Assembly (NCBI GenBank): GCA_965644495.1
Contig: CBFFSA010000001.1
Span: 186,001 to 250,000 of the forward strand
DNA length: 64,000 bases
Direction of reading: 5' to 3'
Source of the DNA: Perkinsela sp. CCAP 1560/9
Lineage: Eukaryota; Protista; Euglenozoa: Kinetoplastea
Within the stretch, counting starts at the first letter, position 1; each line of letters starts with the position of its first letter. Positions 1 through 64,000 of the stretch are shown here, piece after piece. The position numbers and the translations under genes are program-made. The notes beneath the pieces are model-generated. The model worked only from the letters and a program-made list of their open reading frames with translations. It was not told the origin of the DNA and made no database searches.

Positions 1-246
1 GTAATTTCGTCTCTCTATCGTAACCCTTTGGGAACTGAAGTTCCTTGTGCAAATCATGGCGGTTCAAGATGCGAATAGTCTGTACAAAGTATTGGAAAAA
101 GGCGACTTCACACTAGAGGCTTTGTTACATTTCGATGAATTTCCCTTCCGTGTTCGGGAGCGACACCCTTCCTTGATGGAAAAATGGTGTCGAAAAATGG
201 TTCACTACTAGTGAACGTATAGTGGGGACACTTTCTCTGCACACAA

Positions 247-756
247 GTGGTCCCTCAGGTTGCACTTCAAAGACAACCACTTGGGCGGATATGTTCTCCC
301 AGAAAAACTGTAAGTTCGAGGGATTCAGAAGGGTTAATTGCTCATCAATCTCCGAAAAACGCTGAAAGTCACATTGGAGAACCATTTTCAAGTGGCAGTC
401 CCATACAGAAAAACGAAGATAGCAGAATACCTAATGTGAACCAAGACACCGACGTGCTTGATACCGACGAGGAACATTTGCTTCGAACAGACCCACATGC
501 AACGTTAGGATTTGACTCTCCCGATGCTGTTGATGTATCACTTAGGAGAGATTTATGGACTCTAAATCCTTTTCCTCACTCCACTGAGGTTACACAATCA
601 AGTCACCACTCGCCACGTTCTAGTTACCCCGCGCGCCACAGTCCTCTACTGGGGTCCGTAGCCCCACTGGGTGGAGTATCTGACTCTCCTGATACGTCAA
701 GAGAGATTTTTGATGAGGAGTTGGCACCTGCTGTCTTCAACGCTTTCAATTATTAG
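247..756 (+). CDS. Hypothetical Ser/Pro-rich ORF, possibly a gene remnant
   Basis: 169-aa ORF on the coding strand with a GTG start and no recognisable domain. A short upstream ORF from 57 (MAVQDANSLYKVLEKGDFTLEALL) may be a frameshifted N-terminus. Confidence 0.25.
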   Translation: MVPQVALQRQPLGRICSPRKTVSSRDSEGLIAHQSPKNAESHIGEPFSSGSPIQKNEDSRIPNVNQDTDVLDTDEEHLLRTDPHATLGFDSPDAVDVSLRRDLWTLNPFPHSTEVTQSSHHSPRSSYPARHSPLLGSVAPLGGVSDSPDTSREIFDEELAPAVFNAFNY

Positions 757-949
757 AAACTACGGACATAGATGTTAGAATAGAAAGATTCTCTTACGAA
801 ATAGTGGAAAGGTAAATAAGACGCGAGGCAAAAAAATGTAGAGCACCGAAATTACAACCTACAACGTTTTTATTTATTTAACTTCAGCACTGTTTTCTAT
901 TTTCCTTCATGGAAACGAACTACAGTGCACACAATTATTTGTGTAACAA

Positions 950-1760
950 TATTGAGGGAGATACGGTGAGTATCTAACTCGCTTACTATGGTTAATTCCA
1001 CGAGGCCAAAATCGGCATAAAACGAGCACAAAAACATTTTTTTCGAAATTTTAAAAACAGAGGTATGGCTCATCAATCAACACAATCTCTGTAATTCTCC
1101 AAAAATGAAAAAAATCGAGTACAGTCCACGGTTTTTAGAACGCTTTTACCAAAAATGAGACTCGGAATGCGGCTCAGAAACGGACATTTCAAATCCGAAA
1201 AAAACGCGAAGATCCTCGATTATGTTCCCAAATTGACAGACTACAGCTGTTTCAAAGTTTGGGGAATATTTTTGAGCTCCTTAACTAACTTCCAGAAATA
1301 TCTTTTTTTTGAAACGCATTTCACTCGTCGACGGCATAACAAATGAACGAAAAAAAGGTACGATTTTATCGGCCATGAAAAACTGGCCAGCTGGCCACCC
1401 CCTGAAACAATTTTGAGCTAGTCACTTCCTGGAAAACTGGCCAGATGGCTACCAAAAACTGCAGTTTGCATTTCGTATGCGTAAGATGAATCGCGACGTC
1501 CAAAAAAAGTCGCAAGCTGCCCACCTCCTGCATGAAAGGGCAGCTGGTCACTTTTTCAGGGGGTGGCCAGGTGGCCACTTTTTCAAGGGGTGGCCAGCTG
1601 GCCACTTTTTCAAGGGGTGGCCAATTGGCCACTTTTTCAAGGGGTAGTCAGCTGACTACTTTTTAGAAGAAGATTGGCATTGTTTTGTCAATTCTTACTG
1701 CCATGATGCCCACGAATTTTCCTGATTGATACGACGAAACTATTTTTGTAGAATCCAGGT
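950..1760 (+). mobile_element. Non-autonomous element with 27-bp tandem repeats (copy A)
   Basis: Both ends (AGTATCTAACTCGCTTACT...GGCATAAAACGAGCACAAAAACA and GATTGGCATTGTTTT...AGAATCCAGGTA) match 55065-55880. Internal CAGCTGGCCACTTTTTCAAGGGGTGGC repeats at about 1370-1660. Confidence 0.75.
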
Positions 1761-1962
1761 ATATAGAGTCGAGGGAGATACGAAGCAACAGATGTAGCAA
1801 ATTCCCACTGAAAAGAAATCGTATCTCCCTGCACGAAGTTGGCTCCAAGCTAGCAAGCGCATAGGTAGGCAGTTCTCGTGCAGGGAGATACGATTTCTTT
1901 TCAGTGGGAATCTGCTACATATGTTGCTTCGTATCTCCCTCGCCCCTTTATACCTGGATTTG
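1751..1962. mobile_element. Fold-back MITE with arms of about 85 bp
   Basis: AATCCAGGTA...GAGGGAGATACGAAGCAACA...ATCGTATCTCCCTGCACGA is followed by its near-perfect reverse complement. TA at both ends. Confidence 0.8.
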
Positions 1963-2255
1963 TAAAACAAAAATTAGTAAATTTTTAATTAGTTAAACAC
2001 TTCGGAAAATTCACGTTTTACACCTTACATTATTTTTTTTCTTTGTTTCGGAATTCTATTCTTTTTTACGAAAAGTTTTCAGAGTCCTTAACAGATTAGC
2101 AAAAGAATTGGCTATTCGAATACTCATGTAGAATGTTCATGTAGGGACACTGTATGGGAGGGGGCAAAAGTCAATCCCTTTTGGGGGCATTTTCTTCGAG
2201 GTAAAGATACCGTTTACATAAAATACGCTTCACTGAAGCCTGACACACTCAGCAT

Positions 2256-2328
2256 GGGAAAGCATGGTCGGGACCTCCTCGCGGTCTTCCTTAGCATTAC
2301 CATTTTGTAGATGATACTAACGCCGACC
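2256..2328 (+). ncRNA. HDV-like self-cleaving ribozyme (copy 1, slightly degenerate)
   Basis: P1 GGGAAAG/CTTCCTT, P2 GGTCGG/CCGACC, P3 ACC/GGT around L3 TCCTCGC (identical to the HDV L3), P4 TACCAT/ATGATA, J4/2 CTAA. Homologous to 24521-24592. Confidence 0.7.
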
Positions 2329-2547
2329 TTAGAGTAGACAACCTACTCAAATGATAGAAATACCGTTTCTGTAAAAATTGATTTTATCAAGTTGGCAATT
2401 TTTTCGGGGGCAGTGCAAAAAATAGTAAAACAAAAATTAGTGAATTTTTAATTAGTAGAACTTTTTGACTATTTTGCACTAAAAGCTTTACTAATTTTTG
2501 CGAGCACTGTAATTCGTGTCTTACCTTTCTTGCTCACCCCTTACCTC

Positions 2548-3744
2548 ATGACATTCAGAGCCTCAGAGACACCGAAAAAACCTCCTTGTCCCCCGCCTCG
2601 AACTCCACTGCCGGAGGATCTGAAATTCGGAGCCATTCTGACGCCTAATGTGCTCCAGGTAGACTGGACCGCAAGCCAGGGCTGGGGAAAGCCCTACTTT
2701 CGGAAAACACAGAAGAAACTTCTTCTGTCCTACAGCTGCAGTGGGCTTCACTACGCGCTGTCTTGCTTTGAGGGGATGAAAGTGTATCGCGACCCCACAG
2801 GGGGACTGCGCCTGTTCCGTCCTGACATGCACGCTGCCCGGTTTCTTCGCAGCGCTCTACGTCTCACGCTACCGGGGTTTGACGAGACCGAGTTGGTGGA
2901 GCTGATCAAAATCGCTGTCCGCCGGGACCAGTCCTGGATGCCACAGCGTGAGGGCTGCACGCTGTACGTGCGCCCGACACTGATCAGCACCGACCCCACG
3001 CTCGGGCTAGGGATCCCGTCCAGCGCGAAGCTCTTCTTGCTGCTGAGCCCCGTGGGGCCGTACTATAACTCCGGTACGCGTCCGATTTCTCTTCTGGTGG
3101 CGGAGGAGCATATTCGGTCCTGGCCCGGGGGCGCGGGAAGTCACAAACTCGCGGCCAACTACGGACCGACGATTTATGTGCAAAAACTGGCAGAACGTAA
3201 CGGTTGCAGCCAAGTACTGTGGCTTGGCCCGAATCGTACCTGCACAGAAGCCGGCTCGATGAATTTGTTGTTTGTTCTTCGTGAAGGAGAGCACGGCTCG
3301 AATCGTATTGTGGTGACCTCCCCGATACTAGACACGATTGTTCCTGGGGTTACCCGGGACTCCATTCTCCAGTTACTGTCTTCTTTTCCTAGTGTACTCG
3401 TCGAGGAGCGCAGTATTACCATTGAAGAACTTCTCGCACACCATCGCTCAGGTGTCCTTCGAGAAGTCATTGGGTGTGGAACAGCCGCACTGATTACTTC
3501 CGTCGATTGTATATGCTACAACGATGAAAGGTACACGATAGCTCCCTGTCACGAGGGAGGGCTTGCCTTGGAACTCTTAGAAAGGCTTGATGCCATTCAA
3601 CGTGGTGTTGTAAAGAACAGCTGGTCAGTTCTCATAGAGTGGAATTTGCGTTTGGGCTTATTGGGCAACTATATTTTATCGTTTTTATCCACGAGATCAG
3701 TCAGAAAATTTGATGGACAGAAAATGAGGCGAGCCAACGTTTGA
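2548..3744 (+). CDS. BCAT: Branched-chain amino acid aminotransferase (PLP class IV)
   Basis: LHYALSCFEGMK, LFRPDMH, LYVRP, HKLAANYGP (PLP lysine), EAGSMN, PGVTRDSI, GCGTAA. Confidence 0.95.
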   Translation: MTFRASETPKKPPCPPPRTPLPEDLKFGAILTPNVLQVDWTASQGWGKPYFRKTQKKLLLSYSCSGLHYALSCFEGMKVYRDPTGGLRLFRPDMHAARFLRSALRLTLPGFDETELVELIKIAVRRDQSWMPQREGCTLYVRPTLISTDPTLGLGIPSSAKLFLLLSPVGPYYNSGTRPISLLVAEEHIRSWPGGAGSHKLAANYGPTIYVQKLAERNGCSQVLWLGPNRTCTEAGSMNLLFVLREGEHGSNRIVVTSPILDTIVPGVTRDSILQLLSSFPSVLVEERSITIEELLAHHRSGVLREVIGCGTAALITSVDCICYNDERYTIAPCHEGGLALELLERLDAIQRGVVKNSWSVLIEWNLRLGLLGNYILSFLSTRSVRKFDGQKMRRANV

Positions 3745-4005
3745 CGCAAGGTGTTCTTGCCAGTGATATCCTGATATTTCTCCTCCACGTACAAGACGTT
3801 TTTGTCACTTCTTTTATTAGGAAGTGTTTCATCTTTTTGGGGAACTGTTACCCCGGAACAGGATACTGAATGGGAAATGTTGGGTGGAATGTTACGTTAA
3901 GTAAAATGTATGTTGCCTGACTTTTGTCTACAGACCAAACAAATGTAGCTGCTTTTATTCAATATTAAATAAAATGTATTTTTTTCAAATCGTCATGTAG
4001 AGTAA

Positions 4006-5352
4006 ATGGGTTCTCCTTTTAAAGATTGTGTTTGCATATCCGTGAGATATTCCCTAGGTGCACTAATTACATTTTTAATCATTATTATTTTTATAATGAC
4101 TGTAGTTTTCTATCCCGCAACGCCAAGGGTTAACGTCGGAGAAACTTCAGCGAAACGTCAAAGGAAAGAAATGGAATCAGGTAATATTGGTTCAGGGTAT
4201 GTAGAGGAAAAGGGAAGTAAGTCAATAGTTCAGATGGCGTCTGATATCACGTTCACTACGCCTCTGCAAACAGCGCACTCATCTTCACTTCCCGTGGGAA
4301 GCAGTTCAAAAAAAGTGGTGGATATATACGCACCCGAGCACAACGGCTTTCTGTCGAATTCGGAGCGGCAACTTCTTTCTTTGAGAGATTCACTTTCGGA
4401 AAGAATTTCTCAGCATCTAGCGAGCGAGGTTGCAGGTATTATCAGGGAAAAAATTGGAATAAATGCGAAACAAGAAGCTCCCAACGAGGTAAAGTGTTTA
4501 ACTCCTGATTTAGACCAGGAATCAAGTCTACTTGAATGCATACGCGGAGAGCTTGGAAAACAAATAACTCCTCTTGTAAAGAAAATTGATGAGTTGAAGG
4601 ACAATGTCAGCGAGATGCGTTCGATGATTGGTGCACTTACCCAGAAAACCACAGTAAAAGAAAATGCTTCGAAGGCGTCCACTCCTGATCATTCATTAGA
4701 ATCCACCAATAATAAATTACCGGATACTAAGCCATTTTCCATTTGCTCTACGCAACACGATGTTAAACAAGGTGCAGTCGTGCGGAACCCTGACGTAGAT
4801 TTACAGCTGTCAAATAATATCACCACCAAGGAATATACTTTGCCCGCTGGAAATGCGTGGGAATCTCTTTCCGAAGCTACAGAAAAAAAATCTGGCAACA
4901 ATTCCTTAAAAACAGATACGCCAAAATCAACTTTTGGTATCACTGAGAGTAAAACTTGGACTTCCGACACTAAGCGTGGGTTCGGAGAAACTTTCGAAGC
5001 ACAGAAAACGAATTCCACTGCTCTTCCTTTCGCTGCAAGTGATAGTATCCGGCCACCCCTTGCAACGGAAAACCAAAGTGAAGTCGTATCAACTACATTT
5101 GCGTTCGGACAAACCGCTCCGCAGCCTACCACTTTTTCGGAAGCAACCGGTCAAAACTTTGCTTCCACGTCCTTTGAATTAGCCGCGACACCCGCACCCG
5201 CCACATTGGACAACCCTTTTATGAGTACAACTGCTTCACCATCTGGCTTCGGAAGTTCCACATTCGGTGAGGCAGCCAGTATAGGGACAGATGGTGGCGG
5301 ATTTTCCTTTGGAGCTCCATCAAAAAGACGACCGTCCTTCAAAAGGAGGTAA
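4006..5352 (+). CDS. FG-repeat nucleoporin-like protein (Nup1/Nup153-like C-terminus)
   Basis: Coiled coil, then an S/T-rich region with TFG, GFG, FAFG and FSFG, ending in a basic tail (GGGFSFGAPSKRRPSFKRR). The true start may be a later ATG. Confidence 0.6.
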   Translation: MGSPFKDCVCISVRYSLGALITFLIIIIFIMTVVFYPATPRVNVGETSAKRQRKEMESGNIGSGYVEEKGSKSIVQMASDITFTTPLQTAHSSSLPVGSSSKKVVDIYAPEHNGFLSNSERQLLSLRDSLSERISQHLASEVAGIIREKIGINAKQEAPNEVKCLTPDLDQESSLLECIRGELGKQITPLVKKIDELKDNVSEMRSMIGALTQKTTVKENASKASTPDHSLESTNNKLPDTKPFSICSTQHDVKQGAVVRNPDVDLQLSNNITTKEYTLPAGNAWESLSEATEKKSGNNSLKTDTPKSTFGITESKTWTSDTKRGFGETFEAQKTNSTALPFAASDSIRPPLATENQSEVVSTTFAFGQTAPQPTTFSEATGQNFASTSFELAATPAPATLDNPFMSTTASPSGFGSSTFGEAASIGTDGGGFSFGAPSKRRPSFKRR

Positions 5353-5597
5353 ATTTTGGCACCTACAATGTGTGTACATACAATGTGTTTTGTCCGAACA
5401 TCCTGACTTCCGGTTATGATGTACAATCTATTTGCACACATATTTTCATGAATACGGAGAGATTGAAGAAAAATAGACTCATAACGGAATTTTTATTTTA
5501 AAAACCGTATAAACCTTTTCTGGACACGGTGAAATACACTTGTATCGTCGACTTCCTAGGTTTTTTATTTCCACATCCATAATTTTCTATTTTCTTG

Positions 5598-6734
5598 ATG
5601 CTATTCCATAAGTCCCTTTTGTGGTGCCGGGCACCGTTATTTCGCAGTTGGCTCTTGAAGCAACAAATGGTCGCAAGGGTAAACTGCGCACAGTCATCCC
5701 CAGATATGGATACAAGCTATTTCATCTCCGGGCCGACACTAAGTGAAAAGGATCGCCTTTTTGATCCTGTGATGAGCAAATTAGAACATGATAGAAAGAA
5801 ATCTCAAGATTTTTCAAGGAAGAGTTACATGAATCAAAAAGAGTTGAAAAGGTGGATGAAAGTTAAGCATGCAGCCCAAATATTGAAAATTAAGCTAGAA
5901 AATGTTTATGGCATGACAGCTGATGAGGCAAAGGATCATTATCATCGACTTGTCTTAAACGAGGGATTCATGCTTGGCGAGGCAGGAAGGCAGGATGCGT
6001 ACACAGCTGCTGAGTGTTTGACGGAATTCTGTACTTCGAAGCTACACAGCAATACTTCGAAACAATACTTCCTAAAAAGACTTGTTGAGGAGCGCCAAAA
6101 AACAAGAGATGAACTTGCACAACTGACAGACGGGTATCGTATGTATTTCTTTTGGGCTTTAGCGTTTTTCTTTACTGTGTGTTGCGTAATGTTTTTACTT
6201 GGTGGAGCATTGATCATGAAGCAGAATCCTGATCTTTTCTACGGGATTTTTAAGCAAGCGGCTCATTTGTCAAGAGCGACCGTTGGGTTAATGGAAAAAA
6301 GAGAATTCAATCTACCGAAAGCACTGTGCGTCCCTCGTGCCGAGGATATGGAGCTGGACTCCAACATTCTGGGATCGAATTTCACCTACGCGGGTGGATC
6401 GCAAAGTGCGCAGACTTTGAGCAATATTTCGCTTCTCCCTTCAGAACAGGAGACAGCATCCCGTTCTGAATATCATACTGGTTTTATAGAAATGATACCG
6501 CAGGTTTGGAATTTCTTCACAAGAAAAAGTAGTACACCCTCAGAGCAACAATCTTATACGAATGACAATGTAACTTCACAACACGGTTCGTTTCTCGCTA
6601 TCGGAAACTGCGGAATTCAGAGCGCTGATCCTCTTTATGAAGAACTCATGGATGAAGCAGCCATTGTCAAACAGAGGGAACGAAACATAATCCAACAACT
6701 AATAGGAAAAATTGACTCTTTGAACGTAAATTGA
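5598..6734 (+). CDS. Hypothetical single-pass membrane protein, probably mitochondrial
   Basis: Long ORF, basic/hydrophobic presequence-like N-terminus, one TM segment (YFFWALAFFFTVCCVMFLLGGALIM). Confidence 0.7.
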   Translation: MLFHKSLLWCRAPLFRSWLLKQQMVARVNCAQSSPDMDTSYFISGPTLSEKDRLFDPVMSKLEHDRKKSQDFSRKSYMNQKELKRWMKVKHAAQILKIKLENVYGMTADEAKDHYHRLVLNEGFMLGEAGRQDAYTAAECLTEFCTSKLHSNTSKQYFLKRLVEERQKTRDELAQLTDGYRMYFFWALAFFFTVCCVMFLLGGALIMKQNPDLFYGIFKQAAHLSRATVGLMEKREFNLPKALCVPRAEDMELDSNILGSNFTYAGGSQSAQTLSNISLLPSEQETASRSEYHTGFIEMIPQVWNFFTRKSSTPSEQQSYTNDNVTSQHGSFLAIGNCGIQSADPLYEELMDEAAIVKQRERNIIQQLIGKIDSLNVN

Positions 6735-7654
6735 CTATTCTTCGTTGTCGTTCTCCCAAAAAATGATTACATGTGGAACTATGCTATTTGAAATTAAGTT
6801 TTGAACCTGTAGTTAGCACTGGTCAATAGCATTTACAACCTATGCGGTTGCAATCAAAGGTGCATAACCGTACATGAGTTAACGGCGTACATGACATGTA
6901 CCCTACTCGCGGGAAGGCTACGTACTGTACTCGCGGGAAGGCTACGTAGAAACGTCGTTTTGGTTTACTGCTGAACAGGTATTTTGTGGATAGGAAATTC
7001 CACAGTATTCCTACATATTCTCAGGGTATTCAGGCGACGGTTAGAATGTTTGATATGCCCACTCATTCGTTAAGGAACGTGGGAATGGAATGCGAGACCC
7101 CGAAGACGAGGGCGCTGATGAACTTATGCATGGTTCCGTCGTACACCATGATTTCCGATTCATCAGTCGCCTCGGAGTTACATGCCTGGAGAGAAAGATG
7201 AATCGAAAAGCGGGCGCTCCATCTCTTCCATGTCTACAATTGGAGACATTATCGGTTTCTTAAGTTGGTTTGAATATTCTCTACTGTACGGGGCCCCCTA
7301 ACAAAGCCACCCAACAAAGCCAAGGAGTCCCGTAATAGGTGTCTCGGTTTTTCTAGCGCTCTGCTATGCCATGTACGTACTAGTAACACGAAACGCTCTG
7401 TGAAACCTCGCTACCCGCAGCCCCTCAAGTGTACCATAGAGAGACATTCCTTTTCATTCAATCATCTTACGAATTACATTTTTAAGTGTGCCTGATTAAC
7501 CCCTTCACAACAGGATGACCCCACCCCTGTATTGCCCCTTAAATACCCGTCCCATAAATACCCGTCCCGTAATAACACCAGACACTGTAATTGGAAGTTT
7601 GAAACATAAATTAGAGGATCAATACTTATCAATTTTTACCAACTAGTAAAGAAA

Positions 7655-8395
7655 ATGCTCAGGAGGAAATTTTTGCAGAAAATCTCTTCAAACAGTTCTG
7701 ATTCGGAAGGATCCGAAAAAGTACTGCATATGCCTTTGAAACGAAGTGGGTGTTCAAGTAACAGGAATGAAAGTTTACACCTCGCAATGTGGAATTTGGG
7801 CCAGTGTGATGCTCGTCGTTGTTCTGGATTAAAGCTTGTGAGGCAGAAGAAGCTACAATTATTAAGATTAAAGCAAGGTTTTCCTGGTGTTGTTCTCACT
7901 CCAACGGCACAAAGGTTTCTTTCACCAAACGATCGAGATATCGTCGAACGGCAAGGATTGGCTGTCGTAGACTGCAGTTGGAACGAGATTGAAAACATCA
8001 ATTGGAAGAAAATTAAAATGGGACACCCACGAGTATTACCGTTTCTAGTGACTGCAAACCCAACCCATTATGGCCAATCGAGCGAAATGAATTGCGCTGA
8101 AGCGATTGCAGCAGCTCTCTATATTTTAGGGTTTGAAGAAAAGGCGCACACTGTCCTTAGTTCCTTTAACTGGGGAGAGGAATTCTTTCGTTTGAACGCG
8201 GAGCTTTTAGATAGATACATCAGGTGCAATGATGAGAGTGACATTGAAAAGGTTCAGTCTGATTGGATTGCACTTTTAGATTGCGAAAGAGAAACTAGAG
8301 CAAGGCGCGCTGTTGCAGACGAATCTACACAACAGTCCGCATTCGGTTTGGATACTTACGTGCCCTTCGATGATCTAAGTTCTTCGGAAAGTTGA
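7655..8395 (+). CDS. TSR3: 18S rRNA aminocarboxypropyltransferase Tsr3
   Basis: QCDARRCSGLKL, VVDCSW, RVLPFLVTANPTHYG, CAEAIAAAL, FNWGEEF. Confidence 0.95.
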   Translation: MLRRKFLQKISSNSSDSEGSEKVLHMPLKRSGCSSNRNESLHLAMWNLGQCDARRCSGLKLVRQKKLQLLRLKQGFPGVVLTPTAQRFLSPNDRDIVERQGLAVVDCSWNEIENINWKKIKMGHPRVLPFLVTANPTHYGQSSEMNCAEAIAAALYILGFEEKAHTVLSSFNWGEEFFRLNAELLDRYIRCNDESDIEKVQSDWIALLDCERETRARRAVADESTQQSAFGLDTYVPFDDLSSSES

Positions 8396-8642
8396 TTCAC
8401 CTGATTCTATTGCTTTGACTAAGACGTGGATACTATCAACTACTGTAAACGTTACTCAGATAGATGTGAGCCCAAATAAGACTCCCCTCATACAGTGTAC
8501 GTAAGTACAGTGCTTCGCCCCCACCCCACTTATAGTGCCTATTTTCCGGTCTTATTTAGAGTGGTCGTCTATCTTGTTTTATTTAATGCGTATGCTATAT
8601 TTAAGATTCATGCCTATTTTTCATGATTGCGTGACGTGAACT

Positions 8643-11600
8643 ATGGGAATTCATTGTCTATGGTCGATTTTGGAACCCGCCGGGGTTCCTGTCCCTTTGG
8701 AGGAACTCCGCGGCATGCGAGTCGCAATCGACGCTAGCATTTGGGCCTACAAGGTGTCCAGTTATACGCGAATACGAGAGGACGATCCCGAATTAGGAAC
8801 AGCAACACCGTCGGGTTTGCACGTTGAAAGGTTTGTTCGGAGAATTTTAAAGCTACTCTATTATGGAATTCGTCCTATTTTTGTCTTTGACGGTGCCGCT
8901 CCCGCATTAAAAGCAGATGTCTTGCGCAATCGCCGGGCGGCCAGAGATCGAACTGACGATGACATAACTCATGCTGCACAAAAACTTTTCCTAGCGCAAG
9001 TAGCCCGCAAGGCTGTGAAACGGGTGAAATCTGAGATAAAACAAGAGGTAATACAGGACACTGAAAAAGTGGCAGTAAGGGAGATCGAAGACGCAAGCAA
9101 AAAAGGAGAAGAATTGATGAGCATTGCCACGCTTCGCAGCGTTGCTAGTTTACGACATCAATACAATAAAGCTGGATACGAAATTTCTCCAACAAAAAGT
9201 GAATTTGGTGACACGAACAATGAATCAAGCCACTGCGCACTCAGTGCAAGTATGGACGATGAAGATAAAGAATCTGTCTTACGTAGTGCTTATAAGACTC
9301 CGAATTGGAATAGAGAAGATTACTATAAGAAGAGTCTACGTAACAGTGAGGACCCAAATTCTTTTTCAGGGATACAGCTCTCATCGTACATTAAGAAAGT
9401 ACAGTATTGTGAAACTTTGCGTGAATCTAAGGAGCAGGAACAAGATGAATACTGTAGAAAGAATGCTCCTCAAGATATGGGAAGAGGGAAGGAGGTCTGC
9501 AACGAAGATGAGAAGGGGAACCTGGATTGGATTTCGCGAAAAACTTTGGGTTCGGTCAGATCCCAAGCGAAGACGTTCTACTATCTGGGACCTGCCACAT
9601 CTCGAGCTTCGAAGACTATTACGCGTGATCCAGAAATATACTCTACGAATCAGCTCATGAATACTGAAAATGTGCCACATACCAGTGACAACAATGCCAA
9701 TATCACTGTTTCCTCATGCAAAACTAGTTTGACGAAACTTCACGCTGACTTACCTCTTGATCTGCATTCAGCTTCTGAATTTCTCACGCAAGATATCACA
9801 AGTGAGGAAGCTCGAGAGCGAAAACCCTCTTTCACCGACTCTTGCGAAGGTACATTGTCAGATTGTTCATCTACTACAGTCGTCGGCGAGGAGAGTGTGG
9901 ATAAAGTTATTTTGGGTTCTTGTGTTTCAACTGCCGAGAAAGAAACTAAATCTATATGCTCCGCTGGACTTGCTGATTCTCCGACTAAATCCTTAACAAT
10001 TAGTCAAAGCAATGTCGATGCACTGAATGAGCATGACCTAAAACGAGCGATTCCACGGAATGGTGAACAGAGGGCACTCCTTTCCAAGGATTTATGTTCG
10101 GATTCTGATGATGATAGTGAATGTTATGAGCTGATCGATCAATCAGAAAATAGAGTATCAGGAACCATGACCGCTATTGATTTTTTACTGGAAACACACG
10201 ACGATAAAGATGATATATCGCTGGGAGACATAAATAAATCGAAAGGCGAAGCATTATCAATGAGCATTTTAGATTCCGATACGATGGCTATGAATCAAAA
10301 ATTAGACACGAAGTCAACAAAGCAAGAATCTCCCAGTCTTCCAGCAATTGACGTAGCAGTACTTTCATCATCAGACAAGAAATTTTCTGCTCAACCCCCT
10401 GATCGCTTGCAGTTGGAAAATATATTACAAGAAGCTGAGATGCGCGCCAAAAATGAGTACGAAGCACTAAAGCAAGAAAACGTATCAGTTCCCCTTCACG
10501 CACAAATACGTTCTATTCTTCTAGATCTCCGGAATTTACTTGTACTCTTCGGAATACCGTACGTTGAGAGCCCCTCAGAGGCCGACGCGCAGTGTGCGGT
10601 GCTTAATAGTGAAGGAGTGGTGGACGCTGTTGTGAGTGATGATAGTGATGTGTTTCTTTTCGGGGCTAAATGTGTAATTCGAAGATTTTTTGATCACTCG
10701 TACGTAAGACCTCACGTATTTCACGTTGATAAGATTAAGAGAGATTTGTGTCTCGATCGCAGCGACTTTTTAGTGTTGGGTATTCTGCTTGGTGGGGATT
10801 ATTTTGAAGGGGTAAAGGGCATTGGACCTTCGTCTGCGGTTCGAGTTCTCAGCGCCTTTTGCCCTTCTTTTATTACAGCAAACGATTGCAATGCATCTGT
10901 CGATCGCGCCTGTGCCTGCCTTAGCCGTTTTTGGAAATTTCACGTTCATACTGATAAAGAAGGTGAGAAATCCGTATCCTTTGGAAGAAACATGACTTCT
11001 CGAAGCACAGAAAATGTTGAAGAGTCTTTGCGTTCGGATGAGAAAGATAATATCGAACATTCCCTGAATCAAGTGAGTTACGGAGATGCTATGGCTGTAC
11101 TACAGGATGACGTTTACAAGAAAACGAGATCTTGTATGCGGGATTTTTTTCGTTTCTGGATGATATTTTTTAAGAAACATCATGGAAAAGCCGGAGAATC
11201 CTTTGCTTTTAGTAAAGATGAGATGGTTGCATCTTTTCCCCCTGTCGTTGTACTAAACGCTTACGCGAAACCGAATGTTCATCGAAATATGCGTGATTTT
11301 ATCTGGAATCCACCTGATTGGGAGTCTGTTAACAGTTGCCTACGAGAAAAATGTTCAGATAGATACGAAATTCTTAAAACATTACTTGGGAAAGCGGCAG
11401 AAACATATGGACGTTCGTTCTTCATAAGAACTGAAGATAATACTATGAATGAATTGAAAGCAAGAACATTGCTGACACACAAAAGAAAGACTGCAATTAA
11501 TTCTCTCTCGACATGGTGGAACAAAATTACTACTGTTCTGGAAAAGCCGTTGTCATCTGATATCGGGCCCCGAGATCTCACACAGGAGATAAATATTGGA

Positions 11601-11798
11601 TCGGTTTTACTGAAATTCGCTGATTTACCAACTCTGAAACCTAATAACATTGGTATTCATGTCAGCATACGGTTACATCCAGAGGACGAAAATGTTTCGA
11701 CTGAACTATTCCGCTTTTGGATGAAAAAGAGATACAAGCTGTGTAATAGAGAACCTAAAGCGATATCGAAACGCAGGGCAACTTCGAATAAGAAATAA
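8643..11798 (+). CDS. RAD2: XPG/Rad2 nucleotide excision repair endonuclease
   Basis: XPG-N domain (MGIHCLW...AIDASIW, FVFDG), long acidic spacer, XPG-I domain (EADAQCA, SDDSDVFLFGA, GGDYFEGVKGIG). Confidence 0.93.
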   Translation: MGIHCLWSILEPAGVPVPLEELRGMRVAIDASIWAYKVSSYTRIREDDPELGTATPSGLHVERFVRRILKLLYYGIRPIFVFDGAAPALKADVLRNRRAARDRTDDDITHAAQKLFLAQVARKAVKRVKSEIKQEVIQDTEKVAVREIEDASKKGEELMSIATLRSVASLRHQYNKAGYEISPTKSEFGDTNNESSHCALSASMDDEDKESVLRSAYKTPNWNREDYYKKSLRNSEDPNSFSGIQLSSYIKKVQYCETLRESKEQEQDEYCRKNAPQDMGRGKEVCNEDEKGNLDWISRKTLGSVRSQAKTFYYLGPATSRASKTITRDPEIYSTNQLMNTENVPHTSDNNANITVSSCKTSLTKLHADLPLDLHSASEFLTQDITSEEARERKPSFTDSCEGTLSDCSSTTVVGEESVDKVILGSCVSTAEKETKSICSAGLADSPTKSLTISQSNVDALNEHDLKRAIPRNGEQRALLSKDLCSDSDDDSECYELIDQSENRVSGTMTAIDFLLETHDDKDDISLGDINKSKGEALSMSILDSDTMAMNQKLDTKSTKQESPSLPAIDVAVLSSSDKKFSAQPPDRLQLENILQEAEMRAKNEYEALKQENVSVPLHAQIRSILLDLRNLLVLFGIPYVESPSEADAQCAVLNSEGVVDAVVSDDSDVFLFGAKCVIRRFFDHSYVRPHVFHVDKIKRDLCLDRSDFLVLGILLGGDYFEGVKGIGPSSAVRVLSAFCPSFITANDCNASVDRACACLSRFWKFHVHTDKEGEKSVSFGRNMTSRSTENVEESLRSDEKDNIEHSLNQVSYGDAMAVLQDDVYKKTRSCMRDFFRFWMIFFKKHHGKAGESFAFSKDEMVASFPPVVVLNAYAKPNVHRNMRDFIWNPPDWESVNSCLREKCSDRYEILKTLLGKAAETYGRSFFIRTEDNTMNELKARTLLTHKRKTAINSLSTWWNKITTVLEKPLSSDIGPRDLTQEINIGSVLLKFADLPTLKPNNIGIHVSIRLHPEDENVSTELFRFWMKKRYKLCNREPKAISKRRATSNKK

Positions 11799-13214
11799 CT
11801 CTTCCATATCTTCCGTATTTCCTAGAAAGCGCACAAAAAGAAAGCAGTAGTATGTACTAGTATGCAACATACTAGCCCGCTTTTATACTTTATCGTTCTA
11901 TTATAGAACGATAAAGAATTATGAAAAGGGGAGTATTTTCGTGGTGCCTCTGATGACTCGCTGTGCATCTCAGCTTTTTATTCTTAACACCCGCAACCTT
12001 GTGATGGTTCCTCATCATCAGCAGTTATCATCCCTCAGCAGCAGTTCTCGAGCAGCAGTTATCATTCCTCTCTCAGTTATCTCCACTCCCCTCTAAAAGA
12101 AGAGCTCCACGTCGACCGTGATAATACTCGCAAATGTCCTCCATACTGTACTATGCCCATGCAAAATAGTTGTCGCGTCTGTTTCGATCAAACGTTTGCC
12201 AAATAGAAGTGCCCCAATACCTGAGAAAAAAATCCTTACATTCCAAAGAAGTAGTATCTCATAGTACATGCAATAATACGGACTAGTCGATTACTAGTAT
12301 TTTAGTACGTACTAAAATACTAGTTACAGTGGTGGGCAACGATATCTACCCCCCCCTACAGGTTTTGTATTTTGGCCGATTTTGGAAATATTTGGTATAC
12401 CACCATTTTTCGACCCAATCGTTACGAATCCGAGGTCCGTTTCACTCGAGCGACCCCCTACCCCCCTTGTCCAGGTAGAGGCCAAAATGTAGGCGAACAC
12501 GATTTTCGAGGCAAATTTTTGGATAATTTTTGTAAAATAGTTTGAAATCCAGATAAGAAGCATGTAAGCAGGCAGAAAGCTCATGATTAGTGCTCAGTTA
12601 AGTGTCCCCTTGCCTTCACGCCCGCCAAAAATTCTTGGGATGGCTGCACAAAACGTTTTCAGGCAATTCTGGTTCATATTTAAAATTATTAAGGATAATG
12701 GGGGGATTGTGAAAAAAAATGGACAAAATATTAAGAAAATTATTTATCGATAATGATAGCGCTTCTAATATTTTACAAAAGCTGTGCACATCTTACGACG
12801 TACGTGTTGTACAGGAAGACACGCGGGACGAGATAGTTCCGTCGTGTAAAAGCGAAGAAGCGCGAAAAATGACGCAATATAGGGGTGTTCTGTAAAACTC
12901 ATGGTTTTTTGCACATTTTTTTGAGGTTACAACATGAACCAGCTTTCAACGAGTGAAAAGGACACACACTGGATTCAATTTGTAGTAATTTACTACAAAT
13001 TGATACACATTGCTACATTTTTATCTCAATACATTTACATTTTTCTTTTTAAGAAATTTTCTTTTTTTTGCTTCTAACTTAAAAAAAATGCTTTTTAAGA
13101 GTATAAATATCCCCAGCCGCACCCACCCGCACCCAGTGCATCTTCAACGGGAAAGACTTAGCGAAATTTGGGAGATCCAGAAGGAACACGTTCGGGGTAC
13201 TACTCCCCGAGAGG

Positions 13215-14796
13215 GATGACTTTTTTTCAGTCAATTTGTACGAGTGCTTCACCATACGCGTTTTTTTTGCAGAATGCAACCCAAAATGAGCTGCATTTTC
13301 AGAGGAAAGAGGTCGGTGCTTAAATCGGGCGTGTACGCGATTCGATCGTGTGAGGAAACCCTTAGTGGGATTTATTTCATGTGCAATTTCATAGGCCGCC
13401 ACAGCCATAGAGGCCCCCAAGAGTTCTGCGTTTTTGACGGCGATTTCCGGGGTGTCTACTATGGGATATAAACCCTGTTCCGGGTTATTGTGCCCCCCCC
13501 TGCACAATAACTGGCTCTAGGCATAATAACTGGCTCTAGGCACAATAACTAAATATTGGAAAACCAAAAAAAGGGTTAAAAAAAATTGGCGCCGCTTCGC
13601 GGCGCCTTTTTTATGGACAAGCACGTTCATGTGCAGAATAAGTTCTATTTAAGGGATGCGTTGTTGAACAAACTACGTTATTTTCGAGAAAATGGGAATA
13701 AAAAACAACCAAAAAATTACGGCACCGACTGGCGGCGCCATATTTTGGAGTGGGGGGCACAATAACAGTGGTTGTTTCCACTTATTGTGCCCCCCCTGCA
13801 CAATAAGTAGCTCTAGGCACAATAACCCGGAACAGGGTTTAGTAGTCTTCGGCATGTATCGTATACCTTATTTTCGACGGCTTTCCATTGGTCGTCGTTA
13901 AGCTTTAGACACATTTTCCCTCCTGCTATGGATTTGTGTTGTTCAAGCAGACGAAGGCGTTGGTTTTCGTTTGTTTCATCCCACGATGGAACTCGATCTT
14001 CCGCAGTGTGCGAAACAGGGGGGAGAGGAGAAGGTCGGACGAGGGGTTCATTGCACCTGAGCGGTCCATATATTTTGCAACAGTTATGCAGACAGCATAA
14101 CTTGGCGGAGCATCGGTGACGGCATGGTTCTACTCGTGCGGTGTTCAGTGAGTGAAGTGTTGCATTTTTAGGAGTTGCGCCAGAGGGTGGCACATAACTA
14201 GCGCTATCTTTGTTGTCACCATTCGTCGCACCCACAATTGGCGCAGTATGTTGGCCCCCGTTTGTTGGCCCGTTTTCGCTAGGAGTCGCGCCAGAGGGTG
14301 ACACATACTTAGCGCTATCTTTGTTATCACCATTCGTCGTATCCACAATTGGCGCAGTATGTTGGCCCCCGTTTGTTGGCCCGTTTTCGCTAGCACTACT
14401 GGCAGGAATACGGTAAAAAATTATGACATTGCTCACGGCCCAGCCAGCCAAATTGGCAGCCTTTCGTAGAAAGTCACTGTCGTTGTCGTTGAGGTTTGGT
14501 GTTGTGGAATTCTTGTTGGTGTCGGTCCCATTTATTTCGGTTCCCTCGGAAGATGGGGCCGCTGGGATTGTACCAGGTAGGGGTTGTGTTGACGGCCTCG
14601 GACCGCGTCCTAGAGTTGTGTAGACACTCTCCAGTGATATTATGTTACATGGTTCGGTTTGTGGGTTTTCGTTTGTAGAAGTCGCGGAGACTGGAATGTC
14701 CACATGCGAAGATTGAATACCTCTTTTACAACAGAGGTGTCCGCACGTACTTTTGCTCTTGCACGAGTGACGGCATGGATGCAAGACGTTATTCAC
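13215..14796 (-). pseudogene. N-terminal fragment of a HERO-like retrotransposon ORF (two Mer3-type zinc fingers), interrupted by a MITE
   Basis: PCRHSCKSKSTCGHLCCKRG and PCRHRCSAKLCCLHNCCK motifs. After removing 13471-13839 and one TA the frame reads DTCRRLLYPIVDTPEIAVKNAELLGASMAVAAYEIAHEINPTKGF, which aligns with ERCEKYLKPAATPTEALRHADLLTACIAVSAYEIAREADPTKGF in ORF 44412-49253. Includes a 111-bp direct duplication at about 14171-14392. Confidence 0.85.
13471..13839. mobile_element. MITE with 24-bp perfect TIRs and TA TSD
   Basis: TA|AACCCTGTTCCGGGTTATTGTGCC...GGCACAATAACCCGGAACAGGGTT|TA. Internal GCACAATAAC repeats. Excision restores the host reading frame. Confidence 0.93.
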
Positions 14797-15566
14797 CCCA
14801 TGATAAGTTTACAAGGTGCGCAAAGTCTATTTACTGAGATCTGCAAAGAATTAGACCACAAGAATTAGCTCAAACGGACTTAACCTACTGATTTTAGAGG
14901 GGTGCCTTATCGTGTCGAGGGATTTATAAGTCACATCATACTACGGCAAAAGATGTAGTAATGTTCAATTCAAATGTAGTAATTTACTACACCAATTACT
15001 ACAAATTGAATCCAGGGTGTGAAAGGACCTCGGATTCGGAACGATTGGGTCGAAAAACGGTGGCACACCAAATATGTCCAAAATCGGAGAAAATACAAGA
15101 TCTGTAGGGGGGTACATGTCGTTGCCCACCACTGTAGACTATGTCTTTAGTAGTAGTAAGTAACCGTAAGTACCTTGTCACACAAATGATCAAGTTTGTG
15201 TGAAGGAATCATGACCCCCTTACGACTTGTCGAAACATGTCACAATTGGTTGTCAAATTTGATATGCGGTGTCATGTACTAGTTGTATACTAGTTGTAAC
15301 TTTACGCAGCAAAATCAGTTTGACGTGCAATGTTGATATCATAAGAACTCACACAAGGGCTAGCTCACAGTTGGGCCTTGCTCCCAAACGGGGGCTAAGC
15401 TCACAGTTGGGTTTAGCCTCCAGACACGTAAATTAGGCGTCGTAGGATAGAAAATAACACGCGTACTCATATAGAGACCTGAATGTTTTTGGACGAAATT
15501 TTTTGGGGGGTGGAATGTTTTTCGATTTTTGTCGTCTTCTTTTTTCGAAAAAGCACCTCTAAACCC

Positions 15567-15656
15567 TTCGATGAATGATTCATCGAAGGTGCCGCACTTT
15601 CGATGAACGGTCATTGAAGGTGCCGCACTTTCGATGAATATTTATCGAAGGTGCTA
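15567..15656. repeat. About 3 copies of a ~32-bp tandem repeat with a palindromic core
   Basis: TTCGATGAA...TTCATCGAAGGTGCCGCACT units. Confidence 0.75.
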
Positions 15657-15890
15657 CATAGCCAAAAAATGTGTTCGGAGTTAAAACGTATGAACAAGTT
15701 GTTGGAGAACGGGGGTGAAATGTAAGCTTTGCGTTATTAATTTGAATTGTGTATATAGTTGGAATTACGAATTATCCAACCTTATATTTATGTGTAGTAT
15801 AATTAGTATAATTATTTCTTGTTTTGTTTATCCGCGATAAAAATTGTAAGTAGTTATGAAAAGGATCGCATCAACATGTAATATATTCGC

Positions 15891-15961
15891 GTGATGACGC
15901 AACCTAGTTCCGTTATTGATAAATGCATGATACGAAAACAACACTTACCGAAGGAGACTAA
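15891..15961 (+). ncRNA. Box C/D snoRNA copy 1 (degenerate D box)
   Basis: GTGATGA C box; D box reads CTAA; paralogous to the three copies downstream. Confidence 0.6.
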
Positions 15962-16059
15962 AAAACCCTCTTTTCTTTAGATTTAGTAATTTGTTTCATC
16001 AAAAAATAATTTGTATTCACATAGCGTCAACAACATGTGATACAATTGTGAATACTCGC

Positions 16060-16133
16060 ATGATGACGCAACCTAGTTCCGCTATTGATAAATGCATGAT
16101 ACGAAAACAAATATGCTTACCGAAAGAGACTGA
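16060..16133 (+). ncRNA. Box C/D snoRNA copy 2
   Basis: ATGATGA (C), TTGA (D'), ATGATA (C'), CTGA (D). Guides TGCTTACCGAAAGAGA and CGCAACCTAGTTCCGCT are complementary to a sequence resembling the conserved LSU rRNA GGUAAGC(A/G)GAACU region. Confidence 0.8.
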
Positions 16134-16243
16134 AAAACTCCTGTACCTGTTCTTTAAATTCATTCATTTACTTCATCAAAAAAGAGTTTGCTCAAAATGC
16201 TCACATCGCATCAAGATCATGTGATTTACCTGTATATACTTGC

Positions 16244-16317
16244 ATGATGATGCAACCTAGTTCCGCTTTTGATAGATTCATGATACGAAAACAAATATGC
16301 TTACCGAAAGAGACTGA
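16244..16317 (+). ncRNA. Box C/D snoRNA copy 3
   Basis: Same boxes and guides; tandem unit of about 170-185 bp. Confidence 0.8.
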
Positions 16318-16404
16318 AAAACTCCTGTACCTGTTCTTTAAATTTATTCATTTGCTTCATCAAAAAAGATTTTGTTCAAATTACTCACATCGCATCAAGA
16401 TCAT

Positions 16405-16664
16405 ATCCAAATCATTCCAGATTGCTCAGGACGGTCACTGGCAAGACAGGCCCTTCACAGACAGATTTGGAAGTTCCGAGGCCGGCATCCTCTACCAGTT
16501 TCCGCTTGTCCAAGTCGGCACCAACGTGCTGTTACCACCCACGTGCTACCACCAACATGCTGTCGCTGCGTCGACGATTTGTACTTCAACACGGCTTATC
16601 CACCTGTAATCCGGATAAGGGAGCTGGTTCCCTGAGGGGAGGGTCCGGGACGGTCCTCCGAGTA
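16405..16664 (-). mobile_element. GC-rich insertion of about 260 bp flanked by a ~47-bp duplication, probably a 5'-truncated retroelement
   Basis: CATCAAAAAAGA...CAAATTACTCACATCGCATCAAGATCAT occurs on both sides (about 16358-16404 and 16665-16711). The other repeat units lack the insert. Strand is inferred from a LINE-like C-terminal peptide (RKLVEDAGLGTSKSVCEGPVLPVTVLSNLE*). Confidence 0.6.
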
Positions 16665-16761
16665 CATCAAAAAAGAGTTCGCTCAAATTACTCACATCGC
16701 ATCAAGATCATGTAATATACTACTGATCATGTGATATACTAGTACCTGTATATGTACTTGC

Positions 16762-16835
16762 ATGATGATGCAACCTAGTTCCGCTTTTGATAGATGCATG
16801 ATACGAAAACGAATATGCTTACCGAAAGAGACTGA
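16762..16835 (+). ncRNA. Box C/D snoRNA copy 4
   Basis: Same boxes and guides. Confidence 0.8.
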
Positions 16836-16982
16836 AAAACTACTATACCTGTTCTTTAGATTTATTCTTTTGCTGTGTGAAAGGAGTTTAGATAAGAAAA
16901 ATAGTCATACTAACTATACTATGATTGTACTAACCACTCTATATTCTTAGGTTTCAGACGAATTTTTCTACTTCAAAAGCTA

Positions 16983-18527
16983 ATGCTGTGCCACCTTACC
17001 GGGGCTCTTGCGACCGAACCCGTCGCATCCAAGACAACGGGTCATATCTATGACCGTAAAAATTTGGAAAATTATTTGTCTACAAAGGGCACTTGTCCCG
17101 TGACAGGCCAAGCCATGTCCGCTAATGATGTACTATCTCTTCACCTAAGTTCGTCGCCCTACACGCCTGTTTCTACTCAGGGATCCATACCAGATCTCCT
17201 TTCCGCTTTAAGTCGTGAGTGGGATTTATTTCTTGTTGATCATCATCATATACGTCAAGAGCTCGACAATTGCAAAATCGAGCTCTGTAAGACCAAACAT
17301 CAACTCGAAGCTTCCCTTCGAGTCATTACTCGGCTGTCTGAAGGGCAGATAGAGGGCGAGATAGCCACAGGACTATCCACGTTGGACCAGTCAAAGGCGA
17401 GCTCTGAAACTACACGAAATGTGGAGGAACTCAATACCTTTGTTCGAAATATTGATGAACGTTTCTCGACTCTTTCTGCAGCGCGTAGAACTCGGCCAAT
17501 ACGAAAGCCGGCTTTGTCGCTGCTAAGAAATTTTTCCAATGTCACCAAGGTAAAAGTCGGTGAGGCAGCCATTGCTGCTGTATTACCCATTGGTTCTGAT
17601 GGCGTGTTTTCCGGTTCTTGTGATGGAATAATTACTGTATCTTACGTCAATGAAAAGGAAGAACTCATTCAAAAAACTCAATTCTCTAGCTTGGTGACCT
17701 CGCTAAATTGTGTCGCACATTACCCAATCCCGGGATCCGATACTTTTGCTACCGCCGGCTCGGGAGGGCCAGTGTGTCTCTGGGACCTTTCTGTAATGAG
17801 GGCTGATAACAAAATGGACCCTGTTAGGCAGTTCACCATTAGTAAAGAGCCGGTAACAGGTCTTGTGCTATGCCCGAGTGCCCACGGTTATGGAACGGTT
17901 GTCTTGACAGGTGATGCAACAGGCTTTGTGGCCGCGACACAGATTGAAACTCAAGAAACATTTATTCGTTTTCCAGTAGTAGAAAATCCATCCAAGGTTA
18001 GTTTGTGTGCTCATCCAGATGGCGTTGTTCTTGGCGTTGTGCCAGACTCTCCCGTCGCGCAACTCTATGATCTTCGACTTTTAGGCAAGGGGGGTTCAAA
18101 AAATGCGTTAATAGGCAAACTTGGGAATGATTCGAGCGCGTCGAATCTTGCTGCTTTGACGTTTTCACAGAACGGATACCAAGCAGCAACTGCAGCTCGA
18201 TCTGGTGATGTTATGCTGTGGGATTTACGAAGAACCCCAACAAGTGTGACGTGTAATACTACAGTACCTAGTGTTCCTTCTTCTCTTTCTTTTGACAGCA
18301 GTGGGCTCTTTTTGGCCATAGGAACAGAGGAGCAAAGTTATCTTGTCGCCGCGAAAACCATGGAAGAAAATATACTTTTATCTGATTCGAATGGCACAAC
18401 CACCCTTCGCTTTTCAGACGCTGAAGATATGATATCCAAAGTGGGCAACAATCATACAAAATTAAAGCTATACAGTGGTAGTAAAAACGGTTCTGTTCGG
18501 GTTCATTCTCTATTACCTGTTCATTGA
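16983..18527 (+). CDS. PRP19: Pre-mRNA processing factor 19 (U-box, coiled coil, WD40)
   Basis: MLCHLTG...EPVASKTTGHIYDR...CPVTGQ U-box; SIPDLLSALSREWD; EASLRVITRL; WD repeats (HPDG, FSQNGY). Confidence 0.93.
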   Translation: MLCHLTGALATEPVASKTTGHIYDRKNLENYLSTKGTCPVTGQAMSANDVLSLHLSSSPYTPVSTQGSIPDLLSALSREWDLFLVDHHHIRQELDNCKIELCKTKHQLEASLRVITRLSEGQIEGEIATGLSTLDQSKASSETTRNVEELNTFVRNIDERFSTLSAARRTRPIRKPALSLLRNFSNVTKVKVGEAAIAAVLPIGSDGVFSGSCDGIITVSYVNEKEELIQKTQFSSLVTSLNCVAHYPIPGSDTFATAGSGGPVCLWDLSVMRADNKMDPVRQFTISKEPVTGLVLCPSAHGYGTVVLTGDATGFVAATQIETQETFIRFPVVENPSKVSLCAHPDGVVLGVVPDSPVAQLYDLRLLGKGGSKNALIGKLGNDSSASNLAALTFSQNGYQAATAARSGDVMLWDLRRTPTSVTCNTTVPSVPSSLSFDSSGLFLAIGTEEQSYLVAAKTMEENILLSDSNGTTTLRFSDAEDMISKVGNNHTKLKLYSGSKNGSVRVHSLLPVH

Positions 18528-18923
18528 TTATCAACTCTTTGAAGCGAAAAGGATTACGCTGCGTAATTTACGCATTGAATCAGAACGATTCGATTTTCTT
18601 TAGTAATGCCTCGCACACTACGTAGAATAAACTGAACTGAAAAGAAGTCTTGGGCCTGCTTTTCTTTGTGTTCGAGATTCGGAGTACGTTTAGCAGAACA
18701 CACGTATGTTGTAGGAACATACCATATTCGTCATACTGTATGGAAATACAGAGAGAAGTATGAGGATGCCTGATATTTTTTGCCAAATTTACAGTCCTGA
18801 GATCCAGGGTAATTCTGCTTTTGCTTACCTTGTATTCACCATTAATGTAATTTATGAGTTTGCGCTGATATAAGAAAGGTTGTCTTTTTTGAGGGTGACT
18901 TTTATTTCGTTTCTTTATAGTGA

Positions 18924-20471
18924 ATGGAGGGGTATGTTGCACTCTGTGGATCGTCTCGTCAGATTCTCGTTCGGGCATGTAGGCACTGGTTGCTACGAAC
19001 TCTACCTTTGAACATACTGAAACACGTATGCTATCGCTTGCTTGCAGCACTCTGCAACCGCCTGTTTCCAGGAATTCTCTTTTCACACCTAATTAGAACA
19101 TTGTGTCCGAGAGGGACACTTGCGCATCCATTGCTGAAATTGTTTACGCCTTACTACGGACTCGCAAGCCTGTTGCTTTGTTCTTCGAGCTACGCATTAT
19201 TTCGTTTCCTTCAGCCCTGGCTGTGTGAATACCTTTCGAATGCTGTTCCGCATCACAGAGGTATGGGAATTCGTATTCGTACATTTCCTCCTCTTCTGCC
19301 GTTACTCACCTCAACGGATTTACCACCCTCGACATCTAGCGGTTCGATCTCCGCGCGTGCTGTGATCGGTCTTCCCACATTTCTTCATCTGTTCTCGTAC
19401 TTAGATGACAACTACCGCTACTGGTTTGAGTCCTGTGTTTGTAACTGGAGGTGGGTAACCCAATTTCTGCCAGGTCGAGCTCCCAGTGAGACGGAATCCG
19501 CACTCCGTCAGTACCACGCCTCCCTCACTCCACAACAAATTGTTTCCGTAGAAATAGCCTCCGAGGCCCCACAACTCGCCGCACAGCACGTCATGCTCCT
19601 CTTCCACTCCCTTTACTACCGCGTCCCGTTCGCCATCTGCCTCTCCACAATCTCCATCATGTACGCGGAGGCCCATGTCTACTACCTCGCCCTCTCTCTT
19701 GGCGCCCAGTGGGCCCAGCGTACCCTGAACGCCTCCCCTCCCCCCACGGGGTCGTTCCCCCCCACCTTTGTGTACGACCGCGCCCACGAGATCGCCTACT
19801 TAGGTTACCACGCGGCCTACATGCTCTGGACCATTCTGCTACGCCTCCCTGCCCTCCAACAGCTGTCGTTTCTCCAGTACCGCGTGATCCCCCACGCGTT
19901 GCGTGAGCAGGAGGAATTCATGGCCGCGCTCCATCGGCTCAACACCGAGGAGATGACCCAAGTCCGGGAGGGGTTACGGAATTTCGTAGCCCTCCACGCC
20001 CAGGCCTCCGAGGACGAACCCCTTCCCGTGCCCGTGCTCTTCGGTACGGAGGACACGATTTCGAAACGAAAGGCACGGCGTATTCTCCAGCTTCTGGAGG
20101 ATTATCAACTTCGTGTGCACCGACGAAACACACTGTTCCGGATGTGTGCGAAGGGACACGAGGTGGGGCGCAGAGAGGAGGCCGAGCTCAAGGTTGCGGA
20201 TCGCGGATGTTCCGTATGCCTGTCGCCGTTTCGGGAAGGGGAGCAGGTGTTGACCCTGCGCTGTGGCCACACGTTTCATGACAGTGAGATTATGAAATGG
20301 TTGGAGACGAGTAGGGAGTGTCCGTTGTGTCGTCAACCCGCACAGTTTCCTCTGGTGCAGTGGCTGGAGATGGCAGCCCATGCTGCACTGGCGTTGCCCA
20401 CGGCTCTTCAGATACTGAAGGTAATACGTCCGGACTCGGGGCTTTCTGGTGGAATCCTAAGGTTTATTTAA
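18924..20471 (+). CDS. Membrane-associated RING-H2-type E3 ubiquitin ligase
   Basis: CSVCLSPF...LRCGHTFHDSEIMKWL...CPLCR at the C-terminus, with hydrophobic segments upstream. Confidence 0.8.
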   Translation: MEGYVALCGSSRQILVRACRHWLLRTLPLNILKHVCYRLLAALCNRLFPGILFSHLIRTLCPRGTLAHPLLKLFTPYYGLASLLLCSSSYALFRFLQPWLCEYLSNAVPHHRGMGIRIRTFPPLLPLLTSTDLPPSTSSGSISARAVIGLPTFLHLFSYLDDNYRYWFESCVCNWRWVTQFLPGRAPSETESALRQYHASLTPQQIVSVEIASEAPQLAAQHVMLLFHSLYYRVPFAICLSTISIMYAEAHVYYLALSLGAQWAQRTLNASPPPTGSFPPTFVYDRAHEIAYLGYHAAYMLWTILLRLPALQQLSFLQYRVIPHALREQEEFMAALHRLNTEEMTQVREGLRNFVALHAQASEDEPLPVPVLFGTEDTISKRKARRILQLLEDYQLRVHRRNTLFRMCAKGHEVGRREEAELKVADRGCSVCLSPFREGEQVLTLRCGHTFHDSEIMKWLETSRECPLCRQPAQFPLVQWLEMAAHAALALPTALQILKVIRPDSGLSGGILRFI

Positions 20472-21331
20472 AGTATTGAGGTTGGTGTGTGGTCCGAGTG
20501 GAGCCAGACGTTTGTTTTGCTAGCCGATTTTCTATTGGATATATCATCGATATTATCCTTCGTTAAAATATCGAGGCACAGGGACGAAAACGCTGGGTGC
20601 TCTAAGGGATTCGAAATGAAGCGCGCTGAGAATACTGGACTAAAGAGCTGTCGCGAATTTTTAGGGAGGAAAATTCCCTCGATTTTTTTAAACTGTACGT
20701 AGGTTAAATTGTAGTTTTCGCAATGTCCAACTTAGTCCCTTGTTTTGGTCGGCATTTCTACTCCTTGTCTACAACTACTTCAGGAGGACTACAAGAATAT
20801 ACATTACACCTTTATTTACTCACTTATTTTTCACTAGTCTTGAGAGATTTATGACGAATAACTATCACATCTGGCTGTTGGATGGTCTCGTTCGCGAGAC
20901 TGCCGGCAGCGTCTGACGCATAAAGTGCAGAACGTACACGTAGCTTTCATACTGCAGCGAGAGAAAGGTTTTCAGTTCCTAGATTGGGGGCATCAAAATT
21001 CTTGGAGCTTGGAAATTCCGATGCGTCATGGACAAAGCGCTAAAAACTGAAATAGCGTCACAATCCAGCCTTCTGGGTGTTCTATTTGCGCTTAACCTCC
21101 GACACATCAATATGTTCGCTCAAATACTAAGAGGGTGACTCCTATCCAGGCGCTTCCAGTGAGCTTCTATGGAGTTCGGACTTGGTAATTTGAGGATAAG
21201 CAACGTCAACCTCCCTATGGGGGGGGACATTTGAAGTAGGGTAACTAGCAAGTTGGACACGCATGTGTGGAATGTAAAAAGGGTATACAAGTAGTACAAG
21301 TGTAAGTCTTATTCTGCCCTTTCATCTATTT

Positions 21332-23960
21332 GACACCGAAGAAAGGGACCACTCACCCTCCCCCGATGCCTTGGCAGAACTGCTGGGGCAAAAATCTTTG
21401 CGTAAACTGCACGCGATACAATGCCTGGCATGGCGGGACTATGTCGCAGGCATCTGCTTTGGCTTCCTCAGCAAGTCGGCTGACGAGAAAGAGGAGATCG
21501 CTTGGAACCTCCTCTTGGCTGTCAAACGTTTTCTGTACCTCTCCGAGGACAAGCTTTCGCAGCGCCAACTGGCACGCGAATTGCGAATGAGGGCCCATTT
21601 GGAAGATTCGGAGACCTTGGCCCCATCTCCAAGTCAGGCCAACGATTCCCCCAGGTCCATAAATAAGAGGGTGGAGGAGCTGTGCAGGGCGTCGTGTTTT
21701 TCGAGGGCCGCGGCCACCCTTGAGGCGCCTCTCAACCCACCATCCAACCCCACGGTGGCCCTCGAACAAGCAAAGCGCCTGCACCCCACCGGGGGACCCT
21801 ATACGGCGGGGAAATACCAGTATGACGCGCAGAGGCACGGCACCCTTCCCTCCCCAGCCGACGTGGCCAGAAAGGCACAAAGCCTGGCCCCCATCCGCGC
21901 CCCAGGTCTCACGACCTGGGACCAAAGAACTCTTGGTCTCAGTCCTTCTGGAGGACGGACCCCGGGATTGTGTCACATGGCTGATCCACGGTATCATGTC
22001 TAACTCCCTCCCCCCCTCTATGAGGGAGCTCCTAACTGGGGCGTCCCTTAAACTCTTCTCCAAGCCGGACGCTCCGGCCGGACACCACTCGTCCTACAGT
22101 CCCATCGCCATGGGGGAGTGCATTCTGAAGGTGGCGGGCCTTCTTGCCTTAGAAAAAATCAGGGACCACCTCCCCACCTACTTCCAAGGTATACAATTCG
22201 GCGCCCAATACACCCAGGGGTGCGAGCACATAATATATAATGTGCGACAGCACTTTAGGGACAGGCCTAAGGAGGTAGTTGTCGCAGCCGACCTCGAAAA
22301 TGCTTTCAATAGCATTTCGAGGTCGGCCATCTTCCGGGCCGTAAGGCGGGACCCGAAGCTTCTCCCCACAGAGGGCATAACCCTATTCAGCTATGGGACC
22401 ACAAGCTCCCTCCATCTAGGGGAAGGGGCGACCATCACGAGCTCAAGGGGGGTAAAACAAGGGGACCCCATGGCCCCCATCCTCTTTGCCATTGGGATTC
22501 AGGGGGCGATCGCCCGAGTGGCTTCACAGGCGCACTCAAGGTCTGGGCATACCTTGATGACGTCACCTTCACGGGTGAACCAAAGGTATGCGCGGAAGCT
22601 CTGGAGGCCCTCAGCGAAGAGTTAAAAAACCTCGGACTACGGCTGAACGCCGCCAAGTGTAAAGTTGCCACAAGGCACGAAAAATTCTTCACAGAGTTCT
22701 CTGGGACTCGGATGATACATTCCCCAGGGGGGTTAAAACTCCTGGGGGCGTACATCGGGGAGTCCGAGGACAAGGAGGAGGATTGGGTTCTTTCCAGGAC
22801 CCCCAAGATGATCGCCTTCCTCGAGAAATTGAAGGAGATCAGCAGGCAATGCGCCTTGCCCCTCCTGAGGCTCTGCGGAAGCCCCAGATGGAACTTCATT
22901 GTGAGGACGCATGGGCCTCCGGTAACCAAAAGGGCCAACGACCAGGTCGATAAGGCCGTCATGGCATGTGCCGAGGCCCTGCTCGGGGGGATGGATTCCC
23001 TGTGGAAAACGCCGCTTACTAATAACCTTTTTACGGCTGATTTCCTGGGGACCATCCCCTTCGAGCACAAGGCCCAGGATATGCAGGTTAAGGCGAAAAA
23101 CGCCCTTCATGGCATAGCACCTGGAATTTCTGCCAAGGATCTACGACGCAACCTTTGTGTGGCAGCCCTGGGGAACGCCCCAACGGCAACCCAACTGATC
23201 TGCATGCGACAGATCCAGAATGTGCACTCCACCAAGTGGATGAGTGTCCTGCCGAACAGGCCGGAGTACTACATGCCGGATCCGCAGTGGAAGACTGCGG
23301 CCCGCCTCCGGTACCTGGTCACCCCGACCTCGGAGCCTGAGCTCCAGTGCGTGTGCGGTGCAACCCTCAGCAATGAGGAGTTTTGCGTACACGCACTGGA
23401 CTGCAAGAAGGTGAAGGGGAAAACTCAGGCCTCCCGCCATAAGGAAAGTAAAGAGACGTTTCGGAACCTCTTGGTCCATTATGGGTTCAACCCGGACCTC
23501 CACGAGCCGAGGTTCGACAACGGACGGGGGCCAGACATCTGTTTCCATCTGGGACGGAAGATCGTCCTGGTTGACGTCACAGTTGTGATCCCACTGGCCC
23601 CGTCGTACGTGGAGAAAGAGGCCGCGGAGCCATCCCACACGCTCAGGATGGCTGAGGCCAACAAAAGGCGCTCTCATGAGGAGATGGCGCTGGTGAGGGG
23701 CATGGAATTCCACCTTCTGGCCTTCTCCACGTACGGGATCCCGGGCCCAGAAACCTTGACCTTCCTCAACAAGGTAGCCCGGGCCCACTCATCGGACAAG
23801 AATGTGTGTCTCGCCCATCTCTTAATGGCCATCGGGGTGGCCATCCAGAGAGGGAATGCCCAGATTGTGCAGTCGGCGGTACAGGACTGGTACCGCCGCG
23901 GGGTTCGGGGGTAGGACCAGGGGGGGGGTAGGCTTCCGGTGGGCCTAGGGGGGTTAACAT
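21332..23960 (+). mobile_element. CRE-clade (CRE/SLACS/CZAR-like) RLE non-LTR retrotransposon, 5'-truncated, two frameshifts
   Basis: RT motifs PIAMGE, QFGAQ..QGCE, DLENAFNSISR, GVKQGDPMAPILF, WAYLDD, LKLLGAYIG; zinc knuckle CVCG...HALDC; RH...PD...DVTV endonuclease; QRGNA end. Frameshifts near 21920 and 22535. Confidence 0.9.
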
Positions 23961-23982
23961 ATCATATTTATTGGGTTATATT

Positions 23983-24889
23983 CAGGGGTCCCTAAAACAT
24001 TAAAACCTTTATTATAGTACTTTTATAGTACTATAAACTTTTAAATACTATATATAAAACTTTATTTTTTTTGTTTCTCAGAAATGCCAAATATGCGACG
24101 GAACGACGAAAGCCAGGCGGAGTTTGTTGTTTCACACTTTGTTAAAATTGGTGACGCATAATTTCGAATGCCAAGTCTGCGAAGCAGGCGCGAAGAAACC
24201 CTTTTTTTGCTATAAGGGGATTCGAGTCTCCTACTCCTCGGCCCTCACGCACTTGAACTAAAAGTCATGACCTAAATTTTGAGGAGTGGATGCGAAGCAC
24301 TCAGCGTCAAAAACGTGTGGAAGGAGGATCTTTGGATGCCTTCACCGTGAAACCACAATTACAGGAATTTGAGCGACACCTCCTATGGAAAATCAATCAT
24401 GGGGTTAGCAATGCTGCTTTGCAGGACCCAAACCTTAAGTGGCTTCTTACGAAGGGACTGCGCTGTGTCCCTGGGGAAAGTACGATCAACAACTTACTAA
24501 GCTTTTGACACCCTGAACATGGGGAGCAAGGTCGGGACCTTCTCGTGGTCTTCCCTGACACTGCCATCTCACTGATGGTACAGACGCCGACCAACTAGTT
24601 CTCGGCAAGCTTTTGACACCCTCAACATGGAGTCTCCCTGAGACTGCCATCTCAGAAAAGGGTTTTCAACCCCGGAACTGCGAGCCGAACGCCAGGCCCC
24701 CGAGATGAGCACCCCTTACAACATCCAATACAATTTTGGGCTTCTTGAACCCCTTTTAGCCCCCCTTAAAAATAAAGTTTCTCAAACACTTTAAAGTATT
24801 ATATTTATAGTACTATAAATGTCATTTATAGTACTATAATTTTTTTTGAAATACTATAAACTATATATATAAAGTCTTAAGGACCCCTG
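23983..24889 (+). mobile_element. hAT-type DNA transposon deletion derivative
   Basis: TIRs CAGGGGTCCCTAAAAC / GTCTTAAGGACCCCTG; perfect 8-bp TSD GTTATATT; subterminal TATAGTAC repeats; decayed BED-finger transposase N-terminus from 24084 (ECQVC...SSALTHL; WKINHGVSNAALQD). Confidence 0.92.
24521..24592 (+). ncRNA. HDV-like self-cleaving ribozyme (copy 2)
   Basis: P1 GGGGAG/CTTCCC, P2 GGTCGG/CCGACC, P3 ACC/GGT, L3 TTCTCGT with P1.1 TC/GA, P4 TGCCATC/GATGGTA, J4/2 CAGA (CNRA). A deleted third copy follows at about 24608-24700. Confidence 0.75.
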
Positions 24890-25173
24890 GTTATATTTAT
24901 CATTTTCTTTCTTTGAATACACGTGCCTTACTGCAATTGCGCAGTAAACTGATACATTTTTTCTTTTTGCTCTTCTGTCGAAGTGCCTCTCTCTTGCGCG
25001 TCATTTTGGATTAATTTTTTGCGTCTTTGTCAATTTTTCATAGGTTTCTGCGTTCTTTTTCCCATTTTTAGAACATTTCCCGATTTTTGCAATACCTTTT
25101 GCTTTTAAGATATCTTTAACTTCTTCTCGATACTCGCCCTGTCGTCCGCATCATGCTGCGTAAATCCACTTAG

Positions 25174-26040
25174 TTAGAAGTTGGAAAAGTCGTTCTCGTG
25201 CCTGTGGGGGATTAAACCGAACTCCCAACTCAACATCCCATACTCAACATCAGGCTCGTCGTCCCACCGGGCCTTCAACTCACTCCGCACTGGGTCTTCC
25301 GGATTGAGAAAATAAACTCGTCCCGTGACGGTGTGGCGCGCGTTGTAGTCCTTGTGTCCCCAAATAGCCCGAATCCATACGCGGTGGCCGCGGGTAAGTA
25401 AGAAGTAGACTTTCTGTGAAAAATCGGACTTCGCAGAATCGCTTAGCGGGGTCGCTATATCCTCACCTTGCAGAATACCCTCAACCTGGTAAGGGTTGAT
25501 GATCAATAATGTGCTGTGCACCGCGTCCATTAGTGAAGCTTGTACGTTCAAAATAGTTGTTAAGTCATTTTCGTGCTTGCCGAAAAAGGTTTTGGAGTTA
25601 GGTCCATATCCCACCAGTTTTTTAATCACCATTGGTGATACATACAAAATCTCATCAATGATGTGATTGACCAAAATTGGGATAAAATGGAGGTATTTGA
25701 TGCGCGAATTTCTTTTAATGGTGTGTGAGCGTTAAAATCTCCTATTCCAAGCAAGAAATTAGGAATGTTAGATAAAATTGAGAAAAGATCGGAATCGAAT
25801 ATTTCCTTATCTTCTACAGACAACTTTGCATGCGGTCGGGGTACGTTCACCAGACGTAGAGGAGATGCAGGTTTCCCAATACGAATCTCAAGCACAACGC
25901 TTCGGGACGTAGAAATTCCTAAAACTATGGAACACTTCGTTGCCCACGTAGCGGACAATATGAAGCCTAGAGTGTTCCTACGGGACGCTGGTAGTGAGTT
26001 TAAGAATCGCCGGGAATTATATGGAATACAGTGAAAGTCA
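25174..26040 (-). pseudogene. Degenerate APE-type LINE remnant (endonuclease plus a possible RNase H-like segment)
   Basis: GFILS...LRLVNVP.P...LLGIGDFNAH matches the EEP/APE motif. The next frame has LLTRGHRVWIRAIWGH, weakly like an RNase H C-terminus. No RT motifs are present. Confidence 0.55.
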
Positions 26041-26686
26041 CAATTCTGAGAATGGTCAGTTGCACATTGCCGCGCAAAAAAGCACTTTTTTGCAAATTCT
26101 CGTCACAATTCTCAGAATTGACCTGTTGCACGTTGGCAGCACTTTTTTAGTAGAAATTGAATGGATTCTCATTTTTTCTGATTTTCTTTTTTCGAAAAAA
26201 ATGGTAGCCATAAAAAGGGGAGGTAAATGGAAAAATATACACCCAGGGTGAAGTGGACGAGGGAGATACCAGTAGTGTAGTTGCGGCAGTTTCCCACAGG
26301 AGAAACGGCATCTCCACCCTTTTAGGCGCCTGTCTTCATGCCATAAGGGAGATACGACCCCCGAGAAAATGCTCTTTATCTTAAATTTTGTGAGCTGACG
26401 CGAAATAGAAATAGAAATACTTAAAACCACGATTTAACCGATATCATTCGATTTATCTTCCACAAACACTGTAAACCTTCCAAAAGGCATGTGAATCGTG
26501 TACTCATATCCATCTAGAATAAGTTATGCATCCGGTATGTCATTTTTTTATGATTTGTATTCTACATACTATGTTGAACAAAAGAAGAATTTTTAGGACG
26601 TAATGTCATTTTTTTCAATTTGATAGTGTTGACACAAATTAAGCCCAAAAACAGCTTCCTGAATTATTGATTGAGGTTTATAAATA

Positions 26687-27047
26687 CAGGGGTTTCAATT
26701 GAACTTCCCCCCCCCGCATGAATTTTGAGTTTTTTGTTCGTTTTTGCTCATTTTTGTTGCAAACGAGAGATTTCCCCTAGTGAAGCGCTTTGGCACCTTT
26801 TTTTCACAGGAACCCCCTAGTGCTCATATGATGACCCGAAAAACAGCCAAAACAAGATTTTTGATAAATACGAACCTTGGAAGGAAGTCTAAAACCATGT
26901 GTTTTGAACCCAGGGGGTACCCGGGGGTCCCTACAAAAAAAAGGGCAGCAAAGCGCTTCACCAGAGAAACGAGATGCTGCGAAAATGAGGAAAAACAGAT
27001 AAAAAAACTTAAAATTCCGCGGGGGGGAAGATATCTTGAAACCACTG
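26687..27047. mobile_element. Tc1/mariner-type MITE
   Basis: TA|CAGGGGTTTCAA...TTGAAACCACTG|TA with imperfect TIRs of about 100 bp extending to GTGAAGCGCTTTG. Confidence 0.85.
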
Positions 27048-27823
27048 TATGAACCTAAAAGTGCTAGAAAATAGATTTATTATTTTTTGTGTTTGACGAA
27101 AAAACATTTATTACGTACCTCTTCTTAAAATTCGAAAGCTTATAATAGCACAATGAAATTCCAAACAAAACTACGAAGCATAGAGAGAGCTATACAATGG
27201 TAAGGAGTAAAGCAGAAATAAGAAAAAGTGAATAGACTTATAGGTCAAACAATAAACCAATATGAGCCCATCATTAAGAGTCCGAAATAGTCGTAGACAT
27301 TATTTCATTTCAGTATCATACCGGGCGAGCCGGTAGAGAATTTAATTCGGTTTGCACGCATACAACGTGTCTACCGAAAGTCTAATCAGTCTTGGCCTGG
27401 TTCATCGGACCACGCCATTCATCATTTAGCGATTTTGGACATGGCGTTTGCGCGAGGTCGGAATAGGTGTCCCCTTTTCGATGCAATCAAAATATTTTAG
27501 AAAGACTTTGTAAAATTTTAAATAATGCACTAATTTAAGTACCCCCCACTTACAGTGCCTTTTCGCGAATGCAGGCCCTATCGGTCGGACTATAAGACTT
27601 TCAGGGGGGGCGCGATACTGTTGGGGTCTAAAATTCGTAAAGTTTGTCCAATTTTGGGAAGCAATTGTACATTCGAGAGCTCTCGGAAGGTCTGATGTTT
27701 TGTTTATGATTTTTTGACGACACAATATGAAAAATGAATACACACTAAAACTACACAAACACACTTTTCCTTATACGATAAACTCCAACATAGACGTTGA
27801 TATGTGACTCAATCTCTCACGTA

Positions 27824-29155
27824 ATGCAAAAGCGATCACTCAACGTAGGCATCGTGGGACTTTCGACTCTCGGCAGTCTGATTGCGAAAAACCTTGCCTT
27901 CAAATCTCGCTCCGCACTCTACCTCCAGCTCTACAATCCCATTAACACCGCCAAGATGCGTCGTGTCTGTGACGAGCTCTGGGAGGACGGCGCTCAATGC
28001 GCCATGCGTCTTCACACCGAGAAATCCACCCTTATGAAATGGAGTGAGGTCATCATTATCGCCACCCCAGAACCCCTCACCCATGAGTTATTCGGACTCG
28101 ATGAATCCCCTCTCATGAACGCCCCCGCCTCCTCCTCCCCCCAACCCACCGCCTACCCCGGTTCCTCCACCCCCTCCGACCGCAACGCAACCCTGCTGCA
28201 GCACCTCCGTCCCGGGCACCTCCTCCTCGACCACTCCGCGTTCGCCCACGGCCCCACAGTCCGTCTCGGGGAGGCCGTGCGCGCCCGCGGCGGTCTCTAC
28301 CTCGACGCCCCGTTCAGCGGTAACGCCGCGCAGGTGAAGTCCGGCGCCCTCACGCTCATGGTCGGGGGGGACGTCGCCGCGTTCGAGCGCCTCCTGCCGC
28401 TGCTCCGCCTCTACGGGGACTCGATTACGCACATGGGGGAGGTCGGGGCGGGGGCCGCGACGAAGCAGCTGGTGCAGCAGCTCACCGCGGTGCACACCGT
28501 CGCGGCCGCGGAGGCGATAGCGGTGGCGCACCGCCGGGGGGTCGCGGACCACGGAAAGCTCACCTCCGTGTTGGATGCCTCCTGGGGGAGTAGTGTGATG
28601 CTGCGGAGGAGTGCGCCGATGTTGGAGAAATTGTTAAGGAATCCGGAGGAGCCCCCGCCACAGGTGCCGTTTAATGTGGCCACGCTGCAGCGGGATCTGG
28701 GGCAGGTGCTGGGGGAGGGGGAGGAGGTCGGCGACACGCCTCGGGTTCCATTGACACAGTTGTGTCATGAGATTTTGTCGAAAACGGTACAGGGAGGGAT
28801 GGGGGAATCCGACCCCGCAGCGGTGGTGCACTTTCTTGATGCTATGCATGCGGAAAGACAAGCAGAGAAAAGCCAAACCTCCGGTGTCGCTCCTCGTCGA
28901 ACTCTGCGCAGGCGGAAATTACGTAGGAGAAAGGGGGTCGAAGCTCCATTCCAGTCTCCAGTTGACTCCCACGAAAATCAAAGCATCCCGACTCACGCGG
29001 AAGGTGAAGAAAGTGGTGCAGCTGTAACACCAACGAAACCTCTTGCTTCGAAACTTAAGAAAGCAACAAGTAAAGGTAGAAAAACATCTGCAAAACGCGA
29101 TCTTATTACGTTACAAGACCAGCCTTATGAAACCAAACCTACGGAATCGTATTGA
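27824..29155 (+). CDS. Beta-hydroxyacid dehydrogenase (3-hydroxyisobutyrate / 6-phosphogluconate dehydrogenase NAD-binding family)
   Basis: VGIVGLSTLGSLIAKNL, YLDAPFSG, GALTLMVGG, GAGAATK (catalytic lysine). Confidence 0.88.
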   Translation: MQKRSLNVGIVGLSTLGSLIAKNLAFKSRSALYLQLYNPINTAKMRRVCDELWEDGAQCAMRLHTEKSTLMKWSEVIIIATPEPLTHELFGLDESPLMNAPASSSPQPTAYPGSSTPSDRNATLLQHLRPGHLLLDHSAFAHGPTVRLGEAVRARGGLYLDAPFSGNAAQVKSGALTLMVGGDVAAFERLLPLLRLYGDSITHMGEVGAGAATKQLVQQLTAVHTVAAAEAIAVAHRRGVADHGKLTSVLDASWGSSVMLRRSAPMLEKLLRNPEEPPPQVPFNVATLQRDLGQVLGEGEEVGDTPRVPLTQLCHEILSKTVQGGMGESDPAAVVHFLDAMHAERQAEKSQTSGVAPRRTLRRRKLRRRKGVEAPFQSPVDSHENQSIPTHAEGEESGAAVTPTKPLASKLKKATSKGRKTSAKRDLITLQDQPYETKPTESY

Positions 29156-29462
29156 GACAACGAAAATGTAACTCTACCGGAAAAGGGCTAACGTACGCTG
29201 TTCGTTTACGACCACGAATTATTTCGATGCTTCGGGGAATTGTTTGCACAAAGCGTTTCGCAAAGGATTATGAAATGTACTTCCTTGTATAGCGATCCTT
29301 TGAAAAATATATCTTACAATCATTTGTAGGAAACGGTTTCCGTGTTGAACATTGATAAATACCCATAGTTCGATGAATACGCAAGAAAAAGCAAACAGTT
29401 TTGTCGAAAGGTGTAGAATCGCTTTCTTAGAAACGGGGATACTTTTTTATTGTTTTAGACTG

Positions 29463-30044
29463 ATGACTGATCTTAACATTGGTGACGATGTTGAGGAACT
29501 TTTAAAGAAAAGTGTTTTAGCAGATCCTTCTTTTTATACCAAGAAAGTGGTGCCGAACGTGATGGATGAAGCGAATGTAAAGAAAATGCGCAGGGAAAGG
29601 CGGAAAAATACATTGTCTCAGTGGTATGGGATGCGCAAGATTAATCCAGAGAGAGATACGGCGCTAATTCGGGACCTGGAGCTCTTGCGCTATCGACCCT
29701 TTATTACAGAAGACCGAATTTATCGCCGGCCTACGAAAGATAACTTACCGGAATACGCAGAAATAGGAACTGTAATTGATGATCATGTAAATACCACCGA
29801 GCGTAGCGGAAAGCGAAAGAAAAGCCTCTTCGACCAATGGATGAACAGTGAAAAATTGTACGAATATGCGGAGGAGACGGATGAGCCCGTAATTCTCGAA
29901 GGTTCATCTGCGCTATCAAGGCCAAAAATGCCTGGTGACATCAAGAGAACGATACTATCAACTCATTTGCGCTGGAAGAAGAAAGAAAAATCTCGTACTG
30001 CTATGCAACACAAGTCAAAGAGAAAGAAGATTGCATCATCCTAA
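29463..30044 (+). CDS. FCF2: Fcf2 pre-rRNA processing protein
   Basis: QWYGM...DLELLRYR...LPEYAEIGTVID...KRKKSLFDQW. The ORF is open from 29352. Confidence 0.85.
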   Translation: MTDLNIGDDVEELLKKSVLADPSFYTKKVVPNVMDEANVKKMRRERRKNTLSQWYGMRKINPERDTALIRDLELLRYRPFITEDRIYRRPTKDNLPEYAEIGTVIDDHVNTTERSGKRKKSLFDQWMNSEKLYEYAEETDEPVILEGSSALSRPKMPGDIKRTILSTHLRWKKKEKSRTAMQHKSKRKKIASS

Positions 30045-30323
30045 TGTCATGTCAGTACCAACGTGACGTTATTCTAATGGGTTTTGTCTAATACTTGAGC
30101 TATTCGTAGTATATTTTTTGGTTTGATTTTTGGGATATCTTTTTCACAAACTATTCAATCAGTCCTCTTAATTTATATCTTAATAGCTTTGTGAAAGGGG
30201 GATTAGAATACTTCATGGGAGTCCAGAGTCCTCCAATTATTTTTCAAAAAAAAATATTATAGTGAAATTCAAATGCAAACCTGCCCAATCTTATTCTGAT
30301 TTCGTAGCAAAAATAAGGAAAGA

Positions 30324-31268
30324 ATGTTCGATCATGACACTAAGGATCTGGTAGAATCCGACATCAACCAGGAAACGGAATTAGTTACTCTTCTTAATAA
30401 ATATGGGTTCTCGCCGTCAGGGAAAGTACCCAAGTACTCATACAATTGTGGGGTCGATTTAGTACTGAATTTAACATCCTCCGGAAAACTGCCGATACAT
30501 TTTTCATACTCGTGCACATGCAAATTGAAGGATTTTGGATCCCCACCATCCTATATTGCTAAATGTCACGTAGGCACTCGAACTTTTGTAGGCATTCCCC
30601 ACAACAAAAAAGCATTTTCTATGTTAAGCGCGACAAAGACTGCCATACATAAAATAAATCGGATATTCAAATACTGGGCGAAAATAGAACACGTACAATA
30701 CCTGACCACAGCAACTGTAGAAATTTATTCACTACCTACACCGACTCCTGATCGAATTCTTGATCGGAGACCGTATCGAAAACTTGCCTATTTCGTCGAG
30801 AACCTTCTTCTGCAGGCTGACATATTTTATGAGGTCACCACTCACAATGACTCTTGCAATGAAATTCAGCAAAAGCAATACACTGCGCTTTGCTACGTTG
30901 TTAATCGTTGCTTTATTGGACGTTCTACTCCCTGCAGTGCCTCGGCGGAGCTCAGCGCAGCACGCAGGGCTCTTCTTTGCCTAACCAACGACAGCAATTT
31001 TGTAGGGAATCTTTCCTCTCATCGTCGGCTTGTGCATTATCTTAAACGTTCTTGCAGTACTGAGCAATTGGTTGTTAAATACAATTTTTGTACACCGGGA
31101 ATACATTTTCTACGCGAATCGAAGTCCCACATGAGCTACAAAGCAATATGCACCATACATGAGTCCGATTTCGAAGGGGAGATCTCTTTCACCCCAAGTC
31201 GAGCACTTGTTACAGCGGGCATGGCAGCTTTGCGACGCATTCGTGGTAAGTGTTTTGGGTTGGGATAG
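30324..31268 (+). CDS. Protein with three dsRNA-binding-like domains
   Basis: Three repeats of the pattern Y.A.C.V....F.G......A..SA...A(L/I): YIAKCHVGTRTFVG, YTALCYVVNRCFIG, YKAICTIHESDFEG. Confidence 0.7.
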   Translation: MFDHDTKDLVESDINQETELVTLLNKYGFSPSGKVPKYSYNCGVDLVLNLTSSGKLPIHFSYSCTCKLKDFGSPPSYIAKCHVGTRTFVGIPHNKKAFSMLSATKTAIHKINRIFKYWAKIEHVQYLTTATVEIYSLPTPTPDRILDRRPYRKLAYFVENLLLQADIFYEVTTHNDSCNEIQQKQYTALCYVVNRCFIGRSTPCSASAELSAARRALLCLTNDSNFVGNLSSHRRLVHYLKRSCSTEQLVVKYNFCTPGIHFLRESKSHMSYKAICTIHESDFEGEISFTPSRALVTAGMAALRRIRGKCFGLG

Positions 31269-31607
31269 AAAATAGAATCCGTTTTCTTTTTCATACTTTT
31301 TTATGCATTGAGCTATCTTTTTTTTGGACTTTCCTTGTCTCTTCTGGATGTTTTGTCGTTTTGTTTTCCTTTTTATACTTTTTTACCTCTTACTTTTTTG
31401 CCTTCTGGATTATAGGTTCTAATACTTTATTTTGTGCTTTCTTGCTTCTATGATTTTTCTAATGCCTTTTTGTTATTTTGATAGGAGTTCTTATGACTTG
31501 GTTGCTCCACTAATAATTCATTTCTTGTTTTTCTAGTGGAATACTTTTAAAGAAATTATGTTAGAGAAACTAAAGAAGCCTTTGTTCGCTGGTTGCTTAC
31601 CCATATA

Positions 31608-31923
31608 CCGTATACCCCCCCCAGTAATAGACCCCCCCCCGAGTAACAGAGATTTGGCCATTTTTGAGCTGACCCCCAGTAACAGAGATTTGGTTCGGGA
31701 GGGTGGTTGGAGGGCGGAGGGGGTGTTTGAGCGGGTGGGGGTCGCTCGGCTGGGTGAGGGTGGTTGCGCAGGAGCGAATGGCGCAGTTGCGGGGTTGTCT
31801 GGACATAAAATCAACGCACCCATGAACAAAAAAGGCCTTTTCCCACCAAAAAAGCATACCCCCCAGTAACAGAGATTTGGCCATTTTGGCCCAAAATCGA
31901 TTCTATAACTGGGGAGTATACGG
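31608..31923. mobile_element. pogo/Tc2-like MITE
   Basis: TA|CCGTATACCCCCC..CAGTAATAGA ... TCTATAACTGGGGAGTATACGG|TA; three internal AGTAACAGAGATTTGG repeats. Confidence 0.85.
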
Positions 31924-32138
31924 TATCAAGGTATTTTTTAATTTTCCTCTTGCAGTAGATATTTTGCAGAAAATTTAATTATGTAGTAATTCTGCTGTAG
32001 TAGTACGCTACGTTCTATTTTCTACTGTAGTGAGCTCCATATTTGCCTCCACCGATTGGTCCATTTTCAACAACGAATCCACATCCTTTACAAGAAACCC
32101 CCTAACGCAGTCCTTTTTTACCTTCACTTCTATCACCT

Positions 32139-33365
32139 ATGGTCAAAGAGACAAAATTCTATGAACTCCTCGGGGTTCCCCCCACCGCAGACGAGGACAC
32201 CCTGAAACGTGCCTACCGCAAGCTCGCGCTCAAGTACCACCCGGACAAAAACAAGGAGCCTGGGGCCCAGGAAAAGTTCAAAGAGATCTCCGTGGCCTAC
32301 GAAGTCCTCTCCGACCCGGAGAAACGAAAGCGGTACGACCAGTACGGGGAGAAAGGCATTGACAACGAGATGCAGGGCATGGACCCCTCCGATATCTTTT
32401 CCCACTTCTTCGGGGGTGGGCGACGTCCTCGTGGGGAGCCCAAGCCCAAGGATATTGTCCATGAGCTCCCGATCGCCCTCGAGGCCTTCTACACGGGAAA
32501 AGTCTCCAAACTGGCCATCACCCGGGACCGGTTTTGTGCCTCCTGTGGGGGTCGAGGCACCAACAAGGAAGGGGTCGAGGGCACGTGCCGCCCCTGTGGG
32601 GGTCGTGGGGTCCAGATGGTGACCCGACAGCTCGGACCGATGTTTATGCAGCAAATGCAGGTCCAGTGCAGCACTTGCAACGGGAGCGGGTTTGCGTGCC
32701 GCCCCGAGGACCGGTGCAAAGGGTGTGGGGGGAAACAGGTGGTGAAGGAGAAGAAGGTGTTTGAGGTGCACATTGATAAAGGGGCGAAGAGAGGCGACCA
32801 CGTCACGTTTACGGGGGAAGGAGACCAGATTGCCGGAGTACGGCTCGCGGGGGACATTATTATTGTGTTTGACCAAAAACCCCATGATCGATTTCAGCGA
32901 AAGGGCTCGCATCTACTGATGGATAAAACGATCTCATTGGTCCAGGCGCTTACGGGGTTCCAGCTGGTTGTGGAACACCTGGACGGGAGGAAACTATTGA
33001 TACAGCCCCCCGCAGGAGTGGTGCTGGACCCGGACCACTTATGGGCCGTCGACAGGGAGGGAATGCCCGTCCCAGGCACAGGTGGGATAGAGAAGGGACA
33101 GCTTGTGATACAGTTTAAAGTGCAGTACCCGAAATCCGTCACAGAAAAAGAAGCGACAGCCCTACGTTCTGTGTTTGGGTCTCCGAGCAAGCCGAAGCCC
33201 AACCCTGACTATGAGGAATGTTTCCTTGCCCCTACAATGGTAGACCTTAACAAGGGAGCCAAGGAAGGTTCACGGCGAGGCTCTGGTATGCCATTCTTTG
33301 CTACGGACGACGAAGACGACGATGACGGCCCTCGCGGACAGACAGCTACATGTGCCCAGCAATGA
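32139..33365 (+). CDS. DNAJA: Type I DnaJ/Hsp40 co-chaperone (Ydj1-like, CaaX)
   Basis: J domain with HPD, four CxxCxGxG-type motifs, C-terminal CAQQ. Confidence 0.97.
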
Positions 33366-33789
33366 TTTTTGCGCAAGAACGGATATGTTTTTAACATCAG
33401 GTCTTCCTGATTCTACCTTTACTTTTTGACTACGAACGTGATGCTCAGCATGATAATTTTTGCTTTTTTTATGGTCATCATTCTTCTGCACTTGCAAATA
33501 ACAGTTATTACAATGAGTAACAGCTTTACAAGTAGTCTATCTCTTTATTAATCGGTATTTTACAACTGGGAATTTAATTTGCGTCTTTCACTACATGGGC
33601 TTTGCTAATACGATCCAGTTCTATACTTCGCAGTTGACAGATACTTTTTTGATACGTAACCATGAAATGATGTCCCCGTATATGCGTATCTGTAGGCATC
33701 TATTTGTATACTACTGGACGTGAACCATAGCTTTACATTTTTACCATACTGTAGGTTACTACGTGCTATATTATTTTTCGGTACTACAA

Positions 33790-34767
33790 ATGGTTACTCT
33801 TCTAAGGCGCATGCATAGCTTTGGAAATCACGACCTGTTCTCGTTGTTTCGAAGAAGGCTTTCTACAGAATCAAAAAGCCTTATTCGAGAACTGCGCCAC
33901 CTAACAAGTGCTTCACTGAATGATGTCATGAAAAGCGTTCAGACTTGCGGAATCGATAAGGACGAATGCATTAATTGGTTGATCAAGAACGGAGGGACTT
34001 CTGTTCGATCGCGTAGAACCGATTGCAAGTCACGGCATGGATTATTACTTTGTGGATCTCTTCCCAAATATGGTTGGATGATGGAAATAAACTCTGAAAC
34101 TGACTTTGCCGCACGAAGTTCCCTTTTTCAATCTGCACTGCAGAACGTGACAGAGTATTTGTCATCGCACGAGTGGAAATTTGACCAACAAGATATTTCA
34201 CAAGAGGGTATAATCACTGATTTAAATACTTACCTTGCAAAGTATCATAAATTTCTTGGTCCCCATTTTGAACATCTAAGCACGCGCCTCAAGGAACGAG
34301 TCATCATGTCTCATTTTCAAATCCTTCACGAAGGATTACCCGTAATTTCTGTAACGGGGGGATACGCGCGTCTACCAGAAAATGTTGTCTTCAACAAGAA
34401 ATACTCCCATGTAGCTGAGGTAGGAAAGCACACGGCAGTAGGTTTTTATGTACACAGCTTGAATGGATTTCTTCCCTCAGGTATGGGACATATGGCTTCT
34501 GTTGTACTTTTGCGGGGAAATGACACAAATTGTGAAAAATTTAACGAAAGTGCACGTTATATTGCGCAACACCGTGTTGCGACGATCGGCATGTATGGAG
34601 CTGACATGAAAGATCCTGAAAGCAACAACGATCAGGCTGCCAATATCGCACTGTGCAATCAAAAGTATATGGGAGCCGACAATATGGTTCAAGATTGGCT
34701 TAATGACAGGCATCCAGCGGGTGTCACAATACATACAAGTGTGCTCCGTGCTTTGGCTAGTAAGTGA
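33790..34767 (+). CDS. TSFM: Mitochondrial elongation factor Ts
   Basis: Presequence, LIRELRHLTSASLND UBA-like N-domain, EINSETDFAARS. Confidence 0.85.
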   Translation: MVTLLRRMHSFGNHDLFSLFRRRLSTESKSLIRELRHLTSASLNDVMKSVQTCGIDKDECINWLIKNGGTSVRSRRTDCKSRHGLLLCGSLPKYGWMMEINSETDFAARSSLFQSALQNVTEYLSSHEWKFDQQDISQEGIITDLNTYLAKYHKFLGPHFEHLSTRLKERVIMSHFQILHEGLPVISVTGGYARLPENVVFNKKYSHVAEVGKHTAVGFYVHSLNGFLPSGMGHMASVVLLRGNDTNCEKFNESARYIAQHRVATIGMYGADMKDPESNNDQAANIALCNQKYMGADNMVQDWLNDRHPAGVTIHTSVLRALASK

Positions 34768-35699
34768 AAATTTTTGTCCACCATACATCTTGCGAACGTG
34801 TTTCATGCGGGTACTTGGTACATTACTTAGTATACAGGGGTATACTTAGGGTATTGTACCCTAAGGTATGTACTAAGGGTGTTAGGGATTTGCACCCTAA
34901 GTACCCTTAGGGTGTATACTTAGAGGGGTGACTCTGGGTGGGAGCGCCTGGAAGCGCCAAGGACCTTTGTCTTAATATTTTTTTTCTTTTTCTTAATCTC
35001 TTTTGCTTCAGTTAGAGGATGTGGTAATCATGTTGTTGGAAAAATTTAACCTACAAGACTTTATCATGGTTTCGAGTGCATAAAATATTTTAGAATGTAC
35101 CAGGGCGGTCATCCCCAGGTGTGGCGACCCCCCATTTTTTGATTTTTGTTTTCAATTTTGTACCAACGGAGCCGTTTTTTATCTTTTTTACACATGGCAG
35201 GCTAACTATGGAGTGTTCATTGTCACTGGTGAGCCTGCCCACACATCGCTCTTCTTTCTCAGAGGGTTGAAACTGGGTGGGAGCGCCTGGGAGCGTACCT
35301 TGTCCTTTGAGTTGAGAGTAGCCCGTACCCAGGAGGTCCACAAAAGTATGTTCGAACGTCCACCCACCAAGGGAAATACCCTTGGTACCGACCAAAGAGA
35401 ATACCCCACTTCATTAATTTTTACAATTATAATAAATATTTATATTTATATAAATTTGATTTTTTGTTATAATTTATATTTATAGAAATTAATGGAGGGG
35501 GGAATAACTCTATGATGAAAAATTCTTATCTGTCAATCCATTGATCAAATCTTATGATATCAACATTGCACGTCAAACTGATTTTGCTGCGTAAAGTTAC
35601 AACTAGTATTATTATAGCCAAGAAGTGAATAAAATCTTGTATATAAACTCTTGTGTAAAAACATTTGTTGCAATATCTCCTAATAAGGTTTTGATATCA

Positions 35700-36368
35700 A
35701 TGATTAACGCTGTTTCGTTATTCGGTGCGCTACGTGCATCGGACGTACAATCTTCAGGCAATGCCCGTGCAGCTAAAATAAGCTCCGTTTCCGTACCACA
35801 GGAATACGATTTGATAAGACTGATTCAAAATGTGCAGAACAGACATCCTAGCTGGGATACCAACACGCCTGCCGGTGCGTGGGCTGGAGTTGTATGTGAC
35901 GAAAGAAATCAAGCTACACATATTACTTGGTCGAATTACAAATTAAGTTCGTTAGTTTGGAAATATTTGCCTTCAAGTTTACTTACTCTTCACGTACTGA
36001 GTTCTGAGCTTTGTGGGGAACTTCCCTTTGTGTTGTTTCCTCCGAGTTTAGAGGTGATTAATCTGTATAACAATAAATTAACCGGTAATCTTGACCTGCT
36101 CCGGCTCCCGCCGTTACTGGAGAACTTGGATGTGGAAAAGAATATGTTTTTCGGGGTCGTCGATTTCTCATCACTTCCGTCAACTTTGGCTGACGTAAAG
36201 CTGTCTCGGAACAGTGAACTCAAAGGTGTGTTCGATGTGGCACTGCACAGTCCGAATTTGACCTATGACTTTCGGCAAACGAACATTACGGTCTCGAACG
36301 GATGTCTATTTCGAGAATGTTCCGACGACGACAATGATCCGGTTTTCGACTTTGCGGTTTTCGATTGA
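35700..36368 (+). CDS. Leucine-rich repeat protein (lineage-expanded family)
   Basis: W.G..C cap plus L.G..DL..LP..L..L.L..N repeats; paralogous to 53556 and 62872. Confidence 0.85.
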   Translation: MINAVSLFGALRASDVQSSGNARAAKISSVSVPQEYDLIRLIQNVQNRHPSWDTNTPAGAWAGVVCDERNQATHITWSNYKLSSLVWKYLPSSLLTLHVLSSELCGELPFVLFPPSLEVINLYNNKLTGNLDLLRLPPLLENLDVEKNMFFGVVDFSSLPSTLADVKLSRNSELKGVFDVALHSPNLTYDFRQTNITVSNGCLFRECSDDDNDPVFDFAVFD

Positions 36369-36654
36369 TATACTGAGTATTGCGGTACACTGAGTATTGC
36401 GGTCTATCAATGTATTGTATCACCATACAAGAGGTAACGCGCAGGTGATAGGGGCAATTTTAGAACTGGTGGCCTAGAAGGTGAGACAATCTGCGCCTGG
36501 AGATGTAAAGAAATTTGCTTTATTTGACTCTTTTACTTTATTCGCTCGTTTTTCTAATAGTTTTAGAAGTTCAAATAAGTTTTAGAAAAACTTATTCGCT
36601 TGTTTTCAAAAAGATATTTAAAGAAAATACAGTATTTTCAAAATACGAATTGTG

Positions 36655-37455
36655 GGTTAAACTGAACCAATATTCGCAATTTTGCAAATTTTCAAAAAAA
36701 AATCCTTTTTTTCTCGTATTTTAAACTTTTCTCAACTTGTACATGCTTACTTCTTACAAATGAACGCATGCACGGTATTGCTTCAAATTTACTAAAACTT
36801 GAAACAATGCATCACCCCCGTTACACTTTAAACTTCCGGTGCATACCTCTGCTTATGCTTGTATTCGGTACCCTTCTTTTCCAGCTTCCTACCTGTCCCG
36901 CTTCAGACGCTTTTTGGCCATAGAGTTAGCGCACTCCATAGTGCTCGTGTACACACCTTCAGTTGTAATCCACTATCTTTCGTGGCGAACACTTTCGCGT
37001 AGAGATAAATCGTGACGGGTGTCAGAATTTTTATGCGACTTCCTGAAGCAAGATTCTCGATGTTTGGAGAAGAGGATTCTGGAACGTTCTATTCGGAACA
37101 GAGTCCATATAGATAATTTGCGGTTCTTCTATTCTCTCGATGGTTCTTGTTACAAATCACTTTCTGCGCCACTGGAGAGTGCTTTCGCATCCATTTAAGA
37201 CATTGATTCTCACTCCTGGAGAACGTTTTTCTAATGATACTTCTTGAACGACACGAGAATCTTAACGCATCCAGTGCGCGTCATTAAAAGGTGAGAAGGT
37301 TGATAAAGAAGTATAAACGAATTCAAAAAACACACCGTTTATATAAAATTAATGTACAAAAACAAAATTCATCATAAAAAGGGGGCAGAAAAATGTTCAA
37401 GTAAACTTTTTTCTACCAGAAATGAGAAAAGTGCGAATATTGGTTCAGTTTCACC
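36655..37455 (-). mobile_element. Merlin (IS1016/IS1595-like) DNA transposon, internally deleted
   Basis: TIRs GGT(T/G)AAACTGAACCAATATTCGCA; perfect 8-bp TSD GAATTGTG; empty paralogous site at about 38075-38110. Minus-strand transposase remnants SENQCLKWMRKH...C and SVRHER*WITTEGVYTSTMECANSMAKKRLKR. Confidence 0.9.
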
Positions 37456-38219
37456 GAATTGTGTCTACACATCATTTTTGGTACGAGACATGAAACAATC
37501 TCGGATCCGAAGAACTCAGCACTCCCAAGAACTCCACTCGGATCCGAAGAACTCCCAAAATGTTTGCGAACCTCGTGCTCCAACCGACCCACCAAGTTCT
37601 CCCGATACAAATCGCTGCAAACGTGGCGGTGCTCCCATTCGCGAGGCTTAAGCAAATGTTCTTGTGGCAAATCATGGGCACTCGGATCGTAGCCTCCGGC
37701 GCCGCGGTACGCATTTCCAGTTTCATGGCTTCTGTAGTTTGAGTCGCGATTCGTTCGATGAAACTCTCTAGGGAGGTTAATCTTGCCTCACTCGTTCCAG
37801 GTGCTCTTCCATCTTTCGCATGACTCTATTGTTTTCCACGAGTTGCAGGGCGAAGGCGACAAGAGGGGCCTGACCGTCGGACATTCGATGTACGATTTTT
37901 GTTGTTAGTTTCCAGGAAACGTAATCTCTCAAATGTATACATATTTACAAAGAAAGCCCAAGAGAAATACCTGATTTTTATGCTATAAAAAATCTTCTGC
38001 TGAAAATTTCTTTTTTAAATAGAGCCTAGTTTTAGAAAAGCTTGTTCGTTTGTTTTCAAAAAAATGTTTGAAGAAAATACGAATTGTGTCTACACATCAT
38101 TTTTGGTACAATTGAGGTTTTACGAGCCATGAAACAATCTTTCATCGTCAAATCCCATCAAGGGATAAGATGGACATTCCGGAGAAATACCCTCTAGAAG
38201 CGGGTCCGTAACCGACCGC

Positions 38220-41200
38220 ATGGAAAATCGAAATCCGCAGCTCGCGTCCCACGATCACAATGAGCGCATAGAGAGTACCTCCACTTCCTCCTCCATCCTC
38301 TCCGCGCGAAGTTTTGACCCCACCCCAGGGGGTCCCCTCTCCGGGGAACCCTACGCCATCTCCCTCTCCAGCACCCTACGCGTCTCCTACGCCAAAACCG
38401 TCCAAAAGGAGCTACGCATCCTCTCCTTCACCACCACCGCGAACCAAGCCTGTGGTTTCTGTTCCAACCTGATCCACACCGCGCGGTACGGACTGAACCC
38501 ACTCCGTCTCGACTTCCTCCTGTGGAAGAACCTCTACGAGCAGTTCCACCGGCTCACCAACGTGTACTTTCTGTTCATTGCGGTGCTGCAGCTGATTCCG
38601 CATCTCAGCCCAACGGGGCGGTTCACGACGCTGGTCCCTCTAACCTGTGTGCTTGCGTTGACGCTGGCCAAGGACAGTTACGAGGACTGGCAACGGCGGG
38701 TACGGGACCGGGAGTTGAACCACCGCCCGGCCACGGTATTTCGCGACGCCCAGTGGCGCCATGTGCGGTGGCAGGATGTGCAGGTCGGGGATGTGGTCAA
38801 ATGCGTCCCGGGGAGGGCCTTCCCGGTGGATATGGTGGTGCTGTGGAGCAGTAACCCCCATGGGGTGTGTTACATGGAGACCGCGAGCCTGGATGGGGAG
38901 AGTTCGTTAAAGGTACGTAGCGCGCCATCGGGGGTTCGTGAGGTTTTTGATCCTCTAGGTGTTCATACGTTTCAAGGTACACTGGTGTGTGAGCCCCCGA
39001 ATGAGAGAATTTTTCATTTCGAGGGAACGCTTTTCCATAGCAGCGCGAACAGTGAGGTGCTGGAGACTCCTCTTGGGGATGAAAATTTTGTTCCCAGAGG
39101 AGCTGCCCTGCGAAATACGCGTGAAGCTTATGGGGTGGCTGTGTATACGGGTTCCGATACAAAGCTGATGCGCAATACCAAAAAGAAGAGGCATAAAGTA
39201 TCTACTTTGGAGAAAAAGGCCAATTACCAAGTTCGATTTATGCTCCTCCTGGTGTGCCTTCTGAGTGTTGTGTGTACTGTGTGCTCGTTTATTGCGGAAG
39301 CAAGCGGTACTACACCCTGGTACTTGGAAGAGGTAACAAATAGTAGCTTATTGGGGCACGCATTCGCGTCGTTCTTTAGTTTTATCATTCTTTTTAACAC
39401 TCTGATCCCAATTTCCCTTTACGTATCGTTGGAAGTGGTGAAGATTCTACAGGCCAAACGCATACAAAATGACCCCGAGCTTTATGACGCCGATCAAAAT
39501 ATACCCACCGTTGTGCAAACATGTTCGCTGAATGAAGAATTGGGCCAAGTATCGCAGATTTTCACCGACAAAACTGGCACTCTGACGCGAAATCGGATGG
39601 AGTTCATTAAATTCGCCTACCTGGCCAGCGTTGGTGGAGAAACGGAAGTTATTATCAGGCCTCTTCCTAAAGATGGGCAATCTTTGGTGTCCACGAAAGA
39701 TGGTCCTGCGGAATCTTGTTCTAACGTTGATCATCCGCAACTACCCACTCTGCAACCTGACTTGTGGGTGGGTTCCATAAGAAATTGTACTCCGTTTCTT
39801 ATCTGTGCGTCATTGTGCCACACAGTTCTCGCCGAAGTTGATCCTAAATCAGGAAGTTCTGTGTACAGTGCATCTTCACCTGATGAAGAATGTCTTGTTC
39901 ATGGTCTCACTGCATGTGGAATAAAGCTTCTGTGGAGAACAGAAAATAGAATGGTGATTTTTTCTGGCAAACAAGAACAACAGTGGGAAATACTTCACGT
40001 TTTAGAATTTACCTCGGAACGGAAACGTATGAGTATTATACTTCGAGGCAAGGACCAAAGGATCTTTCTTTTTTGTAAGGGGGCAGATGATGTGATATTG
40101 TCTAGAGTTACATCTCCGCCTTCGGTAATTGAAAAACTACAAAAAACAATTTGTCACTTTTCGGAAGAGGGATTGCGAACGCTGGTTTTCGCTTTTCGGG
40201 TACTAGACCATAAACAGTACCAAAATTGGAGTTTGCGCTACCATTCTGCTTGTGCGTCTCTGCAAAATCGGAAGAAAATGGTAGAAAAGCTAACCGATGA
40301 GATGGAATGTTCTATGTCTCTCCTAGGGGCTAGTGCACTAGAAGACGAATTACAACAATCTGTTCCTGAAACAATCCAACTCTTGAAACGAGCGGGAATC
40401 GAATTTTGGATGCTCACGGGAGATAAACGAGAGACCGCGGTGAGTATTGCGCACTCATGCGGCCTTCTCAATTCGAATATGCAGCTTCTTGAAATAAAGA
40501 GCGTGCGACCTCGATGTGTCATAGAAAGCACCATAAATTCACATATTGCGCATATTATGAAGGAAAATAATGCTTGTGGGTTATTGCTGGAAGGCTCTGC
40601 ATTGGAATGTCTTTTAAAAAAGGATATCAAATATCATTATCGAGCCTCCCTACTATACGAGTTATGCACTCTCTGCAGGTCAATTGTGTGCTATCGCATC
40701 TCACCGCTTCAAAAAGCACAAGTTGTGGATCTTGCTAAGTCCTACAGCAACAATATTACGTTATCCATAGGTGACGGAGGAAACGATGTCAGTATGATTC
40801 GAACGGCGCATGTGGGAGTGGGCATATGCGGTCATGAGGGACTACAAGCCGCTCGGTCAGCGGACTACAGTGTGGCCCAATTTCGATTTCTTTCAAGGCT
40901 ACTACTGGTTCACGGACATTGGAACTATCGCCGCATTAGCAAATTGGTGCTATACAGCTTCTATAAAAACATTGTGCTCCAATTTGCCCAATTTTTGTAT
41001 TGCTTCAGTAATGCTTTTACGGGTCAAAGTTTGTATGAGCCATGGGCTCTTGCACTTTACAACGTTGCGTTCGCTGCTTTTCCGATTATGGTTTTGGGTA
41101 TATTTGATGAGAACTGCACCGATCGTGTGCTTTTGCAAGAGGTGGAGAGGTACTACCCACGTGGACCTCAAAATAAATATTTCAACCCAAGGATATTTTG

Positions 41201-41759
41201 GTCATACACGCTAAATGGGATTTACCACTGCTTGTTTTTGCACTTTCTTGTTCATTACTCGGCGTTTGGCACTATTTCCGCCCCCGACGGAAGAATCCTA
41301 TCTTTACATGCGTGTGGTTTCATTGCGTACTCGTGTTCTGTTTTTCTTATTACTGCAAAAGTGGCGTTAGAGACACGAAATTTTGGGTTACCGAGCCTTT
41401 TTGCTGTTTTTGGCAGTCTTGCTGCATGGTATATTTTTTGGTTTCTCTACGGCAGCGCCTTGGGTGCATTTTCGAGCCCACGAGTTCAAGCGGTGGGTTT
41501 TGATGCTTACTACATTCCGCACAATACTCTCTCATTTCCCTTGCCTTGGCTACTTACTTTACTCATAGTCACGGTGGTGCCTATGCGAGACATTTTGTGG
41601 AAGTGTCGATCTCGTTCATTTGCTTCTACTGTCGGCCTAGGCATCGGGAAATTCTTCGAAAAAACTTGGACAATTTGTATTCGGACGCTGAAACGTACCT
41701 GTAAGCCCTTCTATTGGTCGACTAAAGAGCCTATATTTCGCCTAGACGTCAGGGGCTAA
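38220..41759 (+). CDS. P4-type ATPase (phospholipid flippase)
   Basis: LYEQFHRLTNVYFL, ETASLDGES, IPISLYVSLE, DKTGTLT, ASSPDE, LTGDK, GDGGNDVSMI, YSFYKN. Confidence 0.96.
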   Translation: MENRNPQLASHDHNERIESTSTSSSILSARSFDPTPGGPLSGEPYAISLSSTLRVSYAKTVQKELRILSFTTTANQACGFCSNLIHTARYGLNPLRLDFLLWKNLYEQFHRLTNVYFLFIAVLQLIPHLSPTGRFTTLVPLTCVLALTLAKDSYEDWQRRVRDRELNHRPATVFRDAQWRHVRWQDVQVGDVVKCVPGRAFPVDMVVLWSSNPHGVCYMETASLDGESSLKVRSAPSGVREVFDPLGVHTFQGTLVCEPPNERIFHFEGTLFHSSANSEVLETPLGDENFVPRGAALRNTREAYGVAVYTGSDTKLMRNTKKKRHKVSTLEKKANYQVRFMLLLVCLLSVVCTVCSFIAEASGTTPWYLEEVTNSSLLGHAFASFFSFIILFNTLIPISLYVSLEVVKILQAKRIQNDPELYDADQNIPTVVQTCSLNEELGQVSQIFTDKTGTLTRNRMEFIKFAYLASVGGETEVIIRPLPKDGQSLVSTKDGPAESCSNVDHPQLPTLQPDLWVGSIRNCTPFLICASLCHTVLAEVDPKSGSSVYSASSPDEECLVHGLTACGIKLLWRTENRMVIFSGKQEQQWEILHVLEFTSERKRMSIILRGKDQRIFLFCKGADDVILSRVTSPPSVIEKLQKTICHFSEEGLRTLVFAFRVLDHKQYQNWSLRYHSACASLQNRKKMVEKLTDEMECSMSLLGASALEDELQQSVPETIQLLKRAGIEFWMLTGDKRETAVSIAHSCGLLNSNMQLLEIKSVRPRCVIESTINSHIAHIMKENNACGLLLEGSALECLLKKDIKYHYRASLLYELCTLCRSIVCYRISPLQKAQVVDLAKSYSNNITLSIGDGGNDVSMIRTAHVGVGICGHEGLQAARSADYSVAQFRFLSRLLLVHGHWNYRRISKLVLYSFYKNIVLQFAQFLYCFSNAFTGQSLYEPWALALYNVAFAAFPIMVLGIFDENCTDRVLLQEVERYYPRGPQNKYFNPRIFWSYTLNGIYHCLFLHFLVHYSAFGTISAPDGRILSLHACGFIAYSCSVFLITAKVALETRNFGLPSLFAVFGSLAAWYIFWFLYGSALGAFSSPRVQAVGFDAYYIPHNTLSFPLPWLLTLLIVTVVPMRDILWKCRSRSFASTVGLGIGKFFEKTWTICIRTLKRTCKPFYWSTKEPIFRLDVRG

Positions 41760-41918
41760 TTATCATTTTCTCGTTTTAGTATTCGCTGTATTTCAATTAA
41801 TATTCAAATTCTTATCCCTTATTCTTGCTATCACTTTGACTTCATACATAGTAGCTCTCATTGTGTTAGCGTTTAATTTGTATTTTACGTGTAACTTACA
41901 ACACACAGGTAACTGTAC

Positions 41919-42761
41919 ATGTCAGAGAAATCCTACGAGTGCGACGCTTCTGTGACTTTTGGTATGCCCACGAAAGCGCTCTGTTCCGTGAACTACTCGC
42001 TTCGCGACACCAAGCTATATGTATCCCTCAGAGGCCCTAGTTATGATCGTGTACAAGCAAAACCAAACGAGGGTGTGTTCCAGGTACATATTACTCGGTC
42101 TAGCACCGCCTTAGCGGCCGGAGGGGGAGGAAGAATTACCACCAACATTCTACGACGACAACACAAAATGGAAGACTGCCTTTTATGCGAACGCATACAG
42201 GAAACGCTGGGGCGCATCTTGCACCACGTTGTGTACTCACGAATGGTGTTCTCCTTTGCCATTCATGTTCTTGACGATCAGGGTTGTCTCATGAGCGCAA
42301 TGCTGAATGGCTGTATGGCGTGTCTCCTGGAGGCAGGAATTGCGTGCACGACTACTTTAGTCTCTCACACGCTAATGGTCCAACGAAGTGGCTCGTTAAA
42401 CAAGTCGTCATGCAAGACCTCACGAGATGCAAATCGTACTCTTCGAAATGTGATTATCAATCCAACGAAATCGGAACTCGAAGTCCTGGCGTCTGGAAAT
42501 GAAGATATTTCAGGATTGAATGATTTGAATACGGTTTTACATTTTTTTATTGTAGCGCACACGCACGACGGTGCGCTTATTTATTCTGAGTGCCAGAGCG
42601 AAACTTCTAAAGTCGATGAAAAAGGCTTTGCAGAAGAATCTTCCTTGTTCAAGGACCTAGAAGATGAAATACGACCTAGGGTTCCCGAGTACTCGCGCTG
42701 GATCAGACATGAACTCTCGAAATATTACAGCAGTGGAATTTTGGGGCTTTCTGTTTCGTAA
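41919..42761 (+). CDS. Exosome RNase PH-like subunit (Rrp46/RRP41B-like)
   Basis: TKLYVSLRGP; IHVLDDQGCLMSAMLNGCMACLLEAGI. Confidence 0.75.
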   Translation: MSEKSYECDASVTFGMPTKALCSVNYSLRDTKLYVSLRGPSYDRVQAKPNEGVFQVHITRSSTALAAGGGGRITTNILRRQHKMEDCLLCERIQETLGRILHHVVYSRMVFSFAIHVLDDQGCLMSAMLNGCMACLLEAGIACTTTLVSHTLMVQRSGSLNKSSCKTSRDANRTLRNVIINPTKSELEVLASGNEDISGLNDLNTVLHFFIVAHTHDGALIYSECQSETSKVDEKGFAEESSLFKDLEDEIRPRVPEYSRWIRHELSKYYSSGILGLSVS

Positions 42762-44300
42762 AAAACAATATGTATTTCGAGTAGTATGATCTTATTCATA
42801 TAAAATTAATCTTTCGTTTCAGTCTTTGTACCCCATATAACACTTGCAATCGGGGTAAAAGGTTTCTGAATGTAAAAGAGTCCCTTTTGCGTGCAAATTT
42901 TTCATCATGAAACTTTATACAAAGCATGAAGATTCACAGAACATGAAGCCAGCGGTATCATCTGCAATTTTTTTACATGTTAAATCCTTTTTCGTTTAAT
43001 TTTTTTGTAATTAATTTCTTTAACTCTTTTAATTTAGCTAATGCATGTAATGCTTTGCATGCTGAATATGTTCACTTGAGGGGTTTTGAAGCCTCGCGAA
43101 ATTTCGCCCCACTTTCCTCACTCGGAATGTCGCACATGAGAATTCTTCTGTGAAAGACCTTGTGCACTCTGACGATTTTATCCAGAGGCTCTACTTCAGA
43201 AAAACCTTTACAAAAAGAGCGATCTGTTACCGTGCTGTCGCTGCCTGCACTGAATAATAATGTTGAAAATTCCCCATTTTATTGCCACTTAAATTGCTTC
43301 TGATCTACAGAAGTGTAGCTTGTAGCTGTTGCCTCGGCCGGAACCATCCCCCTTTGACATGTTTGCTCGATAATTTTGACTATTTATTGGTTTGGAAAAA
43401 TAGCGCTTAAACGGGGGGGACAGTATATTAATATTCATTGTTCGACAGTGTCGACTATATAGTGCTGACGTCCTTTTCCTCCTCGAATATCAATCAATGC
43501 GTCACAGGAATTCGCTTCAATATCTGTCTTCTTGAGATTCACTGCTCCTCTTCTCATTGATTTCTATAAATGCCATTCCCGAACTTTTCAGAAAAAAAAT
43601 ATAGATTTTCGAAAAATTATGTTTTTGAAGAAAAAAACAGGAAAAACTACGATAGAGGGGAGAACACGGCAGAAAGATCTGACCCTCACCCCCGACAAGG
43701 ACCTTGGATCTCACGTTCTGCGATAGCTTATCGCAGAAAATTAGCGTTTTTCCACCAGGGAGGATCACTAATCAGGACTTTTTGCCTAGCCATTCCCAGT
43801 AATTTCTATAAATAAATATAAATTTTCTTTTTTGTTATAAGCTATATTTATAGAAATTAATGAGAGGAGTAGTAGTTCGCTGTGATGCTGAAGTCCGAAA
43901 TACGCAACGGCGAAGCCTTGACCATACGTGAGTTCGCCTTGGTCTTTACAGTAATTTAGTCATAGACCGCATTTTCGTGAGTGTGATCGAGCCTCGAGGT
44001 TTGGGCTGGAGACAGATATTTAGGACGCCTTTGAATCGTCTGCGGAAGCGCAAGGTCTGCGACCAAATTGATCTTCCCATTGCCGCCAAACTACAGCGGC
44101 ATGGTAGGATTCCAAGTAGATCCTCGATAGAAGCGTGACAAGCTGAGATACAGCGCTAAGAGCGGCGTTGAGAAGGCATGCTATTGTAAACGAAATTTAT
44201 AGAATATTCCTATTGATGGAAACAACATGTTTTACACCCTTTCGTCTAGTGTTACAACTACGACCCGTGTGGGTCAAGAGAGTCCCGAGACTTCTGAATG

Positions 44301-47300
44301 TTTTTTGTTTATCATGCAGTATGACTGCACAGATTGTCACCTAAGAGAAATACACGTAGATCATGCATAAACCCCGCACAAAACGGGTTTCCCTTAAGCT
44401 TTTCATCATCGCTATATGCTGGCTTCCGTCCAGCTCGGGTTATCGCGGTTTTGAAAAATCGCGAAACTTCCTCGTATTGCTCTTTTGACAAGCTTCTGTC
44501 GACATTGCGAGGCGGTGGCCTTGCTACCTCCGAAAAGTGAGTTGAGCGCTCGCGTAGAGGAGTTGAGCTTCCCTCTGGCCCCCACTTCGATGACAAGAAG
44601 AAAGGTTGCCGGGTTAGTCATTTTCCTTTCGAGAAACAGATTCCCGTACTTCCGCACTTTCCGCTCATGTGAGGATAAAAAGTTTTCCTCCCACGGAGAA
44701 GTGAGCTCAAGTATGAACTCAGTACCATTATGTAGCTTGATCCACCCATCAGGTCTAAGGGCCGTGTCCTGTTGACTTGGCCATGTTCGGGGGTTTCGGT
44801 AAAGAGAAAGATCAAAGTGGTACTGCGCTGTTTCTGGGGATGCTCTTACGGCATCTGCGATAGCGTGGAGTATAAGATCATGGCGGAACGTGTAGCGGCC
44901 CTGTTCAAGGGCCACCTTGCACCCTGTGAGGACATGTCGAACTGTCTGCACCTCCTCATTGCAAATGGGACACTTTGTGTCCGTGTGCGTACTTAGACCC
45001 CAACGACGCAGTGCTGAACGAGTAGGTAGTGGTGTTTGGGTCAACACAGATGCAGTAAACCGGGAGAGTGCCTCACTGTTGATGTTACATACCGCAGCAG
45101 CAAAGTCTTTCGCAAGTTCGTCCTCAGTGGCCATACGGAACCACTGTGCCGCTATGGGAGCCCGTCGTTGCACGGATTCGGAAAGGTGTCGCTCGTATTC
45201 ACTCTCAATGAACCGCCGTGTCGCCACACGGTCTTCTCGTCGGTCGTACAGTTCAACTACTGGTTGGACGTGTCCCGTTGAGCGCTTGTGCAGTTCCCTG
45301 CGGATGCGGTGTCTTAAAGCCTGTTGCACAGCCGGGTCACGAGATTTCTGCATTTGCTCGACCAGTGTACTCGTGCAGAGTATCCACAGCTTTGAGAAAC
45401 TAGTTAAGGCCCACCCCCGCTCAGAATAGAGAAGTTCGCTGGTTGCAGTTTTGGCCATATTCACCCATTTCCGAATGTGTGTAGTCGCAAGCTTTTGCAG
45501 CCGCAGGATGAAATTCAGTGTGATTCCAGGATTTACCGTCAGAACGTAGCGTAGACGGGAAATAATGACGTTATTGTAGACCCAGAGGCGGGCGGGCGTA
45601 TCCATGGCACTTTCAGATACGTTGGTAAGCCAGTGGCGTAGTTGTGTACGGAGACTCTTGAACAACACTTTCCCTTGTTGGGCTCCAGGCGCTAGCGTCA
45701 TGCCCAGAAACTGGCTGCCTTTGTCGCAAACGTGGGGTATGCTTTCGCCGCCGGCACGGATGCGCGGTCTGTGGGTTTTGTATCCTCCATCCGCTACAGC
45801 CATATACTGAAGCCGACATTTCTGTACATTTAGCCGCATGCCTAATCTGGCGAGCACCTTTACCAGGGCGTTAGTAACATGCTGCATTTCTTCGGGTGAT
45901 TTGGTAATGACGGCAAGGTCGTCCGCAAACGCCTTAAGGAATGATTCTTGCCCGCCCCATGTGATGCCATATCCTGGAAAGCTGGATCGAAGGTACCTTA
46001 AAACTACCTCCATCGCAAGGTTGAATAGCACAGGAGATAGGGTGTCGCCTTGAAGAACGCCTCGTTCAACGGGAATGTGGTTAGTCAACCCCTCAGCACA
46101 CTTGACTCGGAGAGAAGCACTGGTATAGAGGGAGTGAACATATTCGATGATAATCGGCGACACCTTTGCCCATTGTAATACTTGGAAGAGGATCGAGTGT
46201 GGAAGAGAACCAAAGGCGTTTTTCAGGTCGAATTGACCCAAGCAGTATTGCCGTTTGTGCTGCCTCTGAAAATCCAGCAGTTCACAAAGCGCTTGCGTGT
46301 GTTCGATGGTTCCATTGACATTGGGGAGAAAGCTTTTTTGTATGGTCGTGTCGATGATCCCTGTGCTGACAGCGTGACTCAGAAGTTTGTGTCCTATGAT
46401 TGAGTGGAGTAGCTTCCCCAGACAGCTGGTCAGGCTGATAGGGCGCCAGTTCGACAGTTTATCCGTAGCCCCCCCTTTGTGGATGAGTCGAGTCACCGCT
46501 TGTTTCCAGTGGGTTGGACCTACGGAGTGTTTGAGTAGGTCGTTGAATACTTGGGCGATGAAGGGGTACAGCTCAGTGCAGCGTCGGAGGAAGGCGTTAC
46601 TTATGGTGTCAGGACCTGGTGCAGCGGACGGTCGCTTGGAGGAGATAGCCGCGGCTATGGTTTGCACGTCAATATCTTCCCACTTCATTTCGCTTTCGTT
46701 TCCAGCGCCAAGAAGATCAGTGGGGGGTAGAGTGTGGGTTTCGTTGCCAATGCTTAGTGTGTCCTTGAAGAACGTTTCAATAACTGCCTGTGGACAATTC
46801 GGGAAAATCGTTGGCTGTTTTCGCATCTTCTCGTTATTGTCGAGGCATTCCCCTCCTGCGGTCCAGGGGTTCCGTTGAAATCTGTCCGTCACCCATCTTT
46901 TCTCCCTTTCACGTCGCAGGAGATTTGCTTCTTCTGTGTAGAGGTTGCGGGCTTTCGTGGCTTCTTTTATGTTGCGTATCAGGCGATCTCTTTCCGAGCG
47001 GCCGTGTGTGTAAGAGAGGGTACGTTTTAATTGGCGGATATGTCCAGAAAGTTCCTTTGCTGAGCGATCGTAGCTGAGAGGTCGTGAAGCACGTTTGGTG
47101 TGGCCAGTCGTCGAACGCAGCTTGAATCCTTTCGTTGGGTCAGCCTCCCGCGCGATTTCATAAGCCGAGACTGCTATGCAGGCAGTTAACAAATCGGCAT
47201 GTCGCAGTGCTTCAGTTGGGGTTGCAGCTGGTTTAAGGTATTTCTCACATCGTTCGAACGACTTCTTGATTGCGCGTTGCCATTGCTCATGAGAAAGACT

Positions 47301-49317
47301 AGCCATTACTCGCCCTCCTTCAATCGTACGCAAGGTACTCAGCAAGTCTTCCGCAGTTTCTGGGCTTCCTGAACGATCGTTGCACGTTCTCATCCGTTGT
47401 GATTGCAGAATCGTGCGTACATTCGGTATACTATTTGGTTGCGTGTCATGATGTGGTAAATCCTGCTGTGTTGTACCCTGCACCTGTGTCTCGGTTTCTT
47501 CAATCACATCTATTCGGGCCTGTGTGTGATGTGCGGTCGTTTCGGCTTGCTGTTGGTCCTGTGGCATGTTCCTGTGCGTCTCGGGGTAACGTTGCGCTGC
47601 GGATCCGGTTGCATGGCCATCCCTTGTGCGTGCAGGGGCTGTGTTTTCGTTGGTACGCGTGCTCCCTGTGGTGAAGCCCCATGAAAGAAGATTGCGCAGG
47701 CTCCAGCGACTCGAGCCCGATCGGGGATCTTTAACTGGGCTTTGGACACCTTCCTTACAACACTTGTGCTTACATTCTTCCTTGTTGTGGCACAGGTGTT
47801 TGTAGGGTTTGTGCGAGGATTCTTCCCCCTCCGGTACCGTAGATGTGTCAGAAATTTTCCTTGCAGATGTTGGCTGTATGTGCTGCGCGTGCAGATTACG
47901 AGTGGAGGCAACATAGGTTTCATTATGTGGAATTCCAGGTCTACTGGGGTCGGTGGGTGTAGAACTATCGACCAGCACGCCAACTTTGCAACATCCATGT
48001 TTGCAATTCTGTTTGTCCCGACAGACATGCTTGCATGGCCGCCTTGTTGTGCTGTACATAGTCTGGTGTGGCTCATCTCGTAGTTGTGTCGAGTCGGTGT
48101 GGGGACTCTGAATCGTTCCCGTGGGTCGGTGCGTGCCTGCTTGAGAGGCCGGATCACATTCACCGCCTATTTTGCAACATGGGTGAAGGCATGTTAGTTT
48201 GTTTAGACAACGATACGCGCAGGGCTGTGAAAGCGTATACCCAGGTCTGGAGGCTGTTTGCTGCACTGCTACTAGAGCAGTAGGAGCCGCTTCAACGAGC
48301 TGACGAGCATTCAGATCGGAGGCAGGGTCGGTAATAGGCTCGGGTTCAATGCCCACTTTACAGCACGGATGTAGACATATTCGTTTGCTTAGGCATCGGT
48401 GTGCGCACGGCTGCGAACGCGTGGACTCAGGTCGTCTGCACGCTGTTGAATGTGGCGAAGCGTCAACCATGGAACCTGCTTCACCGAGCTGGCGCGCGTT
48501 CGGATCGGAGGCAGGGTCGGGAATGGGTTCGGATTCAATGCCCACTTTACAGCATGGATGGAGACATGTTAGTTTGTTTAGGCATCGGTGCGCGCACGGC
48601 TGCGTACGTAACGACCGTGTTCCTCGAGAATCATTCGGTTGCCTCGGCGCGCGAATTGCGAGTGGCTCATCATACGAGATCTTGGGATTTTCCCAAGGGA
48701 TTTCGTCGGACGTCTGTTCCCTCTGCGATACGTGGGTTATGTCGAAGGATGCCAATCCTGGGATATCGTGACCAGCCAGTTTCTTCTTAATCGCCCTACC
48801 GAGTGTGCCAGGGCAAGAGTATTGTTGGCTGAGATTCAGGACTTCGTCTGCGTGCGCCGCGGTCCAGCTGGCGTGTCGAAAAATGCGGTGGGGCGGCGCA
48901 GTTTCTTTGAACACAAAGTGTTCACAAGCTTCTTCGTCCATCACTTCTTGTAAAGTACATTTCTCGATTAGAATACCATCGGTTCTCTTCGCTCCAGTAT
49001 CCAAAGTGCGTGCCAAGGAAAGCTCCGCTGTGATTTCTGTATTAAAGTGTTTCTTTTCAGTAAGGAAGGAGGCCGCCGCGTGAATATCGGAGAAGTATAT
49101 CCAAAGCGAGGAAGTCGAGTGTCTGATTTTAATCGGTATTGCGCGCTGCTGAGTGAAGTGGAAGCTGTGCTTACGCGATGATTTTGCGCCAGCAGATCCT
49201 CGAGGGAGGTCGCCTTGCGCTTGGGGGGCAGAGGTGGAGGGGGGAAGTGCCATGCCCCAGTAGGGGAGGATAACAGTTAGTACAAATGATGAAATAATTC
49301 AACAAGGTACAGAAACT
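44301..49317 (-). mobile_element. Probable full extent of the HERO-like element
   Basis: 5' end inferred at an SL-like 18-mer (49300-49317). 3' end inferred at A-rich ATAAACAAAAAA about 100 nt after the stop. No convincing TSD found. Confidence 0.6.
44412..49253 (-). CDS. HERO-like non-LTR retrotransposon polyprotein: zinc-finger array, RT, CCHC knuckle, restriction-like endonuclease
   Basis: Intact 1613-aa ORF. APGPD, NWRPISL, DLKNAFGSLPH, GVLQGDTLSPVLFN, AFADD, QFLG; CPIC...HVLTGC; GRYTFRHD...RPDG...ELTSPWEE...ERKVRKY...EVGARG (HERO-type RLE signature). Confidence 0.95.
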   Translation of the reverse strand: MALPPSTSAPQAQGDLPRGSAGAKSSRKHSFHFTQQRAIPIKIRHSTSSLWIYFSDIHAAASFLTEKKHFNTEITAELSLARTLDTGAKRTDGILIEKCTLQEVMDEEACEHFVFKETAPPHRIFRHASWTAAHADEVLNLSQQYSCPGTLGRAIKKKLAGHDIPGLASFDITHVSQREQTSDEIPWENPKISYDEPLAIRAPRQPNDSRGTRSLRTQPCAHRCLNKLTCLHPCCKVGIESEPIPDPASDPNARQLGEAGSMVDASPHSTACRRPESTRSQPCAHRCLSKRICLHPCCKVGIEPEPITDPASDLNARQLVEAAPTALVAVQQTASRPGYTLSQPCAYRCLNKLTCLHPCCKIGGECDPASQAGTHRPTGTIQSPHTDSTQLRDEPHQTMYSTTRRPCKHVCRDKQNCKHGCCKVGVLVDSSTPTDPSRPGIPHNETYVASTRNLHAQHIQPTSARKISDTSTVPEGEESSHKPYKHLCHNKEECKHKCCKEGVQSPVKDPRSGSSRWSLRNLLSWGFTTGSTRTNENTAPARTRDGHATGSAAQRYPETHRNMPQDQQQAETTAHHTQARIDVIEETETQVQGTTQQDLPHHDTQPNSIPNVRTILQSQRMRTCNDRSGSPETAEDLLSTLRTIEGGRVMASLSHEQWQRAIKKSFERCEKYLKPAATPTEALRHADLLTACIAVSAYEIAREADPTKGFKLRSTTGHTKRASRPLSYDRSAKELSGHIRQLKRTLSYTHGRSERDRLIRNIKEATKARNLYTEEANLLRREREKRWVTDRFQRNPWTAGGECLDNNEKMRKQPTIFPNCPQAVIETFFKDTLSIGNETHTLPPTDLLGAGNESEMKWEDIDVQTIAAAISSKRPSAAPGPDTISNAFLRRCTELYPFIAQVFNDLLKHSVGPTHWKQAVTRLIHKGGATDKLSNWRPISLTSCLGKLLHSIIGHKLLSHAVSTGIIDTTIQKSFLPNVNGTIEHTQALCELLDFQRQHKRQYCLGQFDLKNAFGSLPHSILFQVLQWAKVSPIIIEYVHSLYTSASLRVKCAEGLTNHIPVERGVLQGDTLSPVLFNLAMEVVLRYLRSSFPGYGITWGGQESFLKAFADDLAVITKSPEEMQHVTNALVKVLARLGMRLNVQKCRLQYMAVADGGYKTHRPRIRAGGESIPHVCDKGSQFLGMTLAPGAQQGKVLFKSLRTQLRHWLTNVSESAMDTPARLWVYNNVIISRLRYVLTVNPGITLNFILRLQKLATTHIRKWVNMAKTATSELLYSERGWALTSFSKLWILCTSTLVEQMQKSRDPAVQQALRHRIRRELHKRSTGHVQPVVELYDRREDRVATRRFIESEYERHLSESVQRRAPIAAQWFRMATEDELAKDFAAAVCNINSEALSRFTASVLTQTPLPTRSALRRWGLSTHTDTKCPICNEEVQTVRHVLTGCKVALEQGRYTFRHDLILHAIADAVRASPETAQYHFDLSLYRNPRTWPSQQDTALRPDGWIKLHNGTEFILELTSPWEENFLSSHERKVRKYGNLFLERKMTNPATFLLVIEVGARGKLNSSTRALNSLFGGSKATASQCRQKLVKRAIRGSFAIFQNRDNPSWTEASI

Positions 49318-50022
49318 TTAGTCCACTAGGATAAAGTACCAATGTAATATTCTCATAACTTTCTACAGTTATTATGAGTTGTTGAAGTAAAGCATAAAGA
49401 AGAATATGTAAATGCAAAAGTAGCCGTATCATTCCACCCCGTTAAAAGGAAGCATATATAAAAAGGAAGCATTCAGTCAGAATAGCTCAGTCCCTGTGAG
49501 CAGTATACTACTCTACATGTGTATTTCCATACGTTTTTGAAAACGTTAAGCAGTTCGATCATTTTGAAGAATAAGCAATGCAGCAAATTTGCAGTAAAAA
49601 TCTGCGCACATACATGTATTAATATGTAACAGCATTTCAGAAGTAAAGCACATTGAGTATTTTCTCCGCTAAGCACAAGTTTCTTTCTCTATGCGTAAAA
49701 AGAAATGTTAAGCAAATATCCATTTCGAAAGCACATTCGAGCCTCTAAAGCTACTATTTCAAAAAGTGGGAAGTCTATTCACGACCGCGTTGGTACCCCG
49801 GCTTTTTACTAGGGGTTTTCATTTTGAGACGAACCTGTTCGTCGATCAATCGACCATTCTTCAGCTCATGACCGCGTATCCCGCGATGCTTGCATGAACC
49901 ACGTGGTGCATTGGGATACAGCGGCTGTATACAGCCACGTTTTCCAGTTACGCCCCCGTATGGCAGGCGAACGGGGCTTATGTCCCGAACCTGACGTACT
50001 TTTACGAGGACCAATCAACTTC

Positions 50023-50899
50023 TTACACAACAATATTCTTATTTCCGCGATCCTTGGAGTCGTCGAGCATAAGCTGCTCGAGAGTTTCCGTGTCCACCTG
50101 CGCCGCGTCGTGCGTGAGGCGATGGGAGAGGAGTTCGGCCTCTACCTTGCACAGTATGGTCCATAAGGAGATGCGGACCGCCTCGTTTTTAACGCCAGGT
50201 ATCGGCGTCCCCGCTGCGAGCTCGGTTAGCACCCGGGCGCAGTTGACCGTCTCAGGCCAAGGCTGTCACGGACCTTCTTGGTCGCTGCTGTCAGCCACGG
50301 TTCGGAGCTAAAACCCGACTGCGTCAAGCAGTCAAGAAGCGGGTCATCGCGCGTACCGATGATGTCACGGAACGCCCCACGCACATCCTTGTGGTTCTTT
50401 TCTTCAGTTGGTACATCTTCAGTACGTGACGTAGCTTCAGTACCGACAAGACTGCGCTTCACCACCGACAAGAAGGCTTCACGCAACTCCTTTGCATTGT
50501 GTTCCCCGCGATTAGCAGTCTTTCGGTCTTGATGCTCTTGGTCTGTTCTCCCGCGGTCAAGCTTCCTTCCAGTATACTGTGTTCGTCTCGCAGAGCGACT
50601 AATACAGAGTTCGGTATATCTGGCGAGAAAAAAGCACCGCGGATCAGCGCACTCAACGCTTTGCGAATAGCAAGGATACCACGCGCTGTAGCTCCAGACG
50701 CGGCACTTGCAGCCGCGATTTCCAAGAGCGGTTCGGTCGTTATTTTTGTTCTTATGAACTCCGTGGCTTGCGGGAGTAGCTGGAGAAGGTCCTCCCGAAC
50801 AGTCACTCCCAAGCGCTTTAGGGAACATACTCCGCGAAAGGCAGACTCAAGAGATGCAGCTGTGTTGTCTGGTCTAAGTTCGGGAAGAGCTTCGCTCAT
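50023..50899 (-). pseudogene. Frameshifted ORF of unknown function (about 290 aa in three frames)
   Basis: Overlapping minus-strand ORFs 50459-50899, 50226-50828 and 50023-50232 give consecutive helical, protein-like segments. Confidence 0.45.
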
Positions 50900-51311
50900 A
50901 AGATAAGGTTAACAGATGGTATATCAGTTAACAGATGGTACATACGTATTAGAAGCTACGCATAAGTTCAAGTCTCGCTTTTGTAGACGTATATACAGTA
51001 GAAGTCGAGATGCTCATGTGATTATTGTGTAACAGTATGAAACGTTTTGTTAACGTTCTAAATTAGATTAACGCATATTAGTTTACATAAACCATGCGCA
51101 ACTTTTCGCTATTCGTCAATCATTTCAGTAGAGTACATGTATACATTTATGTACTGTAGGCTCTCTCACTGTGGTTTATTAGGTCACTATAGACCATACG
51201 GCATAAGGAAGTGACAGTGAGTACATTTTTCTTCTGAACCAGAAGGCTTCTGAAACGTTTTTCTCACATTGGAGATACCAGTATCTAGTTTGGATCTTTT
51301 AACATTCCGGA

Positions 51312-51485
51312 AGGCATGTTTTAAGGAGCCTTTGCTCCACGCGCCCCGTGGCGCACCTTCTTCGATCGTATTCAGTGAGAGGCATATTCTAAGGAGTCTG
51401 TGCTCCACGCGCTCCGTGGAGCACCTTCTTCACTCCTATTCAGTGAGTGAGGCATATTCCGAGGAGTCCGCTGTACACGCCCGGT
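51312..51485. repeat. About 2.5 copies of a ~69-bp tandem repeat containing a hairpin
   Basis: AGGCAT.TT..AAGGAG...TGCTCCACGCGC.CCGTGG.GCACCTTCTTC...TATTCAGTGAG units. Confidence 0.8.
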
Positions 51486-51603
51486 AAAAATTCAACGTAT
51501 AGCAAAAAAGGAAGACGTATCGCGCATGCGCTGCGTCACCAGGACTCACATCCGACCTTTGCCCGTTGCAGGAAGTGCGCGTGACTGCCCGGAGCCGGTA
51601 CTA

Positions 51604-52232
51604 GTCAAGCACTACTTCCTATTACGAGCCGCGGTCTCATTTAACCCTGCAGGGACTAAGACCTATGGTCGGCACCCCCCCTCCTCCTTTTTCTTTTACG
51701 AATTACATGTTGCGCACTATACATAGTGACCTACTATACATACACCTACTATACCTACTATACATACTATGTATGTAGGTGTCCAAGGATTATCGTTTAT
51801 ATGAGATTATGTACGTGTATCCATATAAACCCCTGATTCATAAATCGTCCCTAATGTTAAAGTGGTAAAATATTTTTTTATTTTCTTAGTTTTCATGAGC
51901 TAAAAACAGCGGGAATGTACAGTTCTAAAAATTTTGAACGAAGACATGGTATGATAACCCTACCATGTCCCTTCACGCAAAAAATAAGGGGGGGAGGCGC
52001 CTTATTGGTGGCCAGGGGTTTATTACTTACATATTATATACTTACATATTACAAACGTATATACGTCTTTAATGGAATTCTGTATTATTAATAATATTTA
52101 TATTGGTACGCTGCGCTGCGTGGCTCTAGGTTCATTCCATCACTATTTCCACAATAATATTGCGGCCCCGGGCTTTGGACCGGAATTGCAGGGTTAAATG
52201 AGCCCGGCTCGTAATAGGAAGTTCAACTTGAC
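51604..52232. mobile_element. TA-flanked MITE with TIRs of about 50 bp
   Basis: TA|GTCAAG...ACTTCCTATTACGAGCCG...CTCATTTAACCCTGCA and its reverse complement ending CTTGAC|TA. Confidence 0.75.
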
Positions 52233-53275
52233 TAAAAAATTGATTTTTTTTCCGAATCGTTTTTCCTATTGTATTTTGAGAGTTTGGGACCTCTACTAGA
52301 TTTCTACGCCGATGTTTTCGCAAGATACCTCTTCTTGTAGTCGTGGTACGCCTCAAAAAATGACCCATTTTTGACTAAAAAATGCTAAAAAGTAATTTTC
52401 GAAGTGGTCCCTTTGCGTCGGAATAATGGTGTGGTTGGAGTTGCAATCTCGACCCATTACGTTATTCAGACTTTTATTCATGCCTACCAGTGATTTCCCA
52501 CAAGCAAATGTCGGATTTAGTGCTCTGAGGGAGAAAATATGCCCCTGTTTTTACCCGAAAATCGGCTATTTTTGTCTCAAATCCTTCCTGTTTCTTCCAC
52601 TTTCGAAGCCAATTTTTCCAGTTTCTTCGGCTTTCCTGGCCAAATTTACTTTTTTAGGCTCTTCGTTAAACGCGGAGGTAGTTTTTAACGCGAAGAGCGC
52701 AGCACGAGTGACTTCTAAGTTGAAAACAACCACCGCGTTTAACGAAGGGCCTAAAAAACTATGCACAGCTGCTTGCGTTGGCCCTTCTCGAAGTCTTTCT
52801 TCGAGCTCTACGTAAGCTTCCCTGCGCGCTTTACGTGTTTGCAAGTCATCACTTTGGACCGCTCCTTCGTTCTGCGAAGATTCATCAGCTGTATGCTCAT
52901 TTTCTGCAATACTATTACGCGATTTGCGTGATCGTCTAGAACGTGCACTAGGCATTAAACTGTAAAGTTATCAATTCCCGGAATTCCAAAAAAAACTGAA
53001 TTGTAAAGTAAATCAATTGCCACCACTAGTCTCACGAAAATAACAAAGTACAAAATACTGATAATGTAGGCAAAATAGTCACAAAATAGCAATCTGACGA
53101 TCTAGTGATACGAGAAAACCACGCCACGCAAAAAACATCCGAATTAGAATGCTGCTAAACATAAGCACGTGTTATTCCTTACTCTGAGTTAACGGTAAAT
53201 TACCTAGTTAATTAACTGTTAATTAGTTAATTAACTGTTAATTAGTCAATTAACTGCTAGGCTGTGGATGAACTT

Positions 53276-53498
53276 TTCATCTATTATTAACAATCGACCT
53301 TTTAGGCTTGTTTCCTACCCTAGTCACCACGAATAACCCCACTTTTACGAAACAAAAAGCTCCATGAAAGTTGGTTTTAGCGAATTTTCCTTTAGGGAAG
53401 CTGCAAAAAATGAAGGAAATTAATTTTTATTAATAATAGATGAATGTTAATAAATAAATTTAATAGATGAAATAAAACCATTGTTAATAATAGACGAA
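53276..53498. repeat. MITE-like inverted and sub-terminal repeats
   Basis: TTCATCTATTATTAACAAT versus ATTGTTAATAATAGACGAA, plus internal TAATAGATGAA copies. Confidence 0.55.
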
Positions 53499-53555
53499 CC
53501 CCCCCTTTACAATACAACTGTATGTACATACTTATGCACATATGAAATTATTCTA

Positions 53556-54611
53556 ATGGTATTAATGCGGAGCGTTGTCCATGTGTTAGGGTATGAACAC
53601 CAGAAGCGACCCTCTAAGATACATAGGGCTGTGCTTGCTCCGGAATTTCATTTGGCCCGTCTCGTGGCAAATCTAACCAATCCACATGTAACTTGGGTAG
53701 TAGACAATCCTGCTTGTAAGTGGGATGGAATCAATGTACTCGAAAGCGGGGAAATTGACGAAATAGAATGGGAACACCGTGCTCTGCAAGGACGTATGAA
53801 TTTTGCATATCTTCCTAAAACAGTAAAATGGGTAGATGTAAACAACAATCTTCTTACCGGATCTATAAATCTGGGGCACGAAGCGAAAAAACTTGAAACC
53901 ATATACCTAGATGACAATCGGCTAGATGGAGAACTTGCTCTAGGAGAACTTCCGCGCACTTTACTGAGTCTATGGGGAAGATTTAATCAGTGTCACGGGG
54001 AACTCAACTTGATCGCCTTACCTCCCACAATAATAGATCTTTTGTTAGACTGGAATAGATTTTCCGGTGTCGTATTTTTTGAGTCCTTGCCTTCGACCTT
54101 ATCACAACTGTTTCTGGATCATAATATGCTCGAAGGAAACCTTGACTTAAGTGTCCTTCCCAATTCAATGAACATATTATCGCTGCACAATAACTCCTTT
54201 ACCGGACGGTTAGATTTTTCACGTGTTCCCTCGTCAATGGAGCAGCTAGCCCTGGCAAGAAATAAATTTGAGGGCGAAGTTGACATCTCTCAGATGCCAG
54301 ACTCGACCTACTTCGTATCCATTTTTGATAATCATGTCACACTTTACGTTGACAAAGAACGGGTCCCGCACGACCTTAAAAAGATTTGTGTCTATGATCC
54401 TCCTAGAAAGAACTTAAAAATCAGTAGCCTTCCGACACGGTTTGCAAAATGGGACACAGAAAAACATGTGTGGTACGCTTATCGTAAAAACGTTTCCGAC
54501 CAAATGCCTTTCGAACGCAACAAGAAAATTAAACAAACCGATAAATTGGTGTCGAGTGATCGATGGTGGGAATCTCTTGACATCAGTCACTGGGAAAAAT
54601 TTACTGTGTGA
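53556..54611 (+). CDS. Leucine-rich repeat protein
   Basis: ACKWDGI cap and about 7 LRRs; first plausible ATG at 53556. Confidence 0.88.
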
Positions 54612-54838
54612 GAGCAAAGTTAAAGGAAATAAAAACAAAAGCATGTCAAATATTCTTACATGTATTCTTACATCTTGTATGCTATCGTATGTTATATGTT
54701 TACTAATAGAAAATTTCTATCGTATACAGTTCAGTCATAGAACTCCGAGTGCAATGTACTATAGCCAAAATTTTGTGTTTACCGAGGTATTGGCTATTTT
54801 TATAATTTTTAAAATTATATTTTGTATACGCGCATGCT

Positions 54839-55030
54839 ATGTCCTCCGAAACGGACCCCACATTTCACGAAGGTACGAGTTGCTGCATCAACTCGGTAAC
54901 GGTGCATATGATGTGGTTTGGAAGACAGTCGATCGTCATACCCGACGTTTGGTAGCGGCAAAGAAGATCTTCGACGCTTTTCAAAACTCTACCGATGCTC
55001 AACGCACGTTTCGCGAAGTAATGTTTCTAC
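54839..55030 (+). pseudogene. Truncated ERK7/8 (MAPK15)-type MAP kinase fragment
   Basis: MSSETDP, then a 1-bp frameshift, then [22 protein letters not shown]...[23 protein letters not shown], cut off by a TIR. GAYG is changed to GAYD. Confidence 0.85.
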
Positions 55031-55208
55031 CGGGGATCCGAATAACTAAACTTATGTATTTATTATTGAGGGAGATACCGTATCTCCCTCAACCGTATCA
55101 TACGGTCAGTATCTAACTCGCTTACTAAGGTTAATTCCGCGAGCCCAAAATGGGCATAAAACGAGCACAAAAACAACTTTGTGCATGAAAGGACTCTTTC
55201 TGCATGAA

Positions 55209-55785
55209 AGGACAGCTGGCCACTTTTTCAGGTGGTGGCCAGCTGGCCACTTTTTCAAGAGGTGGTCAGACTGCCACTTTTTCAAGGGGTGGCCAGCTGG
55301 TCACTTTTTCAGGTGGTGGCCAGCTGGCCACTTTTTCAAGGTGTGGTCAGCTGGCCACTTTTTCAAGGTGTGGTCAGCTGGCCACTTTTTCAAGGTGTGG
55401 CCAGCTGGCCACTTTTTCAAGGTGTGGTCAGGTGGCCACTTTTTCAGGGGGTGGCCAGCTGGCCACTTTTTCAAGGGGTGGCCAGCTGGCCAGTTTTTCA
55501 GAGGGTGGCCAGGTGGCCACTTTTTCAGAGTGTGGCCAGGTGGCCACTTTTTCGGAGGGTGGCCAGGTGGCCACTTTTTCGGAGGGTGGCCACCTGGCCA
55601 CCTTTTCAAGGGGCGGACAGGTGGCAAGTTTTTCAGAGGGTGGCGAGCTGGCCAGTTTTTCAGAGGGTGGTCAGGTGGCCACTGTTTCTTAGGGTGGCCA
55701 GGTGGTCACTCTTTCAGGAGGTGGCCAGCTGACCACTTTGAGAAACAGTGGCCAGCTGACCACTTTGTCAGAAGCCACTTTTTTG
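55209..55785. repeat. 27-bp minisatellite, about 20 copies (copy B of the element at 950-1760)
   Basis: Unit CAGCTGGCCACTTTTTCAAGGGGTGGC with a TGGCCAGCTGGCCA palindrome; flanks shared with copy A. Confidence 0.92.
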
Positions 55786-55880
55786 AAGACGATTGGCATT
55801 GTTTTATCAATTCTTACTGCGAGAACGCCCACGAATTTTACTGATTGATACGACGAAACTGTTTTTCTAGAATCCAGGTA

Positions 55881-56523
55881 TGATGATGATGATGATCTGG
55901 ATACCCATTTGGCCTTTGCGGGCTGTGGGCTCTCTACCGCCCACGCGAGGTTGGCCCGACGGCTTGGATGTTAATCTGATGCGTACGACCGGTCCTTGCG
56001 GACCGGTGGGCGAGCCAGCCGTAGCAAGCCACGTCTGGCACTTCACAAAGGACGGGAGTCGGAGACGCAGTGAGGCTAGGCCACACACTGACCAGCGGTC
56101 CCTACGAGAGGGGCAACCAGTCCTCCGCGCGCCTTCAGAGAAGGTGGGAAGGAGTGCTACCCTAGTTGTTTGACACCTTGTTATATTGGTGCTAGGCAGG
56201 TCTTCCACAAAAAATTTCAGACACCCTAGGCATGTAGCGTCTTGTTTTATTGGCGCCGGGTGCTGAAATTTCGAAGTGCCCGATGACGCGGGCGGCGAAG
56301 AGGGCGGTGAAAGGGGTGTCCAACAGGACGGCGAGGAGGGAGGAGGCGAGGAGGGGAACCTCCTCCTGAGTCTTGGCGAGCGAGAAAGGCGGCAGAGAAA
56401 AGGGGTGGCGGGGAGAGCGGCGGGGAGCGCGGTGTGGAGAGTGGTGAATTGCACTTCGGGGAGAAAACCATATTGCCAAAAAGATAACATCTAGTAAAAC
56501 ATACGTTTCAAAAAGGTACAGAA
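55881..56523 (-). mobile_element. Retro-insertion with an (ATC)n tail, a 12-bp flanking duplication and an SL-like 5' end
   Basis: AGAATCCAGGTA at 55869-55880 and 56520-56531; (TGA)n run at the left end; the minus strand begins TTCTGTACCTTTTTG; absent from copy A. Confidence 0.55.
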
Positions 56524-56683
56524 TCCAGGTACTGTCACCCCCCCTTTATAGCGGTGGGAGCGCGGTGTGGAGAGTGGTGAATTGCACTTCGGGGAGAAAA
56601 CCATATTGCCAAAAAGATAACATCTAGTAAAACATACGTTTCAAAAAGGTACAGAATCCAGGTACTGTCACCCCCCCTTTATA
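56418..56683. repeat. Tandem duplication of about 133 bp
   Basis: GGGAGCGCGGTGTGGAGAG...CTGTCACCCCCCTTTATA occurs twice, nearly identical. Confidence 0.9.
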
Positions 56684-57038
56684 CTTCCGCCGGTTTCGGT
56701 ACTTTTGGAACTGTAAAGGGGGGGGGTCTGACTTTCGTAAGTATAAAGGGGGGGTCTTATTTCTTGAAAAATCCGCGAAACAAATGTATTTGAAAAAGGG
56801 GCAAAAAACATTCACCGCTTCGCGGCGCTGGTTTTCTATTATTCTTTATTAGGTACTTTAAAGTAAATATTTTTCCCTACCTTTATCTACCTCTATTTTT
56901 TTGTCAATGATATGTATGCACTGTAATCGCACTATTTCGTTGAAAATTTTCAATGTCTAGATCGGATTGTAATACAGAAAGTCGCGCTAATTTTGTCCAG
57001 TCTTATTAGTAATAAGACCTCGTACTAATTACCAGGAG

Positions 57039-57431
57039 GTGGAGGCCGGAAAGCGATTCATGAATGCCGGATCTGTAGTTCACCGGAAATGCGGAACTTT
57101 ATTTGCGAAAAAAGGCGTTCGGGCCTCACACTTTTCTGCCCTGAGCCATATTGAACGAGAAGAGAGTCAGATAGCGCGAGACGGAAAATGCTGTTGCAAA
57201 TACAGCTTGATACCAAGTCCTATAAGGCGTTCAAAGGTGTTCGAAACCATGATAAAATGGAAGTGTGATCACGGGGTATCAAACGCGGCCATTCAGGGTC
57301 CATTGTTGCAGACACTGGTAATTCCCATGGTCGAACAATATGTTCAGTACGCGTCTTGTGTTCTGCAAACATTACAAGCTGCAGTCAAGTGGTTGGAGGA
57401 AAATTTAGAAGCAGAAACAGGTACATTATAA
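57039..57431 (+). pseudogene. hAT transposase N-terminal remnant
   Basis: KGVRASHFSALSHI and WKCDHGVSNAAIQ are homologous to KGIRVSYSSALTHL and WKINHGVSNAALQ inside the hAT element at 23983. Confidence 0.7.
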
Positions 57432-59382
57432 CATTGTTCAACAATGTAATCGTTGATATTGCATGGCTTATCAACGACGATTAGGGAAGACCTGGCAGAT
57501 GTGTTTTCCACGTCTGATGCTGATGAAGCTTGTTCCTATCTATAACTGCCTGAAAACTATACCTGTGCAAGATTGTTTCCGATGTATTTTACGTAATCAG
57601 AAAAACTATTCCCTCCAACAAGGCCTACACTCCGCGACCCGAACACCCAGACTGCACAGATTCCCTCCCCAAATTGCACTAAAAGTCGACCTCTAAAATT
57701 ATAGGTACATAAAGTTTTGAAGGTAGTGTAGGTACTTTATAGTACCTTTATTCTGTTTTCACCTTTGAATCACCACTCCAAGTGGAAGCAAAATCAACTC
57801 TTCTTTCCTTTTAGCGAGCACTTAAAGCCACAGTAATAGGTCGTGGGGAAGACGTGTGCTTCATAGCTACTAAGTCATGCCTTACGGTCCTTTTGCTAAC
57901 AAAAATACCTTTTCTTTTCAATTTACCTGCTATCTTTCTAGCGCTGCTGTGTATGGGCACTCAAGCAATATCTTTAGGAGAAATAATATCAACTATTTTT
58001 TTCCTACGTTTTCTGACTTTTTTTGGGGGTGTCACATTTTGAATCACATTTTCGTTGGGTATGAACAATTTTGATAGAAACATTGAAATCCCGTGCTAGT
58101 CGCTTCTTTGGAATGCCCTCTTGAAAGCGCATATAAGACTTTTCCCACCTGCGTTAATCACCCTTTTGGAAGACGGTACTTGGATTTCATCATGGAAAAA
58201 AAAATTGTGTCAGGTTATTTTTGAAAAAACATACTTTTTATACTTTGAAAGTAGCTAGAAACAGCGGGAACGTGTAGATATTAAAATTGTGAAAGTGGTG
58301 TCATAAACCCCCTAGGCCCCTTCATGAAAAAAGTGAGAGGGCATACTTATTCGTGTCCCGATGTTTATATAAACTATATAAAGTTATTCGGACCCCTGGC
58401 TTGAGCCCCCCGAGCGCTGTCGCCACTCCCACCATGCGCTGAAGCGCGCTCAAAAATCTCATCAATGCCATGCTTCTCCTTAACATGGCAGACTGCGCCG
58501 GAAATCGCATCAAGGTTCTCGGACCGCAAGGTGACCCCCATACGTTTCATTAAACAGGGGCTTAGAAACGCTTGGTGAGCGTGTCCGATTCCTGAAATTG
58601 AGTCAGGGACCAAGTTCGGAAGACCGTCGGGCATAGGTAATCAAAAGTAAAATAGGATAATAACTTTCAGCCTCCTTGAAAACAAAACCATTTCATTTTG
58701 TTGGCTGCGTGCTTAGCTTTTATTCACTTGATGATCACAATGAATTATGTGATTGTCCTTTTCTATTGACGAACGATAGACAAAATGATGCAGCGACCAT
58801 GAAATCGTCGCAAACTACGGAGTACTGAAGAGCGCACATCAAATCAAAATACATGACAAAATCTCCAGCTCCATGGAGGCTGGGTTGCTCATTTTTTAAC
58901 AACACGTGGCGGGAAGCGCGAATGCACTGTCGCACATGACTGCTTACCTCGTGTGTTTCTAGATATCACGTATGACTATGCCATAAATATTTGCACCTTT
59001 ATGAGCGGACAGGCTCCCTGTCTTGTACCTGATGAGCCCAAAGGCTACACATGCAGCGTTATGTGCAGAATTTTCCACTAATGTTAGAACCTTATGAGCC
59101 TCTTGTCTATGTTCGTTGCGATGTTCGAAATCGCACCGAAACACCCCTCAAATGATGGGCAAAGTGATACAGCGACCACGAAAACAACTCCGAACAAAAG
59201 CATATTATTTTTCACATCTATAATTTTTAGTCGAAAAATTCGGGAAGGCATTTATAGAAACGAATAAAGGGGAGTACAAAGTGGTTTCCGTGAAATTTAT
59301 GTAAAAAAGTCACAAATGCTGGATCCTTAGAGCTTTATCCAGTGCTTCTACCCTCCGTCGCCCGCAATAGCATCCCAAATCA

Positions 59383-59976
59383 TTACTTTCGTTGGGTGAT
59401 GCGTCCTTGATTTATGCACAATGTCAGTCGGACTTTGCCAAGCACCTCTGGACTTGTCCCCCGCTTCCATAAGAATAATCTTCCAAAAGAATAACCACCG
59501 TAGTAGAGCAAAGCACGCAATCGAAAACGTGGAATTATCAGTCGGCCGTTGCTCATTTCTACGAAGGCGGCATCCCAGACTGTTAAGAGTCTTCTCAGAC
59601 TGATAAGAAAGTTGCTAATCAATTCTTCAACCACTAGATCATACTTTTTTTGGGGTGAGATTTTCTCGTAGGGGATAGAGCTCGCGCGAGATGAAACATC
59701 CCCTTTTATTCGTGAGATAAAATCTAAAGAACTTTCATCTTCACCGCGTTCGATGTTACATGCTACTTGGCCATATGCTACAAGACCCTCCCCATCACTC
59801 CACTCATCTTCACTAATAAGAGATTTATCGCCTGAATCTACCGAGAAATCACTCAAAGTCCAATCCGGGTCATCACCGAGTGAGCATGGTGTTGATATGC
59901 TCAGATCTGAAATTGAGCTAGCATCAGAGCGAGGGGAAATACAGTAACTTGACTCCTCATCCCATTGCAATGACAT
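59383..59976 (-). other. Antisense acidic ORF, probably a transposon remnant
   Basis: 197-aa ATG ORF opposite the gene cluster, with further fragments to about 58400. No diagnostic motif. Confidence 0.3.
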
Positions 59977-60576
59977 GTTCCAAGAAAGTAAAGAAAAAAA
60001 CGAAATTTGGCAATTCTACAACAAAACACATTTTGCGTTTGATGGTATCAATTTCTTACTCTATCGGATGCTTCAAATACATATGAACGCATGCTTCAAA
60101 TACGTATGAGTAAAGACAAGCTTTTCTTTCCCGATTCGAAGAGTTTTAAAAAAATCGTTTTTTAGCCGTTCATCTGGACGAAAGGCGTCATATAAGTAAA
60201 TAAGTAAATATAAGTAAATAAAGACTATTACTTTACAATAAAGTAAATATAATAGTGTAAATATTTATTATCAAAAAAAATTATTAGTGTCTTCACCGCG
60301 CTTGGCGACAAAATCATCGTATTTTTCCTTTCTAGAGGAGGCTCGCGCCTATCCTTTGAGGTACGTGTATAAAAAATTAAACAAAACATACACTTGTAAG
60401 AATGGTTCAAAAAATGCTGAACGACCCTGTACGCGAAATTGCTTCTCATAACAAGTATACAAGTTCGTCTTCGTACACGTCCTCAACTCTAACCCTCCTA
60501 CTCCGTCCTACTTCTATTCCTCTACAAGCTTTTTTTTTCATTTCCTCATACTCCATGCTTACCCCCATCCCCCACA

Positions 60577-62108
60577 ATGTCCCGCACAACTAACCCCCCT
60601 CCTCCCCTCCTCCCCCTCCTCCTCCTCCTCCTCTCCCCCTTCTTCTTCTCCTTCTTCTTCTTCTTCTCCCCCCACCCCTCCCCTCCCCCCCTCCCCCCCT
60701 GCCACGCCCTCGACAGCCCCCCGGACCCCTGGATCGCCCAGCCCTCCCCCTTCCGCGCCGACACCCTCTCCCCGAGCTTCGTGGCCTACCGCAGCGGGGG
60801 CCGGCGCCAGACGCCGCTGCCGGTGATCCGGTCCCACCGGCACCCCCCGGCCCCCCCGGGGCTCCACGGGGGCCCCCCCGAGGGGGCCGGGACCCTCGAG
60901 GAGTCCTACGTCCCCGCGGCCCCCCTGGAGCGGCACTACGTGTTCGCGCTGGAGGGGGGCGCCGGGGCCGCGGGGGGGCTGCCGGGGCTGCGCGGGGAGG
61001 GCTCCAAGCCCCCGTGGGTGTGTGCCGCGACCCCAGAGTACCGGATCTGCCCCGAGGGGGGGCGGCTGGGGTCGTTTTATGCGTTTGAGCGCCCGGGGAG
61101 GTATGGTGAAGGGGGGGAGGGGGGGGAGAAAAGGCAAGGGCGTGGCCAGGGGAGGTGCGTAGGTATGTGGAGGAAGTGGGGAAATATCGGGAGAGGCGTG
61201 GTGGGGGGGAGTTGGTAAAGGAGGATGATGGGTGGAGCTCAGGCTATGGGTTTTCGTTGCTGAATGCGTTGGGTAAGAGGGAAGAAATAGAGCCATTAGA
61301 CGATAGTAGAGAGAAAGATCTTCCCGAGGTACCGAAAGGTCGGGTAGCACAAGTTGATACGAAGGCGTGTGTGTTGCACCTGCGACATCATGGGTACGCA
61401 ACCCCCCTTAAGTATCCCAGGCTACAAAACGAGGTAATAACGCAGTTTCTGGCTCGCAGAAAGCCTCACTTGCTTCAAAACGCGGAGAAATACGGGTACG
61501 ACTCCTGGGACGAATGGTTGTCGCTGACTGCACGTGATCAGGATTACAATGCGCAATACTCACAATTGATTCCTAATGATAATTACGAGAGTGATAAACT
61601 TTTGGAGGAGATGACTCAACTCAGAATGTATTATGGAGATGCGATAGTGCGCGATGCGAGCAAGTTCGAAATTCACGCTGGTGGTTACCTTTCTATGCCG
61701 TTTGGTGAGTCCGAATTCACTGATTCTGACATGAATGAGGTAGGGCGTTTACTTGACGAATATGGCGGTAATGGAATATTGCTTCCTTGCGTGCCCTCCT
61801 ATACTCGCAAAATGAAAATGCGTCACGCAAGGGCAAAGAACCCAGGGGTGATTGTCTCTTCTTCAAACCAACCTTTGCGAGAAACACAACATTCTGCAAG
61901 TTTTGAGCTTGCTTTTGGTTCTTACGAAAGCAGCTATGAACATTTGCTCGATGAAGTTGAGATGTGCCAACCAGCTTTTTACGAAATCGTCGATAGGATG
62001 CAGGAGCGAAAATTTGGAACAAGGAACGGAGCTGACCAAAAGAAGAGTATTCGAGAAATACTTCGTACAGGAGTTTGGTGTCCATGTCATGATTCTAGGA
62101 GTGAGTAA
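60577..62108 (+). CDS. Hypothetical protein split by a frameshift in G homopolymers
   Basis: ORFs 60577-61218 and 61155-62108 join through the G runs at 61111-61126. Sequencing error or pseudogenisation. Confidence 0.6.
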
Positions 62109-62871
62109 ACTACGTGTCCTTACGCATAATCGATATGGGCAGTACGCATGACCATGATGTAGTATAGTATGGCCATGATTACATACACAAGTATCTGATG
62201 GGCAATGTGTCGGGGGTACGTATCGCGAGCTTCCACGTGTGGGTACGTCCGTATCTTATTTCACGGATTTCTTGCACTCATTTTTGTACATAGGATACTA
62301 TTCGATGTCGTTTTCCGCAGTCGACTCACTGTAGCATAAAATATGCACCGCGCTTCAGCTGCACTGGACTTTAATGATCAAGCATACTCTTTTTTCCTCA
62401 CTGAGGAATTCTACGACAACTAGTCGAACGTTTCCGCGTCAAACCCAAGTGAAGATTTACTGTATAGAAGTAAGAATCGGTAGAACAGTTCATAAAAGTT
62501 TTGTGGTAAAACTTATTTGAGTTCTTGCTGATTTCTCAAGTAGAATGAAGCAGATGATAAATATTGTATGCTTTCGTGCGACTTCTTGAGCGTACCTAAT
62601 GTACGCCCTTTTGTGAGATGTGAATTAATTCAAATTGAATGATTCAATGGATGTTCATTGGGCTGACTGAAAACTTTACTGAAATTGTCAAATAGCAACA
62701 CGTGTCCTCATCTCCCTTTCACATCGAATTCTTTTTCCGAATCGATTCGTAAATTTTGAACGCTATCTGCGCAACTGTGATTCTGCATTACATCGTATAC
62801 TGTGTAATAAAAATTTACACATTTGTATTACTATAAAGGTAAGATAATACCCAACAAAAAAATAAAATCGT

Positions 62872-63480
62872 ATGTATTCCTCCAAGAATTTCTTAATGTT
62901 TGGTCACATTGCATCATCGGACCCGCAACGTCGCTCTAAAGTTCGACTTGCGAAAGTGAGCGGAACATTTCTACCTGCAGAGTATAATTTAATACGACTC
63001 ATTGAAACTGTCGAAAATTGTCATCCTACCTGGAGCACGAATACACCCGCCTGCGAGTGGAATGGAATAGCGTGTGATAAAAAAGGTTCCTTGGAGAAAA
63101 TTTTCTGGTTCGATGATAACTTGTATGGAGTACTAAACTGGAGGTATTTGCCTTTGGGATTAAGACACTTGAATGTTGCCGAAAATCTACTTTGTGGTGA
63201 TGTACTTTTTGACTGTTTGCCTGTAGCCTTGGTTTCGCTCTATTTGTCTGCAAATCGTTTCAGCGGAACTCCCTGCCTTTCTCACCTACATGAACTGCGC
63301 ACGGTTGATTTGAGTCAAAACGAATTTGTGGGGTGGGTCGATGTTAATGCAATTCCATCGTCCGTGAGTCTTCTTTACTTAAGTGGAAACTTGGGACTCA
63401 AAGGCACACTAAACTTAGAACTCTTCGGTGAGGATTTGATATATGATATTAGCGAAACACAAATTGAAACAACTTTTTAG
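62872..63480 (+). CDS. Leucine-rich repeat protein
   Basis: Close paralogue of 35700 (EYNLIRLI...HPTWSTNTPACEWNGIACD). Confidence 0.88.
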   Translation: MYSSKNFLMFGHIASSDPQRRSKVRLAKVSGTFLPAEYNLIRLIETVENCHPTWSTNTPACEWNGIACDKKGSLEKIFWFDDNLYGVLNWRYLPLGLRHLNVAENLLCGDVLFDCLPVALVSLYLSANRFSGTPCLSHLHELRTVDLSQNEFVGWVDVNAIPSSVSLLYLSGNLGLKGTLNLELFGEDLIYDISETQIETTF

Positions 63481-64000
63481 TATATTCTCCTGGAATGAAG
63501 CACGAACGTTCTTTGAAAGAGGCGTCGTAGCCTCGACCAGATGGGCTTGCCCTTTAAAGTATCGAATCATCTAGACTTTTCAGGTATTCTCGTGATTTTC
63601 AAGGCTAGATAAAATGTTCAAGGATAATATGTTCAAAGATAATATGTTCAAGGATACCTCAAGGTGGGACGGAAGCTCCGTAACGGAATTATCAGTTCCT
63701 GCTGTATATTATCGGGAACAATTCCCTTTAACGTGCTAGTACTTGGATTCGTGCGGTTTCTTCTGGTTTGAAGTGCTCTGGATTGGGGGGTAAGAATTTA
63801 GTTTTCCCCCATAAGATAAAACGGCGTACTTGTATGTCGATAGCTAGTCCAGCGAAATCGGATTTTTCTTTTTCTAGAATTTCGATAGGATATCCACATT
63901 AAAATTACTATATATTGTTGTTTATTGATTTATTTATTGTTGTTTGGTTGAACGAACCTTGTGACACAATGAGAAAAATACGGCACTATTCTACACTATT

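Follow-up and report, generated by a model that had tools for sequence, protein, structure and literature searches.

N-terminal domains determine the site and the manner of LINE integration, and enzymes of the R2 type are under development as gene-insertion tools. The locus described here lies in a stretch of 64,000 nucleotides (the window) of Perkinsela sp. CCAP 1560/9, a protist of the kinetoplastid lineage, and raises the question of what a retrotransposon ORF does with an N-terminus that carries five spaced Cys/His units behind two further segments. The original prediction had compared the units with the zinc finger of the meiotic helicase Mer3/HFM1; upon re-checking, the observation was confirmed on the sequence, and the interpretation was partly supported. 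From our analyses, we propose, with a probability of roughly 0.6, that the locus is a young, intact, single-ORF LINE of the R2 supergroup with a modular nucleic-acid-binding N-terminus, most likely for target DNA.

The element consists of one ORF without a separate ORF1 (Table 1). Its earlier description as an intact RT/RLE element holds: the ORF is open over all 1613 aa, contains RVT_1 and a CCHC knuckle whose zf-RVT score of 26.4 bits is slightly below the Pfam cut-off of 27.5, and aligns from aa 863 to 1580, through the RLE, with the solved R2 proteins 9nl3_A and 9dou_A (phmmer). Pfam gave no APE domain match in the ORF, the RLE part alone gave zero matches in the PDB, and the RT retrieved generic RT clusters only in an ESM-Atlas search. 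The 3′ UTR stays conserved even between families that have reached saturation at synonymous sites. Judged by its sequence, the element is an RLE LINE of the R2 supergroup, a membership shown at the supergroup level only. R2 (R2Bm, R2Tg; 8gh6, 9dou, 9nl3) likewise has a single ORF in which the RT is followed by a CCHC knuckle and then the RLE, and its N-terminal nucleic-acid-binding part is built of small modules, of which the N-terminus studied here is the predicted counterpart. Similarity to R2 is low (112 bits over ~720 aa), the best PDB sequence matches running from RT to RLE. Among public relatives that trace to other samples, environmental LINEs with ~25% identity come nearest.

Table 1. 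Features of the element and of its truncated relative (window positions; aa numbering of the 1613-aa ORF).
Feature	Position	Strand	Details
Full-length element body	44300..49287	(-)	4,988 bp; sibling alignment ends at both borders (blastn)
Retro-copied 5′ head	49288..49317	(-)	spliced-leader nt 21-38 (49300-49317) and 12-nt linker (49288-49299)
Single ORF	44412..49253	(-)	1613 aa, zero stops
Module 1, NUMOD1/IENR1-like beta-beta-helix-helix-beta	48945..49151	(-)	aa 35-103; AF2 pLDDT ~90
Module 2, topology as module 1	48720..48932	(-)	aa 108-178; AF2 pLDDT 93
Finger 1	48549..48596	(-)	aa 220-235; Mer3-finger HMM 36.6 bits
Finger 2	48360..48407	(-)	aa 283-298; Mer3-finger HMM 31.8 bits
Finger 3	48174..48221	(-)	aa 345-360; Mer3-finger HMM 25.7 bits
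Finger 4	47988..48035	(-)	aa 407-422; Mer3-finger HMM 39.2 bits
Finger 5	47757..47804	(-)	aa 484-499; Mer3-finger HMM 30.0 bits
Reverse transcriptase domain	45699..46481	(-)	aa 925-1185; Pfam RVT_1 E 8.6e-31; FADD at 1109-1112
CCHC knuckle upstream of the endonuclease (CPIC...H...C)	44907..45077	(-)	aa 1428-1445; Pfam zf-RVT
Restriction-like endonuclease region	44571..44888	(-)	aa 1456-1561; RHD, RPD, ELT, KxxKY and GxxG motifs
3′ UTR, two conserved hairpins and short A-rich end	44300..44411	(-)	kept between families
Degraded 3′-truncated relative	13223..14796	(-)	two fingers, no RT

A sibling copy (G000:C1:2073419-2078406) is 99.4% identical over 4,988 bp (blastn). Its ORF is likewise intact and differs from that in the window by 27 nt, nine synonymous and 18 non-synonymous. 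Signs of target-primed reverse transcription are present, namely 5′ truncation and 3′ ends that are A-rich or carry poly(A): one copy of 333 bp, 5′-truncated, has a tail of ~24 A, another of at least 1.6 kb shares its 3′ end and has its 5′ end beyond the fetched locus, and a loose poly(T) end precedes 44301 in reads. Judging by its pair of intact, nearly identical copies and by the truncated ones with poly(A), the element may still be active; no sequencing run recorded as RNA contained it, and the one further run that might be RNA gave nothing. Copies are dispersed with unrelated flanks; the few junctions examined showed neither a common target motif nor a clear target-site duplication, and no empty-site allele was seen. 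The 18-mer of the spliced leader (SL) found in the 5′ head occurs 506 times genome-wide and is followed in the genuine SL RNA gene by GTATGAGAAGCT, while in the element the end of the SL exon is joined directly to the body, without the SL intron. SL nt ~11-38 form the start of all family members. The SL-headed 5′ ends, together with the poly(A) on some copies, point to an RNA template that would itself be SL-headed and polyadenylated.

A link to the spliced leader is shared with the trypanosomatid elements of the CRE clade (SLACS, CZAR, CRE1/2), which are likewise kinetoplastid RLE-type LINEs. CRE elements reside within SL RNA genes, at the nt 11/12 boundary, whereas the SL piece here is a retro-copied head on dispersed copies with unrelated flanks. 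A CRE-type site-specific insertion at SL RNA nt 11/12 was thus rejected, the copies being dispersed and the exon end abutting the element without an intron. The dispersal fits the habit of the HERO clade (Repbase), to which the original prediction had likened the element and whose RLE-bearing elements are mostly not site-specific (PMC4640811).

All five units (C-x-H-x-C-x5-C-x-H-x-CC-K-x-G), including the H>Y and C>Y substitutions noted earlier, were located in the ORF, three of them with all seven ligands. In finger 3 the first His is replaced by Tyr in both the window copy and the sibling; in finger 5 the first Cys is replaced by Tyr in the window copy only, the sibling keeping Cys. Finger 4 is nearest to the family consensus RRPCKHxCRDKxxCKHxCCKVGV, and the fingers are basic throughout, with 3-7 Lys/Arg per 23 residues. 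Fingers 1-3 lie in 186/189-bp units that a repeat search recovered at 70-88% identity (Tandem Repeats Finder reported nothing there); finger 2 is within a 189-bp unit repeated at 88% identity, and finger 3 represents the third copy. Gain of fingers through tandem duplication of ~63-codon units would account for such an arrangement. Across all six frames of the 64 kb, the truncated relative alone gave further full matches, with two units (14728-14775 and 14077-14124). A loose regular expression added one degenerate place, 44651-44707, inside the 1613-aa ORF, which neither a stricter pattern nor the Mer3 profile matched. We estimate the chance of seven fixed Cys/His in 16 residues at ~1e-6 per window.

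The likeness to the Mer3/HFM1 finger, which the original prediction had proposed, is borne out by profile searches in both directions. When a profile built from the retroelement fingers only was run against 1.84 billion proteins, its matches included named HFM1/MER3 helicases of fish, chytrids and yeasts, among them Lepisosteus HFM1, Blastocladiella MER3 and chytrid and yeast helicases (E 1e-4 to 4e-7), and in each of these the finger sits after the Sec63 domain. In the reverse direction, a profile built from Mer3 fingers gave the 1613-aa ORF 139 bits in exactly five domains; among the 546 ORFs of at least 50 aa in the window it matched only this ORF and the truncated relative, and it gave zero matches in 120 other Ski2-like helicases used as controls. 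By these comparisons, the retroelement unit and the Mer3/HFM1 finger are the same finger, with one spacing of ligands and with the conserved Lys and Gly common to both. The helicases have one finger (two in some yeasts) after Sec63, whereas in the retroelements one to five precede the RT. An origin by capture from the Mer3 of the host was rejected, since this protein (1516 aa) and the other kinetoplastid Mer3 orthologues lack the finger. The same finger occurs elsewhere alongside an RNase_T exonuclease and zf-CCHC, and in an SNF2 protein. Pfam has no model covering it, and none of the solved structures contains the motif.

For the segments upstream of the array, sequence searches returned nothing: neither the N-terminal 503 aa nor eight relatives had a relevant Pfam match, no NUMOD1 match was obtained at E<=10 in this protein or seven relatives, and neither PDB sequences (E<=10) nor Foldseek against the PDB with the N-terminal model gave a match. 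The finger region had no usable match in the ESM-Atlas feature search. Consistent fold matches came only from the exhaustive aligner (VIA-align) and the Atlas shape search. Module 1 best matched I-HmuI 116-174 (Z 6.1, rmsd 2.2, 59 aa), followed by the Paulinella DNA-binding sCTP (Z 5.7) and the I-TevI DNA-binding domain (Z 5.2); matches of Z 5-6 are modest, the typical best of this tool for unrelated models being Z 7-8. Its Atlas neighbours are GIY-YIG/HNH clusters with PF07453 NUMOD1 or PF22083, those bearing NUMOD1 superposing at rmsd 1.7-2.7 A over 59-70 aa. The NUMOD1/IENR1-like reading of the segment IPIKI...HAAASFL is supported only as a probable resemblance of fold (I-HmuI, I-TevI and NUMOD1-bearing clusters), and Pfam gave it no match by sequence.

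The adjoining segment had been called Myb-like, a label that did not survive modelling. Modelled with confidence (pLDDT 93), aa 108-178 form three strands and two helices in the order beta-beta-alpha-alpha-beta instead of the three-helix bundle of Myb/SANT, and a Myb identity was rejected; there was no Pfam match, and no Myb/SANT protein among the 50 structural matches listed, which included AcrVA3 (Z 5.9), the C-terminal DNA-binding region of I-HmuI (118-174, Z 4.7) and sCTP (Z 3.5). As modelled, module 2 repeats the fold of module 1. An origin of the two by internal duplication is unsupported in sequence (hhalign E 0.13). Both segments are kept across the family at 29-70% identity. In homing endonucleases of phages and organelles, such as I-TevI and I-HmuI, NUMOD1/IENR1 modules are small DNA-binding units on flexible linkers, joined to a GIY-YIG or HNH nuclease, whereas the putative counterparts here, of a probably similar fold, are joined to an RT/RLE enzyme. 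I-TevI also combines a zinc finger with NUMOD1/IENR1-type units (1t2t).

This N-terminal plan of two small modules and one to five fingers was found in every family member examined. The N-terminal domain has at least 45 genomic copies, with identity down to 31%, and matches to the finger region number 143 in the genome, many of them lying in long open frames; the loci of the latter that were checked against the 1613-aa ORF all continue into the same LINE body. As predicted, finger number differs between relatives, from the five here to the two of the truncated relative and to one. In a word-limited protein search, close relatives appeared in ENA records only, and the single one traced matches an element of this same genome. 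The original view that the array is not recognisable from described retroelements is in line with the searched literature, where no account of an N-terminus of this kind turned up.

R2 has C2H2 fingers and Myb and inserts at one 28S rDNA site, whereas this element has NUMOD1-like modules and HFM1-type fingers, has no C2H2 or Myb Pfam matches, and is dispersed. The N-terminal ZF/Myb domains of R2 bind target DNA. We infer that the N-terminus of the present element is a nucleic-acid-binding part as well, most likely for target DNA; the finger would bind nucleic acid because it is used repeatedly beside DNA-binding modules and under purifying selection. Such a beads-on-a-string N-terminus would do the job of the C2H2 fingers and Myb in R2, keeping the enzyme at its target DNA while the RLE nicks it and target-primed reverse transcription proceeds.

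The array might instead bind RNA, serving as the RNA-binding or chaperone part of the element itself, for instance by gripping the hairpins of the 3′ UTR. CCHC knuckles of ORF1p or gag usually have such a role, and this element, with one ORF and no ORF1, has short, basic, knuckle-like fingers in tandem, two conserved 3′ UTR hairpins, and a finger that occurs with RNase_T and zf-CCHC in other proteins. However, the array occupies the position of the DNA-binding N-terminus of R2, the modules beside it look like DNA-binding units of homing endonucleases, and in Mer3/HFM1 and the SNF2 protein the finger is carried by motors acting on DNA; we consider an RNA-binding array unlikely, if worth keeping in view. 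Less probable still are fingers that make protein-protein contacts, through dimerisation or recruitment of host factors, instead of binding nucleic acid. R2-type integration is thought to require two subunits, and the finger presumably lies in the C-terminal region of yeast Mer3. The published description of that region goes no further than a lack of structure and a contribution to self-association (PMC10201424). Nucleic-acid binding is nevertheless the better fit to the variable number of fingers (1-5), their basic composition and their nuclease and helicase partners.

Finally, the array could be a decaying passenger without function, its likeness to the Mer3 finger being convergent or accidental. 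A ligand is lost in two of the five units of the window copy, and non-synonymous changes are twice as many as synonymous ones between the two young copies, but near-neutral change between single copies is expected for any LINE. Moreover, the seven Cys/His are invariant across 36 diverged fingers, 33-70% identical to the first. In a comparison with the nearest family, in which synonymous sites are saturated, non-synonymous divergence amounts to 0.12 for the finger cores and 0.09 for the RT, against 0.47 for the linkers; constraint on the finger cores is close to that on the RT, and the linkers evolve fast. With profile searches significant both ways as well, a passenger is very improbable and already close to refuted. 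A modular N-terminus most likely directed at target DNA remains our preferred reading. It would widen the known repertoire of targeting parts by homing-endonuclease-like modules and a tunable array in place of C2H2/Myb, and the family offers dozens of natural finger variants for binding studies.

These elements offer a second context for testing the Mer3/HFM1 finger, which is conserved from fungi to vertebrates. A more speculative idea, to which we give little weight, is that the finger is a portable reader of DNA structure (nick, flap, D-loop or branched joint) and not of sequence; the meiotic crossover helicase and this LINE lineage would then both use it to hold strand-invasion or priming intermediates. 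If so, arrays combined with homing-endonuclease-type modules would represent a previously unrecognised mode of target engagement by an RLE retrotransposon, and would make the helicase finger accessible to experiment for the first time. In human HFM1, the infertility variant C1157Y has been reported where the finger lies (PMC8383409).

The element is a recently mobile RLE LINE with a selected, modular N-terminus. The reverse transcriptase (RT) domain of its open ORF, an R2 alignment that runs through the endonuclease, and the RLE motifs together with a FADD box all indicate an RLE-type non-LTR retrotransposon. The R2 retrotransposon proteins 9nl3_A and 9dou_A were the top matches in a search of solved structures (E about 1e-31), aligning over aa 863-1580 and taking in the C-terminal endonuclease; L1 ORF2p matches were confined to the RT. 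The endonuclease motifs CPIC..H..C, RHD, RPD, ELT, KxxKY and GxxG were all found in the ORF, in agreement with the original prediction of an intact RT/RLE element. The closest proteins in public collections, from ENA records, share 40-64% identity, and the one that was traced (P0001) has the same three fingers as an element of the host genome. The next nearest, traced to other samples, are metagenomic LINEs with about 25% identity; C2H2 fingers occur in one of them and a UCH protease in another. The copies differ from CRE elements, whose defining habit is insertion into spliced-leader (SL) genes at nt 11/12; none of the copies examined was inserted in this way.

Coordinates and values of the features discussed (G000, host genome; C1 and C53, its contigs; L-numbers, loci compared)
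Feature	Position	Strand	Basis or value
Element	window 44300-49287	-	identity with sibling copy
Single uninterrupted ORF, 1613 aa	window 44412-49253	-	no stops
Reverse transcriptase RVT_1	aa 925-1185		Pfam, E 8.6e-31
zf-RVT knuckle	aa 1393-1449		Pfam, near-threshold
Module 1	aa 35-103		I-HmuI C-terminal DNA-binding region, Z 6.1, rmsd 2.2 A, 59 aa; DNA-binding Paulinella protein, Z 5.7; I-TevI DNA-binding domain, Z 5.2
Module 2	aa 108-178		
Non-synonymous divergence, finger cores			0.12 vs nearest family
Non-synonymous divergence, RT			0.09 vs nearest family
Non-synonymous divergence, N-terminal domain			0.18 vs nearest family
Non-synonymous divergence, linkers			0.47 vs nearest family
3' UTRs compared	window 44300-44411; L042:5371-5475; L043:5620-5722; L045:6426-6520		
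SL-headed members	window 49288-49317; L002, L003, L006-L009, L015-L019, L023, L024, L029, L030		
Sibling copy	G000:C1:2073419-2078406		
333-bp copies	G000:C53:22229-38459 (L050-L053)		
Host Mer3/HFM1 orthologue	G000:C1:946421-950971 (L034:3422-7972)		1516 aa
SL RNA gene array	G000:C1:661319-661633 (L039, L040)		
Truncated relative	window 13223-14796	-	
Second RT-bearing element	window 21720-23914; ORFs 21720-22625 and 22712-23914	+	

The five C-x-H-x-C-x5-C-x-H-x-CC-K-x-G units of the original prediction were all located in the ORF where it had placed them; the H>Y change is in unit 3 and shared with the sibling copy, and the C>Y change is in unit 5 of the window copy only. Finger number varies as predicted, with five here, four in the nearest family and two in the truncated relative. 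Units 1-3 lie within 186/189-bp direct repeats (70-88% identity), and two of the four units in the nearest family are of this same CAHRC type; fingers thus appear to have been gained through tandem duplication. A sister LINE family (P0185, 672 aa) has five fingers placed before rather than after the NUMOD-like domain, so the modules have been shuffled. The finger region had 143 matches in the genome, many within long open frames, and the finger loci compared with this ORF all run on into the same LINE body. Across 36 diverged fingers none of the seven Cys/His varies, and two Lys are almost invariant. Synonymous sites are saturated between the element and three other families, and the non-synonymous divergences show selection on the fingers about as strong as on the RT.

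Profile matches in both directions bear out the predicted Mer3/HFM1 identity of the Cys/His unit. A 30-column profile built from retroelement fingers only gave 191 matches at E<=1e-3 (HMMER) among 1.84 billion representative proteins. At least 20 of these are long Mer3-helicase homologues with one finger, or two in some yeasts, C-terminal of the helicase core; cluster look-up named HFM1 of Lepisosteus oculatus, "ATP-dependent DNA helicase MER3" of Blastocladiella, as well as proteins of chytrids and of Pichia/Candida. The three scanned by Pfam contain DEAD, Helicase_C, wHTH and a single Sec63 domain, with no Pfam model over the finger. Conversely, an HMM was built from 22 fingers of 20 Mer3-like helicases; it found five domains in the 1613-aa ORF (139 bits), plus two in the truncated relative, with no match in 546 other window ORFs or 120 other Ski2-like helicases. 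In human HFM1, a zinc-finger motif at about C1157 is the site of a reported infertility variant (PMC8383409).

The host Mer3/HFM1 orthologue has a single Sec63 domain and a long C-terminal tail; its best named matches are Trypanosoma and transcriptome proteins labelled PhM_4 and PhF_6, which we take to be prokinetoplastid isolates. Recent capture of the finger from host Mer3 is unlikely, because the finger is absent from this orthologue and from the retrieved Trypanosoma, Leishmania and other kinetoplastid orthologues. Fragments with RNase_T, SNF2 ATPase, OTU or zf-CCHC domains contain the finger as well, and an SNF2-family ATPase (P0295, 1581 aa) has it at its C-terminus. In an unrelated environmental eukaryote (JGI metagenome 3300045502), the GC-rich ORF of a non-LTR RT (L044:954-3524) has two HFM1-type fingers immediately ahead of its stop, which indicates that the finger joined retroelements more than once, at either end.

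Upstream of the fingers, aa ~30-205 are conserved within the family and found in at least 45 genomic copies, at identities down to 31%. An AlphaFold model of aa 35-178 (pLDDT about 90) consists of two beta-beta-helix-helix-beta modules. The best three of 48,161 PDB chains for module 1 were I-HmuI, the Paulinella protein and I-TevI, and an ESM-Atlas shape search returned mainly GIY-YIG and HNH endonuclease clusters, with NUMOD1 in 5 of 10 rows. The predicted NUMOD1/IENR1-like segment is therefore retained at the level of fold, at modest Z scores; Pfam scans found no NUMOD1 match, and profile-profile comparison of the two modules gave no significant similarity. The supposed Myb-like segment, module 2 (pLDDT 93 when folded alone), is not upheld: it matched AcrVA3 (Z 5.9), then I-HmuI (Z 4.7) and the Paulinella protein, with no Myb chain among the best 50 PDB matches. 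By analogy with the ZF/Myb region of R2 and the strings of DNA-binding modules in homing endonucleases, the N-terminus would be a nucleic-acid-binding part, with target DNA its most likely ligand; the rival readings are that it binds RNA or makes protein contacts. Full-text searches found no paper linking HFM1-type fingers or NUMOD modules to retrotransposon proteins.

The sibling copy is 99.4% identical across exactly 4,988 bp, which sets the limits of the element. Both ORFs are open, and their 27 nucleotide differences (9 synonymous, 18 non-synonymous) represent near-neutral drift of young copies. Another copy with the same 3' end (at least 1.6 kb, 98.8% identical) extends past the end of the compared locus. 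A 5'-truncated copy of 333 bp, which shares this 3' end and finishes in about 24 A, is present four times at 5,370-bp spacing, having been multiplied by tandem amplification of the host segment containing it. At the 3' boundary of the element, reads from the organism's DNA runs have a loose end of poly(T). None of the sequencing runs recorded as RNA contained the element. The 3' UTR (~110 nt) has two hairpins, CGTTTTGTGCG loop and AATCTCTGCAG..CTGCATGA, retained across families with saturated synonymous sites, with compensatory changes at two pairs among only four sequences compared. It is likely a recognition signal for the RT.

The host (21 Mb, 110 contigs) is a kinetoplastid-lineage protist with an SL RNA gene, present as a genuine array of two copies 297 bp apart. 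Its exon, AACTTTAACGATAAAGATACAGTTTCTGTACCTTGTTG, is 38 nt long, ends in ...CAGTTTCTGTACCTTGTTG and is followed by GTATGAGAAGCT. A spliced-leader piece precedes both full-length copies of the element, with an extra 12-nt linker in the window copy. All full-length family members examined begin with SL nt ~11-38 (the window copy with nt 21-38 only), then a linker of 0 to 14 nt (AATTATTT..CA..), then TTTTGTACTAAC. No AG precedes the SL-element junctions in the copies examined. The genome contains 506 occurrences of an 18-mer of the SL head. The leader might be re-acquired in each generation from master copies or through template switching.

The second RT-bearing element in the window is unrelated; its RT shares 26% identity with that of the finger LINE, at 22089-22666.
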